Shown: positions 1-64,000 of the stretch, one piece after another
Layout of the letters: every line of letters begins with the position of its first letter
Numbering within the stretch: the first letter of the stretch is position 1
Source of the DNA: an uncultured archaeon
GTDB lineage: Archaea > Asgardarchaeota > Lokiarchaeia > Sigyniarchaeales > SOKP01
Direction: 5' to 3'
Assembly: GCA_964525635.1 (NCBI GenBank)
Contig: CAZGJX010000006.1
Location: 1 to 64,000, forward strand
DNA length: 64,000 bases
Program-made: the position numbers and the translations under genes
Notes under the pieces: generated by a model
Told to the model about the DNA's origin: nothing
The model's database searches: none
What the model saw: only the letters and a program-made list of their open reading frames with translations

Positions 1-1
1 T

Positions 2-1597
2 TTTGAAGAAACCTCAAATAATAAAGAAAATCTCATTTTAAATTTAAATTTAGTTTCAAAAGAATATTTAAGTCTATTAGAACAATATATTCATCAATAT
101 CAACCCGATTTTGGTGTGGAAGAAAAAGGATTATATAAAAATCTAAACTCTGATCCAATAAGACAATTACATGAAAGTAAAGAAATACCTTATGTAATGA
201 TTGATATTTCAGAAAATGCAGCAGATTATTTAAGAGCATCCTTGGGAGATTATAGTTCTTATATTACTTTAATAGAAAACCATATAGAAGAAATAATATC
301 AAAAAATAATGGAAATCCTCCCGAAAATTCTAACATATTTGAACAATTATTAGTGTGGAGAGAATATTTATCAAGAGAATATAAAAAAGAAGAAGATGAG
401 GTAAGAAGAAATGTAAGAGAAGCTTGGATGATGATGAAAATTATAAATATAACAAAAAATTTCGAAAAAGAGAATTTAAAGGCAATATTCATCTGTGATT
501 CATCTCATTTTCAGGGAATTATTGAATTATCAAAGAAATTAAATATTGAAGTAGAATCAATCAAGTTAGAAAGAAAAGTGAATCTAAATAATGGGATTTT
601 AAGAATGAATAAAGAGGGGGATGTTCAATTTTTAAATGATAATATTATGAATTCTAAACAATCCTTAATTGAATTATCTGGAATTAAAATAAAAGAAAAA
701 AAAAAACCTAATAAAATTTGTTATTTTTTTGATACAGATGAAGTAGCATCGCCTTTCGATATCAATATGGCCTATGATGCTGGTTTTGATATAGTTGTTC
801 CTATCAATAACACAACAGCTGAAAAAGTACCTAGAATTGTACAAGACGCTATCTTTTCCAGAAAACCAAATGCTTCTACGGCTTTTTTTATAGGAGGCGA
901 AAATGTGAAGGAAGCAGAAAAAATATCTCAAAAAGTTTTAGATTCATTTGTTCCTCCATTTGAATGTCCTGTCATAATAGATCCACGAGGATCTCATACT
1001 ACTGCAACAGCAATAGTTACGAAAGCTATACAAGTAGCTAAAGAACATGGTATTGACCAATTATCTGGAAAAAAAGTTGTTATTTTAGGAGGTAGTGGTC
1101 CTGTTGGACAAATAAGTGCTCTTTTAATGGCAAATCTCAATTGCAAAACCATAATTTCCTCTAGACGAGAAAAATATATTAAAGAATTAGCAATAGAACT
1201 AAATAAAAAGTCCAGAGAAAACGCTTCAGAAATTATTGGTGCTGTTGGCATTTCGGATGAGGAAAAATATCAAATTTTAAAAGATGCAGATATTATTATA
1301 TCAGTCGCAAAAGCAGGTATCGAAATGATTTCCAAAGAAGTTTTAGAAAAATTACCTCCAAATAAGATACTTGTAGATATAAATCTAGTACCTCCTTATG
1401 GAATTAATGGTTTAAAACCTAAATATAATAATGACGAAATTATACCTGGTCTTTTCGGTATAGGAGCCTTGGTAATAGGGAACTTAAAAGCTAAGATTGA
1501 AAAAACACTCTTGAAAGAATTAGCAAATACAAGAGGAATAAAGATTTTTGATTATAAATATGCCTTTGAAACTGCTAAGCTAATGTTAAATATTTAA
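2..1597 (+). CDS. Methylene-H4MPT/H4F dehydrogenase (Mtd-like) fused to an N-terminal ~240-aa domain; 5'-truncated by window edge
   Basis: Frame is open from nt 2 and aligns with the paralog at 1920. Mtd-type motifs SPFDINMAYDAGFD, VQDAIFSR, DPRGSHTTA, GGSGPVG, DINLVPPYGI. Confidence 0.85.
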   Translation, partial: FEETSNNKENLILNLNLVSKEYLSLLEQYIHQYQPDFGVEEKGLYKNLNSDPIRQLHESKEIPYVMIDISENAADYLRASLGDYSSYITLIENHIEEIISKNNGNPPENSNIFEQLLVWREYLSREYKKEEDEVRRNVREAWMMMKIINITKNFEKENLKAIFICDSSHFQGIIELSKKLNIEVESIKLERKVNLNNGILRMNKEGDVQFLNDNIMNSKQSLIELSGIKIKEKKKPNKICYFFDTDEVASPFDINMAYDAGFDIVVPINNTTAEKVPRIVQDAIFSRKPNASTAFFIGGENVKEAEKISQKVLDSFVPPFECPVIIDPRGSHTTATAIVTKAIQVAKEHGIDQLSGKKVVILGGSGPVGQISALLMANLNCKTIISSRREKYIKELAIELNKKSRENASEIIGAVGISDEEKYQILKDADIIISVAKAGIEMISKEVLEKLPPNKILVDINLVPPYGINGLKPKYNNDEIIPGLFGIGALVIGNLKAKIEKTLLKELANTRGIKIFDYKYAFETAKLMLNI

Positions 1598-1919
1598 TCT
1601 TTTTATTGTCTTTTTTTTATTATTTTATATTTGAATGTTTTATTTTTCTTATTTTGTAATATATATTGTACTTATTTCAAGATAATTTTTAAATTATCTA
1701 GAAAATTAGTCTCTTCTTCGATATTAGATATATAATTATACGTATTCTCTCAAAATGATTAATATATATCAATCATATTACTGAAAACCAGCATATAATG
1801 TTATTCCTAGAGAGGTATATGATTGATAATAAACACTAGATTTATAAATCCGTGCATCATTATTATCATGTCAAATAAAATTTATGATTATAAAAAAAAG
1901 AAAAAGGTGAGATTTTAAA

Positions 1920-3599
1920 ATGGAAGTATTAGAATTAAAACCTTTAAAAAAAAAACAATTAAATCTTATTATTTTGGAAAGTGAGTTTCCTATCGAATGG
2001 TCTTTAACAGAAATTCCATATAATGAAGAAAATTTCATTTTAAATTTAGATATAGTTTCAAAAGAATATTTGAGTTTGTTAGAAGATTATATTTATCATT
2101 ATCAACCTGATTTTAGTGTAGAAGAGAAAGGGATTTATAAAAACTCGCACTCTGATCCAATAAAGAAATTGTTTGAAAAAAAAAATATTCCTTATGAAAG
2201 GATTGACATTTCAGAAAATGCAACAGATTACTTAAGAGCATCATTAGATGATCATATTTTATATTTTAGTATTATAGAAAACCATATTAATGAAATAATA
2301 ATGAAAAATGGTGGAAAATCCCCAGAAGATTCAACAATTTTTGAGCAATTGATAATTTGGAGAGAGTACTTAAAAAGAGAATATAAAAAAGAAGAAAATG
2401 AAATAAGATACAATGTAAGAGAGGCTTGGATGATGATGAAAATTATAAATATTGCTAAAAGTTTTAAAAAAGAAAAGTTGAATGCATTATTCATCTGTGA
2501 TTCATCTCACTTTCGGGGAATTGATGAATTATCAGAGAAATTAAATATAGAAACAAAGATAATCAAAATAGAAAAAAAAGTGAGTTTAAATGATGAAATT
2601 TTAACAATAAATAAAAAAGGGAATATTCAACTTTTAAAAGAAAAAATTATGAATCCCAAAAAATCCTTAATTGAATTATCTGGAATTAAAATTAAAAATA
2701 AAGAAAAGACTGAAAAAATATGCTATTTATTTGATACTGATGATAACCCATCTCCATTTGACATTAATATGGCTTATGATGCGGGTTTTAATGTGGTTAT
2801 TCCTTTTAGTAAGATGACTTCCGATAAGGTATCTAAACTGGTGCAAGATGCTATATTTTCTAGAAAACCAAATACTCCAACGGTCTTTTTTATTGGAGGA
2901 GAAAATGTTAAAGAAGCAGAATTAATTAAGAAACAAGTCTTAAATTCATTAGTTCCTCCATTTGAATATCCTATTATTATTGATCCCCGAGGATCTCATA
3001 CAACAGCCTCCGCTGTAGTTGCTAAAACTCTAAGCATTTTAAATGATATAGAAAATAAAAAAATAGCTATATTAGGGACTGGGCCCGTAGCAGAGATTGC
3101 AGCTATATTGGCAGCAGAACTAAAAGCTAAAATATATTTAATAGAAACATGGGATAAGAAAAATAAAAATTCAATTAATGCACTTATTCAAGATTTAAAT
3201 GGAAAAATGGAAAAGGATATAGAAAATATAATTATAGGTACAAATGCTTATAATATTGAAGATCGGTTTAAATCAATAAAAGATGCAGATATAATTTGGT
3301 CTCTTGCTGGAGCGGGAGTTGAAATAATACCAAATGAAATATTATTAAAATTACCACCAAATAAAATTATTGTAGATATAAATTTAGTACCTCCTTATGG
3401 AATTAATGGCTTAAAACCTAAATATAACAATATAGAAATTTTACCTGGTATTTTTGGTATTGGACCATTAGTAATAGGAGATTTAAAATATAAAATTGAG
3501 GCTTCAATATTAAAAGAAGCTATTTATACTAGGGGAAAAAAGGTTTTTGATTATAATTATGATTTTAAGACAGCAATGAAATTACTAAATCTTAAATAA
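1920..3599 (+). CDS. Second tandem Mtd-like dehydrogenase with the same N-terminal extra domain
   Basis: Same Mtd motifs (SPFDINMAYDAG, DPRGSHTTA, GTGPVA, DINLVPPYG); GGTGA Shine-Dalgarno upstream. Confidence 0.88.
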   Translation: MEVLELKPLKKKQLNLIILESEFPIEWSLTEIPYNEENFILNLDIVSKEYLSLLEDYIYHYQPDFSVEEKGIYKNSHSDPIKKLFEKKNIPYERIDISENATDYLRASLDDHILYFSIIENHINEIIMKNGGKSPEDSTIFEQLIIWREYLKREYKKEENEIRYNVREAWMMMKIINIAKSFKKEKLNALFICDSSHFRGIDELSEKLNIETKIIKIEKKVSLNDEILTINKKGNIQLLKEKIMNPKKSLIELSGIKIKNKEKTEKICYLFDTDDNPSPFDINMAYDAGFNVVIPFSKMTSDKVSKLVQDAIFSRKPNTPTVFFIGGENVKEAELIKKQVLNSLVPPFEYPIIIDPRGSHTTASAVVAKTLSILNDIENKKIAILGTGPVAEIAAILAAELKAKIYLIETWDKKNKNSINALIQDLNGKMEKDIENIIIGTNAYNIEDRFKSIKDADIIWSLAGAGVEIIPNEILLKLPPNKIIVDINLVPPYGINGLKPKYNNIEILPGIFGIGPLVIGDLKYKIEASILKEAIYTRGKKVFDYNYDFKTAMKLLNLK

Positions 3600-3652
3600 T
3601 TTTTATTATTAATAGGAATTCTATTCAATTAATAAGAGGATGAGGTTAAAAA

Positions 3653-3865
3653 ATGTTTTTATTTAATATCAATAAGGACATTCTCGATTTGAGTAAATTT
3701 ATCGATTTTGATAGAAATCAAAATATTTTTTATGAGAATGTATATTTAAAAGACTGCGATTTTGTTATTAAAATACCCCTTTTACGAAAGGAATATATCA
3801 GAGATAGAATTAAAATTGAAAAATTTAACCTAGCTAAATATATATATCTTTTAGATCATGAATAA
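3653..3865 (+). CDS. Small hypothetical protein (70 aa)
   Basis: ATG preceded by GAGGT SD-like sequence; no recognisable motif. Confidence 0.5.
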   Translation: MFLFNINKDILDLSKFIDFDRNQNIFYENVYLKDCDFVIKIPLLRKEYIRDRIKIEKFNLAKYIYLLDHE

Positions 3866-3973
3866 TAAGACTTGAAATAAGTTAAATCTATTGGATATAT
3901 CTCTTAATTAATCTCAGATATATTAATTGATAAAGAAAATGAAATGATTTTTATCAATAATCACTCTTTAAAA

Positions 3974-5116
3974 TTATTCATTATTATGAGTAAAAAGTTT
4001 TTTAGTAGATAAAAATAGAAATAGTCCTATTACAAATCCAAAAGTGATATTTATGAAGAAACAACATAATGCAGAGATTAGAATAATTGGAAATGATTTC
4101 CAATTAAAATCAGTAAATGATATTTTTCCTAATAAAAATGCTGTATAAATTAACATAGCTCCTAAGATACCATTTGGAAATAGACAAAAAATTTCAAATA
4201 GAAAATTTGAAAAAAAAAATCCAAGAATTATCTCTAAAATTCCCTCGAAAATCATCGATCCCCCTGTTCTGGCTCCAAATGCATATTGTGCAGCTAGACC
4301 GCCAGAACCATGACATAATGGCATCCCCCCTAGAAAAGGGCTTACAGAATTTATGATCCCCATATTTATAGCTAAATTATTTGCATTAATATTATGATCT
4401 TCTTCAGGAAATAAATCTTGAATAAGACTTATTGTTGCTATCATAACATTTGTAAGAGTTAATATAATTTGGCCTATGCCAGCAACCAACATACCTATAA
4501 TTAAATTCTCAGGATCAGGTAAATGAAATTGAAATAAAATAGGACTATCAAATACTAAGTTATTAAAATCTAATTGATTAGAAAAAAAAATAAAAATGAT
4601 TCCTAGAAAAACAAGGATAATTGCTGTAGGAACTTTTTTTCGATTAATAAATATTAAAATTATAATAATTGAAATTATTCCAAATATATAATCATTATAC
4701 AACATTAAGGCAGCACTCCATCCTAATATTAATGCTAATCCTAATTGTATTCCTCTTACTGCCACTTTAGGAACTTTTCTAACTATTTTATTAAGGATTT
4801 TTGTTGTTCCAAGTATAATCCATACAATTCCTGTACCAAATCCTGTTGATATAACTTTATTAGCAGACCATTTTTGAGAGATAGCTATTGTCGCAATTGA
4901 TTTTTGCGGTTGGACAGGTAATGGGAGATTATATCTTATTCCCAACACAATATTGGTAATACCTAAACAAAAGAAAATTCCCGCAGGATTTAATCCTACT
5001 ATTGAAATATATCCAATAATGAATGGAACTAAGGTACCCCAATCACCGAAAGCTCCGCTGAGTTCATTTATAGTAAATTTAAAAGATAGATTTTTTTTTA
5101 GGTTTTCTATCATCAC
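3974..5116 (-). CDS. Putative molybdate/sulfate transporter (MOT1 family)
   Basis: ELSGAFGDWGT, PLPVQPQK, PLCHGSGGLAAQYAFGARTG motifs; multiple TM segments. Confidence 0.88.
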   Translation of the reverse strand: MMIENLKKNLSFKFTINELSGAFGDWGTLVPFIIGYISIVGLNPAGIFFCLGITNIVLGIRYNLPLPVQPQKSIATIAISQKWSANKVISTGFGTGIVWIILGTTKILNKIVRKVPKVAVRGIQLGLALILGWSAALMLYNDYIFGIISIIIILIFINRKKVPTAIILVFLGIIFIFFSNQLDFNNLVFDSPILFQFHLPDPENLIIGMLVAGIGQIILTLTNVMIATISLIQDLFPEEDHNINANNLAINMGIINSVSPFLGGMPLCHGSGGLAAQYAFGARTGGSMIFEGILEIILGFFFSNFLFEIFCLFPNGILGAMLIYTAFLLGKISFTDFNWKSFPIILISALCCFFINITFGFVIGLFLFLSTKKLFTHNNE

Positions 5117-5164
5117 TATCTCATTTATTAAAAAAATTAAGAAAAAAAAAAAATTTCTATAGGA

Positions 5165-5950
5165 TTAGAATAATCGAATTAAACAGTAAATACCTATACC
5201 TATTGCATATATTGGAATAAAAATTTTCCATATTTTATTTGGAAAGACCCTTACTAAGTAAGGGGCGATTAGTGCTGCTAAAAATCCTCCAGTGAATAGC
5301 GAGGGTAGAAGAACTAAATCAATAGGTACTCCTAAATTTTGTATCAGAAAAAAAGAAAGGATACCAACAAAGGAAACTATGCTCTCTGAAAAAGATACTA
5401 TCGCCGTTGCACTTTTTTCATAAACTCCAGAATATATTTGTCCCAATGTAATAACAGGACCATAACCTCCTCCTCCAATACCTTTATTAAATCCTGCGAG
5501 AGCTGAAAATGCAGTTAACATTTTTGGTTTAAATGTATATTGTTTCCCTCTTTTAATGCTCAATTTTAAAATCCCAACAAAACCCATCATTAATACTAAA
5601 ATTGCAACGTATGCTTTAATGAATGTTTTATTCAATTTAAAAGTAGCATAAGTAAGCATCACTGAAGCAACTATTGCTATACAACCAAAAAAAGCAAATA
5701 TTAAACCATATTTTGTAGCATCGTTTAATGGTTTAAAAGAATAACGAACATTTTTCATTTCATGGTCAAAATACGTGTCTATAACTCCTGTTATTGTCTC
5801 AGAAATTAAAATTGCAGGTACTATTTGAAGGGGATCAAAATCAAATATTAATAATAAAGGTGTTAATGCAGTCCCAAATCCCATACCTGCCATAGAATCC
5901 ATAGCTTCAAAAATAAAAGCAATAATTACGATATACCATAATAATTCCAT
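5165..5950 (-). CDS. TauE/SafE (TSUP) family transporter
   Basis: DSMAGMGFG and GIGGGGYG repeated motifs; ~8 TM helices; GGTGA SD. Confidence 0.88.
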   Translation of the reverse strand: MELLWYIVIIAFIFEAMDSMAGMGFGTALTPLLLIFDFDPLQIVPAILISETITGVIDTYFDHEMKNVRYSFKPLNDATKYGLIFAFFGCIAIVASVMLTYATFKLNKTFIKAYVAILVLMMGFVGILKLSIKRGKQYTFKPKMLTAFSALAGFNKGIGGGGYGPVITLGQIYSGVYEKSATAIVSFSESIVSFVGILSFFLIQNLGVPIDLVLLPSLFTGGFLAALIAPYLVRVFPNKIWKIFIPIYAIGIGIYCLIRLF

Positions 5951-5960
5951 TAATTTTCAC

Positions 5961-6113
5961 CTAAAGATAAAAATAAAATAAAATCATTGATAAAATATAA
6001 ATCATAATAGCTGCTATTATCTTTTTTCCTGAATTTCTATCCAATCTCATCCTTTCCGTAATATTCTTCTTATCTAATTCCTTTGCTTCCTTTCCAATAA
6101 TAGTTTTTTCCAT
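5961..6113 (-). CDS. Small 50-aa protein with C-terminal TM helix (not in ORF track)
   Basis: Manual translation MEKTIIGKEAKELDKKNITERMRLDRNSGKKIIAAIMIYILSMILFYFYL; GGTG SD; its stop overlaps the SD of the TSUP gene. Confidence 0.65.
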   Translation of the reverse strand: MEKTIIGKEAKELDKKNITERMRLDRNSGKKIIAAIMIYILSMILFYFYL

Positions 6114-6356
6114 AACACACCTTTTTTTATTTATAGTATCTTTAATTACAACTAATTATGTTTAATTACCTGTAGTTATAAATAATTAATATATATTTAT
6201 ATTTAAACTTTTTTAAATATTGATCATAGAGTGATCAAGATTAATAAAATAAGTGTGGATTTTCAATATATTAAATATTAAAGTAGTAAAAAAAAAATTA
6301 GAATATAATATATATTTAATTCCTTATTGTAATTTAAAAAAGATTTAGTATATTTT

Positions 6357-6902
6357 TTAAATATTAATTGAATATTCCAAAATCTTTTCAAAGTATTTAT
6401 TAATTATTTCAATAATAATGATTTTTATCTTATTTTTAATATAAGTAGTATTATTAATTTCTTCATTTTTTAAAGGTAATTCCCTTTTTTTTATCTCATA
6501 CTCAATCAATTGAAATAAATTGTTATTAAAATAAAAGAGAATTTTCTTAGCAATCTTATCCAATAACAATTTTGCTACCTTTTCATCTTGTTTTTTCAAA
6601 ATAAGAATTAATATCAAATTAGAATTATAATCATCTCTAATAGTTGTTAAATACATATCTCTATTTTTCTTCAAATGAATTTTTTCAATAAAATAAATTA
6701 TTTCATCACATTTAAGGGAGATTTGCTCAAACGGTTCCATTTCATTTATAATAAATAAACAAAATTTACTAATATTATTTAGATTTAATCTATGGATCTT
6801 GTCCTCATTATTATTGAAATAAATAAATAGAGGAATCAAACCATAAATATCACTTTTATTTAAAATATGCAATTCAATAAATTTTAAAGATGTATTTATC
6901 AT
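6357..6902 (-). CDS. Hypothetical protein (possibly longin/uDENN-like alpha/beta fold)
   Basis: 181-aa ORF with a beta-strand/helix pattern; fold guess is weak. Confidence 0.5.
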   Translation of the reverse strand: MINTSLKFIELHILNKSDIYGLIPLFIYFNNNEDKIHRLNLNNISKFCLFIINEMEPFEQISLKCDEIIYFIEKIHLKKNRDMYLTTIRDDYNSNLILILILKKQDEKVAKLLLDKIAKKILFYFNNNLFQLIEYEIKKRELPLKNEEINNTTYIKNKIKIIIIEIINKYFEKILEYSINI

Positions 6903-7324
6903 TATAAATATTTTTTTTATTAAATAATAAATATAATTGTAGAGAAGTTCAAATATAATATAAGTAAATCGATCATTTATATTTTTGTATTTGATAATCT
7001 TCTGCTTAAATATAGTAATTATTATTGAGATTGATAAAACTCTTATGGGATATGAAATTAATAGAATTAAATTCGATCCCAGATTTACTACAAAAACATC
7101 ATAATTTTGCCTTAAATTTAATTAAAAGTTTAATTTATTTTAACATTATTCTGATATTTTATATTATTTCAACTGTTTGTTGATATTCTATAAAATCTTA
7201 TTCATCTTCCAATTCTCCTCTTTTACTAAAGAATAATTAAAATAATTAATCAAAAATAATGAAAAAATCTTTAATGATGTCTATATTTTCGTTAAATATC
7301 TGAATATAGTGTATGCCATATATT

Positions 7325-8014
7325 ATGAATTATAAAGAAACAGACATTATTAATGTTGTAATCGCAGGAACTGCTGGTCAGGGTGTTATTAGTCTTAAAA
7401 GATTAATTGAATTCGCTGCACAAAAAGCAGGAGTAGAGCGTATCCTTGGAAGTGAACCTTTTGTTTAATTCAAATAAAAGTACTTAATGCATGGACTCGC
7501 TCAGCGTGAAGGTGCTATAACAAGTCATACACGTTATCAAAAGAAAATTTTTGATGATCCCCGTAAGGATTTACAATCTTCACTGATTTGTTATGGTGAT
7601 GCTGACCTCTATATCTGCCTAGAACCTGTAGAGTCCTTAAGAAGAGGGATTTTTGCTTCAAATAAGACTACTTTTGTTTTAAATGACCGTACAATTCCAG
7701 GTGTGATGATTACTGCTGATTTGGAAAAATATCCTTCTTTGGAAAAGATTCAATCCATATTAAAAGAATATTCAGAGGAAGTATATTTTTTGAATGCAAC
7801 TGAATTAGCTCTTAATAATTTTAATCAAAATCAACAGTTAAATATAATAATGCTTGGATTTGCCGTCGCGACAGGGAAATTACCATTTATAAAAATCATC
7901 CATTATGAAGAAGTAATAAATGAGTGGCTTAGAGATCCTGAGAAAAATATAAAAGCATTGCATTTGGGAATAGAAGAAGGTAGAAAAATAATTAACCAAT
8001 ACACACAAAAATAG
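7325..8014 (+). CDS. iorB: Indolepyruvate:ferredoxin oxidoreductase beta subunit, split into exon 1 (7325-7456) and exon 2 (7487-8014); 219 aa if spliced
   Basis: Exon 1 gives MNYKETDIINVVIAGTAGQGVISLKRLIEFAAQKAGVERILGSE (GxxGQG motif). Exon 2 gives MHGLAQREGAITSH...LEPVESLR...NIIMLG. Both are in the same frame, separated by 30 nt with two TAA stops. Confidence 0.88.
7457..7486 (+). other. Candidate 30-nt archaeal BHB (tRNA-endonuclease-type) intron in mRNA
   Basis: Central helix AGUG(7451-54)/UACU(7481-84); 3-nt bulges AAC(7455-57) and UAA(7485-87); 9-bp intron hairpin 7458-66/7472-80. Cutting after the second nt of each bulge removes exactly 7457-7486. Confidence 0.85.
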
Positions 8015-8921
8015 TTCCTAATACAATAATTAAAATTGAGACAATTTGAAATTTATTTAACTTTTCTTTAAGAATTATAGTCCCTAATATTACACTTATC
8101 AATGGACTTATTGAAGTAATTGGACTTGCACGAGAAATATTGATTAATCGAATTGATTCAAAATAAGCAACACTTCCAATACCCCATGTTATTATGCCAG
8201 CATAAATTAATATAATTATATTTCGACGAGAAATAGAAGTTTTTTTCTCTTTATTATTAATATGATTTCTTTTACTAATAGAAATTATTAGCCATATTAT
8301 TATAGTAAATATTGTTGATGCTGAAAATCGTAAAGCTGTTACAGAATAAGTGTTAATTCCTGGATATTCAAACACAATACGTAAAATAATTAGTGAAATT
8401 GACCAAAAAAGAGGGGCTGCAATTGAAAAAATAATACACATATAATATTCTTTGGATTTTATATTATCCTTATTTTTATTATTTTCATCTTTTTGGGATA
8501 TAAATATCACTCCTATAACAGTAAATATAGTTCCAATAATTGTTAGGAGAGAAATGAACTCAATACCATTAATAATTAATATTATAGCTATAAATATTGG
8601 TGAAATTGAAGAAACTGGTTGCACTATTGAAATTTTCCCAATTTTTATCGCATTAAAATATACAATTTCACCCAAAGCATTTAAAAAACCTCCTATAATA
8701 ATTAAAAGAAATATGTCTATTTGAAATAGAATCGTAAAGGAATGCATCCAACCTGCAAAATAAACTAATATCAAAATAAAAAAAACCGCCGAAATTCCAC
8801 GAATTATTATTGATACTAATGGAGATTCTTTTTCTAAAACTATTTTAATCAGTATTACTGTTGTTCCCCAACATAATGAAGCAAAAATCGATAAAAGTAT
8901 ACCATATATATATGGATCCAA
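7992..8921 (-). CDS. DMT/EamA family transporter
   Basis: Two EamA-like repeats, ~10 TM helices, ILKEK motif. Confidence 0.88.
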   Translation of the reverse strand: MDPYIYGILLSIFASLCWGTTVILIKIVLEKESPLVSIIIRGISAVFFILILVYFAGWMHSFTILFQIDIFLLIIIGGFLNALGEIVYFNAIKIGKISIVQPVSSISPIFIAIILIINGIEFISLLTIIGTIFTVIGVIFISQKDENNKNKDNIKSKEYYMCIIFSIAAPLFWSISLIILRIVFEYPGINTYSVTALRFSASTIFTIIIWLIISISKRNHINNKEKKTSISRRNIIILIYAGIITWGIGSVAYFESIRLINISRASPITSISPLISVILGTIILKEKLNKFQIVSILIIVLGTIFVCIG

Positions 8922-9326
8922 ATATACACCTTTTTTTTTTCAGATTCAATAAAATATATTTTTATTTTAAATTATTAACATTTCTCGCCATAACTTATCT
9001 AAAGATATCTCATAATGAGAGGTAATATCATATGAAAAAAAATTTAGAATAAGTCCAGAATTCTTTTTTTTTTTATATAATACTGATAAGGGAGGATATC
9101 ATATTAACAATTTAATACAATAAAAACTAATTTCCTTATTAGTATTATGTAAGGTCATGAAACTTAAAATTGTAAAAAAAATTTAAAGTTTATGTTATTT
9201 TCATGGGAAAATAAACCCATAAACATTTCTGGTATGTTTAAATTAAAGATTTATTAAATAACATTAATTTAAATGAAGATCTATTTGAATTCTAATTAAA
9301 TAAGTTATATATAATGAAAAAAAAAA

Positions 9327-10346
9327 TCAATTGTCAACTGTATAAATAAAGTTTCTTTCCCCGAGAATTTCATCTATTTCTTTCATTTGATCATTATTTA
9401 ATGGACCAAATTCCATAGATTGAATGTTTTCTTCGATCTGTTTCACAGTTTTAAAACCCGGGATTGGGATAGTTTTTGCACTACGAGCCCAAACCCAAGA
9501 TAATGCTCCTTGTACCATAGTTCGACCTTCACTTGTGAGTATTTTCTTTATTGATTCTAATTTTGCTAACCAATCTGGATCAGGTCTACCACCTTTAAAA
9601 TATTTCAACCATTCAGGAGCATTTTCTCCTCTAACATCATTATCGGGAAGTTTCGAATCTTTTGTATATTTTCCAGTAAGCAATCCCATTGCTAGTACAG
9701 TTCGATTAATACTTGCCAAATTATTATGTTCACATAAATCAATTATTTCTCTCATATCATGTAATACATTGAGTTCATGTTGAATTGAAACACATTTGGA
9801 ATTTTCTACAAAATATGTCCCTAAATCTGAGAGATCTGTGCTCCATCCATAAGATTTTATAAATCCACTATCTTGTAAGTCATTTAAGGTATCAATAATA
9901 CCAATTAAATCATTCTTTGGAACATGCCAAATATGCAATTGATATAAATCAATATAGTCTGTATTTAATCTTTTTAAGGAGGATTCACAGGCTTTCTGTA
10001 TGTATAATGAATCTATATTTGTGCCGATCATTTTTCTGGTTTCTTTATCAAACATATTTCCAAATTTAGTTGCTATAACAAGATCATCTCTATATCCCTC
10101 AATTGCTTTTCCAACTATTTCTTCACTATGACCTGCTCCATATACATCTGCGGTATCAAAAAAATTCACACCTAAGTCTATAGCTTTCTGAATTGCTTTA
10201 ATTGATTCCTCATCATTTATTTTACCATAACTAGCTTGTTTACCTTCAACATTAATTAATTCTCCTCCAATAGCCCAACAACCTAATCCTAAAGCGCTAA
10301 CTTTTATTCCCGATTTTCCTAATATCCTATGATTTATTTTTACCAA
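9327..10346 (-). CDS. Aldo/keto reductase
   Basis: LGLGCW, FFDTADVYG, IATKFG, SLKRLNTDYIDLYQLH, PIPG motifs. Confidence 0.93.
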   Translation of the reverse strand: MVKINHRILGKSGIKVSALGLGCWAIGGELINVEGKQASYGKINDEESIKAIQKAIDLGVNFFDTADVYGAGHSEEIVGKAIEGYRDDLVIATKFGNMFDKETRKMIGTNIDSLYIQKACESSLKRLNTDYIDLYQLHIWHVPKNDLIGIIDTLNDLQDSGFIKSYGWSTDLSDLGTYFVENSKCVSIQHELNVLHDMREIIDLCEHNNLASINRTVLAMGLLTGKYTKDSKLPDNDVRGENAPEWLKYFKGGRPDPDWLAKLESIKKILTSEGRTMVQGALSWVWARSAKTIPIPGFKTVKQIEENIQSMEFGPLNNDQMKEIDEILGERNFIYTVDN

Positions 10347-10456
10347 TTCATTGCACTATCCTTAAAATATGTGAATAAATTCTATTATAATATAAATTTC
10401 GTTTTTTTTAAATATATCTCTTATATTAATAAGAAATAAAAAACAAAAGATTCTAA

Positions 10457-10981
10457 TTATGTTCTTCTTATAACTTTCACTAAACCTTTTTTACGTAGCT
10501 TATCCATTATTATTTCCATTTCTTCTATGGATTTATGGGCAATTTGAGCTACTTTTTCTATTGTATTCATCCCATCACAGATGTTTAAAACTTTAAATTC
10601 CTCTAAAGTTACCATACCAAGATCTACACTCATTTTTGGTATCTCTTTTATAATAATAGGAATTCGAACTTCACCTGTACCACTGGTTTCCCTTAATTCA
10701 GGTAAACTTGGACTATCACCAAAAAATGATTTCACTTCAGTAACATTATATTGATCATCAATATAGGTATAAATGGTATGTTCATTTACAGAAGGATCAT
10801 CTAAATCATCTGGATCTGGATTTGGATTGGTGTGTTTATATTCTTTTGTATAAAATCCCATTTTAAAACCTTTACTGATCTCCTCCTTACTAACTTTAAG
10901 ATCAATCATTTCCTTACAGATGTCGCACCAAGCCCATATCTCTATGAAGGTAAAATATTTCTTTACTTTATTTTGAGCCAT
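10457..10981 (-). CDS. Hypothetical protein with N-terminal CxxC and C-terminal winged-helix HTH
   Basis: WCDIC near the N-terminus; CDGMNTIEKVAQ...LRKKGLVK wHTH-like tail. Confidence 0.7.
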   Translation of the reverse strand: MAQNKVKKYFTFIEIWAWCDICKEMIDLKVSKEEISKGFKMGFYTKEYKHTNPNPDPDDLDDPSVNEHTIYTYIDDQYNVTEVKSFFGDSPSLPELRETSGTGEVRIPIIIKEIPKMSVDLGMVTLEEFKVLNICDGMNTIEKVAQIAHKSIEEMEIIMDKLRKKGLVKVIRRT

Positions 10982-11365
10982 TTTTCTTCACTATTAAAAA
11001 AATTATATTTTACTAAAATTACTTATTTATAAAATAAATAAAAGAATTTAACTTTAAATATATTGAGACTAAAATTAGTCTATTCGTTAGTGATTCTATT
11101 ATCTGAAGTTTTAACGTTGTAATCATGATATCAATTTAAAATATTAAGTAAACTTTAAATCTATCATCACTATAAGGAATATAAATATTTAACACTTACT
11201 TGAGGTCAATGGAAGTAATTTATATGTTTGAATAAAAACAACTGTTAATTAGAGATCCCTTTTTTTTTTAATATAAGAATCCAAAAAAATAATAAAAATA
11301 AAAAAAAATTAAAGTTATCCTTAATTTTCAATTCTAAGATTAACAACATAAAAAATAAATGAATT

Positions 11366-11539
11366 ATGTCTATAAAACGTAATAATTGTTCTTGTTGCGG
11401 TCGTCCTATTACACCCTATGAATCTGCTGTTCATTTCCCATGTCCAAGTTGTAGTGATGTGACTATTTGGAGATGTGAGGCATGTCGTGATAGAGGGAAA
11501 ACATATCGATGCTTAAAATGTGAATTCGTTGGTCCCTGA
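11366..11539 (+). CDS. Zn-ribbon protein (HVO_2753/DUF1610-like), 57 aa (not in ORF track)
   Basis: MSIKRNNCSCCGRPITPYESAVHFPCPSCSDVTIWRCEACRDRGKTYRCLKCEFVGP: four CxxC pairs and terminal FxGP; in its usual archaeal position upstream of EF-1beta. Confidence 0.9.
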   Translation: MSIKRNNCSCCGRPITPYESAVHFPCPSCSDVTIWRCEACRDRGKTYRCLKCEFVGP

Positions 11540-11626
11540 AGCCAAAGGAGATTAACAGGAACCTAAGAATCTCGCATGAAAATAAATTATATAATGAACA
11601 CATTAAAAAAAAAAGGTAAATAAATA

Positions 11627-11893
11627 ATGGGAGAATTTGTTGCATTAATAGATATTATACCAGAAGATATAAACACTAATTTTGATCATCTTTTAGTAAA
11701 ATTAGGTGATGTACTTCCTGATGATTGTACAATTGATCATCATGATATAATGCCAGTAGCGTTTGGTTTAAAGAAGGTTAGGCTTAGAGTTAGATATCCA
11801 GAAGAATGGGGCGGTACAGATAAGCTAGAGGAACTGTTTGGTAAAGTAGAGGGACTTCAAGGAATTGAAGGTATAGCATTTTCAAAAGCTTAA
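11627..11893 (+). CDS. ef1b: Translation elongation factor aEF-1beta
   Basis: 88 aa; PVAFGLKK and GGTDKLEE motifs. Confidence 0.92.
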   Translation: MGEFVALIDIIPEDINTNFDHLLVKLGDVLPDDCTIDHHDIMPVAFGLKKVRLRVRYPEEWGGTDKLEELFGKVEGLQGIEGIAFSKA

Positions 11894-12435
11894 AGAAATC
11901 TCTACATGATTTTAATTCAAAAAAATAACTATTCTTATATTCTTATTTTATTAATTTAATTCTAATAATTTACAACTATTATAACACTAAATTCATGTTT
12001 AAAATTTATAATATTTCCTAAAAACAGAGAGATTATTTGAAAAGGGAAATCTTTCCCATTAGAATAGCAGAAAGTTTAAATAATTTTTGTAATTCTTTAT
12101 TTTATGGCCTTATATAATACTAATTCGGAAAAAAGAAAGATTAAGTTTCCGGACGTAGCTTTAGCTACGCATATCGTAATAGTATTATAAGTCAAGATAA
12201 CTTTCCCTTACTTTTTTAAAAATTGCTTTCTTTGAGGCTTAATCTTGATTAAAACTTTGATATTTTTTTAAAAAGGCATATTGGAAAGTCTTTACAATTA
12301 AGGCTAGAAAAACACAAATAAATAAAATATAAAAGAAAAATTTTAAAAAAATGCAGTTTATGAAATTTAAAGGTTTTATAATTCAAGACCAAAATCTATT
12401 CAGACTTGATGGATCTTTGGATATAAGGTGCAACT

Positions 12436-14268
12436 ATGAATAGTTCAGATTATAATATGCAAAATCAACAGAATTTAGAATATAGTCCTACGATAGATGA
12501 TTTTTTCAAAGTTAGGCAAAAAGGTTCAAAGCATTGGATATTAAAGCATGTATTGTACAAATCAAATAAATTCTTCTTTATATTTTGGCTAATATTAATT
12601 ATTTTAGCAACAGTTTCTTTCTCAACTTCAAAGATCTTTTTAGGTAAAAATATTGATTCATTTTCAAGTGGTGTAGATAAAATTGATTGGATATTGTTCA
12701 TTATCTTTTTAATTTTAACATTAAGCGCCCCAATTTTAGAATTGATGGCAAATTGGGTTAGAGAAGTATTAGCTCAGAGGATGGAAAGAGATACTAGGGA
12801 TGAGCTCTATTTAAATTTATTGGGAAAAAGTCAATCATTTCATGATGCTCAAAGATTAGGTGATTTAATGGCAAGAACTACAAATGATGTTCGCCAACTA
12901 AATTATTTGATCAGTCCCGCCCTAACTTTAATATTTCAAGCATTATCAGAAATCCTCATCACAATTATGATAATTGCCATTAATTATCCAATTCAATTGA
13001 TTATTTGTCCAATTATTTTCAGTGTTTTATTTATATTTGCTTTAAGAAATTATGTTAAAAAATTTGGTCCTGTTACTAAACAAAAACAAGTTGAATATGG
13101 TAATTTAAATGCTGTATTAAATGAATCTCTTTCAGGGATTGAAGTAGTCAAAGGTATGGCTCAAGAAAATCGGTCTCTTAAAAAATATCAAAAACAAGCA
13201 AAAAAGAATTTAGAATTAGGAGTAAAGGAAGGTACAATTCAAGCCCACTATATTCCTTCTTTTATGGTTGCAGTTACAATAGTTTTTAGTTTAATTCACT
13301 CTGTATTGTTATATTATGAGGGAATGTTCACAATAGGAGGAATAATCGCATATATGGTGTTAATAAATAATTTCTTTTTTCCTACCTCAGTATCTGTTTG
13401 GGCTTGGGCTGTGTATAGCAGAGCTATTGCTGGTGCTGATCGAATTTTGGAAATAATGAATCAAACATCTGAAATAGGCGAAAATATAAATCCTGTTATA
13501 AAGGGAATTGATGGTGAGGTAGAATTTCAAAATGTTTCATTCCATTACCCAGGAACCAAGAATAAAGTATTAAAGAATCTTTCTTTTAAGATTAAAAAAG
13601 GACAAACAGTTGCTATAGTTGGAACAACTGGTTCTGGAAAAACGACATGTACAAAATTAATTTCTCGATTATATGATGTAACCAATGGAAAAATACTTGT
13701 TGATGGAAAAGATGTTAAAGGTTATTCATTACATTCATTAAGAAATCAAATTGCATATATTGAACAAGATGTCTTTCTTTTTTCTAAATCTATTATTGAT
13801 AATATATCTTTTGGAAGGGAGTCAAATAAAGAAGAAATTATTAAAGCTGCAAAAAATGCACAAGCACATGATTTTATTATGGAATTACCAGAGGGTTATG
13901 ATACCACAGTTGGAGAAAGAGGTGTTAAATTAAGTGGGGGTGAGCGTCAACGGATCGCAATAGCAAGGGCATTTCTCTCAAATCCAAAAATATTGATTTT
14001 AGATGATTCAACTTCTGCTATTGATTCAGCTACTGAAGAAAAGATACAACTAGCAATTTCTAATATCTTAAAAGGGAGAACTACATTTTTAATTACTCAT
14101 AGATTGAGCCAGATTAGATGGTCTGATCTAATAATTGTGTTTAAACAGGGAAATATCATGGCTCAAGGAAGTCATTTTGATTTGTTAGAAACATCAGAGG
14201 AATATCGTAAAATATTTCTCACACGTTTTGATAAGACTATTGATGAATTATTGGAGGGTAAAGTATAA
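12436..14268 (+). CDS. ABC exporter, fused TMD-NBD subunit A (MdlA-like)
   Basis: Walker A GTTGSGKT, LSGGERQR, Walker B ILDD (degenerate site). Confidence 0.93.
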   Translation: MNSSDYNMQNQQNLEYSPTIDDFFKVRQKGSKHWILKHVLYKSNKFFFIFWLILIILATVSFSTSKIFLGKNIDSFSSGVDKIDWILFIIFLILTLSAPILELMANWVREVLAQRMERDTRDELYLNLLGKSQSFHDAQRLGDLMARTTNDVRQLNYLISPALTLIFQALSEILITIMIIAINYPIQLIICPIIFSVLFIFALRNYVKKFGPVTKQKQVEYGNLNAVLNESLSGIEVVKGMAQENRSLKKYQKQAKKNLELGVKEGTIQAHYIPSFMVAVTIVFSLIHSVLLYYEGMFTIGGIIAYMVLINNFFFPTSVSVWAWAVYSRAIAGADRILEIMNQTSEIGENINPVIKGIDGEVEFQNVSFHYPGTKNKVLKNLSFKIKKGQTVAIVGTTGSGKTTCTKLISRLYDVTNGKILVDGKDVKGYSLHSLRNQIAYIEQDVFLFSKSIIDNISFGRESNKEEIIKAAKNAQAHDFIMELPEGYDTTVGERGVKLSGGERQRIAIARAFLSNPKILILDDSTSAIDSATEEKIQLAISNILKGRTTFLITHRLSQIRWSDLIIVFKQGNIMAQGSHFDLLETSEEYRKIFLTRFDKTIDELLEGKV

Positions 14269-16091
14269 TGGTATTCTTTGGTTTAGAGGCTGAAAATTAT
14301 GATCGAGAATATACCGATAGGGAATTATTTTCAAGGATTTCTAAATACTTTAAAAAATACAAGAAAGAGATGAAAATAATGATTTTATTTATTCTATTTG
14401 AGTCAATATTTACTGCGATTCAACCATTTTATATGTATTATCTTATTAATCAAATAAAAAATAACGTTGAATTAACAACCCTCTTGATAGTTGGGCAAAT
14501 GGTATTACTATTAATACATACTATAACTTGGAGATTTAGTGTTATTAGACAGATTTATACTGCTCGGATTATAAACAAAGTAGTATTTGATCTCAGAATA
14601 GATGTCAATGAAAATGTGTTAATTCAAGATATGTCCTTTTTTGATCAATATTCTACAGGAAGAATAGTTAGTAGAATTAATTCAGATACAGAACAATTTG
14701 GAGAAATGGTCGATATCTTTGTTCAAGCAGTATCTTCAATAGTAGCAATAATATTCCTTATACCACCTATGGCAAGTATTGATTTTCAATTAACAATAGT
14801 ATTCTTAATTGCAGTTCCTTTTGTTTTTATCTTCACATTATCTTTCAGAAAAATTGCACGTAAGAAGACTATTTTGGGTCAGAGAGCTTTAGGAGCTGTA
14901 AACTCATTTGTTCAAGAAACTATGGCGGGTATTTCAATTGCAAAGACTTTCCGTCAAGAAGAGAAATTTTATAATGAATTTTCAGAAGTAAATGACCAAT
15001 CATACAGAGTTAACTTCAGTCGGTCAATGTTTATGAATATAATCTTTCCGGGACTTTATTTTATTGAATCATTAACCCTAGTTTTCTCAGTATTTTATGG
15101 AGGACAATTGATAGTAAATAATGCAGTAATCACATCTGAACAATTATATTTATTCATTCAAAGTATATGGAGTATATATTTTCCTATATTTCGTATTGCT
15201 TCATTTTGGCCTCAATTTCAAGCAGGTATGGCTGCAGCAGAGCGAACATTTTCATTAATTGATATTAGTCCAATAGTTTCTCAAAATAAAAGTATTATCC
15301 TCGAGAAGATGGAAGGAAAAATAAAATTTGATAAATTATCATTTCAATATACTTCAGAACAACCTGTTTTTCAGAATCTTAACTTATTAATTAAACCAGG
15401 GGAATCAATAGCCATCGTTGGACATACTGGTGCGGGAAAATCGAGCTTAGCTCGTATATTAATGAGATTTTATGAATATCAAGACGGAAATATATATATA
15501 GATGAAAATGATATACGAGATTTATCTCTTAAAGAATATCGGAATTTTATTGGAATGATCCCTCAAACACCATTTTTATGGGCTGATACAATTGAAAATA
15601 ATGTAAAATATGGGACACCTAATGCTTCACGGGAAGATGTTTTATGGGCTCTAGAACAAGCAGGTGGACGAGATTGGATTGAAGATTTAGCTGATGGGAT
15701 CGAAACAAATATAAGAGAAAGAGGAAAATTATTATCAATGGGACAAAGACAATTAGTGGTATTTGCACGCATTTTAATTCAAAATCCTTCGATATTAATT
15801 TTAGATGAAGCTACTGCTTCAGTAGATCCCTTTACGGAAACAAAGATACAAGAGGCAATGGACCATATAATGAAAGATAGAACATCAATAATTATTGCCC
15901 ATCGACTAAGAACTGTAAAACATGTTGATCGAATTATCGTTTTAGACCATGGAACAATAGTTGAGGAGGGAAATCACGATTATCTTATGGAAAAGGGTGG
16001 ACATTATGCAGATCTATACAATAAATATTTTAAGCATCAATCTTATGAATTTGTTGAAAAAGCAAAAGAAAGATTAGTTGCTGAAAATTAA
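14268..16091 (+). CDS. ABC exporter, fused TMD-NBD subunit B (MdlB-like)
   Basis: GHTGAGKS, LSMGQRQ, ILDEAT; TAATG overlap with the upstream gene suggests a heterodimer. Confidence 0.93.
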   Translation: MVFFGLEAENYDREYTDRELFSRISKYFKKYKKEMKIMILFILFESIFTAIQPFYMYYLINQIKNNVELTTLLIVGQMVLLLIHTITWRFSVIRQIYTARIINKVVFDLRIDVNENVLIQDMSFFDQYSTGRIVSRINSDTEQFGEMVDIFVQAVSSIVAIIFLIPPMASIDFQLTIVFLIAVPFVFIFTLSFRKIARKKTILGQRALGAVNSFVQETMAGISIAKTFRQEEKFYNEFSEVNDQSYRVNFSRSMFMNIIFPGLYFIESLTLVFSVFYGGQLIVNNAVITSEQLYLFIQSIWSIYFPIFRIASFWPQFQAGMAAAERTFSLIDISPIVSQNKSIILEKMEGKIKFDKLSFQYTSEQPVFQNLNLLIKPGESIAIVGHTGAGKSSLARILMRFYEYQDGNIYIDENDIRDLSLKEYRNFIGMIPQTPFLWADTIENNVKYGTPNASREDVLWALEQAGGRDWIEDLADGIETNIRERGKLLSMGQRQLVVFARILIQNPSILILDEATASVDPFTETKIQEAMDHIMKDRTSIIIAHRLRTVKHVDRIIVLDHGTIVEEGNHDYLMEKGGHYADLYNKYFKHQSYEFVEKAKERLVAEN

Positions 16092-16195
16092 ATATTTTTT
16101 ATTTACTTTTTTTTTAAGTCACATAGAAATTTGTCAATTAACATTAATTTTCTAAGAAATATGAATTTCAATTAATCATCTTAGAAAAAAAGAAT

Positions 16196-18172
16196 CTAAC
16201 CAGTTCTTTTAAAATATTTATCCATTTCTTTAAATGAAATAAATTTCATAGTGGGACGACCATGAGCACAATGAAAGGGATTTTTACAATTTGCTAAATC
16301 AATTAATAATTTTCTTATATCCTTTAAAGATAAACTATCACCTCCACGAATACTTCGGTGACATGATAAATAATTTATAATTTCTCCTTTTACTTCTAAA
16401 AAACTTCTATCCTTACCAATTTCAGTAATATCGGAAATGATATCCTTTATTATTTCAGGTTCAATTAATTTATTAAAAAGAGTAGGAATCTCTCTTAAAA
16501 TATATGTATTCCCTCCAAAAGATTCAAAATTAAATCCTAATTGTTTTATCTCATCTAAATTTTCATCTAAAAAAGCTTTTTCTCTCGGAGAAAGTTCAAC
16601 CTTTAAAGGTGAAATAAGTTGTTGTTTTATCATTTTTGAATTATTAATAATATTTTGGAAATATTCTTTGTTAATTCTCTCAGATGCAGCATGTTGATCT
16701 AAAAGAAATAATCCTTTTTCATTATTTTCATTAATACCTTCTAATACAATATAAGTTTTATTACTTAATTGACCAGTATAAGAAATTAACTTTATTTTAG
16801 GGAAATTCTCTTTAGTTATCAATTTGCTTCTTATATAAGAATCTGAAAATTGTGAGGATTTCTTTTTAAAAGTATTTTCATTTAAATCCAATTGAACAGA
16901 GTTATTATCAATAGGTTTTAGGGATTCTGAGTGTTTTATCTCCTTCAATTCTAATTGGTTTAAATTTGTATCAATAGATCCAATTTCTTCATTATTTATA
17001 TCTATTTTCTTTATTTCATCTATAATTTTTTCGTCATCTTCTTTCTTTCCATCTTTAATAATCGATTCTTTTTGTACTTTTTTTTCCTTTAAGTTATTTA
17101 ATAGATTATAAGTCTCTGTCTCATTTTTCGAATATTTATTTAAACTAGTAGATATATATTTCATTTCTTTTTTAATAAAATAATCTTCAACAAAATTTCT
17201 CAATATATTGTAGACTTTATTTTGAATAAATTCATCATCTTCAAATCTTATATGTAATTTTTTAGGATGTATATTAAAATCAATAATTGAAGGATCTACT
17301 TCTAAATTGATAACATAAAAAGGATTTTTTTTTACCATTAATGTTCCTTCATAAGCTTCTTTAATTGCTTCGAATAATAAATCACTTTTTACATATCTCT
17401 TATTAATAAATAAACTTGAATAATTTCTATTTTTTTTTCCAATCTCTGGATGCCCAATCAATCCTCTCAAATTAAATAAATATCCTTTCTCTTGATATTG
17501 AACATCCTCCATCATTTTTGCTATATTTTTCCCATAAATATGAAATACAGTTGTCTTTAAATCATTTTGGGAAGGACAATTTAACATTGTCAATTCATTA
17601 TGTGTGTAAATAAAATGTATTTCGGGATAAGCTAAAGAATAACGTTGTATAATATCTGTTATATGACCAAGTTCTGTTGAATCTGATTTTAGAAACTTTT
17701 GCCTAGCAGGAATATTATAGAAAAGATTTTTTATAATAATATTTGTTCCTATAGATGAAGCTATTGTATTTCTCTCTAAAACTTTTCCTCCTTCAATAAT
17801 AAGTTGAGTAGCAGTTTTTTGATCCTCTGTTCTAGAAGTAATATTAACTTTACTGACCGCTGCAATGCTAGATAAAGCTTCTCCTCGAAAACCAAGAGTA
17901 GATAGATGTTGTAAATCCTCTATACTTCTAATTTTACTACTTGTATATCTTTTGAAAGCAATATCTAATTCTTCAGAAGGAATACCTACACCATTATCTA
18001 TTATTTGGATTAAAAGTTTACCTGATTTTTTGATATTGATTTTTATCTCGGTTGCTTCGGCATCAATACTGTTTTCAATCAGTTCCTTTATAACATTAGC
18101 AGGTCTTTCAACAACTTCTCCCGCAGCTATTTTTTCAGCATTTAAGATTTTTTCAATTTTTTTTCTCTTCAT
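16196..18172 (-). CDS. mutL: DNA mismatch repair endonuclease MutL
   Basis: IAAGEVVERP, ELIENSIDA, GFRGEAL; endonuclease motifs DQHAASERINKE and CAHGRP. Confidence 0.96.
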   Translation of the reverse strand: MKRKKIEKILNAEKIAAGEVVERPANVIKELIENSIDAEATEIKINIKKSGKLLIQIIDNGVGIPSEELDIAFKRYTSSKIRSIEDLQHLSTLGFRGEALSSIAAVSKVNITSRTEDQKTATQLIIEGGKVLERNTIASSIGTNIIIKNLFYNIPARQKFLKSDSTELGHITDIIQRYSLAYPEIHFIYTHNELTMLNCPSQNDLKTTVFHIYGKNIAKMMEDVQYQEKGYLFNLRGLIGHPEIGKKNRNYSSLFINKRYVKSDLLFEAIKEAYEGTLMVKKNPFYVINLEVDPSIIDFNIHPKKLHIRFEDDEFIQNKVYNILRNFVEDYFIKKEMKYISTSLNKYSKNETETYNLLNNLKEKKVQKESIIKDGKKEDDEKIIDEIKKIDINNEEIGSIDTNLNQLELKEIKHSESLKPIDNNSVQLDLNENTFKKKSSQFSDSYIRSKLITKENFPKIKLISYTGQLSNKTYIVLEGINENNEKGLFLLDQHAASERINKEYFQNIINNSKMIKQQLISPLKVELSPREKAFLDENLDEIKQLGFNFESFGGNTYILREIPTLFNKLIEPEIIKDIISDITEIGKDRSFLEVKGEIINYLSCHRSIRGGDSLSLKDIRKLLIDLANCKNPFHCAHGRPTMKFISFKEMDKYFKRTG

Positions 18173-18343
18173 AAGTTCCCAATTTATCAGATTAATGATA
18201 AATATTACAATTGTTATTCTAAATTTAATTTAAATAGAGAGAGTTTTAAAATTTAATTATTTAATTATAAATATTAGGAACAGTTAAAAAATATTAAAAT
18301 AAATAAATCCAAAATATAAAAGATCAAATATATTAAATAGAAT

Positions 18344-19708
18344 ATGAAATATGATATAATTGTTGTTGGTGCTGGTAGTGCTGGCACGATGACTGCTACT
18401 AGAGCTTCTCAAAAAGGTCTAAAGGTTGCTTTAATTGATAAAAAATTACAGAATAATATTGGACTAAAAATATGTGGAGATGTTGTAGAAAAATATCATA
18501 TAACTTTTGCTAAACAGAAAGTTGGTTTTAATTATCCTCAAGGTGAAGAACTCCAGCAGGAAGTAGATGGTCTTATTTTACATCCACCAAATAGAAGATC
18601 AACACTTGTCTTAAGCGGACAAAAAGCTTTTGTTTTAGATCGTTTACTTTTTGGTCAAAGATTGCTTAAATTAGCCATTAAATCTGGAGCAATACTATTT
18701 TCAAATCATTCATTTATAGATTTTATATTAGAAGAACAGAAAATTACAGGAGTGAAAATTCGTTCAAAAAAAACTAATGAATTTAAAAGCTTATTTGCTA
18801 ATGTTATTATAGATGCAACTGGATCTACTGGAGCTTTAAAAAAGAAATTACCTGAAAATTTACGAAAATGGATTGAAAAAGATATTAATCCAATTGATTT
18901 AGGATATGCATATAGAAAAATTATAAATCTATTAGGATCAAAACAAATACGAAATTACAATTATATCCATGTATACTATATACAACAACTCATTCGTGGT
19001 GGATATGCATGGATTTTTCCTCGGGGACCTCAAAGCGCCAACATAGGAATTGGTGGTCCAAAGAGTAATACATCAAATCTTAAAGAAAAGTTTAAACTCT
19101 TCAAAGACACTTTTCCTGAAATGAAAAAATGTGTTATTTTCCATGAAGGAGCCGGATTAGTGCCAATTCGTAGGCCAATGGATTCATTTGTCGCGGATCA
19201 TTTTGCTGTTGTTGGAGATGCGGCTTTTCAGGTTAATCCATTACACGGCGGAGGGATTGGTTCTAGTTTAAAAGCGGGTATTATATTAGCAGATACAATT
19301 GTTAAAGCTAATAATGTTAAAGACTTTTCTGAAAAAAGTTTATGGTTATACAATTTAAATTATAACAAACAAATTGGAGGAGATTATGCTGCTCTAGAAC
19401 TACTTCGTCATATGATTTCAAATATGTCAGATAGGGCTTTAAACATTTTAATAAATCGTAAAATTATCACCGAAAGAGATTTAATAAAAGCCGCTAAAAT
19501 CAGATCTTTGAAGATCCCTCTTTTAAAAATGATAATAAAGGTTTTAAAAGGAATCGATATAATTTGGGCTCTATTTAAGATGATAATTATGACTAAAAAA
19601 ATGAAACAAATTAAAGATCTTTATAAAAACTATCCTTATAAACCTAAAAATATAGCTCTTTGGAGAAAAAAAGTTGATAAAGTATATCGTCGAGTAAAAA
19701 TGATTTAA
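18344..19708 (+). CDS. Geranylgeranyl reductase family FAD-dependent oxidoreductase (DGGGPL reductase-like)
   Basis: GAGSAG, KICGD, GYAWIFP, VGDAAFQVNPLHGGGI. Confidence 0.88.
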   Translation: MKYDIIVVGAGSAGTMTATRASQKGLKVALIDKKLQNNIGLKICGDVVEKYHITFAKQKVGFNYPQGEELQQEVDGLILHPPNRRSTLVLSGQKAFVLDRLLFGQRLLKLAIKSGAILFSNHSFIDFILEEQKITGVKIRSKKTNEFKSLFANVIIDATGSTGALKKKLPENLRKWIEKDINPIDLGYAYRKIINLLGSKQIRNYNYIHVYYIQQLIRGGYAWIFPRGPQSANIGIGGPKSNTSNLKEKFKLFKDTFPEMKKCVIFHEGAGLVPIRRPMDSFVADHFAVVGDAAFQVNPLHGGGIGSSLKAGIILADTIVKANNVKDFSEKSLWLYNLNYNKQIGGDYAALELLRHMISNMSDRALNILINRKIITERDLIKAAKIRSLKIPLLKMIIKVLKGIDIIWALFKMIIMTKKMKQIKDLYKNYPYKPKNIALWRKKVDKVYRRVKMI

Positions 19709-19710
19709 TT

Positions 19711-22629
19711 CTACATATGGTTTATTTTTTCTTTTAATTCTATCAATTGTTTCATAGCTTCTACGGGTGTTATATCATTAATATCAATCTCATGGATTAA
19801 TTTTAAAAACTTTTCAAGATCTTCATTGGGTAGACTCTCTTTTTTCACAATGGGTTTAAAAAAAGTAGTTTGGACCAGTTTCTTTTTTGTTCCTTTTTTA
19901 TCAGATGGATTAACATTATTTATATGAATCTTATTATTTAATTCTTCAATTTTAGATTCAATAACTTGTAATTCCTTATGTTTGAGAACTAATTCTTCTT
20001 TGCAAATTTGTAATTCTTCATTTTTGGAGGATAATTCACTATTTAAAACTTCAAGTTTTTTATTTTTGGTTGTTATCAATTTATCATGGTATTTTCCCGT
20101 TTCTTTGATATGATTGTTATTATTATGATAATTATTTTGAATTGTTGCTTTCAGAGGGTCTTCTTTTTCTATTTGTTCTAATATTTTAAATGCTTCTATT
20201 ATCACATCATCTGGAATACCTGCTAATCTTGCAACGTGGATTCCATAAGATTTGTCTGTACTTCCTTCTTTAAGTTTTCGAATAAAATTAATTGATCCAT
20301 CTTCGTTTTCAATAATATCAAGGTGATAATTCTTTACTCGTGGCAAGTTTATATCAGTTAATTGATGATAATGTGTACTAAATAGAGTCTTAACTTTTAT
20401 TTCATGAAGTTTTTCTAAAGTAGCTATTGCAATACTTTGACCATCACTGGTGCTTGTTCCTCTACCCAGTTCATCAATTATAACTAAACTTTTTTCTGTA
20501 GCATAATTCAGAATTTTAGCTGTTTCCGTCATTTCGATCATAAAAGTGGATAATTTTCTCGCTAGATCATCTGAGGCACCGATTCTTGTAAAGATTTGAT
20601 CAAGAATTCCTATTTTTGCTAACTTAGCAGGAACAAAACAACCCATTTGAGCAATTAGACATACTAATGCAACTTGCCGTAAATAAGTTGATTTTCCTGA
20701 CATATTTGGACCTGTTATAATAAGAATTTGTTCTTTTTCTGTATCAATGTAGCAATCATTTGGAATGAAATTTTCAGTAATATTCATTTGTTCAATTACA
20801 GGATGTCTACAGTCCTTAATTATTATTTTATTTTCCCTAATAATTGTTGGCTTAGAATAATTGAATTTCTCTGAAATTTCAGCAAAACAAGCATAGACAT
20901 CAATATAAGCTATATTTTTTGCTGTTTCTATTATATTCAATGTTTCTTTTACAACTTTTTCACGAATCTCACAAAAAATATTATATTCTAAATCATTGAT
21001 TTCTTCTTGAGCAGAAAAAATTTTTTCTTCAAGTTCTTTTAGTTTTTCTGTTGTAAATCGTTTTGCATTTTTGAGAGTTTGTCGTTCAACATATTCTTCT
21101 GGAATATCTTTAATATATTCTAATGTTCTTTTAGTAATTTGTATATAATACCCAAGAATATTATTATGCCCTATTTTCAATCCTGAAGTCAAATTAAATC
21201 TTTTTTTTTCTACCTCTTCATATTCTAGAACATATTTCTTTCCATTTCGTAAAATATCTCTCAATTCATCTATTTTAGGATTATAGTTATCTTTTATAAT
21301 GTTACCTTCTTTAATCGTGATTGGAGCATCCTCTTTTATTGATTTTTGGATTATATCCCTAATTGTCTCAAAATCATTAATTTTACTTAGATACTTAGCT
21401 ATTTCTAATATTTTTGATTTTTCTAATAATTTCTTTAATTTTGGTATTTTATCAAGAGAATTTTTAATATTAACTAGATCTCTAGCATTAGATCGATTAA
21501 TATAGGTTAGTCGATTGATATATCTTTCTAAATCTCCCACAACGCTTAGATTATCTCTTAAATCTGACCTTAAAAAGATATCATTTTTGAATTTTTGAAC
21601 TATATTCAATCTATGATTTATCTCTTTAATATCTGTTAATGGCTGTAAAATTACTTTTTTCAATAATCGAGCGCCCATAGGTGTAAGGGTATGGTCAAGC
21701 ACGGAATACAATGAAGTTTCTCTACCTTTTTCCCAAAGAGATTTAATTAATTCAAGATTTCGCTGTGTCGTATAATCCAAATGTAATATTCCCTTCTCTT
21801 TTAATAAGGTAATCTTAAAAATGTTTGGTAATAAATCGCGCTGTGTTTCTTTTAAAAAAGCTAATAATCCTCCAGTTGCTTGAATTGCTATTCTCTTTTC
21901 TTCTAAATCAAATCCTTTCAAATTAGAGATATTGAAATGTTTTATTATAAAATTATATGCTTCATCAAATTCGAAATAATAGTCTTCATAAGTTTTAATA
22001 ACAGACTCAGTTATGTCTATAAGAAATATAAATAGTTTTTCATCCTTCTTTAATTCTGAAGGAACTATCAATTCTGCTGGATTAAATCGAGCAAAAATAC
22101 TTAATAATTTTTCTACGGGATCACCATTTCCTAGTAGATATTCTGCAACAACAAATTCTCCCGTAGATATATCCGTAAAGGCACAACCATATCCACTTTT
22201 TTGCTTAATTAATGATGCAATATAATTATTCTCATTCGATTTTAACATATAATCCTCTATTATAGTACCTGGAGATAGTATTTGCGTAACTCCTCTCTTA
22301 ACAATTCGTCCCTTTACAGTAGAAGGATCTTCCAATTGTTCTACAATTACAACAGTCTCTTTTTTCTTAATCAAATTATTAAAATAATTTCTACTAGCAT
22401 GATGAGGTATTCCAGCTAAAGGATATTTGTCATTACCAATTTTACGATTAGTTAATGTAATTCCTAATAGTTTTGAAACTCTTACCGCATCATCATAAAA
22501 AAATTCATAAAAATCTCCCATTCTATAAGCAATGAGATGTTCTGTGTATTTTTTTTTTATGGAGAACCAATGACGCATCATTGGTGTTAAATCATTTTCT
22601 CTTATTTGTCCTAAAGGTATTATGGACAT
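19711..22629 (-). CDS. mutS: DNA mismatch repair protein MutS (MutS1)
   Basis: TPMM, GDFYEFF, TGPNMSGKST, STFMIEM, DELGRGTS, STHYH, SYGIHVARLAG. Confidence 0.97.
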   Translation of the reverse strand: MSIIPLGQIRENDLTPMMRHWFSIKKKYTEHLIAYRMGDFYEFFYDDAVRVSKLLGITLTNRKIGNDKYPLAGIPHHASRNYFNNLIKKKETVVIVEQLEDPSTVKGRIVKRGVTQILSPGTIIEDYMLKSNENNYIASLIKQKSGYGCAFTDISTGEFVVAEYLLGNGDPVEKLLSIFARFNPAELIVPSELKKDEKLFIFLIDITESVIKTYEDYYFEFDEAYNFIIKHFNISNLKGFDLEEKRIAIQATGGLLAFLKETQRDLLPNIFKITLLKEKGILHLDYTTQRNLELIKSLWEKGRETSLYSVLDHTLTPMGARLLKKVILQPLTDIKEINHRLNIVQKFKNDIFLRSDLRDNLSVVGDLERYINRLTYINRSNARDLVNIKNSLDKIPKLKKLLEKSKILEIAKYLSKINDFETIRDIIQKSIKEDAPITIKEGNIIKDNYNPKIDELRDILRNGKKYVLEYEEVEKKRFNLTSGLKIGHNNILGYYIQITKRTLEYIKDIPEEYVERQTLKNAKRFTTEKLKELEEKIFSAQEEINDLEYNIFCEIREKVVKETLNIIETAKNIAYIDVYACFAEISEKFNYSKPTIIRENKIIIKDCRHPVIEQMNITENFIPNDCYIDTEKEQILIITGPNMSGKSTYLRQVALVCLIAQMGCFVPAKLAKIGILDQIFTRIGASDDLARKLSTFMIEMTETAKILNYATEKSLVIIDELGRGTSTSDGQSIAIATLEKLHEIKVKTLFSTHYHQLTDINLPRVKNYHLDIIENEDGSINFIRKLKEGSTDKSYGIHVARLAGIPDDVIIEAFKILEQIEKEDPLKATIQNNYHNNNNHIKETGKYHDKLITTKNKKLEVLNSELSSKNEELQICKEELVLKHKELQVIESKIEELNNKIHINNVNPSDKKGTKKKLVQTTFFKPIVKKESLPNEDLEKFLKLIHEIDINDITPVEAMKQLIELKEKINHM
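19940..20067 (-). repeat. Three degenerate 14-aa (42-nt) coiled-coil repeats in the MutS C-terminal linker
   Basis: KNKKLEVLNSELSS / KNEELQICKEELVL / KHKELQVIESKIEE. Confidence 0.55.
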
Positions 22630-22875
22630 GGTTTATATGTTCTTCTTCTTAATTTACTATATTATTAACTTATATATTAGTTTTCAATTCAAATTAATTC
22701 TAATTATTATTTCATAAATAACTCTTGAAATTATTTAAATGAAAAAAATATATATTCTTGTAGACTGAGGTAAATAATTAAATTTCAAATAAAATCCATA
22801 ATAATCTTATTTTAAAATAAAGTATATTTAACTAATTAAAAAGTGAGGAAAAATTATTACTGAGAATTATGTTCT

Positions 22876-23703
22876 TCATAAATGTTTTCCAAGCCATATA
22901 AACATATCTCTATATACTTCAGCTCTTCCCTTATCATGCCATAGTTCATGAACAAAATCCTCATACTCTTTATAAGTTTTATCACTACTTCTTATGTTTT
23001 TAAAAAATTTTTTCGTCTTACTAATATCAGCAAATTTATCTTCCATACCTTGATTAATCAGGACAGGGCATATAAGTCTCGAAGCACTTTTTAAAGCCCA
23101 TTTCATTGAATCTTCAATTTCAGAGTAAGTTTTCACTGTGATTTGTTTTAGTTTATTCTTATCGCCAATATGTTCTCTCAATAATTTTACATCACTTGTC
23201 ATTTTATTTTGCTCAATTACAAGTTCAATGGTCTTCATTTGTCCAGAAACTATTTTCTCAACCTTTTTAGCACCCGAAATATTCATCTTTAATCCCAATA
23301 AAGGTGATGATGCAATAACACCTGCTATTCCTGGATGATTAATAGCATAAATTAAAGCAATTAATCCTCCAAATGATTGTCCAATTACAAAAATCTTTGA
23401 ATCTTTACTCTTTTCTTTTACGAGGTCCATAAATAATACAATATCTTTCTGAATGGTCTCCATTGAATCAATATGTCCTGAAATGTCAATTATATTCCTC
23501 CAATGCCCCCTTAGATCAAATGAATATATGCCATAACCTTTCTCTGCAAAATATTCTGCTGGAATTTTTAATCTATCTGAATGGGTACCTAGACCATGAA
23601 ATGCAATAATAGACCCTTTAACTTTACCTGAATCTGGAGCCCAATATTGATAAAAAAGCTTTTGTGTTCCTCTTCCTTCAAAATGATTAGTGATATTTTT
23701 CAA
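22876..23703 (-). CDS. Alpha/beta hydrolase (lysophospholipase/monoacylglycerol lipase family)
   Basis: HGLG, DLRGH, GQSFGG, DKF and HEL catalytic motifs. Confidence 0.9.
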   Translation of the reverse strand: MKNITNHFEGRGTQKLFYQYWAPDSGKVKGSIIAFHGLGTHSDRLKIPAEYFAEKGYGIYSFDLRGHWRNIIDISGHIDSMETIQKDIVLFMDLVKEKSKDSKIFVIGQSFGGLIALIYAINHPGIAGVIASSPLLGLKMNISGAKKVEKIVSGQMKTIELVIEQNKMTSDVKLLREHIGDKNKLKQITVKTYSEIEDSMKWALKSASRLICPVLINQGMEDKFADISKTKKFFKNIRSSDKTYKEYEDFVHELWHDKGRAEVYRDMFIWLGKHL

Positions 23704-24032
23704 TGTTTTCTCTCAACTAAATGATTAATTAATTTAATAAAAATATAGAATAATAAATAATATCTTCTATTTCGGAAAAAAATCTATTTTCTTGAGTATT
23801 ATTAAATTATTTATAATATATATATAGAATATTAAAAATAGTATTTTATCAATAATTAAGAAAGTAATGTTCAATATTTTTCCATACACATTTTTAAGTA
23901 GAAATTGATTTTTTTATGTTAAACGTATTTCTATAAAAAAAATCAAAATAAACATCTTTTTTTAAAACAAGATTTTTCTATTCATAATATAATAAAGCAA
24001 TTTAAAATTAAAAAGAAATAGATTTTGAAAAA

Positions 24033-24563
24033 ATGGGTAAATTAGGAAGTTCTATAGCTATGATTGGATCAATTATAATACTTATCGTTGGATTTACGAT
24101 TGTACCTATAGGAATTAATATCCTTGAAGAAGTTGCTAAGCATGAAGGAACTACATTGTCCGCTTTAAATCCTGATCTAGATACTTTATATTCGAGTGCT
24201 TTTCTCACAATTTTAATTACATTAATCAGTCTTATTGGAGGTATTATTGCATTATATAGGGATATCGATATAGGTTATATTATGGTCACAATCATGTGTA
24301 TTTTTGCATTTATTGGGGCATTTATAGATTTAAGAGCAATAGATATCTCTACCACAGATTTTCGTCATTATTTAAAATATCCTACAATGTGTGCTCATTT
24401 TTATTTTATTCCAAATTCAATAATGTTATTTGGTGGAATTACAGGATTTCCATTAGAAAAAATAAGAGATAGGTTTATGAATATTATGAAGTTTGATGAA
24501 AAAGAATTACATCTAAAAAAAATTAAAGAATTTGATGAATTTTTAGGACAAAAGATAAACTAA
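24033..24563 (+). CDS. Hypothetical membrane protein
   Basis: About 4 hydrophobic segments. Confidence 0.7.
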   Translation: MGKLGSSIAMIGSIIILIVGFTIVPIGINILEEVAKHEGTTLSALNPDLDTLYSSAFLTILITLISLIGGIIALYRDIDIGYIMVTIMCIFAFIGAFIDLRAIDISTTDFRHYLKYPTMCAHFYFIPNSIMLFGGITGFPLEKIRDRFMNIMKFDEKELHLKKIKEFDEFLGQKIN

Positions 24564-24699
24564 TATTTAAATTGTTTCATTTTTTTTTTAATTTCAATCT
24601 TTAAAGAATTTATAAAAATTCGCAATTTTGAACTTAAATTTTTAAATTATAATTCTTGAACTATTTTTAAAAAGAAAATATTATAATCATTTATTTTAT

Positions 24700-25584
24700 A
24701 TGAGTAGAGCTGGTAATCTTCTAAGAACTCTTGAAAAAGAAGATATAAGAATTTTAATGGCAATTGAACTTGGAATGAAAAAGTCTGAATATGTTACCAT
24801 TAAAAATATTAGATTTTATTCAAGGTATCCCATTGAAGAGACATTATTTCGTCTTAAGAAAGTTCATAAATATAATTTGACAATAAGAAATTCATCAGAA
24901 AGGGAAATTGCTTATCAATTAAACTCAATTGGATATGATATTTTAGCTCTTCATACTCTTGTCGAGAGGAACATAATTAGTCAGCTTGGGCCTTTAATTG
25001 GTAAGGGAAAAGAATCAGACGTCTATAGTTGTATGGATGATCATGAAAATATATATGCTCTTAAGATATATCGAATGGGACGTAGAAGTTTTAAAAATGT
25101 AAAAAAATTTAGGAATATCATAGGAGATAGAGGTCATTTATCTTGGTTATATGTTAATCGTCTTGCTGCTAAAAAAGAGTTTAATTCATTAATTAAAATA
25201 TATAAACTTAACTTAAAAACTCCAAAACCTATTGGATATAATAGACATATAATTGTTATGGAATATCTAAGAGGTAAGGAACTGGTTTATTATAAAGATA
25301 TAGAAAATCCATTATTCCTATTTAATGAAATTATAAATCAAATGAGAGAGATATATAAAAGAGCTAATTTAATCCATGGAGATTTGGGTGAATTTAATAT
25401 TATATCAGATGAACAAGGTAATATATTGATTATTGATTGGTTACAATCAATATCGAGTAGCCATCCAAATGCTTCACAAATATTAAAAAGAGATATTGAA
25501 AATGTTTGTATCTATTTCCGGAAAAAATATCGAATAAATTCAGATTCTAACGAAATAATAGAATCCATTATTGAAAATAAATAA
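24700..25584 (+). CDS. rio2: RIO2-type Ser/Thr kinase
   Basis: N-terminal wHTH with GYDILAL; GKGKESDVY, IHGDLGEFNI, IIDW. Confidence 0.92.
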   Translation: MSRAGNLLRTLEKEDIRILMAIELGMKKSEYVTIKNIRFYSRYPIEETLFRLKKVHKYNLTIRNSSEREIAYQLNSIGYDILALHTLVERNIISQLGPLIGKGKESDVYSCMDDHENIYALKIYRMGRRSFKNVKKFRNIIGDRGHLSWLYVNRLAAKKEFNSLIKIYKLNLKTPKPIGYNRHIIVMEYLRGKELVYYKDIENPLFLFNEIINQMREIYKRANLIHGDLGEFNIISDEQGNILIIDWLQSISSSHPNASQILKRDIENVCIYFRKKYRINSDSNEIIESIIENK

Positions 25585-25589
25585 ATATA

Positions 25590-26207
25590 TTATTTATTTA
25601 TACGACCTTCAATAATAATATCTTCAATATCTCTATTATCAACAATTTTATTAACTATAATTTTGTTTTTTAATGAGGAAATAATACTATTTATATTTTT
25701 TTTTTTCTTAAGAATAGATATTCTTATTTCAGCCTTATTTTTTAAAATTCTCATCGATTCTTTAAATCCTTTTTTCATATTTGGCAAATTTTGATATGAT
25801 GTAAGTGAAAATAAGATATCAAATTTGTTGTTTCTAAATGGTATGTTTTCAAGATCAGCTAAAACTAGATTAATTCTTTTACTTAAAATAGGATTTACGT
25901 CTTCAAATTTTAAAGAAAATTTGTCTAACATTTTCTGGGAAATATCAATCCCAACATATAAGAAACCATTATTTTTTTCTTTAAAATCCATTTTATCTAA
26001 TAAATATATGAGAAAAAGACCTGTTCCACACCCAGCATCTAAAATATGTTTATGATTTAGATTGATTTGTTCAGTGATATATGAATATTTCAACTCTTGT
26101 ATTTCTTTATATCTATTATCATAAAAATGAGAAGTTGAGTTATATTTTTCTATTATTTCTTTTTTCTTTGTTTTATTGAATCTCCTATTTTTCAATCTTA
26201 AGACCAA
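25590..26207 (-). CDS. Class I SAM-dependent methyltransferase
   Basis: ILDAGCGTG, GIDIS, ADLENIPF. Confidence 0.9.
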   Translation of the reverse strand: MVLRLKNRRFNKTKKKEIIEKYNSTSHFYDNRYKEIQELKYSYITEQINLNHKHILDAGCGTGLFLIYLLDKMDFKEKNNGFLYVGIDISQKMLDKFSLKFEDVNPILSKRINLVLADLENIPFRNNKFDILFSLTSYQNLPNMKKGFKESMRILKNKAEIRISILKKKKNINSIISSLKNKIIVNKIVDNRDIEDIIIEGRINK

Positions 26208-26319
26208 TAAGTTTTAATTTAACCAAATTTTAACTATGATTAAATTAAAATTGCTCTTTAAATTATCTTATCTAAAGTAGTATTAAAAATTAATTTGTTT
26301 TTTCGAAGGTAAAAATACA

Positions 26320-26574
26320 ATGTCAAATGATCAAAAAAGATTAAAAAATCCTTTACATATTCTTCAAGAAGCTCAGGAATCTGAGATTTTACTAAGATTA
26401 AAAGATGGTACCGAATATAAAGGCACTTTAAAAGAGATTGATGCCTATATGAATATGATTCTTTCAGATTGCACAGAAATTCTAGATGGAAGTCCTGTGG
26501 CAAAGTATAGCGAAATTTTTATAAGAGGAAATAATCTTCTTTTCATAAAGCCGGATGCTTCAGAACTATTCTAA
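26320..26574 (+). CDS. Sm/Lsm (SmAP) RNA-binding protein
   Basis: Sm1 motif GTLKEIDAYMNMIL and Sm2 motif FIRGNN. Confidence 0.93.
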   Translation: MSNDQKRLKNPLHILQEAQESEILLRLKDGTEYKGTLKEIDAYMNMILSDCTEILDGSPVAKYSEIFIRGNNLLFIKPDASELF

Positions 26575-26649
26575 ACAAAAATATATATTATTCTTATCTA
26601 ATACTTAATGTATTAGAAATAGAATTTAATTATTGTTAGAGTAGATTCT

Positions 26650-27075
26650 ATGGTAAATCTATATTCTGTTGTAGCTTATGGCACATTTATAACGAAAGGA
26701 TACTGGAAAGATAAAAAAAATGTAGAAATTTGTAAAGTATCTGGTTTTAAAAGAATTCTTCCAGAAGGAAATTGGTTTCCTTATGTTATTCCTAATAAAA
26801 ACTCCTTTTTTTGGGCTCTGAAATTTGATGTTACAAACGAAGAATTACAAACATTAGATTTTTATGAAGGAACTTCTATGGGTCTTTATAAAAGAACTCA
26901 AATAGAGGTTATTTTGAAAGATGGAGTGAAAAAAAAAGCTTTTATATATATCCCAACAGAAAAAACTATAAAAAAGAAAAATCTAACATTAAAAATCGAT
27001 ATAATGGATAATTGGAAAAAGGAAATTAGAAAAAATCCAGAAATAGTAGAGAAATTTCCTGAATTGGTTGAATAA
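26650..27075 (+). CDS. Gamma-glutamylcyclotransferase (AIG2-like) family protein
   Basis: AYGT, LDFYEG, LYKR, AFIY. Confidence 0.85.
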   Translation: MVNLYSVVAYGTFITKGYWKDKKNVEICKVSGFKRILPEGNWFPYVIPNKNSFFWALKFDVTNEELQTLDFYEGTSMGLYKRTQIEVILKDGVKKKAFIYIPTEKTIKKKNLTLKIDIMDNWKKEIRKNPEIVEKFPELVE

Positions 27076-27318
27076 TTCAAAAAAATATTTTTATTCAATC
27101 TTGTTTAAGGATTTTATCATAAATTTTGTTTTTTTTAATTAAAGCAAAAGATACGGGATAAGGAAATTGTTCTCCTCTATTATTAATTAATTCATTAGTC
27201 TATTATTTCAATTTTTCTAATTTTAAAGAGTCAAAAACTAAGGTTTTAGATATTTTTAATAATAAGAAAAATAATAACATATGTAAATATTGAAAAATGC
27301 AATATATTTTAAAAAGGG

Positions 27319-29394
27319 ATAATAATTTACAGCAATTACAATCATTCTCTAAATAATTTAAATTCATTAGAGTCTTTTATTGAAGAATTTGAACAAAACA
27401 GATATAAAGACAATAATAAAATTCAAAAACAAGGGATTGTATATACCCCTTTTGATATTATTTCTCTTATGGTAGAAAATACAATAAATTTATATCTTGA
27501 AGATTTAATAAGAGAAAGAAAACTTAAAATTAAGAAAATTAATGTATATACCATTAAATCAATATTAAAGAATGATCCAAACCTAAAATCCTTTATCGTA
27601 AAAAAGTTAAAAAACATAAAGATTTTAGACTCATCCTGTGGTTCTGGAAGATTTCCTTTAATTTTAGCTAAATTTCTGTTTAATATATTGAAATCAATTA
27701 CTCCATCTTACAATATTTTTAAATTAAAAAAATCGATAATTGAAAATAATATATTTGGAATAGATATTGAGAAAGAATCATGTATTATTTCAAAATTGAG
27801 ACTCTATAAATGGTTATTTTTAGAAGAAAGAAATCATAATAACAGTATAAGAAAAATTTCAAATATGGATGAAATATGTGAATTATTATCATTTGAAAAT
27901 AGCAATATCCGATTCAATATTGAACATGTTGAATTCCTTTTAAAATATCAAACAAATATAAAATTTGATATCATTATAGGCAATCCACCTTATATTGAAA
28001 ATAAAAAAATTAAAGATATTAATTATAAAAAGAAACTCTATAAATCATTTAAAACAGCTTATAAACTTTTTGACCTCTCCATCCTTTTTATTGAAAAATC
28101 CTTGAGAATTTTGAAAGATAATTCTGGACTTATTTCTTTTATAATAACTAATAAATTTTTATCTTCTGATTATGGTATCAAATTGAGAGAAATATTGATA
28201 AAAAATACAGAAATAAAAAATATCAGTAATATATCTTCTCTACCAATTTTTTCAAATAAATCTACTTATCCAATAATTATATATATTAAAAATAAAATAC
28301 CAACAGAAGACCATGAAATTTTGTTACAAAAATATGAGAGTATTGAAAGTTTCATAAATAGAGATCAAAAAGATATAGATAAATTTAATCAAAAAAAACT
28401 ATATTCTCTTCCGGGAAAAGTTATATCATTAAAAGGGGATATTAATTTTTTATATGATGTGTTTTCACATTACAAATCTATGGAAGATAAGTATAAAGAT
28501 TTAAAAATTATCTATCGCCCTTATGGATTTACTAATTATGCAAAATACTATCAAAATGTAAATAAAAAAACACACACAGATAAAGACTTACTATTAATTG
28601 GTACTGGAAACGTTGGTAAATATCATATAAAATTTAACAAAAAGATTACTATTGCGAAAAACAATTTAAATGTATCTTATTTTAATTTAAAAGATAAAAA
28701 TCCAACCCTAATTGATCAAATTGGCACACATAAAATTATATTTAGAGAAATTGCTAAGGAATTAACATGTGTATACGATCCGGGGGTATTTACTAATATA
28801 ACAGGCCTTTACTTTATCAAAATCCCTTCCCTTCAATTATATGATTTGTTTGCGATATTGAGTATTTTAAATTCTAAATTCATGGATAATATCTTCAAAG
28901 TATTATTTGGAACATTACACATGTCTGGAGGATATTTACGATTTAATGGGAGTTTTATAAAAAGATTACCAATGCCTGATTATCTACCATTGTCTTTAGC
29001 TAAATTAGGGAAAATAATGTTGTTCCTTTGTCAATTGTATTATGACTATACGGATAATACAAATTTTAATAGTATAATTAAAGATATTGAAATTAAGAAT
29101 TATATTCAATATTTTAATTCTCTTTCTGAATCTCTAACTAAATTATTATATCTATCTGGATTAAATAATAACTTTAAAACATCTTTTCAAGAATTAAATC
29201 AACTATTATATCAAAATCATGCAATTCCTGATATAGAATTTAAATATACTTATCCTTATTTTAATTTATCTAAGTTTGAAATAACTTCAAAACAAGAAAA
29301 TTCTTTAAATATATCCAAGATAAATAAATGTTTTAAGAATATCAACAGTAATAAAAATTTAACAACAGAAATAAAAAAAATAACTTCAAAATGA
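27319..29394 (+). CDS. N6-adenine DNA methyltransferase (Eco57I/TaqI-like, gamma class); probable start upstream of the listed ATG
   Basis: GIVYTP (motif X) lies upstream of ATG 27469; ILDSSCGSG; IGNPPY; TaqI_C-like C-terminal region. Confidence 0.85.
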   Translation: MIIYSNYNHSLNNLNSLESFIEEFEQNRYKDNNKIQKQGIVYTPFDIISLMVENTINLYLEDLIRERKLKIKKINVYTIKSILKNDPNLKSFIVKKLKNIKILDSSCGSGRFPLILAKFLFNILKSITPSYNIFKLKKSIIENNIFGIDIEKESCIISKLRLYKWLFLEERNHNNSIRKISNMDEICELLSFENSNIRFNIEHVEFLLKYQTNIKFDIIIGNPPYIENKKIKDINYKKKLYKSFKTAYKLFDLSILFIEKSLRILKDNSGLISFIITNKFLSSDYGIKLREILIKNTEIKNISNISSLPIFSNKSTYPIIIYIKNKIPTEDHEILLQKYESIESFINRDQKDIDKFNQKKLYSLPGKVISLKGDINFLYDVFSHYKSMEDKYKDLKIIYRPYGFTNYAKYYQNVNKKTHTDKDLLLIGTGNVGKYHIKFNKKITIAKNNLNVSYFNLKDKNPTLIDQIGTHKIIFREIAKELTCVYDPGVFTNITGLYFIKIPSLQLYDLFAILSILNSKFMDNIFKVLFGTLHMSGGYLRFNGSFIKRLPMPDYLPLSLAKLGKIMLFLCQLYYDYTDNTNFNSIIKDIEIKNYIQYFNSLSESLTKLLYLSGLNNNFKTSFQELNQLLYQNHAIPDIEFKYTYPYFNLSKFEITSKQENSLNISKINKCFKNINSNKNLTTEIKKITSK

Positions 29395-29462
29395 AGAAAA
29401 TTTGGTTGATTTTTTTTTTTAATATAAGTCTTAAAACAATAAATTATATTAGTATTAACAAT

Positions 29463-29497
29463 TATAACTTAATATGGAAGTTATATATTATATAACT
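29463..29497. promoter_or_regulatory. Overlapping palindromes (three TATAAC half-sites) upstream of the AbrB/PhoU regulator
   Basis: TATAACTT-N7-AAGTTATA (29463-85) and AGTTATATA-T-TATATAACT (29479-97). Confidence 0.45.
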
Positions 29498-29531
29498 CAA
29501 TATAAATTTTATACTAATTTCAAGTATTATT

Positions 29532-30494
29532 ATGAAAGAGATGAAAAAGAAGTATAAACGTAGTATAATAAAATTGGGAAATTCAAAAGCAATTACATTC
29601 CCACAAGAATGGACTGAAAATGCTAAATTGGTAGAGAAATCTGAAATTTCACTTTATCCAATTGATAATAAGACATTAATTATCCAAGCTCAAGATAAAC
29701 AAGAACAAAAAGCTGTTTATAGATTTGATAGTGCAAAAATTCCATTCAAATTAGTAAAACAAGTGATTTTATCTGCATTTAAATTAAATGTTGATGAAAT
29801 ATATATAAAATATAATGCAAAAAATCAGGAAAAATTATATGAACTTCTAATAGAATTAAGAAGAGAAATTATTGGTATTGATTTTAAAAGCTTACCCGAA
29901 AATAATGAATATTATATTTCATTCCTTTTAGATACGTCAAAAACCACTTTTTTTGAGGTATTGGAAGATTTAGTAAATGTTTTTAGCACAATTATTACCA
30001 ATATTGTAGATGGAGAAGCAAATAAGATTAGTGGTCTTTTATTAGAAGAAATTGATAGAAAATATTCATTAGGAACAAGAATTCTAATTACTGGATTATC
30101 TAAATATCCTTTTTCCAGAACTAGCTTACCTGTTATAAGATTCCTTGGAGATAGGGTTGTTCTTTTATATGTTCGAGATTTTATTAATGAAGCTTTATTT
30201 AATTTACAGCATATCCCATCTACCGTTATAGATAAATATAAAGAACTTTTAGTAAATGTACCAAGACTTTTACAAGATATGATTAAAAATTATAATAATA
30301 TAAATACAGAAAATATCTCTAAATTTCAAAATTCTTTGGAACAATTTCAAGAAAAACTAAATGCTACAGACTTTGAAACAGATGAAGCAAAATATCATAT
30401 AGAAAATTCAATAAGATATTATCTGAATAGTTTTAGAAGCTTCTTTGATATTGGAATAACAAGAATGATAGAAGCAGAGATTGGGTTATTTTAA
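29532..30494 (+). CDS. AbrB/MazE-type DNA-binding domain fused to PhoU-like helical domain
   Basis: RSIIKLGNSKAITFPQEW N-terminus followed by a helical PhoU-like region. Confidence 0.8.
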   Translation: MKEMKKKYKRSIIKLGNSKAITFPQEWTENAKLVEKSEISLYPIDNKTLIIQAQDKQEQKAVYRFDSAKIPFKLVKQVILSAFKLNVDEIYIKYNAKNQEKLYELLIELRREIIGIDFKSLPENNEYYISFLLDTSKTTFFEVLEDLVNVFSTIITNIVDGEANKISGLLLEEIDRKYSLGTRILITGLSKYPFSRTSLPVIRFLGDRVVLLYVRDFINEALFNLQHIPSTVIDKYKELLVNVPRLLQDMIKNYNNINTENISKFQNSLEQFQEKLNATDFETDEAKYHIENSIRYYLNSFRSFFDIGITRMIEAEIGLF

Positions 30495-30660
30495 TTCTTA
30501 AATTTAATTATTGATATTTTTAATAATTTTATTTTTTTAATCCTGTTAATTGAAATTTAGATAAGAGTATTTTTGTTTATAAATATCTAACAATATTAAT
30601 CAATACTATAAATATAATTAAAATTTAGATAATAATTATAAAATAAGTATTGATGTAATT

Positions 30661-31131
30661 ATGAGTGTTATTAAAAGACAAAACCAGAGTGTGTTTACTC
30701 TCCCTTTATTTATCTGTGGTATTATTTCTCTTGTCTATTACTTTTGGGATATCTTTCCCGGTATATATTCCCTCAACTACTATATAAGAGGAGAGGCTAT
30801 TGATAATGTGTTCAGATTCATGTTCGCTTTCTTAGGATTATTTTTTACCGATTTAATTTACTCCAGAAAGAAAATATTTATCGATGATGTTGAAGGAAAT
30901 GATTTAAAAGCCGAATCTTCGACTATTTTGATCGAGGATAAATTTAAGAGGAGTACGTGGTATACATTATATATTTGCTTACTAATATTGATCTGTTATA
31001 TCCTTATCTTTTTTGTAGTCATTCTCATAAATGTAGCGATTAATCCTGAATTGGAATTTGAATTATTTCAGAGTGGGGATTTTTCCGATGAGGAAATTTT
31101 AAGTCTATTTGCACCATTTGGAGAGGAGTAA
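30661..31131 (+). CDS. Hypothetical membrane protein
   Basis: Three hydrophobic segments and an acidic C-terminus. Confidence 0.65.
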   Translation: MSVIKRQNQSVFTLPLFICGIISLVYYFWDIFPGIYSLNYYIRGEAIDNVFRFMFAFLGLFFTDLIYSRKKIFIDDVEGNDLKAESSTILIEDKFKRSTWYTLYICLLILICYILIFFVVILINVAINPELEFELFQSGDFSDEEILSLFAPFGEE

Positions 31132-31261
31132 AAGTTCGGGTAAAACAGAAGAATTATGGTATCAAGTCTGCCATAATGCTGGAATTCCAACATCATTGAA
31201 TAATCTTTGAATTTAAAAATATTTTTTATCCCTTCTTTTTAAGTTCAAGACTACATTTTAA

Positions 31262-32383
31262 TTATTTATATCTAGGATAAACCTTACCTTTATAGACATA
31301 AAATAAATATTGGCGCTCCAGCTTCTCAAGTTTAGTCAATGATTCTGGGAATCTTTTCTTGATTTTTTCCTCATCTACATACAATGTCCTTAAATTCCTT
31401 AAATTACCAATAGAGTCTGGTAAAGCAGTGATGATATTATTTGTTAAACTAAGAGTCTTAAGCGATTTTAATTTACCAATAGAATGTGGAACCTCCTCAA
31501 TAAAATTATGTCTTAGAATTAAATATTCTAAATTCTTTAGCTCTCCTATGGAATGGGGGATTTCCTCAATTAAATTATAGCTTATATTTAGTTCTTTTAG
31601 ATTCTTTAATTTTCCAATATTAGATGGTAATTTTTTCAAATCACAATTGTTTATTATCAAGATTTCTAAATATTCTAAATTCACAATAGAGCTTGGAAGC
31701 TCATCTATTTTTAATCTCTTTATTTTTAGAAAATCAATATGAATCCCTTTAAAGCTAAATGTAAAATAAAAGTCTGGCTCATCAATATCATTAAAATCAA
31801 TTTCTATTTTCCTATTTAATAATTTCTCTAATTCTTTTAAGGGTTTTATTTCTCTTTCGGGAAATAAACTCCAGAACTCATCTCTTGTAAGATAATCTAA
31901 ATAGCCTTGAATCGCTAAGTATTTATTAGATGTAGGATAACCCTCTGAAAACCTCTTTGCAAGCTCATCCTTAAATATCTTCTTCGCTAATGGATCTCCT
32001 ACATCTGATAGTTTTTTTAATAAAGGTATCGCTAAATTTGAATGAAGTAAGCGAGAATCATAATTGTTCTCTGCCCATGCCTGCAAATTGGAGCAATGAC
32101 CCCAAAATTCCTCATCTAAAGTTAGATCATGTTGCTTTTCTATTTCTTTCACTTCTTTCTGAAAATCATAATCATGCTGTAAAGAACTCTCATAAACCTC
32201 TGCTGCTCCATCAATTGAGTAAATATCTTCATAGTCCTCTATTTTATCAAGAGGGATCTGAATGATGAGTTTTTTACACTGATCAAACCTTTTTCCATCT
32301 ATATAGATATTTGTCCCAGGATTAAAGGGTGCTTCTAATTTAAGTGTAATATGTTCATTAATTCTAAATTCTTGAAATATCAA
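31262..32383 (-). CDS. Leucine-rich repeat protein of Lokiarchaeia type
   Basis: EEFWGHCSNLQAW...LLHSNLAIPLLKKL N-terminal domain; C-terminal LPxSIGxLKxLxxL repeats. Confidence 0.9.
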   Translation of the reverse strand: MIFQEFRINEHITLKLEAPFNPGTNIYIDGKRFDQCKKLIIQIPLDKIEDYEDIYSIDGAAEVYESSLQHDYDFQKEVKEIEKQHDLTLDEEFWGHCSNLQAWAENNYDSRLLHSNLAIPLLKKLSDVGDPLAKKIFKDELAKRFSEGYPTSNKYLAIQGYLDYLTRDEFWSLFPEREIKPLKELEKLLNRKIEIDFNDIDEPDFYFTFSFKGIHIDFLKIKRLKIDELPSSIVNLEYLEILIINNCDLKKLPSNIGKLKNLKELNISYNLIEEIPHSIGELKNLEYLILRHNFIEEVPHSIGKLKSLKTLSLTNNIITALPDSIGNLRNLRTLYVDEEKIKKRFPESLTKLEKLERQYLFYVYKGKVYPRYK

Positions 32384-32816
32384 TATAATAAAGGCAAATC
32401 TTCATAAATTATGTTATGTTGATAAAAGTAATCTACAGTTTTAAATTTAATCACTCTTAAGATTTAATAAAAATTTCTGCTTTATGAGTGTTAAAATTTT
32501 TTTAATTCGATTTTCAAGATTATCTTCCCAATTGGAATTGATTTCATTGATTATAATTGCTTTATCATCCTATTATGGGATTTTACATCTAAAAGGATGA
32601 AAATTTTAAATTATCTTTGTTCTTAGTAACGCTTTACGAAAGATTCTTAGAATAAATCTCTCTTTTTAATTGAGTGATAACTATCTAAAATATGCAAAAT
32701 ACATCTATTTTTTATTGAATCATTCTTTTTTAATAATTTCGAAAATTCTAAATTATATTATTCATTTTCCACCCTCAAGAAATATTGAATTAAAATCAAC
32801 ATATGGAGAGTTAATA

Positions 32817-33134
32817 ATGGCAAAGAAAAAGAAGGTTATTAAGGAAGAAATTGATGAGATTCCAGATGGAAGTGTTGATGAAGATGGAGATGAACTTATC
32901 AATCTTGAGGATGAATATGATAATCTTGAAGATGACGTTATAGTCGATCTAAATCAGATTGAAGATGAAATGCTCGCAGATGAGGATGAGGATGAGGAAT
33001 TCGGTCCAGAAGTAGATGAAGTCGAAAAAATGCTTAGGGAAATGAAATGTGAGCCATGTTCTGGAAGTTCAAGCAAAATTGATTGCAAAATTAGAAATGA
33101 TTTCGGCTGCCCTCCAGAAAAAGCTAATAAATAA
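32817..33134 (+). CDS. Small acidic protein with C-terminal Cys cluster
   Basis: ATG 32817 after GGAG SD; D/E-rich tract, then CEPC-x7-C-x7-C. Confidence 0.75.
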   Translation: MAKKKKVIKEEIDEIPDGSVDEDGDELINLEDEYDNLEDDVIVDLNQIEDEMLADEDEDEEFGPEVDEVEKMLREMKCEPCSGSSSKIDCKIRNDFGCPPEKANK

Positions 33135-33171
33135 CAAAAATAAATTTAAAATAATTTATTTGTTAATAATT

Positions 33172-33984
33172 TTATTCCATTTTTATTAATTTACTATTAA
33201 ATCCGCATATATGGCAAAAATCCGTATTTTTTCTTAATTTATTTCCACATTGTTTACAAAATACCATAAAATCATCATTATAAGTATCTATTGTTTTATA
33301 TCTAACAGTTCCACAATAAGGACAGTAGTTTTTATCAAATTTATCATCTAATCTATTTTTACAATTTGTACATTGGTGTATGAGTTTTTTGTTTTCTTCA
33401 GAATGAGTAATAAATTTGACATTGTTGAATTTAAGTTTACTTAGGTCATTTATTTTATTTGAAGTATTAATTTTTATAGATATAACTCCAATTATGATAA
33501 AAATAACTAAAATTGTATAAAAAATCCATATGAAATTAAAATAAACTGAATCAAATTTAATATTATATTCAATAGTACCGCTTCCATTGGAATCAAATAA
33601 GAAATAATAAGAATCTGGTTCATCTAATTCAATAATTCCAGAATGTTCATAACAATTAGTAAATAATCTAATGTAATTAAAATCCCATCCTGCAGCCTCT
33701 GCAAGTTCCAGTGGCATAGTTGTTAATGTAAAATAATCAGAATATGTCATGATTTCTAAAGTAATTGGGCATGTACTTTTTATCTCCCATTCTATATTCT
33801 TTTTTGCATATGCGTCATCAAAAAATAAAACTCTTTCATCATTTATTGAAATCACACCGGTTTTTTGATCAGAAGAGAAATTTATGAGAGAATTTTGGAA
33901 AGAAAAAATAGTAATATTCAATATCATAATAGAAATTATGATTAAGATACATATTTGGATAAAATTTTTGTGCTTTTTTTCCAT
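33172..33984 (-). CDS. Membrane protein with C-terminal double zinc ribbon
   Basis: Two TM segments; CTNC..CPYC..CKQC..CHIC. Confidence 0.8.
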   Translation of the reverse strand: MEKKHKNFIQICILIIISIMILNITIFSFQNSLINFSSDQKTGVISINDERVLFFDDAYAKKNIEWEIKSTCPITLEIMTYSDYFTLTTMPLELAEAAGWDFNYIRLFTNCYEHSGIIELDEPDSYYFLFDSNGSGTIEYNIKFDSVYFNFIWIFYTILVIFIIIGVISIKINTSNKINDLSKLKFNNVKFITHSEENKKLIHQCTNCKNRLDDKFDKNYCPYCGTVRYKTIDTYNDDFMVFCKQCGNKLRKNTDFCHICGFNSKLIKME

Positions 33985-34250
33985 TCTTTTTTTAAGATTT
34001 TATATTTATTTATATTCTATATAATATTCATATATACACAAATATATTTAAGTCTTTCGAAAAAAAGTATATTAGATTAAAAGATGCCATGGGATGTTTA
34101 TTGAAGAGAGTCAAGATATATAATAATATATATTCTATATTTTTTTCACAAAAATAAATTAAATATTAAATTTATTATTATTATTTTTATATGTGTATTA
34201 GTATGGTAAAGTTATTTTAATCCTAAAAAAATGATAAATATAAAAAGATA

Positions 34251-35777
34251 TCATGAATTTATTATGAGATTTTTTAATTCTTCCATTTCTTTAAGAGAAG
34301 CAAATTTAATTTGATGTCGTTTCTTGCCTAATTCTCTTAAATTGTAATGTACGATTTTTCTCCATTTAATATATGTTTTTAATGTGGCGATCCATCTTAT
34401 AGGATGAAAAGAATATCTGAATCCCCGAACTTTCAAACCTTTTTTAAGTATTCTTACTTTATTCCACCACCCTCCTCCATAATAATTAATATAGAAGAAT
34501 CCAAGAAATAATAGTCTTCTAAGAGCCTCAGGACTTAAATTAGGTGTCTTTATAACAGAATTTAACCAATTATATTTTGAGTAGTCCTCTGTTAATAAGA
34601 GATTTCTTTCTTTCATTTCTTTGTAATATCCAGTTGCTGGAAATGGTGTTAATAAGGTAAAACTCGGCATATCAAGGTCTAGTTCTCTTGTCTTTTTTAT
34701 AGTGATCAAAATATCATCAATAGAATCTTCTAAATTTGCTCCTATTATGACATTTCCCATAATAAAAATACCTGCTTCATGTAAAACCTTTATACCTTTT
34801 TTGATATTCTCTAATTTGCATCCTTTACGGATTTTTTCTAATGTTTTATCATCTGTTGCTTCAACACCAACTAGAACAAGCCAAAATCCTGCCCTAGCCA
34901 TTAATTTTGTTATTCTTGGATTTCTGGCCATAGCGTCTAATCTTCCTTGAAAAAAGAACTTTAAATTCTTCTTGATTCTTCGCTGTTTTTTACCCTTAAT
35001 AATTTCTATGCAAAGCTTACCAATTCTCTTCATATTAACAAGAAAATTATCATCTACAAAGAAAACATCCGTTATTTTTTTATTTTTTGATATAATTTCT
35101 AATTCCAGAATAATGTTTTCTACAGATCTTGCTCTCCAACTCCTTTTATAAACTACATGGGTACTACAGAATTTGCATCCTTGTGGACATCCACGAGAAG
35201 TTTCTATTGCATCACAGTTCATATTGAATATCTTATAATTATAATGTTTTACTAATTCTCTAGAAGGTAATTTTAGTTCATTTAAATTTTTAAGAAATAA
35301 TCTATCTGGATTGTGTATAATCTCGCCATTTATTTTATAGGAGAGTCCATTCACATTTTCTGCTGATCCTTTCTGTATTAATTCTCGAAAAGTAAATTCT
35401 CCTTCTCCTCTTACTAAAATATCAATCCAAGGAGAAGATAATGTTTGTTCCACTGCTAATGTTGGATGCCATCCTCCAATTACGGTTGTACATCCATATT
35501 TTTTAGCAATCTTTGCATAATTTAAAACATTGTTTATTGCACTTGAAACAGGAACAGTTAAACCTACTAAATCAGGTTTAAATTTCTCTATTTCTTCTTC
35601 CACTTGGATTAGGTTTAAATTCGCAGCTTTCGAGTCTAAAATTATGATATCTACTAAATCTTTAACATAAGCAGCAATATATTCAAGAGCTAATGGAGGG
35701 AAAGCAGAATCATAAAAATCATAGCCAGTTGTTTTATAATTTGCTACTAATAATAGAATTTTTTTCCATTTCATCAA
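34251..35777 (-). CDS. B12-binding domain radical SAM protein
   Basis: PPLALEYIA, GGWHPT, RGEGE, SRGCPQGCKFC (CxxxCxxC), FVDDNF. Confidence 0.93.
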   Translation of the reverse strand: MMKWKKILLLVANYKTTGYDFYDSAFPPLALEYIAAYVKDLVDIIILDSKAANLNLIQVEEEIEKFKPDLVGLTVPVSSAINNVLNYAKIAKKYGCTTVIGGWHPTLAVEQTLSSPWIDILVRGEGEFTFRELIQKGSAENVNGLSYKINGEIIHNPDRLFLKNLNELKLPSRELVKHYNYKIFNMNCDAIETSRGCPQGCKFCSTHVVYKRSWRARSVENIILELEIISKNKKITDVFFVDDNFLVNMKRIGKLCIEIIKGKKQRRIKKNLKFFFQGRLDAMARNPRITKLMARAGFWLVLVGVEATDDKTLEKIRKGCKLENIKKGIKVLHEAGIFIMGNVIIGANLEDSIDDILITIKKTRELDLDMPSFTLLTPFPATGYYKEMKERNLLLTEDYSKYNWLNSVIKTPNLSPEALRRLLFLGFFYINYYGGGWWNKVRILKKGLKVRGFRYSFHPIRWIATLKTYIKWRKIVHYNLRELGKKRHQIKFASLKEMEELKNLIINS

Positions 35778-35974
35778 TAGATATCCAAGTTGAATTCAAA
35801 ATTAAAAATTATTAATATTAAATGAAGCAATTACAATATCTTCATTAGAATAAAATAAATATTGAATTATTTATTTATTTTTTTAACTGAAAATTATAAT
35901 TCTTTAAATAAATATTACTAAAAGTTAATGAAGTTATCAATTTTCTATTTAGAAATATACTATAGTGATGATAT

Positions 35975-36976
35975 ATTATACTCAGTAAAAATCAGAAACG
36001 TTTTATAGTAATTATTATTGCTTATTTAATAAGTTGGCTTATCTGGAATATAAATGCTTCAAGAGGCACTACTGATATAAATATCTTATTCATTTGCTCT
36101 CTACTTGTCTTTGTAATTGTATTTACACCGTTTGAATCATATTTTACAGTTCGAGATATATGGTATGACAGATGGAAAAGATTAAAAATAAAAAATGTAA
36201 CAATTTCAACAGTTAAAATTTTAGTTGATAAAGAAAAAAAGAATGGTAAAATCACAGCAAATCTTATTTTTCCAAACGATAAAAACAAAATCCTTTCGAA
36301 AAATTCTGTAATTATTGTAAATCATGGTTTGGGTGATAAAAAAGAGGCTCTTCAATATATATACCTTCCATTAGCAGTTCAAGGATATATTATTCTTGCT
36401 TATGATGCTAGAGGGCATGGTAAATCAAAAAAAGTGGGAAAAAGAGGGCAATTTATCAAGCGACTTGAAGATTATAAAATTTTAATTAATTGGGTAAGAC
36501 AACATAAAGATCTAGCGAATATGGAAATTCACTCAATTGGATTCAGTATCGGAGCCTTAATTGTATTAGCAGGAAGTTATATGGAAGAAAACATCGAAAA
36601 AATAATTGCAATATCAGCAATTTCTGATTATAAAAAAACTGTTAAAAGACTTAATCCCATTGTTTTATTGAGTTTCTTAATGAAAGGTATTAAAATATTT
36701 CCCAACGAAGAGGAAGTAAAGAAATTGTCTCCTGGACTTATATTCAAGGACCTTAAAAAAAAACTCTCAGAAGAAGAATGGAAAAAATATATTAGAAAAA
36801 TTTTTCTAATACATAGTAGAAATGATAATGTAATTAAATTTCATAATTTCAAAGAGAATGTGTCTATTTTAGATTTACCCGAGAAGAATCAATTAGTTTT
36901 TAGAAAAGGTGGGCATATTAGCAAGAAAAATGAAGTTGCGCTTACGGGTGCGATTTTAAGTTTTTTAAATAATTAG
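35975..36976 (+). CDS. Membrane-anchored alpha/beta hydrolase; probable non-canonical start
   Basis: Frame is open from 35972 with two TM helices and the NHG motif upstream of TTG 36329; YDARGHG, GFSIG, D and GGH triad motifs. Confidence 0.85.
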   Translation: MILSKNQKRFIVIIIAYLISWLIWNINASRGTTDINILFICSLLVFVIVFTPFESYFTVRDIWYDRWKRLKIKNVTISTVKILVDKEKKNGKITANLIFPNDKNKILSKNSVIIVNHGLGDKKEALQYIYLPLAVQGYIILAYDARGHGKSKKVGKRGQFIKRLEDYKILINWVRQHKDLANMEIHSIGFSIGALIVLAGSYMEENIEKIIAISAISDYKKTVKRLNPIVLLSFLMKGIKIFPNEEEVKKLSPGLIFKDLKKKLSEEEWKKYIRKIFLIHSRNDNVIKFHNFKENVSILDLPEKNQLVFRKGGHISKKNEVALTGAILSFLNN

Positions 36977-38136
36977 AATAGATTAATCATTTTTTTAATT
37001 GCTTCATGGGCTAATTTTATACTTAAATTTATTGATCTCAATTTATTCTCAAAGTAGTCTGGATCTGAATTTGATTTTTCATATTCTTCAAATAAATTGA
37101 AGAATTGTTTTTGAGATTCAATTTCCATGGTATAAATATTTTTACGTGGAGTTGCATCACTCATTTTTACAAAACATCCATGATCAATAAAATTATGATT
37201 AAAAGCGGGATAATATGTTTCCCAAAGATTATCTTTTAATTTTTCATATATTTCTTTTGCTAATTTTAGACAATAATTCTTACTTTTATCACTATATAAA
37301 AAGTAGAAAGGTAATTTACCTGAATTATTAGAGATATATTTTTGTAACTTTTCATAAACAAAATCTAATTGTTTCGATGATATACTAATTTGAGTATAAT
37401 TATCAGATTGTTTTTTTTTTTTAAATAGTGGTTTTTTATGATAATTAATATTGTATAACTTTATTACATTTAAAATAATTCCCTCCTTTAGCCAATGATT
37501 GAATTTATACATAATTGATTTTTTACTAAAATTATTGAGTAAATCTAACGAGAATCGATCTAAAAGAGAGGTTTCATGAAAGTCTAGAATATAGATTGTA
37601 ATTTTTTCATTATCCCAATATTTTTGGAGGACTTTCTTTACAAATGCTGCATGTTCAGGAATTTGATTTCCTATACTATCCCTTTGACTTAGTGGATGTT
37701 CTGGGGCAAAAGTTCTTCGCCAAAATCTATTTAAATTTGTTCCATTTTTTAAAAAATAACCGAATTTATTATTTTTGCTTGGATTTAAAAATCCATAAGG
37801 ATTCATAATTGGAAAAAATATTAGATCTTGATTTTTACTCAATATCTCATTTAACTCACGGTTATTATCACTTATATGATTGAGAAATTCTAATGTTCCA
37901 AATAATCCATTAAATTCATTATGTTGTGCTGATATAAATACCTTAACATATTTTATACCTTTAGAATCAACATTATTTTTGATAAAAATGCAAGGGATGG
38001 GTCCTTCTGAAGTTTCATATTGTTTAAAAATGATATGATCTATTTGAGTAAAATCACGAAATTTTAAGATTAAACCTTTAAATAATTCTTCCCGATTATT
38101 TATATCTAATAAAGCTTTTAGAGTTGTTATTTTCAT
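36973..38136 (-). CDS. M14-like zinc carboxypeptidase/deacylase
   Basis: QHNE, PIMNPYG, NLNR, LDFHE motifs; ATG 1 nt after the stop of the upstream ATP-grasp gene. Confidence 0.72.
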   Translation of the reverse strand: MKITTLKALLDINNREELFKGLILKFRDFTQIDHIIFKQYETSEGPIPCIFIKNNVDSKGIKYVKVFISAQHNEFNGLFGTLEFLNHISDNNRELNEILSKNQDLIFFPIMNPYGFLNPSKNNKFGYFLKNGTNLNRFWRRTFAPEHPLSQRDSIGNQIPEHAAFVKKVLQKYWDNEKITIYILDFHETSLLDRFSLDLLNNFSKKSIMYKFNHWLKEGIILNVIKLYNINYHKKPLFKKKKQSDNYTQISISSKQLDFVYEKLQKYISNNSGKLPFYFLYSDKSKNYCLKLAKEIYEKLKDNLWETYYPAFNHNFIDHGCFVKMSDATPRKNIYTMEIESQKQFFNLFEEYEKSNSDPDYFENKLRSINLSIKLAHEAIKKMINLF

Positions 38137-38137
38137 T

Positions 38138-39595
38138 TTAGTAAGGACCAATAAATCTATCCCAATCTGAAAAAGATAAGATATTTTTATAATTATCTAC
38201 GATACTTTTAAAAATAATACAAGAATTACAAAAAATTTCAATAAAATGGTCCATTTTCATGTCTAGAAGTTTTGTGGATTTCTCAGATAAGCCTATCCCT
38301 CGATCTACTTCGATTCTTCCATCAAAACCAGAAAGGTTGACAACAAATTCTTCCTTATTTAGACCAGATATATAATTTCCACGAGCTATTCGAGCTAAAC
38401 CTCCAATTGGTATTATCTTTCCATTTATTTGAGATACATAAATTCTTATATCGAAAGTATGTTTAGCGCCTCTCCAATCTATTAAAGAGAAATCAGCCAT
38501 TTCCTGTATAGTATAGGGAAATGGATTTCTATTTTTCATAAACTTAACATAAAATTCTTCTTTACTTTTTTTTACAATAACTTTTAATTTAGAAGGATTT
38601 TTATTTATATCATCTGGAAAAATAGACATTACTCCGGCCCCACCAGAACCTCCATATGGCTTAATTATTAAAGGTTTTTTATATTCAATAATAGCTTTTT
38701 TAATTTTTTCAATAAGTTCCTCCTCATTGAATGCTTTAGAAAATAAAAAAGGCGCTGCATTAAATTCATCAAGAAATCTATTATCTAAATGCTGTGCTAA
38801 ATAAGTTAATGATTTATCATCAGTTACCATATAAATGGGATTAATAATTATTGTTTTTATTTTTCGAAAATTCTCTTTAATTATTCCTTCAAATTTAGGA
38901 TCATTTATACGTCTTGCAATCCCATCTCCAATTAATAAGCTTATATTTTCATTTTTAAACTTAATCCAATTATCTTTAAATGATAGGTTTAAAGACAATT
39001 GTTTATAGTCAGCAATTAAGAATGCTATATTACAATCAAAACTTCTTTTAAAATTATCCAAATTAAATAATTTAACTGATAATCCTTTAGCATTAATTAA
39101 AGTCCTTAAATATTCAATCATTATTGCTTTTTCATGGATTAAACCATCATTAATGGGGACTCCTACAACAATTAATATTTTTTCATCTTTTCTGTTATTT
39201 TTCATTATTACTTGATTAATCGCTTCAAAATAACCATTATAGATTATTTTTTGTTGCTTTTCAGTTAAAATCGAAAGTCCTCTATTACTCGCTCCATTCG
39301 TTTCTAATAAAAAATATTTTTTTCCATTACCTTGATCCTTACATACCATAAAATCAATACTTCCTACATAAAATACATCAAGGTCGTGCAATACATCTCC
39401 ATTAATTTTTTCTAGTTTAGCAAGAGCTTTTTTTCTAACTTTATCTGTAAATTCATCTTCCTGAGATTCTCTTAATTCTGTAAATGAAACCAAATCTAAT
39501 CCTAATGATTTTCCCAAATTAATCAAATCTAAATCTGAATTGGAAATAGAATTATTCATTAATTTGACAAATCTTGAAAGTTTTTCTTCACTCAA
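38138..39595 (-). CDS. Circularly permuted ATP-grasp ligase
   Basis: GSIDFMV...FLLETN near the N-terminus; DDKS, IIKPYGGSGGAG, TIQE, FDIRIYV further downstream. Confidence 0.75.
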   Translation of the reverse strand: MSEEKLSRFVKLMNNSISNSDLDLINLGKSLGLDLVSFTELRESQEDEFTDKVRKKALAKLEKINGDVLHDLDVFYVGSIDFMVCKDQGNGKKYFLLETNGASNRGLSILTEKQQKIIYNGYFEAINQVIMKNNRKDEKILIVVGVPINDGLIHEKAIMIEYLRTLINAKGLSVKLFNLDNFKRSFDCNIAFLIADYKQLSLNLSFKDNWIKFKNENISLLIGDGIARRINDPKFEGIIKENFRKIKTIIINPIYMVTDDKSLTYLAQHLDNRFLDEFNAAPFLFSKAFNEEELIEKIKKAIIEYKKPLIIKPYGGSGGAGVMSIFPDDINKNPSKLKVIVKKSKEEFYVKFMKNRNPFPYTIQEMADFSLIDWRGAKHTFDIRIYVSQINGKIIPIGGLARIARGNYISGLNKEEFVVNLSGFDGRIEVDRGIGLSEKSTKLLDMKMDHFIEIFCNSCIIFKSIVDNYKNILSFSDWDRFIGPY

Positions 39596-39720
39596 GGAAA
39601 TTTCATCATTTTAGGGATTAATTATTGATACTAAGATCAAGCTAATAAATAAATACTTTGTTTTTTAAATATTGATAAAGTGAGATTAATGTAATATGTA
39701 TTTTATCGAGGAAAATAAGT

Positions 39721-40923
39721 TTATAAGTATAAATAACCTTGATGATTTCCCTTTGTGCTTAATCTAAGGCTACCTACTAGAATCTTTTTTACCTTAATTT
39801 GTTCTTTGTAATTTAACTCGGAGAATAATAAGATATACTCTTTATCTAAATTAATTGAAAAGAGTAATCCAATTTTTATTAATTTAGAGCGTTTAGTAAG
39901 AAGAGCAATTATTACATAATGATAAGGTAATCTTACTAGCTCATTAAGGTTAATTTCTGTTTCAATTAATTTATCTTCTTCTTCATTATAATCATGTTTT
40001 ACGAATTTAATATCATTTAGAGGAATAGTCATTTTACGATAATCTACTAATATTTTGGAGAATTGACTTTGTCTTAGAAATCTTCTTTCTTCTTTACTTC
40101 TTTCATAGAAATAATCGTTCTTTTCTTTAATTATGAGTATTTTTCTTTTTTTTTTAGATTTTGCATTTTTTTCAATTTCTTTTAATTCCTCAATCTCCTC
40201 ATCTTGGAATAAAATAATAAAATCAGGATCAATAGCATTAATAAAAAAATTTTTATATATAATACCTGCTTCGGTTTTTATCCATCCATCACTATCTATA
40301 AGAATAAAATCTGTTTCTTTATGTTTTTTAACGTAATTATCAATTAAATCCTTACATGAATGAGAAACAATAAATTTAAGATTTCCTTTTGGAAATGTGG
40401 CTCCTATAAATTGAGTAAATTCTGGATTAATATGTTCTCCTGAAAAAATTGGATTTTTTATTTCTCCGATATTAATAGTGGTAGGTAAATACATTATTTG
40501 TTGCCCAAGATCAGAATCGAGATATCCTCCTTTTAAATCTTCTTTTAAAAGATTATTTGCTAGATATTTTATTAAAGCAGTTTTACCACTACTTATACCA
40601 AGAGTCATAATTTTAACAGGAACTTCGTTTCTGTTACTAATAATATAATTAAGAATAGTGTCCTTTATATCTTGCCATTCTTTTGATACTGAATTATCCT
40701 TAACAACTTCAAGGTTTTCTTCGGGATTATTGGCTGTTATTTGCAATTTTGAATTTTGGATGGCATACAATGGATATCTAGTTGCACTGGGTATAATAAG
40801 TGTTCTTTCTTTATGTTCACTAGATATTTCTTTGCCAAAAATTTCAACAAATCCTTCCATTACTTCAATTCGAGTAGGGCCTTTAACTAATAAAGTATTA
40901 TCTTTCTTCAATTCTTTAATCAT
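39721..40923 (-). CDS. Clp1/Grc3/Nol9 family polynucleotide 5'-OH kinase
   Basis: N-terminal LLVKGP...GFVEIFG; SGKT, DSDLGQ, DSDGW, RRFLR lid. Confidence 0.85.
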   Translation of the reverse strand: MIKELKKDNTLLVKGPTRIEVMEGFVEIFGKEISSEHKERTLIIPSATRYPLYAIQNSKLQITANNPEENLEVVKDNSVSKEWQDIKDTILNYIISNRNEVPVKIMTLGISSGKTALIKYLANNLLKEDLKGGYLDSDLGQQIMYLPTTINIGEIKNPIFSGEHINPEFTQFIGATFPKGNLKFIVSHSCKDLIDNYVKKHKETDFILIDSDGWIKTEAGIIYKNFFINAIDPDFIILFQDEEIEELKEIEKNAKSKKKRKILIIKEKNDYFYERSKEERRFLRQSQFSKILVDYRKMTIPLNDIKFVKHDYNEEEDKLIETEINLNELVRLPYHYVIIALLTKRSKLIKIGLLFSINLDKEYILLFSELNYKEQIKVKKILVGSLRLSTKGNHQGYLYL

Positions 40924-41000
40924 AAATTATCCTCTTACTTGTCAAATATAAATAATTATTTAAAATAATTGGTAAAAATCTTCTCATTTTAGTAATATAA

Positions 41001-41444
41001 TCAAATTTTTAATTCATATATACGATAAATTTCTTCAAAACCAAATTTAGTAAATAGTTTTTCTACTGGTTTAGTTACTTTAGGTTTTAAAGAAATTTTA
41101 ATAGATTGAATGTGGTTATTCTTAAAATAATCTATAATAGAATGAATAATCTTTTCCCCTATACCTGTTCTCCTTTTTTCTTCTTTAACTATTAGATTGG
41201 ATAGATATCCAAATCGAAAACCATTATCTGAAGTTTTTACAGCACAGTAAGCCATTCCGAGAACATGATTAGTTTCCATATCAAATGCAACCATAACTTG
41301 ACTATTATTATCTTGCTTCATTTGACCTTCAATACTTTTTCTCCATCTTTGCTCATTAAATTCCTGCTCTTTTATTCTACATAGATTCTTCATTAATCTA
41401 GTTATCTCATCAATGTCCCTTTCAGAAAATTCTCGTATAATCAT
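41001..41444 (-). CDS. GNAT family N-acetyltransferase
   Basis: LIVKEEKRRTGIG, FTKFGF; start set at MIIREF. Confidence 0.88.
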   Translation of the reverse strand: MIIREFSERDIDEITRLMKNLCRIKEQEFNEQRWRKSIEGQMKQDNNSQVMVAFDMETNHVLGMAYCAVKTSDNGFRFGYLSNLIVKEEKRRTGIGEKIIHSIIDYFKNNHIQSIKISLKPKVTKPVEKLFTKFGFEEIYRIYELKI

Positions 41445-41593
41445 AACAAGATATAATTGCATTAAAACTATTATTTAGATTAATTAAAGAATTAATAAAT
41501 ATTTATTTAAATTAATAGAAATATCATAAAATTTATTTTTAATAAATTTGTTGTAAACAATCGCTTAATATTATAATTATTTAATGATTATAA

Positions 41594-42175
41594 CTATAAT
41601 ATTACTTCTGGTATAATTATTCCATGGTTAGATTTTGTTTTTAATGAAATTGCATTCATAGGGCAATTATTTATACAAAGACCACACCCAAAACATTTTA
41701 CTTCATTGAAACTCAGTTTTCCATCATTCCAGTTCCTTGCATCAAATACGCATATCTCTTGACATATACCACATTTTATACAGAGTTCATTATTAGTAAA
41801 CGCAATCAAGTTAGTTTTTAATTCGTTATCATATGATGAATTCTTCTTTATTCTTAAAATAGGTGAACAACAACATGAACAACAACTACAGATTTCTGTT
41901 ATATGATGACTTTTTACGGTGTAAAAAAGTCTATTGATGAGATTATTATCCTTAGCATATTGAAGAATTGATAATGCTCGTTCCTTTTGTATTGGATAAG
42001 CTTCTTTAAGATCATCCTTTGCCGCATGTTCAAAAAGAAGGCACACTTCCCATGTATCTGGGGGACATTTTCTTACCTTTGCCCGACAAACACATTTTCT
42101 CAGGTAAATATTTTTTGCCTTTTTAATGATTTCTAATGCTTTATCCTGAGGAATAATTAGAGAATTTGTGTTGAT
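41594..42175 (-). CDS. 4Fe-4S ferredoxin-domain protein; probable non-canonical start
   Basis: CVCR..C upstream of the listed GTG; ICSCCSCCCS; two CxxCxxCxxxC ferredoxin motifs. Confidence 0.82.
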   Translation of the reverse strand: MNTNSLIIPQDKALEIIKKAKNIYLRKCVCRAKVRKCPPDTWEVCLLFEHAAKDDLKEAYPIQKERALSILQYAKDNNLINRLFYTVKSHHITEICSCCSCCCSPILRIKKNSSYDNELKTNLIAFTNNELCIKCGICQEICVFDARNWNDGKLSFNEVKCFGCGLCINNCPMNAISLKTKSNHGIIIPEVIL

Positions 42176-42259
42176 TTTATCACATATATTATAATTCAGA
42201 TTTAATAATTTCTATTAATGTTAGGAATGTAAAAATCTTAATATTTTTTTCCTGCTAAT

Positions 42260-42781
42260 TTATTCTTTATAACATGGAATACAAAAATTTTTACCCTTAA
42301 TAGCTTTAATTCTTGTACTCATTGTTGGATCACCACAATTATCACATATTATTCTATCATGAATTTGTGCCTCTTCAGGAGGTTTAAATACTATACTATT
42401 AATTGTATAAATTTCTTCTGGTGATGAATTGAGTATTTTTTCTATCCTTTTTTCTCTGATTTGGATATTTTGGGAAATGCTACTTTTTTTTAATTTTAGT
42501 TTCACAGCTTTTTTTGTGTGTCTATTATAAAATGTGTAATTATTTTTACCATAATCTTTAAATTTCAAATTACCTTTTCCAAAGGTCGTCCCTAATAATG
42601 CTTGAATAGCATCAACTCCACAAGAATTTGTCTCTACAACGGCTACCAACTCTTCATCAATGGAAAAATCATTTCCATGGTCTAGAATATATTTTGAAAC
42701 AAGAACACCTAATGCTAAACCTGGACAACTATGTCCATGGAAATTTACAGCTTTTTGCATTAAATCTTTTATAGACATCAT
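42260..42781 (-). CDS. FmdE/FwdE family protein with C-terminal Zn finger
   Basis: FHGHSCPG, CGVDAIQ, TFGKGNL, CDNC...CIPC. Confidence 0.9.
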   Translation of the reverse strand: MMSIKDLMQKAVNFHGHSCPGLALGVLVSKYILDHGNDFSIDEELVAVVETNSCGVDAIQALLGTTFGKGNLKFKDYGKNNYTFYNRHTKKAVKLKLKKSSISQNIQIREKRIEKILNSSPEEIYTINSIVFKPPEEAQIHDRIICDNCGDPTMSTRIKAIKGKNFCIPCYKE

Positions 42782-42890
42782 CTAAAGAATAGATTAATTT
42801 TAAAAAATTAATAATTTTCTATTAATTTATCCCAGATTTAAATAATAAAAAAATATTATTATTTAATTATAATATTATAGAGTTGATTTT

Positions 42891-43394
42891 TTGAAATTCT
42901 TGATAGACGCAATGCTTGGAAGACTGTCTAGATTTTTAAGAATTTTTGGTTATGATACGATATATGCGAATGATTTGGAGAAAATTTATAAATTAGATTC
43001 AATTCCAGATGATATATTAATAGAATATGCAAAAAAGACTAATCGAATCATCATTACAAAAGATTTACCTTTATATGAAAGATTTAAAAACCAGAGTTTT
43101 TTTTTGGAAGGAGAAAATATATATAGCTATTTAAATCAGCTAAAAAAAGAATTTGGATTGAATTATAATTTTAATATAAAAAAAGCTCATTGTTCTGTTT
43201 GTAATTCAGAATTAAAAGAAGTAATTGATAAAAATCTAATAAAGGATAAAGTAAAAGAAGATACATTTCAATATTATAATGAATTTTATCAATGTCTAAA
43301 TTTAGATTGTAGAAAAATATTCTGGAATGGACCACATATTAGAGATATTGAAAATAAACTTAAAGAAAATACAGATGAGATCCAAATCCCATAA
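42891..43394 (+). CDS. Mut7-C (PIN-fold) RNase domain protein
   Basis: FLIDAMLGRLSRFLRIFGYD, IITKD, CSVCN, C...C..IFWNGPH. Confidence 0.92.
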   Translation: MKFLIDAMLGRLSRFLRIFGYDTIYANDLEKIYKLDSIPDDILIEYAKKTNRIIITKDLPLYERFKNQSFFLEGENIYSYLNQLKKEFGLNYNFNIKKAHCSVCNSELKEVIDKNLIKDKVKEDTFQYYNEFYQCLNLDCRKIFWNGPHIRDIENKLKENTDEIQIP

Positions 43395-43534
43395 TTATTC
43401 TTTTCATTTTAAAAATAACTCTTTAATTTATATAAAATTTATTATTTTCTTTATTATAAAAAAAAATTTAGAATATACAGATTATATCTTTTATGAAGTC
43501 TGATTGGAATTCAAGGAGTTTATTAGAATAATAT

Positions 43535-43768
43535 TTAATCATTCTTTTTAAAATGTTGTTGTTTAATTTCATCAAATCTTTTTTTTGTTTTCTCTGCATC
43601 TTCCGTACAATTACCCTTTTTATACATGGCATAAGCTTGATTTAATAATTCAAGACATTTACGATATTCTTTATTCATAAAATGATTTTGAGATAATTCT
43701 ACCAAATAATCTCCTTTTTTTTTATAGAATTCATTCCATTGCCCAGAGGTGTCAACATTATTACTCAT
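43535..43768 (-). CDS. Small helical (TPR-like) hypothetical protein
   Basis: 77 aa; KGDYL...EYRKCLELLNQAYAMY TPR-like pattern. Confidence 0.65.
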   Translation of the reverse strand: MSNNVDTSGQWNEFYKKKGDYLVELSQNHFMNKEYRKCLELLNQAYAMYKKGNCTEDAEKTKKRFDEIKQQHFKKND

Positions 43769-44012
43769 AAATTATCATTAATTAGAGGGATTTTTAATTA
43801 TATAATAATTACCTTGTGATTATTTATAAAAATTTGTAATTAAAAGTTATAAAATATTTCTTTAATTATACCCTTTTTCATCCTTAATAATTGAACCCCT
43901 TAAATCTTCTCATCTCAATTATTTTGATATTTAAATAATAATTGGTCCATTCAAATTTTATATTCTAATTTTAAATTTATTTATTTATAATCATTTTAAA
44001 GTGCTTACTCGG

Positions 44013-44765
44013 ATGGATGAGAAAAATAATTTATTACGCCCCATTTGGAAGAAAATATTTAAAAGTGCTTTGATCCTAAGCATAATTTTGTTTATTTTAT
44101 TAAGTTATCCAAGGATTTATGGTTTACTTGGTCCAGGAGATGTAGAAATGTTGATTTTAGTAAATTTTTTACTAATGTGGATTCTACCTTTTATTTTTTT
44201 TTCAAAATATGGATTGAAAAAAATAGGAATTAGAAAACCAAATAAAAAAATTTGGTTATTATACAGTTTTCTATTAGGACTTTTATTATCATTTATTTGC
44301 TTTTTAATTGGAATATTGTTATTTGACATGACGATTGATAATTGGTATATTAATATAAGTAAACAAATTTTACCTGAAGATTTTTCATCAGAATATATTA
44401 CAGCTAGTATAGTTCTTATTATTACTATTCCAGGTATTTTATTTAGTTCGGTTGGAGAAGAATTGTTTTTCCGTGGAATAATTCATGAATCAATCAAAGA
44501 AAAGAAAAATAAAAATATTGCAATTATTGGCAATGCTTTAGCATTTGCAGGAATTCATATATTTCACCATGGTATTAATAGAATTGGTAGTAATTGGTAT
44601 TTTTTATTTTTATCAGGTTCAATTTTTTTTTTATTAATGTTGGGACTTAGCTGGATTCTGAGTATACTTAAGGAAAGAAGCGAATCAATATTACCTTCTA
44701 TAATCTGTCATTTATCATTTAATTTAATGATGTTTATAACTATATTCCTATTTTTAATAGAATGA
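44013..44765 (+). CDS. CPBP/Abi (CAAX) intramembrane metalloprotease
   Basis: GEELFFRG, FAGIH, HLSFN motifs. Confidence 0.9.
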   Translation: MDEKNNLLRPIWKKIFKSALILSIILFILLSYPRIYGLLGPGDVEMLILVNFLLMWILPFIFFSKYGLKKIGIRKPNKKIWLLYSFLLGLLLSFICFLIGILLFDMTIDNWYINISKQILPEDFSSEYITASIVLIITIPGILFSSVGEELFFRGIIHESIKEKKNKNIAIIGNALAFAGIHIFHHGINRIGSNWYFLFLSGSIFFLLMLGLSWILSILKERSESILPSIICHLSFNLMMFITIFLFLIE

Positions 44766-44777
44766 TATACTTTTTTT

Positions 44778-45899
44778 TTATTTTTTTTTTTCTGATCTGA
44801 TAACATTAGGAATTTTACCTTCAAATAATAATTGATCTAATAATGTTATAGCAGTTATTGCCTCAACAACTATGACTGCTCTGGGAACAATACAAGGATC
44901 ATGTCTTCCAGTTAGTTTCAATTTAGTATTCTCCATTTTAGCAATATCAACAGTGTTCTGTTCTTGACTTATTGATGCTGTAGGTTTGACAACAACCTGA
45001 AAAACTATAGGCATACCAATTGAAATACCACCAATAATCCCTCCTGAATTATTTGTAGTAGTTCTTATCTCTCCATTCTTAATTATCCAAGGATCATTAT
45101 GTATTGATCCCTTTATTTCTGCGGCTTTAAATCCTAATCCAAATTCTATTCCTTTTATTGCTGGAATTGAAAAGATTGCTTTACTTATACTAGATTCTAA
45201 TCCCTCAAATAAGGGACTACCGACTCCTGAAGGTAAATTATTTACAATACATCGAATTATACCACCTATAGAATCATTTTCATTTCTAATATGTTCAATT
45301 AATTGAACCATTTTTTCAGATATTTTATTATTTAAACTTCTGACGATGGATTTTTCTCGTATTTCTATAAAATTATCAACATCCTTAATTATATAATCAT
45401 TATTATCATTAATTTGCCCTATACTTTTTGTATAAGCAAAAATGGAAATATTATAGAGTTTAAGAATTCTTTTTGCTATTGCTCCAGCTACAACTAATCC
45501 AGCGGTTATTCTTCCAGAGAATCTTCCTGATCCTCTATAATCAGCATATCCTCCATATCTTTTCAAAGCAGAATAATCTACATGAGATGGTCTTAATAGA
45601 TCTTTATATTTTTCATATTTAGAAGAGTCAACATCTTTGTTTTCAATAACAATACAAATTGGAGCACCCGTAGCTTTATTTTTAAACACTCCTGAAATGA
45701 TCTTTGCTTTATCAGATTCATTTCTTGGGGTAGTAATGTTAGATTGGCCCGGTTTTCTTTTCGTTAATTCATCTTGGATAAAATCTAAATTAATTTCTAA
45801 TCCCGCAGGAACACCATCAATAATTATTCCAATTACTTCACCATGACTTTCTCCAAATGAAGTTATTTTAAACAGTTTTCCTAATGTATTAAATCCCAT
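44778..45899 (-). CDS. aroC: Chorismate synthase
   Basis: FGESHG, RPSHVD, SGRFSGR, KPTASI, GRHDPC. Confidence 0.97.
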   Translation of the reverse strand: MGFNTLGKLFKITSFGESHGEVIGIIIDGVPAGLEINLDFIQDELTKRKPGQSNITTPRNESDKAKIISGVFKNKATGAPICIVIENKDVDSSKYEKYKDLLRPSHVDYSALKRYGGYADYRGSGRFSGRITAGLVVAGAIAKRILKLYNISIFAYTKSIGQINDNNDYIIKDVDNFIEIREKSIVRSLNNKISEKMVQLIEHIRNENDSIGGIIRCIVNNLPSGVGSPLFEGLESSISKAIFSIPAIKGIEFGLGFKAAEIKGSIHNDPWIIKNGEIRTTTNNSGGIIGGISIGMPIVFQVVVKPTASISQEQNTVDIAKMENTKLKLTGRHDPCIVPRAVIVVEAITAITLLDQLLFEGKIPNVIRSEKKK

Positions 45900-46139
45900 T
45901 TTTCACAAATCTCTGCTAGATTATTTGTTCAATATACATTATTAATCATATTCTAGATTTTATGATTTTACACTAAATTAAAGTTTTTTAAATTTATATT
46001 TATTTTTCAAATAAATCTTATTAATTTATTTTCTAATTTCAATTTCTTTGATTGAGAGATTCTTTTCAAATTGGTAAAAAGTATGAATTGATTGAAAAAT
46101 CAAAAAAGAATTTAACTAAAAAAAACCCTTTATTAATTA

Positions 46140-47468
46140 ATGAATCTTAAAATAAAAGTTCCTGCAAATCCAATAAAAGGAACTATTATTCCTCCTGGTT
46201 CTAAGAGTTATTCTCATAGAGCATTTATTTTAGCTGGAATTACTGAAGGAGCATCAGTTCTCAAGAATCCTTTGATTTCTGGGGATGTAATAGTCACAAT
46301 TAAGATATTAAAATCTTTAGGAGTTAAAATTGCTAAAATAAATGAAAATTCTTTAGTTGTAAGTGGATTAATGAATTTTTCTTTTGATAATAGAAAACCA
46401 GTTGATTGTAAGAATTCGGGGACAACATTAAGAATCTTTACTGCTTTAAGTTTATTAATTCAGGGTGGACTAAGGTTTAAGGGAGAATTTATTAAAAGAA
46501 AGCGACCAATTCTTCCATTATTGGAAGCTCTAACAAATTTAGGTGCACAATATCAATTAAGTGAAGAAGAATTCTTTATTGAGAGGAAAGAAAAAATATG
46601 TAAATCAATTGAAATAAAAGGAGATATAAGTTCACAATTCATTACAGCATTGATTATCTTATGCGCTTTACTAAAGTGTGATAAAACAAATATTATTGAA
46701 CTTAAAATCACAACACCATTAGTATCATATCCCTATATAAAAATTACTCTTAATCTACTTGAAAAATTTGGAATTAATATCATTGAGAAAAAGGAAAAAG
46801 ATAAGATATTAAAATATTTTATTCAAACAGGTCAGGTTTCACGAACTCAGATTTATGAAATACCTGCTGATTTTTCCTCTGCTGCATTTATAATTGCAGC
46901 CACTGTTCTATCTCCTAATGATTCTCAAATCTCTATAAACAATTTAGATTTTCAGGACATACAGGGAGATAAAATAATTATTGATATTCTAAAAAAGATG
47001 GGAGCAAAAATTGATATTTTTGAAAAAGAAAAGAAGATTGTGGTTTATGGAAACATTAATAAATATCCATTAAAAGGTAGAGAGATTGATTGTAGTGATA
47101 TTCCAGATCTATTTCCAATATTATCCGTATTAGGAGCTTATGCAGAAGGAAAGACTGTATTATATAATGCTAGCAATTTAAGATTTAAAGAAAGTAATAG
47201 GATTTTAGTTATGGCAAGAGAATTAAAAAAAAAGGGAGTAAGAATCATTGAAAAAAATGATGGAATAGAAATTTATCACTGTGATAATATAATTGGATCT
47301 TCAATAAATCATGAAAATGATCATAGAATTGCCATGGCATGTATAGTAGCAAGCCTATATTCTACAACACAATCAATTATAAATGATATAGAAATAATAA
47401 AGGATTCTTATCCAAATTTTATTGAAGATTTAGAAAAATTAGGTACAAATATTGAAAAAATAACTTAA
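46140..47468 (+). CDS. aroA: EPSP synthase
   Basis: PGSKSYSHR, NSGTTLR, SSQF, LRFKESNR, DHRIAM. Confidence 0.96.
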   Translation: MNLKIKVPANPIKGTIIPPGSKSYSHRAFILAGITEGASVLKNPLISGDVIVTIKILKSLGVKIAKINENSLVVSGLMNFSFDNRKPVDCKNSGTTLRIFTALSLLIQGGLRFKGEFIKRKRPILPLLEALTNLGAQYQLSEEEFFIERKEKICKSIEIKGDISSQFITALIILCALLKCDKTNIIELKITTPLVSYPYIKITLNLLEKFGINIIEKKEKDKILKYFIQTGQVSRTQIYEIPADFSSAAFIIAATVLSPNDSQISINNLDFQDIQGDKIIIDILKKMGAKIDIFEKEKKIVVYGNINKYPLKGREIDCSDIPDLFPILSVLGAYAEGKTVLYNASNLRFKESNRILVMARELKKKGVRIIEKNDGIEIYHCDNIIGSSINHENDHRIAMACIVASLYSTTQSIINDIEIIKDSYPNFIEDLEKLGTNIEKIT

Positions 47469-47474
47469 TTTTTT

Positions 47475-47885
47475 TTAACGGAAAGACTTTTGTCTTCTTT
47501 TTCTTGCTTTAGTTCCACCAAATTTCTTTGGTTCTATTCTCCTAGAATCACCACTTAATAAGGCATCATCGTATTCTCTTAATGTACGTTCTATTTTTTT
47601 TGTTCCAATATATTTATTAATTGCTCTGGCAATTGCTATTCTTGCAGCGTCAGTTTGACCACTAGTTCCTCCACCTTTAACAGTAACTTCAATATCACAT
47701 TTTTGAACTTTAGGATTGTTAATAATTTCTAATACTTCTTGTATCCTTAATCTAGCTATCTCTGGTTTGTAAATTTCTAAAGGTACATTATTTATTTTAA
47801 TTAATCCTTTAGAAGGATATCTTAGTGTGGCTCTCGCAATAGACGCTTTTCTCTTACCAGCAGATTGTATTAATTTCATTGACAT
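47475..47885 (-). CDS. rps9: 30S ribosomal protein S9
   Basis: GKRKASIARA, GGGTSGQ, EPKKFGG, RQKSFR. Confidence 0.97.
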   Translation of the reverse strand: MSMKLIQSAGKRKASIARATLRYPSKGLIKINNVPLEIYKPEIARLRIQEVLEIINNPKVQKCDIEVTVKGGGTSGQTDAARIAIARAINKYIGTKKIERTLREYDDALLSGDSRRIEPKKFGGTKARKRRQKSFR

Positions 47886-47890
47886 TATTA

Positions 47891-48364
47891 TTAGGCCTCA
47901 ATCTCTTTTTTTTTCCATCCACCTATTCTATTACATAAATTTTCTAATGTTATAAATTTATTATAATAGAAGAGACGTGTTTTATTACATTTAGGGATAT
48001 CTTGAGGAATTAATTTTTGATATTTTGGTTTAAATCGTTCTGGAATATTTTCTGCATAAACATGTATTCTTTTAATTGCTTCTTTTCCTCTGATTTTTTT
48101 TCTTGGAAGCATCTGCTTAATAACTCTTTTCATAAATGTATCTGGTCTTCGGCGATGAAAAGGTCCTTTTGTTGGATTTGTAGCTGTTCTTATATTCAAT
48201 TTTGAAAGATATCTTTCATGGATTTCACTTTTATTTCCACTAATAATTGCATCTTTTGCGTTTATTACAACGATATGTTGCCCTAATAAGGTTTTTTTGG
48301 CAACTTGACTACAAAATCTTCCCAAAATTTTATCCTTAGCATCTAACAATAGATATTCTTGCAT
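47891..48364 (-). CDS. rpl13: 50S ribosomal protein L13
   Basis: DAKDKILGR, NPTKGPFH, MLPRK. Confidence 0.96.
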   Translation of the reverse strand: MQEYLLLDAKDKILGRFCSQVAKKTLLGQHIVVINAKDAIISGNKSEIHERYLSKLNIRTATNPTKGPFHRRRPDTFMKRVIKQMLPRKKIRGKEAIKRIHVYAENIPERFKPKYQKLIPQDIPKCNKTRLFYYNKFITLENLCNRIGGWKKKEIEA

Positions 48365-48382
48365 TTTATATCACTTAATTTT

Positions 48383-48748
48383 TTAATAAAAAATCTTAAT
48401 ATTTTTTCCTTCTGGATTTTCTACTAGTAATTCTTCAATAGTTATTAATTTACTCCCTGAAGCTGCGATTTTTTCTTTTGCTGATTTTGAATAATTTAAA
48501 CAAGCAATAGTTAATTTATGATTCAATTCTCCAATTCCCAAAACTTTTCCAGGAATTAAAATAACATCATTTTGCTTTGTTTTTTTATTTATTCTTTTTA
48601 AATTAGCTTCTACTCTATTTCTCCTTGGAGAAGCGATTTTTTTTGATATTTTTCTCCAAATTCTTCTTTTTGTTTTCCACAAATCCCTAATTAATTTACG
48701 TGTATAGTAATTTGTTGGACCTGTTACTTTATGACTCAATAGCAACAC
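48383..48748 (-). CDS. rpl18e: 50S ribosomal protein L18e
   Basis: PRRNRVEANL, PGKVLGIG. Confidence 0.95.
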   Translation of the reverse strand: MLLLSHKVTGPTNYYTRKLIRDLWKTKRRIWRKISKKIASPRRNRVEANLKRINKKTKQNDVILIPGKVLGIGELNHKLTIACLNYSKSAKEKIAASGSKLITIEELLVENPEGKNIKIFY

Positions 48749-48811
48749 TTTCTCTTATTATTTAAAGGTATTTATATAAAAATTTGATAATTTAATAAAT
48801 TTTTGATTGGA

Positions 48812-49645
48812 TTATTCTTGTATTTCGATTTGTTCTAATTTATCAACAAATTCATCAATTTTAGCAAAAAATATTTCAAACAATTTTCTTAAAATAACAT
48901 TAAAGGGTAATACTCCATCACTTTCTATAAAGAAAAGATAAGTATCTTTTTCCCAATCCAGTTTAATTGCTTTTTCAGGACAATTTTCTCTACATGCTTT
49001 ACATAATGTGCAAGCCTTCCAAGGATCTTTGATAAGTTTAGGTAATTTTTGATCCGAGAAATCATAGAGTTTTTCTGGACACATCCGTGAAACAATACAT
49101 TTATCGGGACAATTACCACATTTAGTATTATCAAATTCAATAATAGGTAAATATCTAAAAAATACGTTTGAAACAGGTTGCCATTTAACATGAGTTCTAG
49201 ATCTACCTAGAGTTGCATATGCTTCAAATATTAGACTTGATCCCCCTCCAATTTTAACTATGGGTATATTTGGATCAACAGGAACGATATTTGGATCACT
49301 AGTCTTCAAATCTCCTGAATATATAATCAGATTATTTTTTGAATCATTAATAACTTCACACGTCAAAGAAACTTGACATGATGGACAGCCATACCCTCCA
49401 CAACTACAATCAGAAGGTAAACTATAAGATTCTAGATCGGTTTTCAATGGTATTAATCCAATTCTATGTGCTAATATTTCATCATATAGAGGTGAATCAT
49501 TTTTCAGAATAATTACTTCGTCGACGGCCATTGCAGGAATCCATGAAAGAATAATTCTTCTTAAAGCATTAATCATTTCAAGTGAAATATCCCTTATAAT
49601 GAGCTTTAAATTATATTTATCCTTTTCAACAATTTCAAGTTCCAT
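48812..49645 (-). CDS. rpoD: DNA-directed RNA polymerase subunit D (Rpo3) with Fe-S insert
   Basis: NALRR, DEILAHRIGLIP, HVKWQP; Cys-rich ferredoxin-like insert. Confidence 0.96.
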   Translation of the reverse strand: MELEIVEKDKYNLKLIIRDISLEMINALRRIILSWIPAMAVDEVIILKNDSPLYDEILAHRIGLIPLKTDLESYSLPSDCSCGGYGCPSCQVSLTCEVINDSKNNLIIYSGDLKTSDPNIVPVDPNIPIVKIGGGSSLIFEAYATLGRSRTHVKWQPVSNVFFRYLPIIEFDNTKCGNCPDKCIVSRMCPEKLYDFSDQKLPKLIKDPWKACTLCKACRENCPEKAIKLDWEKDTYLFFIESDGVLPFNVILRKLFEIFFAKIDEFVDKLEQIEIQE

Positions 49646-49742
49646 AATATTCGAATTTTAATGATTAAAAAATAAAGAAATTATTTTGATAAAAGATACA
49701 TATAAGATAAATTTTGTCATAGGATAAATACTATTAATAATA

Positions 49743-51071
49743 CTAATAAAAGTTTAAATATTCATAGGCTTGGTTTGATGATTGAAAACAGTATTTAACT
49801 GATTGAAATCCTTTTCTGAATTCTAATACTTCTTGTTTAATTTTATTTGGATCTTTTTGATCAATAATTAATTTTTTAAAGAATTCAGCGATATCTGTCA
49901 TTTCACTTTTTCCCATTCCTAATCGAGTTATTTCTGATGTACCAACTCTTAGACCTCCTGGATTCAAATAATGTCTACCTTTCCTAATATCTTGTGGTAA
50001 AAGGTTTCGATTTATTATAATATTTGCTTCTTCTAAAATTTTTTCAATGTCTCCACCAAGTCCAATATTTTTTTCAAAATTTGAAATATCTATCACTAGC
50101 TGGTGAGATTCAGTAAATCCTTTATGTTCACATAATACATTGAAACCTCTCTCATTCAAAGCTTGGCCTAAAGCCTTTGCATTATCAATCACTTTTTTAT
50201 GGTAATCCTTTCCAAATTCAAGCATCTCTGTTAATGCCACTGATAAACCCGCGACATTATGAAGATGATGATTAGAAAATAAAGCAGGAAATGCAGCCTT
50301 TTTTAATGAATCTATTAGATCTTCTCTATTTGAGATAACCGCTCCATGTTGTGGACCTGGAAGCGTTTTATGGGTGCTAAAAGCAACAGCATCAGCCCCC
50401 TCTCTAAGAGGATCTTGAAAATATCCCGAACCGATTAAACCTGCTACATGAGCCGCATCATATCCGATAAAGGCATCTACTTCTTTAGCAACATCACTTA
50501 ATTCTTTGACAGGATGAGGAAAAAGAAATACAGATGCACCAAATAAAACCATTTCAGGTTCAAATTCTCTAATAATTATCGCTGATTTATCTGGATCAAT
50601 ATTCATATTTTCTTCATCAAATGCTAAATATTTTATTTTTAGACCTCGGACAGTACCAGCCGTCCCATATATAGGCTTACCAGAGCTAGTATATTTCGGA
50701 GCATGAGAAATATGACCTCCCTTTGGTATAGGCATAGCACACATTTTTCCATTATTTTCAGAAGTGAATGCATTATAAAGTACTAGATTTGCCATTACAC
50801 CTGAAATAGGTCGAACATCAGCATGTACACAATTAAAATATTCTTTTGTTAGATCCATACAGATTTGTTCGATCTTATCTATATATTTACACCCTGCATA
50901 TACTCTCTGTCCAACCCATCCCTCGGCATATCTATGACTAAAATCACTAGCACATGCTTCATCAACAGCGGGACTTGTTACATTTTCAGAAGCAATTAAA
51001 GGGATAGATCTCTTTAACATTTTTGAATGTTCTTGTAAGATTAAACGAATTTCTGCTAATTTATTGCTCAA
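49743..51071 (-). CDS. glyA: Serine hydroxymethyltransferase
   Basis: LIASEN, YAEG, DAAH, STHKTLPGPQHG. Confidence 0.97.
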   Translation of the reverse strand: MSNKLAEIRLILQEHSKMLKRSIPLIASENVTSPAVDEACASDFSHRYAEGWVGQRVYAGCKYIDKIEQICMDLTKEYFNCVHADVRPISGVMANLVLYNAFTSENNGKMCAMPIPKGGHISHAPKYTSSGKPIYGTAGTVRGLKIKYLAFDEENMNIDPDKSAIIIREFEPEMVLFGASVFLFPHPVKELSDVAKEVDAFIGYDAAHVAGLIGSGYFQDPLREGADAVAFSTHKTLPGPQHGAVISNREDLIDSLKKAAFPALFSNHHLHNVAGLSVALTEMLEFGKDYHKKVIDNAKALGQALNERGFNVLCEHKGFTESHQLVIDISNFEKNIGLGGDIEKILEEANIIINRNLLPQDIRKGRHYLNPGGLRVGTSEITRLGMGKSEMTDIAEFFKKLIIDQKDPNKIKQEVLEFRKGFQSVKYCFQSSNQAYEYLNFY

Positions 51072-51160
51072 TTTTATTCAATATTTATTTTATCGTAAAA
51101 ATTGATTTAAAAAATATGTCTTTTAATTAAAATTTTTTCACTAACGATTAGATATCAAAT

Positions 51161-51207
51161 GGTTTGGTTTTTAATACATATGAATAATAGTTAAAAATCA
51201 AAACCAA
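51161..51207. other. Imperfect inverted repeat between the coiled-coil gene stop and glyA
   Basis: TGGTTTGGTTTTTAA ... TTAAAAATCAAAACCA. Confidence 0.35.
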
Positions 51208-51210
51208 TTA

Positions 51211-52107
51211 TTATGAACCTTTACTTTTATCAAAAATTAGTCTTGCTTCATAAATATTTAACTTCTTTCCAGCTTTTTGTTTTTCCAATGCTGTAGCAAG
51301 TTTATCTCTTTTTATTTTTTCTAATTTCTTGTTGTCACTTTTATGACTTTTATAATTTGGTCTCCTAGGTTTATTAAATTTACTATGATGAAATTTCTTT
51401 CCTTCTTTCACTAATTTTAAATATTCTTCATGGTATTTATCAGCGTTTTTTTTATTTTCTATTAAGTCCTCTTCAATTTTTTTCTTTTTATCTTTATATT
51501 CTTTTACTTCGTCATATATTTCAAGCATTTTAATATGATAATCTTGAGATTTATTAGACCATTTGTTAAGTTGTTCATATATTTTATTTAGATTAATTTT
51601 AACAATCTTTATTTGTTTCTCTATTTTAAAATAATCATCGCTATCTTCTTGTCCTATTAACTCATTTTTTCTCTCCATCATATCCTGTATTTGATCAATA
51701 TACATATTTTCCTCTGAGATCTCCAGATTCTCTGTTTCTATTATTCTCTCTAAATTTTCTATTTTACTATCTATTTTTTTTATAGAAGAGAATTTTCCTC
51801 TATGTTTATTTTTATCTTTCTGTAATTCATTTCTTTCAGTAATTAATCTGGTTAACAAATCTTTATATTCGATTTTCTTATCTTTTAATTTTGCAACTTT
51901 TTGATTCCAACTATCCCTTCTCTTTCTATATTTCTCTTTTGTAACATTTACTAATTCATTAATATTAGATTCGATTTCTTGAAGAGTGTTAATATAATCT
52001 TTTGTTTTTTGATTTAATTCGTCTCTATTATTCTTTGCTTTATCTAACTGAGATTGAAGATCTTGAAAAGAAGTGGTTGATTTATTATCTGTATTATCAT
52101 TACTCAT
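51211..52107 (-). CDS. Archaeal coiled-coil protein (COG1340-like)
   Basis: Heptad-rich; RDELNQK, LERIIET, GKKLNIYE; start set at MSNDN. Confidence 0.78.
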   Translation of the reverse strand: MSNDNTDNKSTTSFQDLQSQLDKAKNNRDELNQKTKDYINTLQEIESNINELVNVTKEKYRKRRDSWNQKVAKLKDKKIEYKDLLTRLITERNELQKDKNKHRGKFSSIKKIDSKIENLERIIETENLEISEENMYIDQIQDMMERKNELIGQEDSDDYFKIEKQIKIVKINLNKIYEQLNKWSNKSQDYHIKMLEIYDEVKEYKDKKKKIEEDLIENKKNADKYHEEYLKLVKEGKKFHHSKFNKPRRPNYKSHKSDNKKLEKIKRDKLATALEKQKAGKKLNIYEARLIFDKSKGS

Positions 52108-52386
52108 AAAAAGTTCATTAAGGAGTTTTATAAATAGATTAAAAATATTATTTGATAATAAGAAGGTATTATTATTTTTATCTTTTACTTTATATATAAT
52201 ATTTTTATTTGTATTTTTCAAATATTTTGATTTTTTTATATTTATTAAACTATTAAGGATTAGGATAAGGCTATTTCTATCATATAAGATCTCAATTAAT
52301 TAAAATGAATAATAATATATTCTTTTATTTAATGAAATTTATAAAATGATAATCTTTTAGATTTTTATAAGATTTGTTAATAAATA

Positions 52387-53274
52387 ATGGAAAAAAGAGA
52401 ACTAAACATAATTAGGGAAAATGAATTTATCTATTTAATTTTAGATGATCGAAGGAGGTGGCTAGTTCAAGTTAAAAAAGGAGAAAATTTTCATACACAT
52501 AAAGGAATTATTGAATTTGATGATATAATCGGCAAACCATACGGAATCTGTATATTTTCAAAACCTTATAAACAACAAGGATATAAATTCATTATTCTTA
52601 AACCAATTCCATCAGATTTTATTTTACATATGGCAAGAAAAACTCAGATAATTTATCCTAAAGATGCAGGTCTAATTCTATTAAATACAGGTATTGAGCC
52701 AGGTAGTCAAGTAGTTGAAGCAGGGTGTGGTTCTGGTGCATTAACATGTATTTTAGGAAACTATGTAAGGCCTAATGGCCATGTTTATTCTTATGATATC
52801 AGAGAGAAATCAATAAAACAAGCAAGTAAGAATATAAAAAAAGCCAAGCTTGAGAAGTATGTAACAATTAGGTTTGGAAATATAATTGAAGATGATATCA
52901 TTCATGAAGATATAGATGCTATTGTGTTAGATATGCCAAATCCATGGGCAGCAATTAAAAAAATAAAGAAATTTCTAAAGTTTAGTGGTTCTATTGTATC
53001 CTTTTCTCCAACAATCGAACAAGTAAAAAAGACAACTTTTGAATTGAAGAAAAATGAATTTTTTGATGTGAAGTCTGTTGAATTGCTATTGAGGACAATG
53101 CAAATAAAAGAAAATGCTAGTCGGCCAGAAACAAGAATGGTTGGTCATTCGGGTTACTTAACATTCGGAAGAAAAATTGAAGATAAAAAAAATCCGTATA
53201 GATGTATTAAACCTGAGAAAAATGAATTTGTAAGTTTTGAAGGAATGCCATTAAGAGGAAATAATAATGATTAA
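52387..53274 (+). CDS. trmI: tRNA m1A57/58 methyltransferase
   Basis: FHTHKG, RKTQIIYPKD, EAGCGSG, LDMPNPW, FSPTIEQV, HSGYLTF. Confidence 0.94.
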   Translation: MEKRELNIIRENEFIYLILDDRRRWLVQVKKGENFHTHKGIIEFDDIIGKPYGICIFSKPYKQQGYKFIILKPIPSDFILHMARKTQIIYPKDAGLILLNTGIEPGSQVVEAGCGSGALTCILGNYVRPNGHVYSYDIREKSIKQASKNIKKAKLEKYVTIRFGNIIEDDIIHEDIDAIVLDMPNPWAAIKKIKKFLKFSGSIVSFSPTIEQVKKTTFELKKNEFFDVKSVELLLRTMQIKENASRPETRMVGHSGYLTFGRKIEDKKNPYRCIKPEKNEFVSFEGMPLRGNNND

Positions 53275-53325
53275 TTTTATATGTTAAAGAACAAGGATAT
53301 AAACAGAAAAATATAATAGTTTTAT

Positions 53326-53757
53326 TTATAGTGTTTTTACTTTCCCACCAGTATTATATTGTTTTTTAACTTTGTATCTTTCAGTTTTAAAAAAATGAGT
53401 TTTTCCTTCTGCAGATATTTCTAAATATTTTGTTATTATTTCAATAATAAGCTTCTTAGTATATTTATCACTCATAATTTTTTCAGGTTCGTTAAGATAT
53501 GATATAATGTCTTTATTTTTAGAATCTTCACTTAAACCAAGGTTTTTTAAAGGGATATGATATGAATGTAAAAACCAACCTTTTACCTCTGCTTCATGCC
53601 CCATTATTTTTAATATATTTGCCTCCTCTTTACGAATTTTAATATCCATCAGTTTTTTTTTTTTCCCTGGACGAATTGTTATTGTGATATATTCTGGAAT
53701 TTTATTTTTTTTATTGTTATGGATTTTTTTTAAGAATTCTTTATATTTTTCACTCAT
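53326..53757 (-). CDS. Hypothetical basic protein
   Basis: ~143-aa ORF starting MSEKY after a GTGA SD. Confidence 0.65.
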   Translation of the reverse strand: MSEKYKEFLKKIHNNKKNKIPEYITITIRPGKKKKLMDIKIRKEEANILKIMGHEAEVKGWFLHSYHIPLKNLGLSEDSKNKDIISYLNEPEKIMSDKYTKKLIIEIITKYLEISAEGKTHFFKTERYKVKKQYNTGGKVKTL

Positions 53758-53861
53758 ATTTAATTCAATCACTTTATTTCTTTAATCAATATATTAAAAA
53801 TATTCAATACACTTATTATTTATGGTCTCCTATTCTCCATATTACTATATTTTTATAATAA

Positions 53862-54926
53862 ATGAGAGGGAGATTGTGTTTGATGGACTCTCTGAAAAGT
53901 ATCCCTTCCGAATATAGCATTTTTAAAAAAAAGATTTGTCTCTTAGGCGGTCAAGAACTTATTAAAAATGAATTTCAAAGAAAAATGAGTTCCAGTTGTC
54001 TTTCGATCCAAAATAAAAATAATATTGGAGTGAACCTTTCAAAAGTCGATTTAATACATGAAAACCACTATATTTTTGAATATTATCTTTGGAATATACA
54101 TTGTGGAAAAGAAAAAGCGTTTATAAGAGGAACATATTATCCTGGAACTGAAGCTGTAATTGTTCTTATTTCAGAGAATAAAGTTGATCAAATATTCTCT
54201 TATTTTAATGAAATAAAAGCCAATCTCCCCGTTGTTAATTTAGTATTCAGCATAGTTCTTAAAGATCGAACAATTGAAGATATAGAACAAACTTATTTTA
54301 AAAATCAGAAATTTAAAAACTTTAGAAAAGAAGAAAATATTATAATTAGTAAAACTTTAAGCCCAAAACAAATCTTTGGTCAAATTAGTACTTTCCTTTT
54401 AGATAATATAAAACAAAATAAAACCAGAGATAATTTTGCCATCGCTTATACTCCGTTTAATATAATAGTTAATAATAAACAAATTGATTATTCCTGTGAT
54501 GAATATTATGAATCTAGTTATATTTCGTCATATTCTCGCAGAATAAATACTAGCTCACTAAAAAAAGTATTGGAAAAACTAGATATTGAAATTAATGATA
54601 AAAATCCAGATTATATTAATATATTCAATGATAATTTTGGAACATTCTCAATTTTTTTAAGAAATGGTAATGTTTATTTTTCACCAATTAATTGCCAAGG
54701 TTGTAAAGATAAAAGATGTGTAAAATCTGGAAAGAAAAAGTATTTTATATGCATTACAAATAAAACAAAAGGATGGAGTAATATTAGGGGATTAGACCAA
54801 AAAGAACTACTTATATTATCAAAAATCATAACTCTTATGGACGCTGATAAAAATAATTTACCAGAAAGTATATTAGATCAAATAAATAAAATATCTTACT
54901 GTCCTAAAGAAAAGAGCAAAATGTAA
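53862..54926 (+). CDS. Degenerate Rab/Ras-like GTPase domain plus Cys-rich C-terminal domain
   Basis: KKICLLGG..., IGVN, YLWNI, YYPGTEAVIV pattern; CQGC-x4-C in the C-terminal part. Confidence 0.7.
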   Translation: MRGRLCLMDSLKSIPSEYSIFKKKICLLGGQELIKNEFQRKMSSSCLSIQNKNNIGVNLSKVDLIHENHYIFEYYLWNIHCGKEKAFIRGTYYPGTEAVIVLISENKVDQIFSYFNEIKANLPVVNLVFSIVLKDRTIEDIEQTYFKNQKFKNFRKEENIIISKTLSPKQIFGQISTFLLDNIKQNKTRDNFAIAYTPFNIIVNNKQIDYSCDEYYESSYISSYSRRINTSSLKKVLEKLDIEINDKNPDYINIFNDNFGTFSIFLRNGNVYFSPINCQGCKDKRCVKSGKKKYFICITNKTKGWSNIRGLDQKELLILSKIITLMDADKNNLPESILDQINKISYCPKEKSKM

Positions 54927-55365
54927 TTGTTTTTATAGTTAAAATTTATCCTAAAACCAAAAAGAAATTACATCCTTTTTTTAAAAAGAGAATGAATTTT
55001 CCAAATATTCTCTATTTTAAGATAATTAGAAAAATCAGAGAAATCGTTATAGGCTAACCTACATAGTAGTAGTATAATTGTCATAAAAGAATAATGAGCT
55101 TTTTTTTAAAAGAAATCAATAAAAATATTTTTTTATTGTTTGATTGATAGTGAAATTACTCAAAAAATCATAAGTATTAAATTGAATATATGTATATTTT
55201 TTACAATAAATGTATAATTTTTTAAGAGTAATCTCTTTAACCAGAAAATCTATAAAGAAATAATGTTAATTGAAAGACTGTAAAAAGTTAAGCAATTTAC
55301 TTAAAAATATTTTAAATAATATTATATAAAAGAAAAATATCAAATTAGTAAATATAATTTAAATT

Positions 55366-56781
55366 ATGAGGAAAATTGAATTAGTTTTTAGGACAGTTGA
55401 AGAAAGAACATCTCAAATAGCATTAGATTTTGCTATAAAAAATATTGATCCAGATAATGTACATATTATCAAAAATATCAAACCATTTTCTAAAGCTATG
55501 GAACATATTCTAGAACTAGAATTTGCAGGAGATTATATTGTGTTCATGGATGCTGATTGTATAATTATGGAAAATATGCGTCCATTTCTAAATGAAAACA
55601 GTCATGCATATGTAGATTGTTTTGTAATAGACAAATTTAGAGGAAACATTCATACAGGCGTACATATTACAAGGAGAGATATTATTGAAGAAATGAAAAA
55701 AGTGGAAATATCAGAAAATGATCCAAAATACATTTTACGTCCTGAATCAAGAAGAAGAAATATTGCTTTAGATAATCTAGGAGAAGATAAAGCTTTTAAA
55801 CGTTTTAAAATCTTTCACGATTTTTTTCAATATTATCAAGATATCTTTATTAAATATTCAATTCGGGAATTAAGAAGTCGTTCTGAGCATGCAAAACTAA
55901 AGCTTAACTTTTGCATGGATAATTGGAGAAATGATGATTTAGATTATGTTCTTGCTAAAAAAGCGGTAAAATTTACCAGAAATCATATACCATTAGATGC
56001 ATCATATCAAAAAATAGGGAAATTCATTGAAAAATTACCAAAAATAGCCCTTAAAGAACTAGAAACTATAGATTTAAAGGAAAAAAAACCCTTAAAACTT
56101 CAAGAAGTTCTAAATTTTAGAGCTGCTTATAACACGATCAATCAAACCGATATAAATAGAAAAATATTTTGTATAGGTTTAAGCAGAACGGGTACTAAAA
56201 GTTTAACTGTTGCATTATATATTTTAGGTTATAATGTGATCCATTATCCTCATGATGAAATAACATTTAAAGAATTAACTCAGGGGAATTATAATTTTAA
56301 TTTATTAAAGGATTATGATGGTATTTCAGATATAACCGTGTCACCTTTTTATTCTCATCTATCTAAATTATTCCCAAATAGTAAATTTATATTAACAGTA
56401 AGGAATAAAGAAGATTGGCTTAATTCATTTGAGAAACATTGGAAGGATAGACCTCCATTTAATGATCCAACACAAACAGAGATATATATGAAAGTAAGAA
56501 GATTTTTAAGAGCAAGCGTTTATGGTTCTTATGAATTTAATAGAGAGAGGATGTCTTACATATATGATCTCCATTATAAAAATGTTTTGGACTATTTTAA
56601 AGATAAACCTAATTCTTTATTAGTTTTAGATATTTTTAAAGATAATAATTGGAAAATGCTATGTGATTTTTTGAACCTCTCTCCAATAGATGCAACTTTT
56701 CCAAATGTTAAAACGAATGAACAGTTGTCAATGATTAGTAATTTTTTTTCTTATAAAAAAGTAAAAAAAATAAAAAATTAA
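55366..56781 (+). CDS. Fusion of a GT-A-like (DxD) domain and a P-loop sulfotransferase-family domain
   Basis: YIVFMDADC; KIFCIGLSRTGTKSL, KFILTVR..W..S, W..LCDFL. Confidence 0.78.
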   Translation: MRKIELVFRTVEERTSQIALDFAIKNIDPDNVHIIKNIKPFSKAMEHILELEFAGDYIVFMDADCIIMENMRPFLNENSHAYVDCFVIDKFRGNIHTGVHITRRDIIEEMKKVEISENDPKYILRPESRRRNIALDNLGEDKAFKRFKIFHDFFQYYQDIFIKYSIRELRSRSEHAKLKLNFCMDNWRNDDLDYVLAKKAVKFTRNHIPLDASYQKIGKFIEKLPKIALKELETIDLKEKKPLKLQEVLNFRAAYNTINQTDINRKIFCIGLSRTGTKSLTVALYILGYNVIHYPHDEITFKELTQGNYNFNLLKDYDGISDITVSPFYSHLSKLFPNSKFILTVRNKEDWLNSFEKHWKDRPPFNDPTQTEIYMKVRRFLRASVYGSYEFNRERMSYIYDLHYKNVLDYFKDKPNSLLVLDIFKDNNWKMLCDFLNLSPIDATFPNVKTNEQLSMISNFFSYKKVKKIKN

Positions 56782-56783
56782 GC

Positions 56784-57617
56784 TTATTTATCAAAACGAA
56801 AATTTCTATTTAATTCTCCTGCTTTATTTTCAAATAATTGAATAATTTCAGGGGAAAGCTCTTTTTTCCATCTTAAATCTAATTTAATTTCTAAAGGATG
56901 ATCTGAATAATAATATTCATTCCTTTCACTTAATTGAATCGGTGATTTTTCTTTTTTCTCTTTTTGTGATTTTATTATTAAATATTGAGTGCCTATATTA
57001 CCTCCAAGTGGATGATGTTCATGTGAAAAATAATTGAGCATATCTTTATTGAATTCTATATTTAAGAAAGTACATATTTTTTCAATTGTTTTTTCTGGAT
57101 TTAATGCTAATTTTTCATAATGAATTTTTTTTTTTTCCCCTGGAAATCTACCGAAATATTCATTGGTGGAAATTATGTGATTAATCCATTTATTTATTAA
57201 CGCACTTGGATCAGAATTTTTATATTTTCTTATTAAGGAATTTACCACTGCTCTTCCATCTCGTAAAATATAAATTAAATAAAGAGGAACAGAAGATTCA
57301 TATAATTTTTCGGTCTTATTCTTTAACCAATCAAGATTTTTAGTTGAATCAATAATATTTGGCTTATATGTCTTAATAGAAAGGTAGTTATATAAATCAA
57401 TTTCATCTTTCAAATTAAAATCCTTCCATATAGGACATTCATAACCACAGACTTTACAATATTTATCTTCATGGTCACCATTTATATTAATAAATTTTGT
57501 TTTATTTAATTCTCCTGCATAAAAACACAATCTATGACTTCCTAAAATTAATCCAAGTAAAGTAGATCCTGAATGGGGCGCTCCACATATAAAGATAACT
57601 TTTTTATTCTCTCTCAT
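56784..57617 (-). CDS. Sulfotransferase family protein
   Basis: GAPHSGSTLL (5'-PSB), RDGRAVVNS (3'-PB), HYEKL, ICTFL. Confidence 0.9.
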   Translation of the reverse strand: MRENKKVIFICGAPHSGSTLLGLILGSHRLCFYAGELNKTKFININGDHEDKYCKVCGYECPIWKDFNLKDEIDLYNYLSIKTYKPNIIDSTKNLDWLKNKTEKLYESSVPLYLIYILRDGRAVVNSLIRKYKNSDPSALINKWINHIISTNEYFGRFPGEKKKIHYEKLALNPEKTIEKICTFLNIEFNKDMLNYFSHEHHPLGGNIGTQYLIIKSQKEKKEKSPIQLSERNEYYYSDHPLEIKLDLRWKKELSPEIIQLFENKAGELNRNFRFDK

Positions 57618-57738
57618 ATTGATTTCTTATTTATTGGTTCTCTATAAAAGATTATTACGTAATTAAATTTGATTTTTTTGAGTCAATGTTAATAAAGATC
57701 TTTTAATTAATAATAATAAATTTCAAATTTTAATTAAA

Positions 57739-58176
57739 TTGATTGTGAAAAAGATGGTTGTTATTCTAAAAACTTTCAACATAAATACAAAACCTTACTG
57801 TGATGTAATAAATATAACAAATCAGGTTCAAAAAGCAGTAAAAGAAAGTAATATCACAAATGGTTTAGCAAATATTCACGTAGCAGGGTCCACAGCAGCT
57901 ATATCTACAGTAGAATATGAACCTGGTTTAGTAAAGACAGATATTGAAGCTTTTTTGGAAAAAATAATTCCTTATGATGAAAAATATGCTCATCACAAGA
58001 CTTGGGGGGATCATAATGGAGCAGGGCATGTAAGATCATTTCTCTTAAAAACTTCTCAGACTTTTCCCGTTCAGAACAAAAGAATAATATTAGGGACATG
58101 GCAACAGATAATATTATTAGAACTTGATGAAAAACCCAGAAATCGTGAAATATATTGTACATTTATAGGAGAATAA
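57739..58176 (+). CDS. YjbQ/UPF0047 family protein
   Basis: GSTAA, HH...NGAGH, LGTWQQI.LELD. Confidence 0.92.
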   Translation: MIVKKMVVILKTFNINTKPYCDVINITNQVQKAVKESNITNGLANIHVAGSTAAISTVEYEPGLVKTDIEAFLEKIIPYDEKYAHHKTWGDHNGAGHVRSFLLKTSQTFPVQNKRIILGTWQQIILLELDEKPRNREIYCTFIGE

Positions 58177-58263
58177 ATATAAGATATTAGTTTTTCTTAA
58201 TATCTCTATTTTTTATCGTTTTTTTTTTTTCTTCTTATATTAGAGGTAAGAATTTAAGATCAA

Positions 58264-58458
58264 TTATTTTTTCTTTATCAAGTTTAAAAATTCATTTAAT
58301 AATTCTGTATATGTTTTACGATATTGTTGCTCTAAAAAAATTCTATATCTTTCTTGTGATTGGCCTATAAAAGAATTTTCTAATTTTTTTAAGAATTCAT
58401 CTCTACGATCAATTTGATATTTTAAATTTTCTAAAAATTCACTTCTTTCACTAATCAA
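58264..58458 (-). CDS. Small helical hypothetical protein
   Basis: 64 aa; GGTGA SD before a TTG start. Confidence 0.6.
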   Translation of the reverse strand: MISERSEFLENLKYQIDRRDEFLKKLENSFIGQSQERYRIFLEQQYRKTYTELLNEFLNLIKKK

Positions 58459-58959
58459 TCATATTCACCTTGTGGAAATATTAATTAATTAAATTCATCA
58501 AAAAAATAGATAAAAAATATAAATATCATGGATGTAATACAAGCTCTTAAGAGAGAAATAATGGTTTGAGTACTATATTTATTTCTGGAAAATATCAAAA
58601 AATCATATTTTATTGAAATTATATAATTTTTACTTTAAATCTTCTTAAATTTTAGTTTAAAATAAAAATAGAATATCATATTCTTTTTATAAATAATTTT
58701 ATTTGGAAGAAAGGATTTTGAGGAATTTAGAATTTTAATGTATATATATAATAAGTGAGAATTATGATTACTATTCTAGTTATTGTTTCAACGGTTCGTC
58801 GAAATTCTATAAAACCTTATAATTTCTTATAAAAATCAACAAATCATCGCTCTATTCTGTTTTAAATAATTATTATCTCCTTATTATAATAGAAAATTTA
58901 TAATAAAAAGAAGGGAGTGTGATTAGAAAAAGTAAAGGTATAAAAAAGTAAAGCATTGG

Positions 58960-59345
58960 AATGGCATCTCAGAAAGATAATGAATGTTTTTGACACTATA
59001 TTCCATAAATCATCTTATATCCTTCCTACAGAATATAATTCACGATCACATAACTTATTACTTCAATTAGATTGAAATAGGTATGTGTGTGCTTAAAAGA
59101 ATGATACTTCTATGGAGTTTTCTCCTTCCATCTTTAAGTGGGTATTCTCACAAGTCGAGGATATCGAGCCTCGATTGAAACAGGATAGTCCCTCCTTAGA
59201 GTGGTATTAGAAGTGTCGTGGATTTGAGTACTGCGGGATAACTTCCTTCAAGACTTCGGAGATATCAATGATATTGATATTTATGAGGTATGTTTTGAAC
59301 TCAGTGATGAGCGCACAGCCTTATAACCTTAGGGCTGGTCTTTTT
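58960..59345 (+). ncRNA. Candidate structured non-coding RNA, family unassigned
   Basis: GC-enriched relative to its flanks, no convincing ORF, several hairpins with G-U pairs on the + strand, terminal hairpin plus T-tract. Confidence 0.55.
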
Positions 59346-59714
59346 CAACTAAAAAGATTGATAACTAGAATAGAAATTTGTGATTTTTCAAAGAATTGCG
59401 AGATTTTTATAAATAGTTGTAAGGTTAGAGGGAGATTTCGAGAGATTTGATACATATAATTACTTTGGAGATCATCCAGAGAAAATGATTTCTTTTTTAA
59501 AAGAAAATTGGTATTAATCATTCCATTCTTATTTTCCTTTTTTTCTATATAATTAAACAAGAAATCCTTATTAAATACCTTTATATGCTTTTAATTTGAG
59601 ATTTATAAAAATATTTTTAGTTTTTTACTTTAATAAGGGATCACCTTTCCACAATCTTTAATTAAAAATAATTTTATTATATTAGTAAATAATTCAAAAG
59701 GGTAATAAAAAAAT

Positions 59715-60653
59715 ATGAATAACTTAGAAAATGCTATAAAAGTTATTATTAGTGGATTGGATAATGCAGGGAAAACTTCTATTCTTACGGCATTGGATAA
59801 GAAATATGACTTTAGGGATGAAATCTTGGAGCTTAAACCTACAATAAAAGTAAAATATCAAAGAACTCGATTTTTAAATATGCCTGCAGTTTTTTGGGAT
59901 ATGGGTGGTCAAGAGAAATATCGTGACCTCTATTTATCTGATTCAGATATCTATTTTTCTGACACTAATCTCTTTGTTTATGTTATTGATATACAAGATC
60001 GAGAGAGATTTGAAGATTCACTTGGATATCTTGAATCTGTGATGCAATATTTCATAAAAAATGATATAGGTGTTCCCATTATTATTACATTTCATAAATA
60101 TGACCCTGAAGTCCGTTCATATGAAGAAATTAACGAAGATATCATTGTTTTAAAAGAAAGAATAAAAGAAACTTATCCATCATTTAATATCCTATTTCAA
60201 CAAACTTCTATCTATGATGTAATTTCTATAGTGCAATTGATATCTTATGGTCTTTCTGTATTTGATAACAAATTTTTCGAATTATCATTATTATTGGAGA
60301 AATCATTAAATGATTTTAAAAGCACATCTCTAATATTATTTGATCAGAATGGAATCATAATAAGTGAATTTTATAGCGACGAAATTGAACCTGGCATTTA
60401 TATATACCTTCTGGAGGCAATTAAAGAACACCTTTTCCTTTTAAAAAGAATGGAGGAAGAAGAATACAAAGATGAACACGATTTTCTTTCTATAGAAAAA
60501 GATTTGCTATCCTATTTACATGGTTTTGAAGTTAAAGGGACTTATTTTTTCATTTCCGTAGTACTCAAAGAGCAAAATAAAGAAGTTTTTATAGAAAAAT
60601 TTCCAGTATTTTTAGATCAATTATCAAACATTTTAAATTTGCTCTTAAATTAA
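59715..60653 (+). CDS. Rag/Gtr-like small GTPase with C-terminal roadblock/longin-like domain
   Basis: GLDNAGKT, PT, WDMGGQ, HKYD (HKxD G4); C-terminal LILFDQNGIIISE. Confidence 0.85.
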   Translation: MNNLENAIKVIISGLDNAGKTSILTALDKKYDFRDEILELKPTIKVKYQRTRFLNMPAVFWDMGGQEKYRDLYLSDSDIYFSDTNLFVYVIDIQDRERFEDSLGYLESVMQYFIKNDIGVPIIITFHKYDPEVRSYEEINEDIIVLKERIKETYPSFNILFQQTSIYDVISIVQLISYGLSVFDNKFFELSLLLEKSLNDFKSTSLILFDQNGIIISEFYSDEIEPGIYIYLLEAIKEHLFLLKRMEEEEYKDEHDFLSIEKDLLSYLHGFEVKGTYFFISVVLKEQNKEVFIEKFPVFLDQLSNILNLLLN

Positions 60654-60680
60654 AAGGAGAGAAATATAATTTTAATTAAA

Positions 60681-61817
60681 TCATTCTATTTTTAAAATTT
60701 CGCGAGCTTTATCAATTTGTTTTTCCTTTTTCTTTTGATGTTCTCTAATAAATGAGATAACTTTTTCAATACATTCTCTTTTATGTTCTCCACACATAAG
60801 CTCTCCCTTTATGCATTGTTCAAAATCTTCAGCAAGTTTTTTATCATCCCCTTCAAAATGATACATTAAAATTTTATATATCATACATTTTTGAGGTTCA
60901 CCTCCTAGCTCCTGCTGCTCTTTTTTATTTTTCCTACCTCCCGTGAGCCCTGCTTTTACTTTTTTAGTAATCGATTCAATTGGTTCATTGAAAGTAAAAT
61001 AACTGTTTGGATTTCTTTTAGCCATTTTTTCTGATCCATCTAATCCTGGTAATAATTTATGATAAGTTGCACCTGGTAAGAAAAACTCTTCTTGCATAAC
61101 TTTATCATCTGACTCTTTCTTTTTATAGTAACGACGGGTGAGATCTCTTGTTAGCCTCATATGAGGATCTTGGTCAATTCCAACAGGTACTATGACTGGT
61201 TGAGGTCCATCAAGGACTTGTGGTAGGGTAATATCACCAACTTGAATTAATGCTGCAAGATAAAGTCCGAAAGTTTTTTCTCCATATATAGCATTAAGCA
61301 TATTTTGAGTTACTAAACGGCTCACTTTAAAACAGACATCCTTAACAATTGGTTCTTTGGATTGCCGCCAAATATAAGCTTTTTTAGGATCTAATCCTAA
61401 TGCTAAAATATCAGCCAGGTTATCTACTGCGGTTTGCTCAGCTTCTTCATAAGTGATTCCATTATCTTCCCAAGATTCGATATCTGCAATACAATAATAT
61501 GCTTTTGCTCCCAATTTTTGAAATTCTACAATTTCTAAAGCAGTCGTCAATGTTCCTAAATGAAATGGCCCAGAAGGTTTAATACCAGACATAACGGCCC
61601 ATGGTTTATTATTTTCTATAGCTTTATAGATAAGTCCAAGTTCTCTATGTCCAAAAATAACCTTCCTACGTATAAATCGATGTTTTTTAAATCTCTCTAT
61701 TGTAATATCATCAACTTTTTCGATTCCAAATTCTTTTATTAACCTTAAATAATCTTCCTCTAATATATTTGAGGAACTCCATGGATCGATTTTGAAATCA
61801 TTATTATTATTTTCCAT
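60681..61817 (-). CDS. trpS: Tryptophan--tRNA ligase (archaeal type)
   Basis: IDPW, GIKPSGPFHLG, VPVGIDQDPH, KMAK, LTGGR, MCGEHK. Confidence 0.95.
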   Translation of the reverse strand: MENNNNDFKIDPWSSSNILEEDYLRLIKEFGIEKVDDITIERFKKHRFIRRKVIFGHRELGLIYKAIENNKPWAVMSGIKPSGPFHLGTLTTALEIVEFQKLGAKAYYCIADIESWEDNGITYEEAEQTAVDNLADILALGLDPKKAYIWRQSKEPIVKDVCFKVSRLVTQNMLNAIYGEKTFGLYLAALIQVGDITLPQVLDGPQPVIVPVGIDQDPHMRLTRDLTRRYYKKKESDDKVMQEEFFLPGATYHKLLPGLDGSEKMAKRNPNSYFTFNEPIESITKKVKAGLTGGRKNKKEQQELGGEPQKCMIYKILMYHFEGDDKKLAEDFEQCIKGELMCGEHKRECIEKVISFIREHQKKKEKQIDKAREILKIE

Positions 61818-61888
61818 CTTAAATCTTAATTGTAATATTATTTATACTAATTAAGAAAATATAAGAAAAATAATAAATTTTCATAATT

Positions 61889-62299
61889 ATGAAGCAATTT
61901 TCTTTAAAAGATATTGATAATTTCATTAAAGCACTAAATTTTTCAAAAGTAGAAGGAGGATTAATACCTGTAATAACCCAAGATTTTAAAACAAATGAAG
62001 TCCTTATTTTAGCTTTTGCTAATGAAGTTGCTGTGAGAAAAACGATGGAAACAGGATATGTACATTTTTATTCTCGTTCAAAAAATAAAATATGGAAAAA
62101 AGGAGAGACAAGTGGTCATGTGGAGGCGGTTATAGATATCATTACAGATTGTGATAAAGATAGTTTATTAATTAAGGTAAAACAAACTGGAGCAGCATGT
62201 CATAAGGGATATTATAGTTGTTTCTTTAATAAATATGAAGATGGCAACTTTCAAAATATTGGTAATAAAATATTTAATCCAGATGATGTATACAAATAA
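61889..62299 (+). CDS. hisI: Phosphoribosyl-AMP cyclohydrolase
   Basis: YSRS..IWKKGETSGH, DCDKD, ACHKGYYSCF. Confidence 0.96.
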   Translation: MKQFSLKDIDNFIKALNFSKVEGGLIPVITQDFKTNEVLILAFANEVAVRKTMETGYVHFYSRSKNKIWKKGETSGHVEAVIDIITDCDKDSLLIKVKQTGAACHKGYYSCFFNKYEDGNFQNIGNKIFNPDDVYK

Positions 62300-62368
62300 A
62301 CATAATTATTAAGGAGTAAAAAAAAAAATTAGAAAGTAAAAAATTTTACTTTAGTATTATTATCTTTT

Positions 62369-64000
62369 TTAGCTATTTTTATTCTGAATTTTTTCCTCAG
62401 AGATTCTTATTAATTCATTAAAATCTTTAAATGCAAATTTATTTATTATTTCTTGGTATCGAGAACTAAATTCCGTGATTTCCCGCATCATTGAAATAAT
62501 TTGCATTGGATCTTCAATACTAAGTAGTCTTTCACGAAATTCAAATAGCTTTTTATGAACTCCACGTATTACCTGTTCTTCCATGGAGACAGGGAAATAT
62601 TTTGTTACTATACCTTCAGCACTTTTAAATAGAGACTGTTCTCCTCTCCAACTTAATAAATATTTTCCATACTTATTTTCAAAAGATTCAGTAAACTTAG
62701 AAATCCTTTTATGTATAATCGGTAGGTCTTTGTCACATAATAACGCAACCATGATATAATCTCCTTGATTTAATATTAATTTTTTATCTTGTTGATCAAT
62801 CGTACGCAGAGCTTGTTTACTTCCAGTTGCTTCCTTTATGAATGATGATAAGGCAGATATCATACCAGAAATTAGTTCAGGTTTTTTCATTTCAATTCCA
62901 AATGAATAACTATACATTGAAACACCTTGTTTGGATAATACAAATAAATCATGGAGAGTTTTTTCCCAATTTCTTTGCCGAATATACTTTCTTGCTACAA
63001 GAGAAATAGGCATTACAGATGCGGCAATTCCAATTAAAAATGCTATTAACATATATGTTTCAGGAGCAATATATCCCTCAGGATGGCGAACCTCAACAAA
63101 CATAGTATAAAACGCAATTTCTTTACCATCTGTCCAAAAAATATCGATTTCATACATACCAACACTATAGCTATTTGGAAGCGAAATCTCTGAACTATTT
63201 AGTATTCCATTATAAGAGGTTATATTAACTCCTTGGTAAATAATAGTTCCTGATGGATTTCTAAAAGTGATATTACCGAGTCCTCCCGATATAGGATTAT
63301 TAAACGAATCCCGAATTTCAGCCTCCAGCTTAATTGTTTTTCCAAGTTGTAAATATCCTCTATCCTGAAAGTTTTCACCAACTTTAATTTTAGTGTTGAT
63401 GTGAGAGCAGTAGTTAGGTGATTGATAAATTGCCCTGCAATTACCAACTCCTAACGGTCTATACCAAAGGTCAAATAGACCATAATATGAGTGATTAAAG
63501 AGGCTAATAGGTCCAAAGAAGACCTCAAGTTCATTCCCAAATGTATCATAGAAATGTTTTAATTGCCAATCAGATTCATATAAAAACCAAAGTTCCCATC
63601 CATAGGCTCCAATATCATAATAGGGATAAGTGATATTCCATTCAATCATATTGTTAGTTACATTAAAATGACCTGAAGCTCTTATAAGATATACATCATA
63701 CTCGACAACTTCTATCATAAGAAAATCAACTGTTTCATTTGTAGTAATAGTTATATTAATTTCTTCCATTGGAGTACTCTCAAAATTATAGCTTAATATA
63801 GCTTCATATCCTAAAGAATCTTCTGAAATACTTTTCTGATATGTTGGTTTATAATCAATACCATTTATATTACACGTGAGATCTACCTCTTCGGGATTTA
63901 TAAGATTACGATAAGTAAAATTACATAGCATATCTCGTGTGTCATCATTAGCTATTGGTGTTAGACTTACTAAATCATATGTTTGAGTAAGTCCCATATT
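62369..64000 (-). CDS. Large single-pass membrane protein with cytoplasmic longin-like domain; 5'-truncated by window edge
   Basis: Beta-rich, NxS/T-rich ectodomain; TM YMLIAFLIGIAASVMPISLVA; then LFVLSKQGVSMYS...LISGMISALSSFIKE. Confidence 0.8.
   Translation of the reverse strand, partial: NMGLTQTYDLVSLTPIANDDTRDMLCNFTYRNLINPEEVDLTCNINGIDYKPTYQKSISEDSLGYEAILSYNFESTPMEEINITITTNETVDFLMIEVVEYDVYLIRASGHFNVTNNMIEWNITYPYYDIGAYGWELWFLYESDWQLKHFYDTFGNELEVFFGPISLFNHSYYGLFDLWYRPLGVGNCRAIYQSPNYCSHINTKIKVGENFQDRGYLQLGKTIKLEAEIRDSFNNPISGGLGNITFRNPSGTIIYQGVNITSYNGILNSSEISLPNSYSVGMYEIDIFWTDGKEIAFYTMFVEVRHPEGYIAPETYMLIAFLIGIAASVMPISLVARKYIRQRNWEKTLHDLFVLSKQGVSMYSYSFGIEMKKPELISGMISALSSFIKEATGSKQALRTIDQQDKKLILNQGDYIMVALLCDKDLPIIHKRISKFTESFENKYGKYLLSWRGEQSLFKSAEGIVTKYFPVSMEEQVIRGVHKKLFEFRERLLSIEDPMQIISMMREITEFSSRYQEIINKFAFKDFNELIRISEEKIQNKNS

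What the first reader, a model, noticed from the sequence alone, without database searches (positions are those of the whole stretch)
7436..7502. Candidate bulge-helix-bulge spliced intron in a protein-coding gene (iorB) of an Asgard archaeon
Seen in sequence: iorB reads ...ILGSE (to 7456), then CCTTTTGTTTAATTCAAATAAAAGTACTTA (30 nt, in-frame TAA at 7466 and 7475), then MHGLAQREG from 7487. The RNA folds as a BHB: central helix A7451-U7484, G7452-C7483, U7453-A7482, G7454-U7481; bulges AAC (7455-57) and UAA (7485-87); a 9-bp intron stem 7458-66/7472-80 closing loop AAUUC. An exon-exon stem continues in the same register (A7450-U7488, G7448-C7490, U7447-A7491, UCC 7443-45/GGA 7493-95, GAGCG 7436-40/CGCUC 7498-7502). 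Established: archaeal tRNA splicing endonuclease (EndA) cuts after the second nt of each 3-nt bulge and RtcB ligates; the classic mRNA example is the crenarchaeal cbf5 intron. Those cuts are 7456/7457 and 7486/7487, exactly the insert ends, and they regenerate the IorB S-E-x-H-G-x-A-Q-R motif with correct spacing. Inference: this is EndA-type mRNA splicing in a central-metabolism gene of an Asgard archaeon, which gene callers would report as a truncated gene or pseudogene.
Basis: partly seen in the sequence, partly recalled or inferred. Interest (0 to 1): 0.95.

Follow-up and report, generated by a model that had tools for sequence, protein, structure and literature searches.

The report
tRNA-type mini-intron in Asgard iorB gene
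A 30-base insert that breaks an indolepyruvate oxidoreductase beta-subunit gene of a Lokiarchaeon-type (Asgard) archaeon has the exact RNA shape cut by the archaeal tRNA-splicing enzyme. [quoted passage not shown]

Summary
An IorB-family gene is interrupted at 7457-7486 by 30 nt carrying two in-frame TAA codons. The minimum-energy RNA fold is a canonical hBHBh' motif whose two cut sites are exactly the insert ends.

Comparative evidence is strong:
- Of 63 single-copy orthologs in the same order, 21 carry an insert at the identical Glu|Met codon boundary. Nine are 30 nt and twelve are 31 nt, which shifts the frame. The other 42 lack it.
- Every spliced reading frame is intact, and dN/dS between intron-bearing genes is 0.06-0.19.
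- The helices co-vary. This includes a perfect U-A/C-G switch between the exon Ser wobble base and an intron base.
- Exon-exon pairing is higher where the intron is present: 12.1 of 15 positions against 8.3 of 15.
- The genome encodes EndA alpha and beta subunits and RtcB.
- My own scan confirmed three further inserts of this kind, in MoCF-domain, Rag-like GTPase and thioredoxin genes.

No RNA data exist, so splicing itself is inferred. Earlier notes of this scan reported similar mini-introns on other DNA of this same genome. Verdict: a genuine EndA/RtcB-type pre-mRNA intron, confidence about 0.88. It is a new member of the cbf5-type kind, in a new lineage and a new gene.

The parts
7292..7299 (+). 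Possible TATA box (TTAAATAT), about 26 nt upstream of a putative leaderless or short-leader start near 7322-7325
   Evidence: Read directly. This is inference only and was not tested. In this genus the gene is separated from iorA and needs its own promoter.
7325..7456 (+). Exon 1 of the iorB-like gene (MNYKETD...ILGSE). The open frame begins at 7313, but orthologs start at the ATG at 7325.
   Evidence: tblastn to 62 orthologs ends exactly at Glu48 (GAA 7454-7456).
7457..7486 (+). 30-nt BHB mini-intron with in-frame TAA at 7466 and 7475
   Evidence: It is absent from 42 orthologs and present (30 or 31 nt) at the same boundary in 21.
7487..8014 (+). Exon 2 (MHGLAQREG...QYTQK plus stop), the POR/IorB domain
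   Evidence: PF01558 E = 2e-14; the best NCBIfam hits are IorB models.
7436..7450 (+). 5' strand of the exon-exon outer helix h (pairs with 7488-7502)
   Evidence: 10-13 of 15 positions are paired in all 21 intron-bearing genes, against a mean of 8.3 in intronless genes.
7451..7454 (+). Central 4-bp helix H, exon strand (AGUG), pairing with intron bases 7481-7484 (UACU)
   Evidence: pair of columns 21-51: U-A in 12 sequences, C-G in 6, never unpaired.
7455..7457 (+). 5' three-nucleotide bulge AAC. The predicted cut is after 7456.
   Evidence: The cut position follows the canonical BHB rule (my own knowledge) and coincides with the homology boundary.
7458..7480 (+). Intron hairpin h': 9-bp stem 7458-66/7472-80 with loop AAUUC 7467-71
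   Evidence: In one search, 8 of the 9 pairs show double (compensatory) changes across orthologs.
7481..7484 (+). Central helix H, intron strand (UACU)
7485..7487 (+). 3' three-nucleotide bulge UAA. The predicted cut is after 7486, and A7487 becomes the first base of exon 2.
   Evidence: The third bulge base is A in all 21 intron-bearing genes.
7488..7502 (+). 3' strand of the exon-exon outer helix h

Best explanation
The 30 nt at 7457-7486 are a bulge-helix-bulge (BHB) intron in the pre-mRNA of an IorB-type gene, the beta subunit of indolepyruvate:ferredoxin oxidoreductase.

Shown:
- The transcript can fold into a canonical hBHBh' motif. The central helix pairs exon bases 7451-54 with intron bases 7481-84, and a 15-position exon-exon helix clamps the two exons together.

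Inferred:
- The heterotetrameric (alpha-beta)2 splicing endonuclease EndA, encoded on contigs C18 and C105, cuts after the second base of each 3-nt bulge, that is after 7456 and after 7486.
- RtcB (contig C119) joins the exons to give ...GGAAGUGAA|AUGCAUGGA..., restoring the conserved G-S-E-M-H-G-L-A-Q-R motif. The 30-nt intron is released, probably as a circle.
- Without splicing, only a 47-51-aa fragment, and perhaps a 175-aa fragment, could be made.

Evolution:
- The intron arose within one Lokiarchaeial (Promethearchaeia) family.
- It has since been lost precisely or exchanged by recombination many times, because it is polymorphic within five genera.
For: (1) The MFE fold is the exact BHB, and the cut sites are the insert ends.
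(2) 21 of 63 single-copy orthologs carry an insert at the identical codon boundary. Twelve of these are 31 nt and would shift the frame, yet all spliced CDSs are stop-free.
(3) dN/dS between intron-bearing genes is 0.06-0.19, with a median of 0.086.
(4) Covariation: 92% of cells are paired against 20-46% when partners are slid. Eleven pairs show double changes. The H-helix pair switches U-A (12) to C-G (6) together with the synonymous Ser AGU/AGC codon.
(5) The central helix has 4/4 pairs in 17 of 21 genes.
(6) Exon sequence is constrained only where the intron exists. The outer helix has 12.1/15 pairs against 8.3/15. Junction codons are fixed as GGR-AGY-GAA|ATG-CAY-GG in all 21, but vary freely in intronless genes (TCN/GCA/ACA, GAG, Q/H/D/S for M).
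(7) A catalytic EndA alpha (Y/H/K present), a non-catalytic beta, and RtcB are encoded. PMC5829648 reports that Asgard EndA is the broad-specificity (alpha-beta)2 type.
(8) The same genome has other BHB inserts whose removal gives perfect Pfam profile continuity: MoCF_biosynth 2-66|67-143, Gtr1_RagA 1-41|54-211 and thioredoxin 17-33|36-98. Two of these split a codon, so their exon 2 cannot be translated on its own.
(9) The insert is present in an independent metagenome contig.
Against: - There is no RNA evidence: no RNA-seq run holds the locus, and the spliced junction and the excised intron have never been seen.
- Exon 2 begins with ATG in all 21 intron-bearing genes, which would also allow independent translation of a split gene.
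- Four of 21 orthologs have one or two mismatches in the 4-bp central helix, so they are relaxed motifs.
- The cut rule (after the second bulge base) is taken from established knowledge of BHB substrates. It was not measured here.
Confidence: 0.88

Rival explanations
1. Split gene: the insert is a short intergenic spacer. Exon 1 (47-51 aa, ending at a stop inside the insert) and exon 2 (175 aa, starting at ATG 7487) are translated separately and assemble into a two-piece IorB.
For: Exon 2 starts with ATG in all 21 insert-bearing genes. Every 30-nt insert carries an in-frame stop. Gene callers already call both pieces. Purifying selection on both pieces is also predicted by this model.
Against: - It does not explain the exact BHB geometry, the compensatory changes in H, h and h', or the exon-side constraint that vanishes when the insert is absent.
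- Homology stops and restarts with no residue lost or gained, and the break lies inside the most conserved motif of the family.
- No Shine-Dalgarno-like 4-mer lies upstream of the ATG in 0 of 21 inserts. This is weak evidence, because only 28% of gene starts against 17% of controls have one.
- Met is also the commonest residue at that position in intronless genes.
- Sister inserts in the same genome split codons, so they cannot be spacers.
Confidence: 0.06
2. Pseudogene: the insert is an inactivating insertion in a decaying iorB copy.
For: There are in-frame stops, and frameshifts in the 31-nt forms. In this genus the gene is unlinked from iorA.
Against: - The insert persists in 21 genomes of 9 genera with no other lesion.
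- dN/dS is 0.06-0.19, the same as in intronless orthologs (pN 0.145 against 0.168).
- The gene is single-copy in each genome.
- It is the only partner available for the C149-type iorA.
Confidence: 0.02
3. Translational recoding: ribosomes bypass (hop over) the 30-31 nt, as in phage T4 gene 60, or read through it.
For: A hairpin follows the last exon-1 codon. A stop lies shortly after the take-off position in some copies.
Against: - There is no matched take-off and landing codon. GAA precedes the insert, while UUA, UAA, UUG, UCU and others precede the ATG.
- Read-through cannot handle 31-nt inserts or double stops.
- The conserved features are the two 3-nt bulges and the 4-bp helix, which are EndA determinants and not bypass signals.
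Confidence: 0.02
4. Assembly or sequencing artefact, or a small mobile-element insertion with no RNA-level role.
For: The genome is a metagenome-assembled genome. The insert is a short AT-rich palindrome-like sequence.
Against: An independent run's contig carries it with no differences. Twenty other genomes from different studies carry homologous inserts at the same site. There is no target-site duplication.
Confidence: 0.01

Closest known systems
BHB intron in the cbf5 (aCBF5 pseudouridine synthase) pre-mRNA of Crenarchaeota (Watanabe et al. 2002; Yoshinari et al. 2006; Yokobori et al. 2009, PMC2738675)
   Same: A short intron without an ORF lies inside a protein-coding gene and folds into a BHB motif. 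It is removed by the hetero-oligomeric tRNA-splicing endonuclease and a ligase. Its distribution among relatives is patchy and has been interpreted as gain and secondary precise loss.
   Different: The gene is different (a metabolic oxidoreductase subunit rather than an RNA-modification enzyme) and so is the phylum (Asgard/Promethearchaeia rather than Thermoproteota). Here it is one of several such mini-introns in one genome. Splicing of cbf5 was shown experimentally, whereas here it is inferred.
Archaeal tRNA and rRNA BHB introns (Marck and Grosjean 2003; heavily interrupted Asgard tRNA genes, bioRxiv 10.64898/2026.10.13.758758)
   Same: The hBHBh' architecture, the cut positions in the two 3-nt bulges and the enzymes (EndA, RtcB) are identical. 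[quoted passage not shown]
   Different: The host RNA is an mRNA. The exon half of the motif must therefore satisfy codon constraints as well, which shows up as fixed synonymous codon choice.
Unconventional cytoplasmic splicing of HAC1/XBP1 mRNA (Ire1 plus tRNA ligase/RtcB) in eukaryotes
   Same: It is spliceosome-independent excision of a short mRNA intron at paired stem-loop/bulge sites. Ligation uses the tRNA ligase (RtcB in metazoa), and the reading frame changes on splicing.
   Different: The nuclease is Ire1 and not the tRNA-splicing endonuclease. That system is regulated by the stress response. No homology of the introns is implied.
BHB motif in a Haloferax volcanii mRNA 5' region found on EndA depletion (PMC7714728)
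   Same: An EndA substrate lies in an mRNA.
   Different: As that paper's abstract and title indicate, the emphasis is on rRNA and tRNA processing. The Haloferax motif does not interrupt a coding frame whose restoration requires splicing. I did not read that paper in detail.

Membership tests
Archaeal BHB (EndA-type) intron | [quoted passage not shown] | tested here: met
   The MFE and centroid fold show it. The register check finds 4/4 central pairs in 17 of 21 orthologs, 3/4 in 2 and 2/4 in 2.
Archaeal BHB (EndA-type) intron | Cuts inside the bulges give exons that join into the functional sequence | tested here: met
   The cut sites 7456/7457 and 7486/7487 equal the boundaries defined by 42 intronless orthologs. 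All 21 spliced CDSs are open.
Archaeal BHB (EndA-type) intron | The structure is maintained by compensatory substitutions | tested here: met
   11 pairs have double changes, 0 of 500 shuffles reach the covariation score, and slid controls give 20-46% paired against 92%.
Archaeal BHB (EndA-type) intron | The host encodes the splicing endonuclease and an RtcB-type ligase | tested here: met
   There are two PF01974 genes. The C18 product has the catalytic Y/H/K and the C105 product lacks them. There is one PF01139 gene.
Archaeal BHB (EndA-type) intron | Excision is observed in RNA (spliced junction, circular or linear intron) | not testable with these tools
   No RNA run holds the stretch. Only DNA contigs could be laid on it.
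IorB (indolepyruvate:ferredoxin oxidoreductase beta subunit) | POR (PF01558) domain with the G-S-E-x-H-G-x-A-Q-R motif | tested here: met
   PF01558 scores 54.5 bits against a cut-off of 27.4. The motif is regenerated by splicing.
IorB (indolepyruvate:ferredoxin oxidoreductase beta subunit) | Scores above NCBIfam's equivalog cut-off | tested here: not met
   The best score is 96 bits against cut-offs of 205-238. This was measured on the read-through protein that still contains the 10-residue insert. IorB models are nevertheless the top 11 hits.
IorB (indolepyruvate:ferredoxin oxidoreductase beta subunit) | Encoded next to iorA | tested here: inconclusive
   It is not adjacent in this genome or its genus. 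It lies directly downstream of an iorA (70-79% identical to G000 C149:5832-7676) in most other relatives, including intron-bearing ones.
Pseudogene | Relaxed selection (dN/dS near 1) and accumulating lesions | tested here: not met
   dN/dS is 0.06-0.19 and no extra stops or frameshifts are found in the 21 copies.
Programmed translational bypass (T4 gene 60 type) | Matching take-off and landing codons flanking the skipped segment | tested here: not met
   The take-off codon would be GAA. The codons before the ATG are UUA, UAA, UUG, UCU, AAC and so on.

The most novel reading that the evidence does not exclude
The iorB insert is one member of a genome-wide population of ~30-nt BHB mini-introns in protein-coding genes of a whole Lokiarchaeial (Promethearchaeia) family.

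- Genes affected include metabolic, translational, GTPase and redox genes. I verified MoCF-domain, Rag-like GTPase and thioredoxin genes, and an RNase HII gene carries an in-frame stop. Earlier notes of this scan add aIF2-gamma, Elf1, S27ae, MoxR and 5S rRNA.
- If so, these Asgard archaea would need routine, spliceosome-independent mRNA splicing by EndA/RtcB.
- Introns would be lost, gained or exchanged by recombination at a measurable rate, with exon sequences co-evolving with their introns.
- That would make this a prokaryotic 'genes-in-pieces' system in the closest relatives of eukaryotes.
Probability: 0.6. Interest if true: 0.92.

Novelty: new member of a known kind. Interest (0 to 1): 0.8.

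Why it matters
- Published archaeal protein-gene introns are essentially limited to cbf5 of Crenarchaeota. Five full-text searches, three of them naming Asgard or Lokiarchaeota, found no report of BHB introns in protein-coding genes of Asgard archaea.
- A well-supported case in a metabolic gene, with 21 natural variants including frameshifting ones, shows that EndA/RtcB splicing of mRNA is not a crenarchaeal curiosity. It operates in the archaeal lineage closest to eukaryotes.
- There is a practical consequence. Standard gene callers split such genes into fragments or call them pseudogenes. Asgard metabolic reconstructions and completeness estimates therefore undercount functional genes.
- The locus also offers a natural experiment on intron loss and gain and on how exon codons are constrained by an intron's splicing structure.

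Tried and rejected
- RNA evidence: the look-up of sequencing runs listed no RNA holder. Read laying could lay only contigs of runs guessed to be DNA, and these showed no joints. Expression and splicing therefore remain untested.
- Search for spliced transcripts among public proteins: no full-length protein is 97% or more identical to any intron-bearing ortholog. The closest are 90-93% and are encoded by intronless metagenome DNA.
- Genome-wide BHB plus split-ORF scan: global counts did not exceed those from decoy cut offsets, because adjacent same-strand genes mimic split ORFs. After a coding-potential filter there was only a modest excess at lengths 28-32 (29 against about 15.5). The scan is therefore useful for nominating candidates and not as a census.
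- False positives identified from that scan: VapB followed by a neighbouring gene, and hydrogenase small and large subunits.
- Shine-Dalgarno test against the split-gene rival: 0 of 21 inserts have an SD-like 4-mer, but SD use is weak genome-wide, so the test has little power.
- The gene tree is too poorly resolved (26 of 60 forks open) to count losses and gains. Only 2 or more changes are forced by well-supported branches.
- Rfam and ARAGORN found nothing in the window.
- The Marck and Grosjean 2003 paper was not held, so the cut-position rule rests on my own knowledge plus internal consistency.
- One member of the exon-1 protein cluster (392 aa) is an unrelated protein and was ignored.

Full report
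**Observation.** The window holds two same-frame ORFs. ORF 7313-7468 ends ...ILGSE-PFV-stop, and ORF 7487-8014 starts MHGLAQREG. Reading TAA as a residue gives one 233-aa product with stops at codons 52 and 55, that is TAA at 7466 and 7475. It matches Pfam POR (PF01558) over the whole profile, and the best NCBIfam hits are IorB models. At 96 bits it lies below their equivalog cut-offs.

- exon-exon helix 7436-7450/7488-7502
- 4-bp helix 7451-54/7481-84
- 3-nt bulges 7455-57 and 7485-87
- 9-bp intron stem with loop AAUUC

The energy is -20.5 kcal/mol, z = -2.56.

My genome-wide scan found a BHB in this register at about 1.5e-4 of all (position, length) combinations. Its coincidence with the homology-defined insert ends is therefore not expected by chance. 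A contig from a different metagenome run covers 7287-7673 without a single difference.

**Who carries it.** Record titles of relatives are Promethearchaeota/Promethearchaeia MAGs, that is Lokiarchaeia-type Asgard archaea. The genome is 4.45 Mb, 26.8% G+C and 100% complete by markers.

I searched 40 relatives and then all 135 genomes of the family, fetched the loci, and located both exons by tblastn. This gave 63 single-copy orthologs.
- 21 have an insert exactly between the Glu and Met codons: nine of 30 nt and twelve of 31 nt.
- 42 have none, including all five from the other families of the order.
- The 31-nt forms shift the frame, yet after removal of the insert all 63 coding sequences are free of stops.
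- Pairwise dN/dS among intron-bearing genes is 0.06-0.19, with a median of 0.086. This is indistinguishable from intronless genes.

**RNA structure is what is conserved.**
- In the fixed BHB register the central helix has 4/4 pairs in 17 of 21 genes.
- On an 18-sequence alignment (A1), 92.1% of cells are paired, against 20-46% when partners are slid by 1-3 columns.
- Eleven pairs show changes on both sides, and no shuffle out of 500 reaches the observed covariation score.
- The most telling pair joins the wobble base of the Ser codon (AGU or AGC) to an intron base. It is U-A in 12 sequences, C-G in 6 and never unpaired.
- Eight of the nine intron-stem pairs co-vary.
- The extra base of the 31-nt forms is a bulge in the intron stem, so the cut sites are unchanged.

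**Exons are constrained by the intron.**
- The 15-position exon-exon helix has 10-13 pairs (mean 12.1) in intron-bearing genes, against 5-12 (mean 8.3) in intronless ones.
- All 21 intron-bearing genes use GGR-AGY-GAA|ATG-CAY-GG. Intronless genes use TCN, GCA or ACA for the Ser position, GAG for Glu, and Q, H, D or S in place of Met.
- Two intronless metagenome genes are 94% and 91% nt-identical to intron-bearing orthologs. Their differences are concentrated at -27 to -12 from the junction, in the 5' strand of that helix. In the second pair the cluster continues to +118.
- I read this as a recombination tract that carried the junction with or without the intron, or as release of the helix constraint. 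Either way it ties the exon sequence to the intron.

**Distribution.** The gene tree is poorly resolved. Intron presence needs 12 changes on the best tree, and at least 2 are forced by supported branches. The intron is polymorphic within five GTDB genera. Intron sequences from different genera are recognisably homologous. A single origin inside the family, followed by repeated precise loss or recombinational exchange, is therefore the most economical history. This is an inference.

**Machinery.** The genome has two tRNA-intron-endonuclease genes. The C18 product carries the Tyr/His/Lys catalytic residues and the C105 product lacks them (the residue assignment is from my own knowledge of EndA). 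This is the (alpha-beta)2 architecture reported for Asgard and TACK archaea, with broad substrate range (PMC5829648). RtcB is present.

**Function of the gene.** In most relatives the ortholog lies immediately downstream of an iorA gene that is 70-79% identical to the iorA at G000 C149:5832-7676. In this genus the two genes are unlinked, and no other iorB lies next to that iorA. A second iorAB-like pair is on C17. The interrupted gene is therefore the likely sole partner of one IorA. That fits the purifying selection.

**The phenomenon is not unique to this gene.** Earlier notes of this scan reported ~30-nt BHB inserts on other DNA of this same genome, in thioredoxin, RNase HII, aIF2-gamma, Elf1, S27ae, MoxR and 5S rRNA. 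I treated these as leads.

My own homology-free scan is noisy, but it independently recovered the thioredoxin insert and two others. Pfam profile coordinates are contiguous across each predicted junction:
- MoCF_biosynth: 2-66 | 67-143
- Gtr1_RagA GTPase: 1-41 | 54-211
- thioredoxin: 17-33 | 36-98

Two of these split a codon, so their downstream exon cannot be translated on its own. The RNase HII gene indeed has one in-frame TGA. This supports a general mRNA-splicing capacity and weakens the split-gene rival for iorB.

**Rivals.**
- A split gene translated as two polypeptides remains possible, because exon 2 always starts with ATG. It does not explain the BHB geometry, the covariation or the exon constraint.
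- Pseudogene, assembly artefact and translational bypass fail specific tests (see Membership tests and Rival explanations).

**What is missing.** No RNA run holds the locus. Cleavage, ligation and the spliced mRNA are therefore inferred and have not been observed.

**Comparison and novelty.** The mechanism is that of the cbf5 pre-mRNA intron of Crenarchaeota (PMC2738675 and references therein), so this is a new member of a known kind. The new elements are the lineage (Asgard), the host gene (a metabolic oxidoreductase subunit), the rich natural variation (30- and 31-nt forms, presence/absence within genera), and its company of sister introns in the same genome. Five full-text searches, three of them naming Asgard or Lokiarchaeota, found no paper describing BHB introns in protein-coding genes of Asgard archaea. 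A 2026 preprint treats only their tRNA introns. Public gene callers report the two exons as separate proteins of 51 and 175 aa.

Noticed in passing
L125:663-692 (G000 contig C26:35462-35491, minus strand): A 30-nt BHB insert splits a MoCF_biosynth/CinA-like gene inside the SSGGL|GPTFDD motif. Exon 1 matches Pfam PF00994 positions 2-66 and exon 2 matches positions 67-143.
   Followed up: partly
L126:270-300 (G000 contig C62:3369-3399, plus strand): A 31-nt BHB insert in phase 1 splits a Gtr1/RagA-like small GTPase just before the DFGGQ switch-II motif. Exon 1 matches profile positions 1-41 and exon 2 matches 54-211.
   Followed up: partly
L127:313-344 (G000 contig C1:45712-45743, minus strand): A 32-nt BHB insert in phase 1 lies directly after the WCGPC active site of a thioredoxin.
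   Followed up: partly
L130 (G000 contig C4:29572-30216, minus strand): The RNase HII gene matches the full Pfam profile but contains one in-frame TGA. I did not fold it.
   Followed up: partly
L118 (G000 contig C149:5832-7676, minus strand) and window 7325-8014: iorA and its cognate iorB are adjacent in most relatives but lie on different contigs in this genus. The window gene therefore needs its own promoter; a possible TATA box is at 7292-7299.
   Followed up: partly
L132:601-1248 vs L043; L133:218-868 vs L045: Two intronless genes are 91-94% nt-identical to intron-bearing orthologs. Their differences cluster 12-27 nt upstream of the junction, and in one pair extend to +118. This suggests a recombination tract that swaps the junction with or without the intron.
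   Followed up: partly
L128 (G000 C139:700-1300) and L129 (G000 C149:3600-5800): BHB-like folds lie in short spacers between adjacent genes: VapB antitoxin plus its neighbour, and the [NiFe]-hydrogenase small and large subunits. They pass a naive split-ORF test but are false positives. Any census must exclude such gene boundaries.
   Followed up: yes
record titles; cluster 2: MAGs of this one GTDB family are deposited under many phylum labels (Promethearchaeota, Thor-, Hod-, Odin- and Hermodarchaeota). Separately, a 392-aa unrelated protein sits in the 90% cluster of the 51-aa exon-1 peptide, which is a clustering artefact.
   Followed up: no
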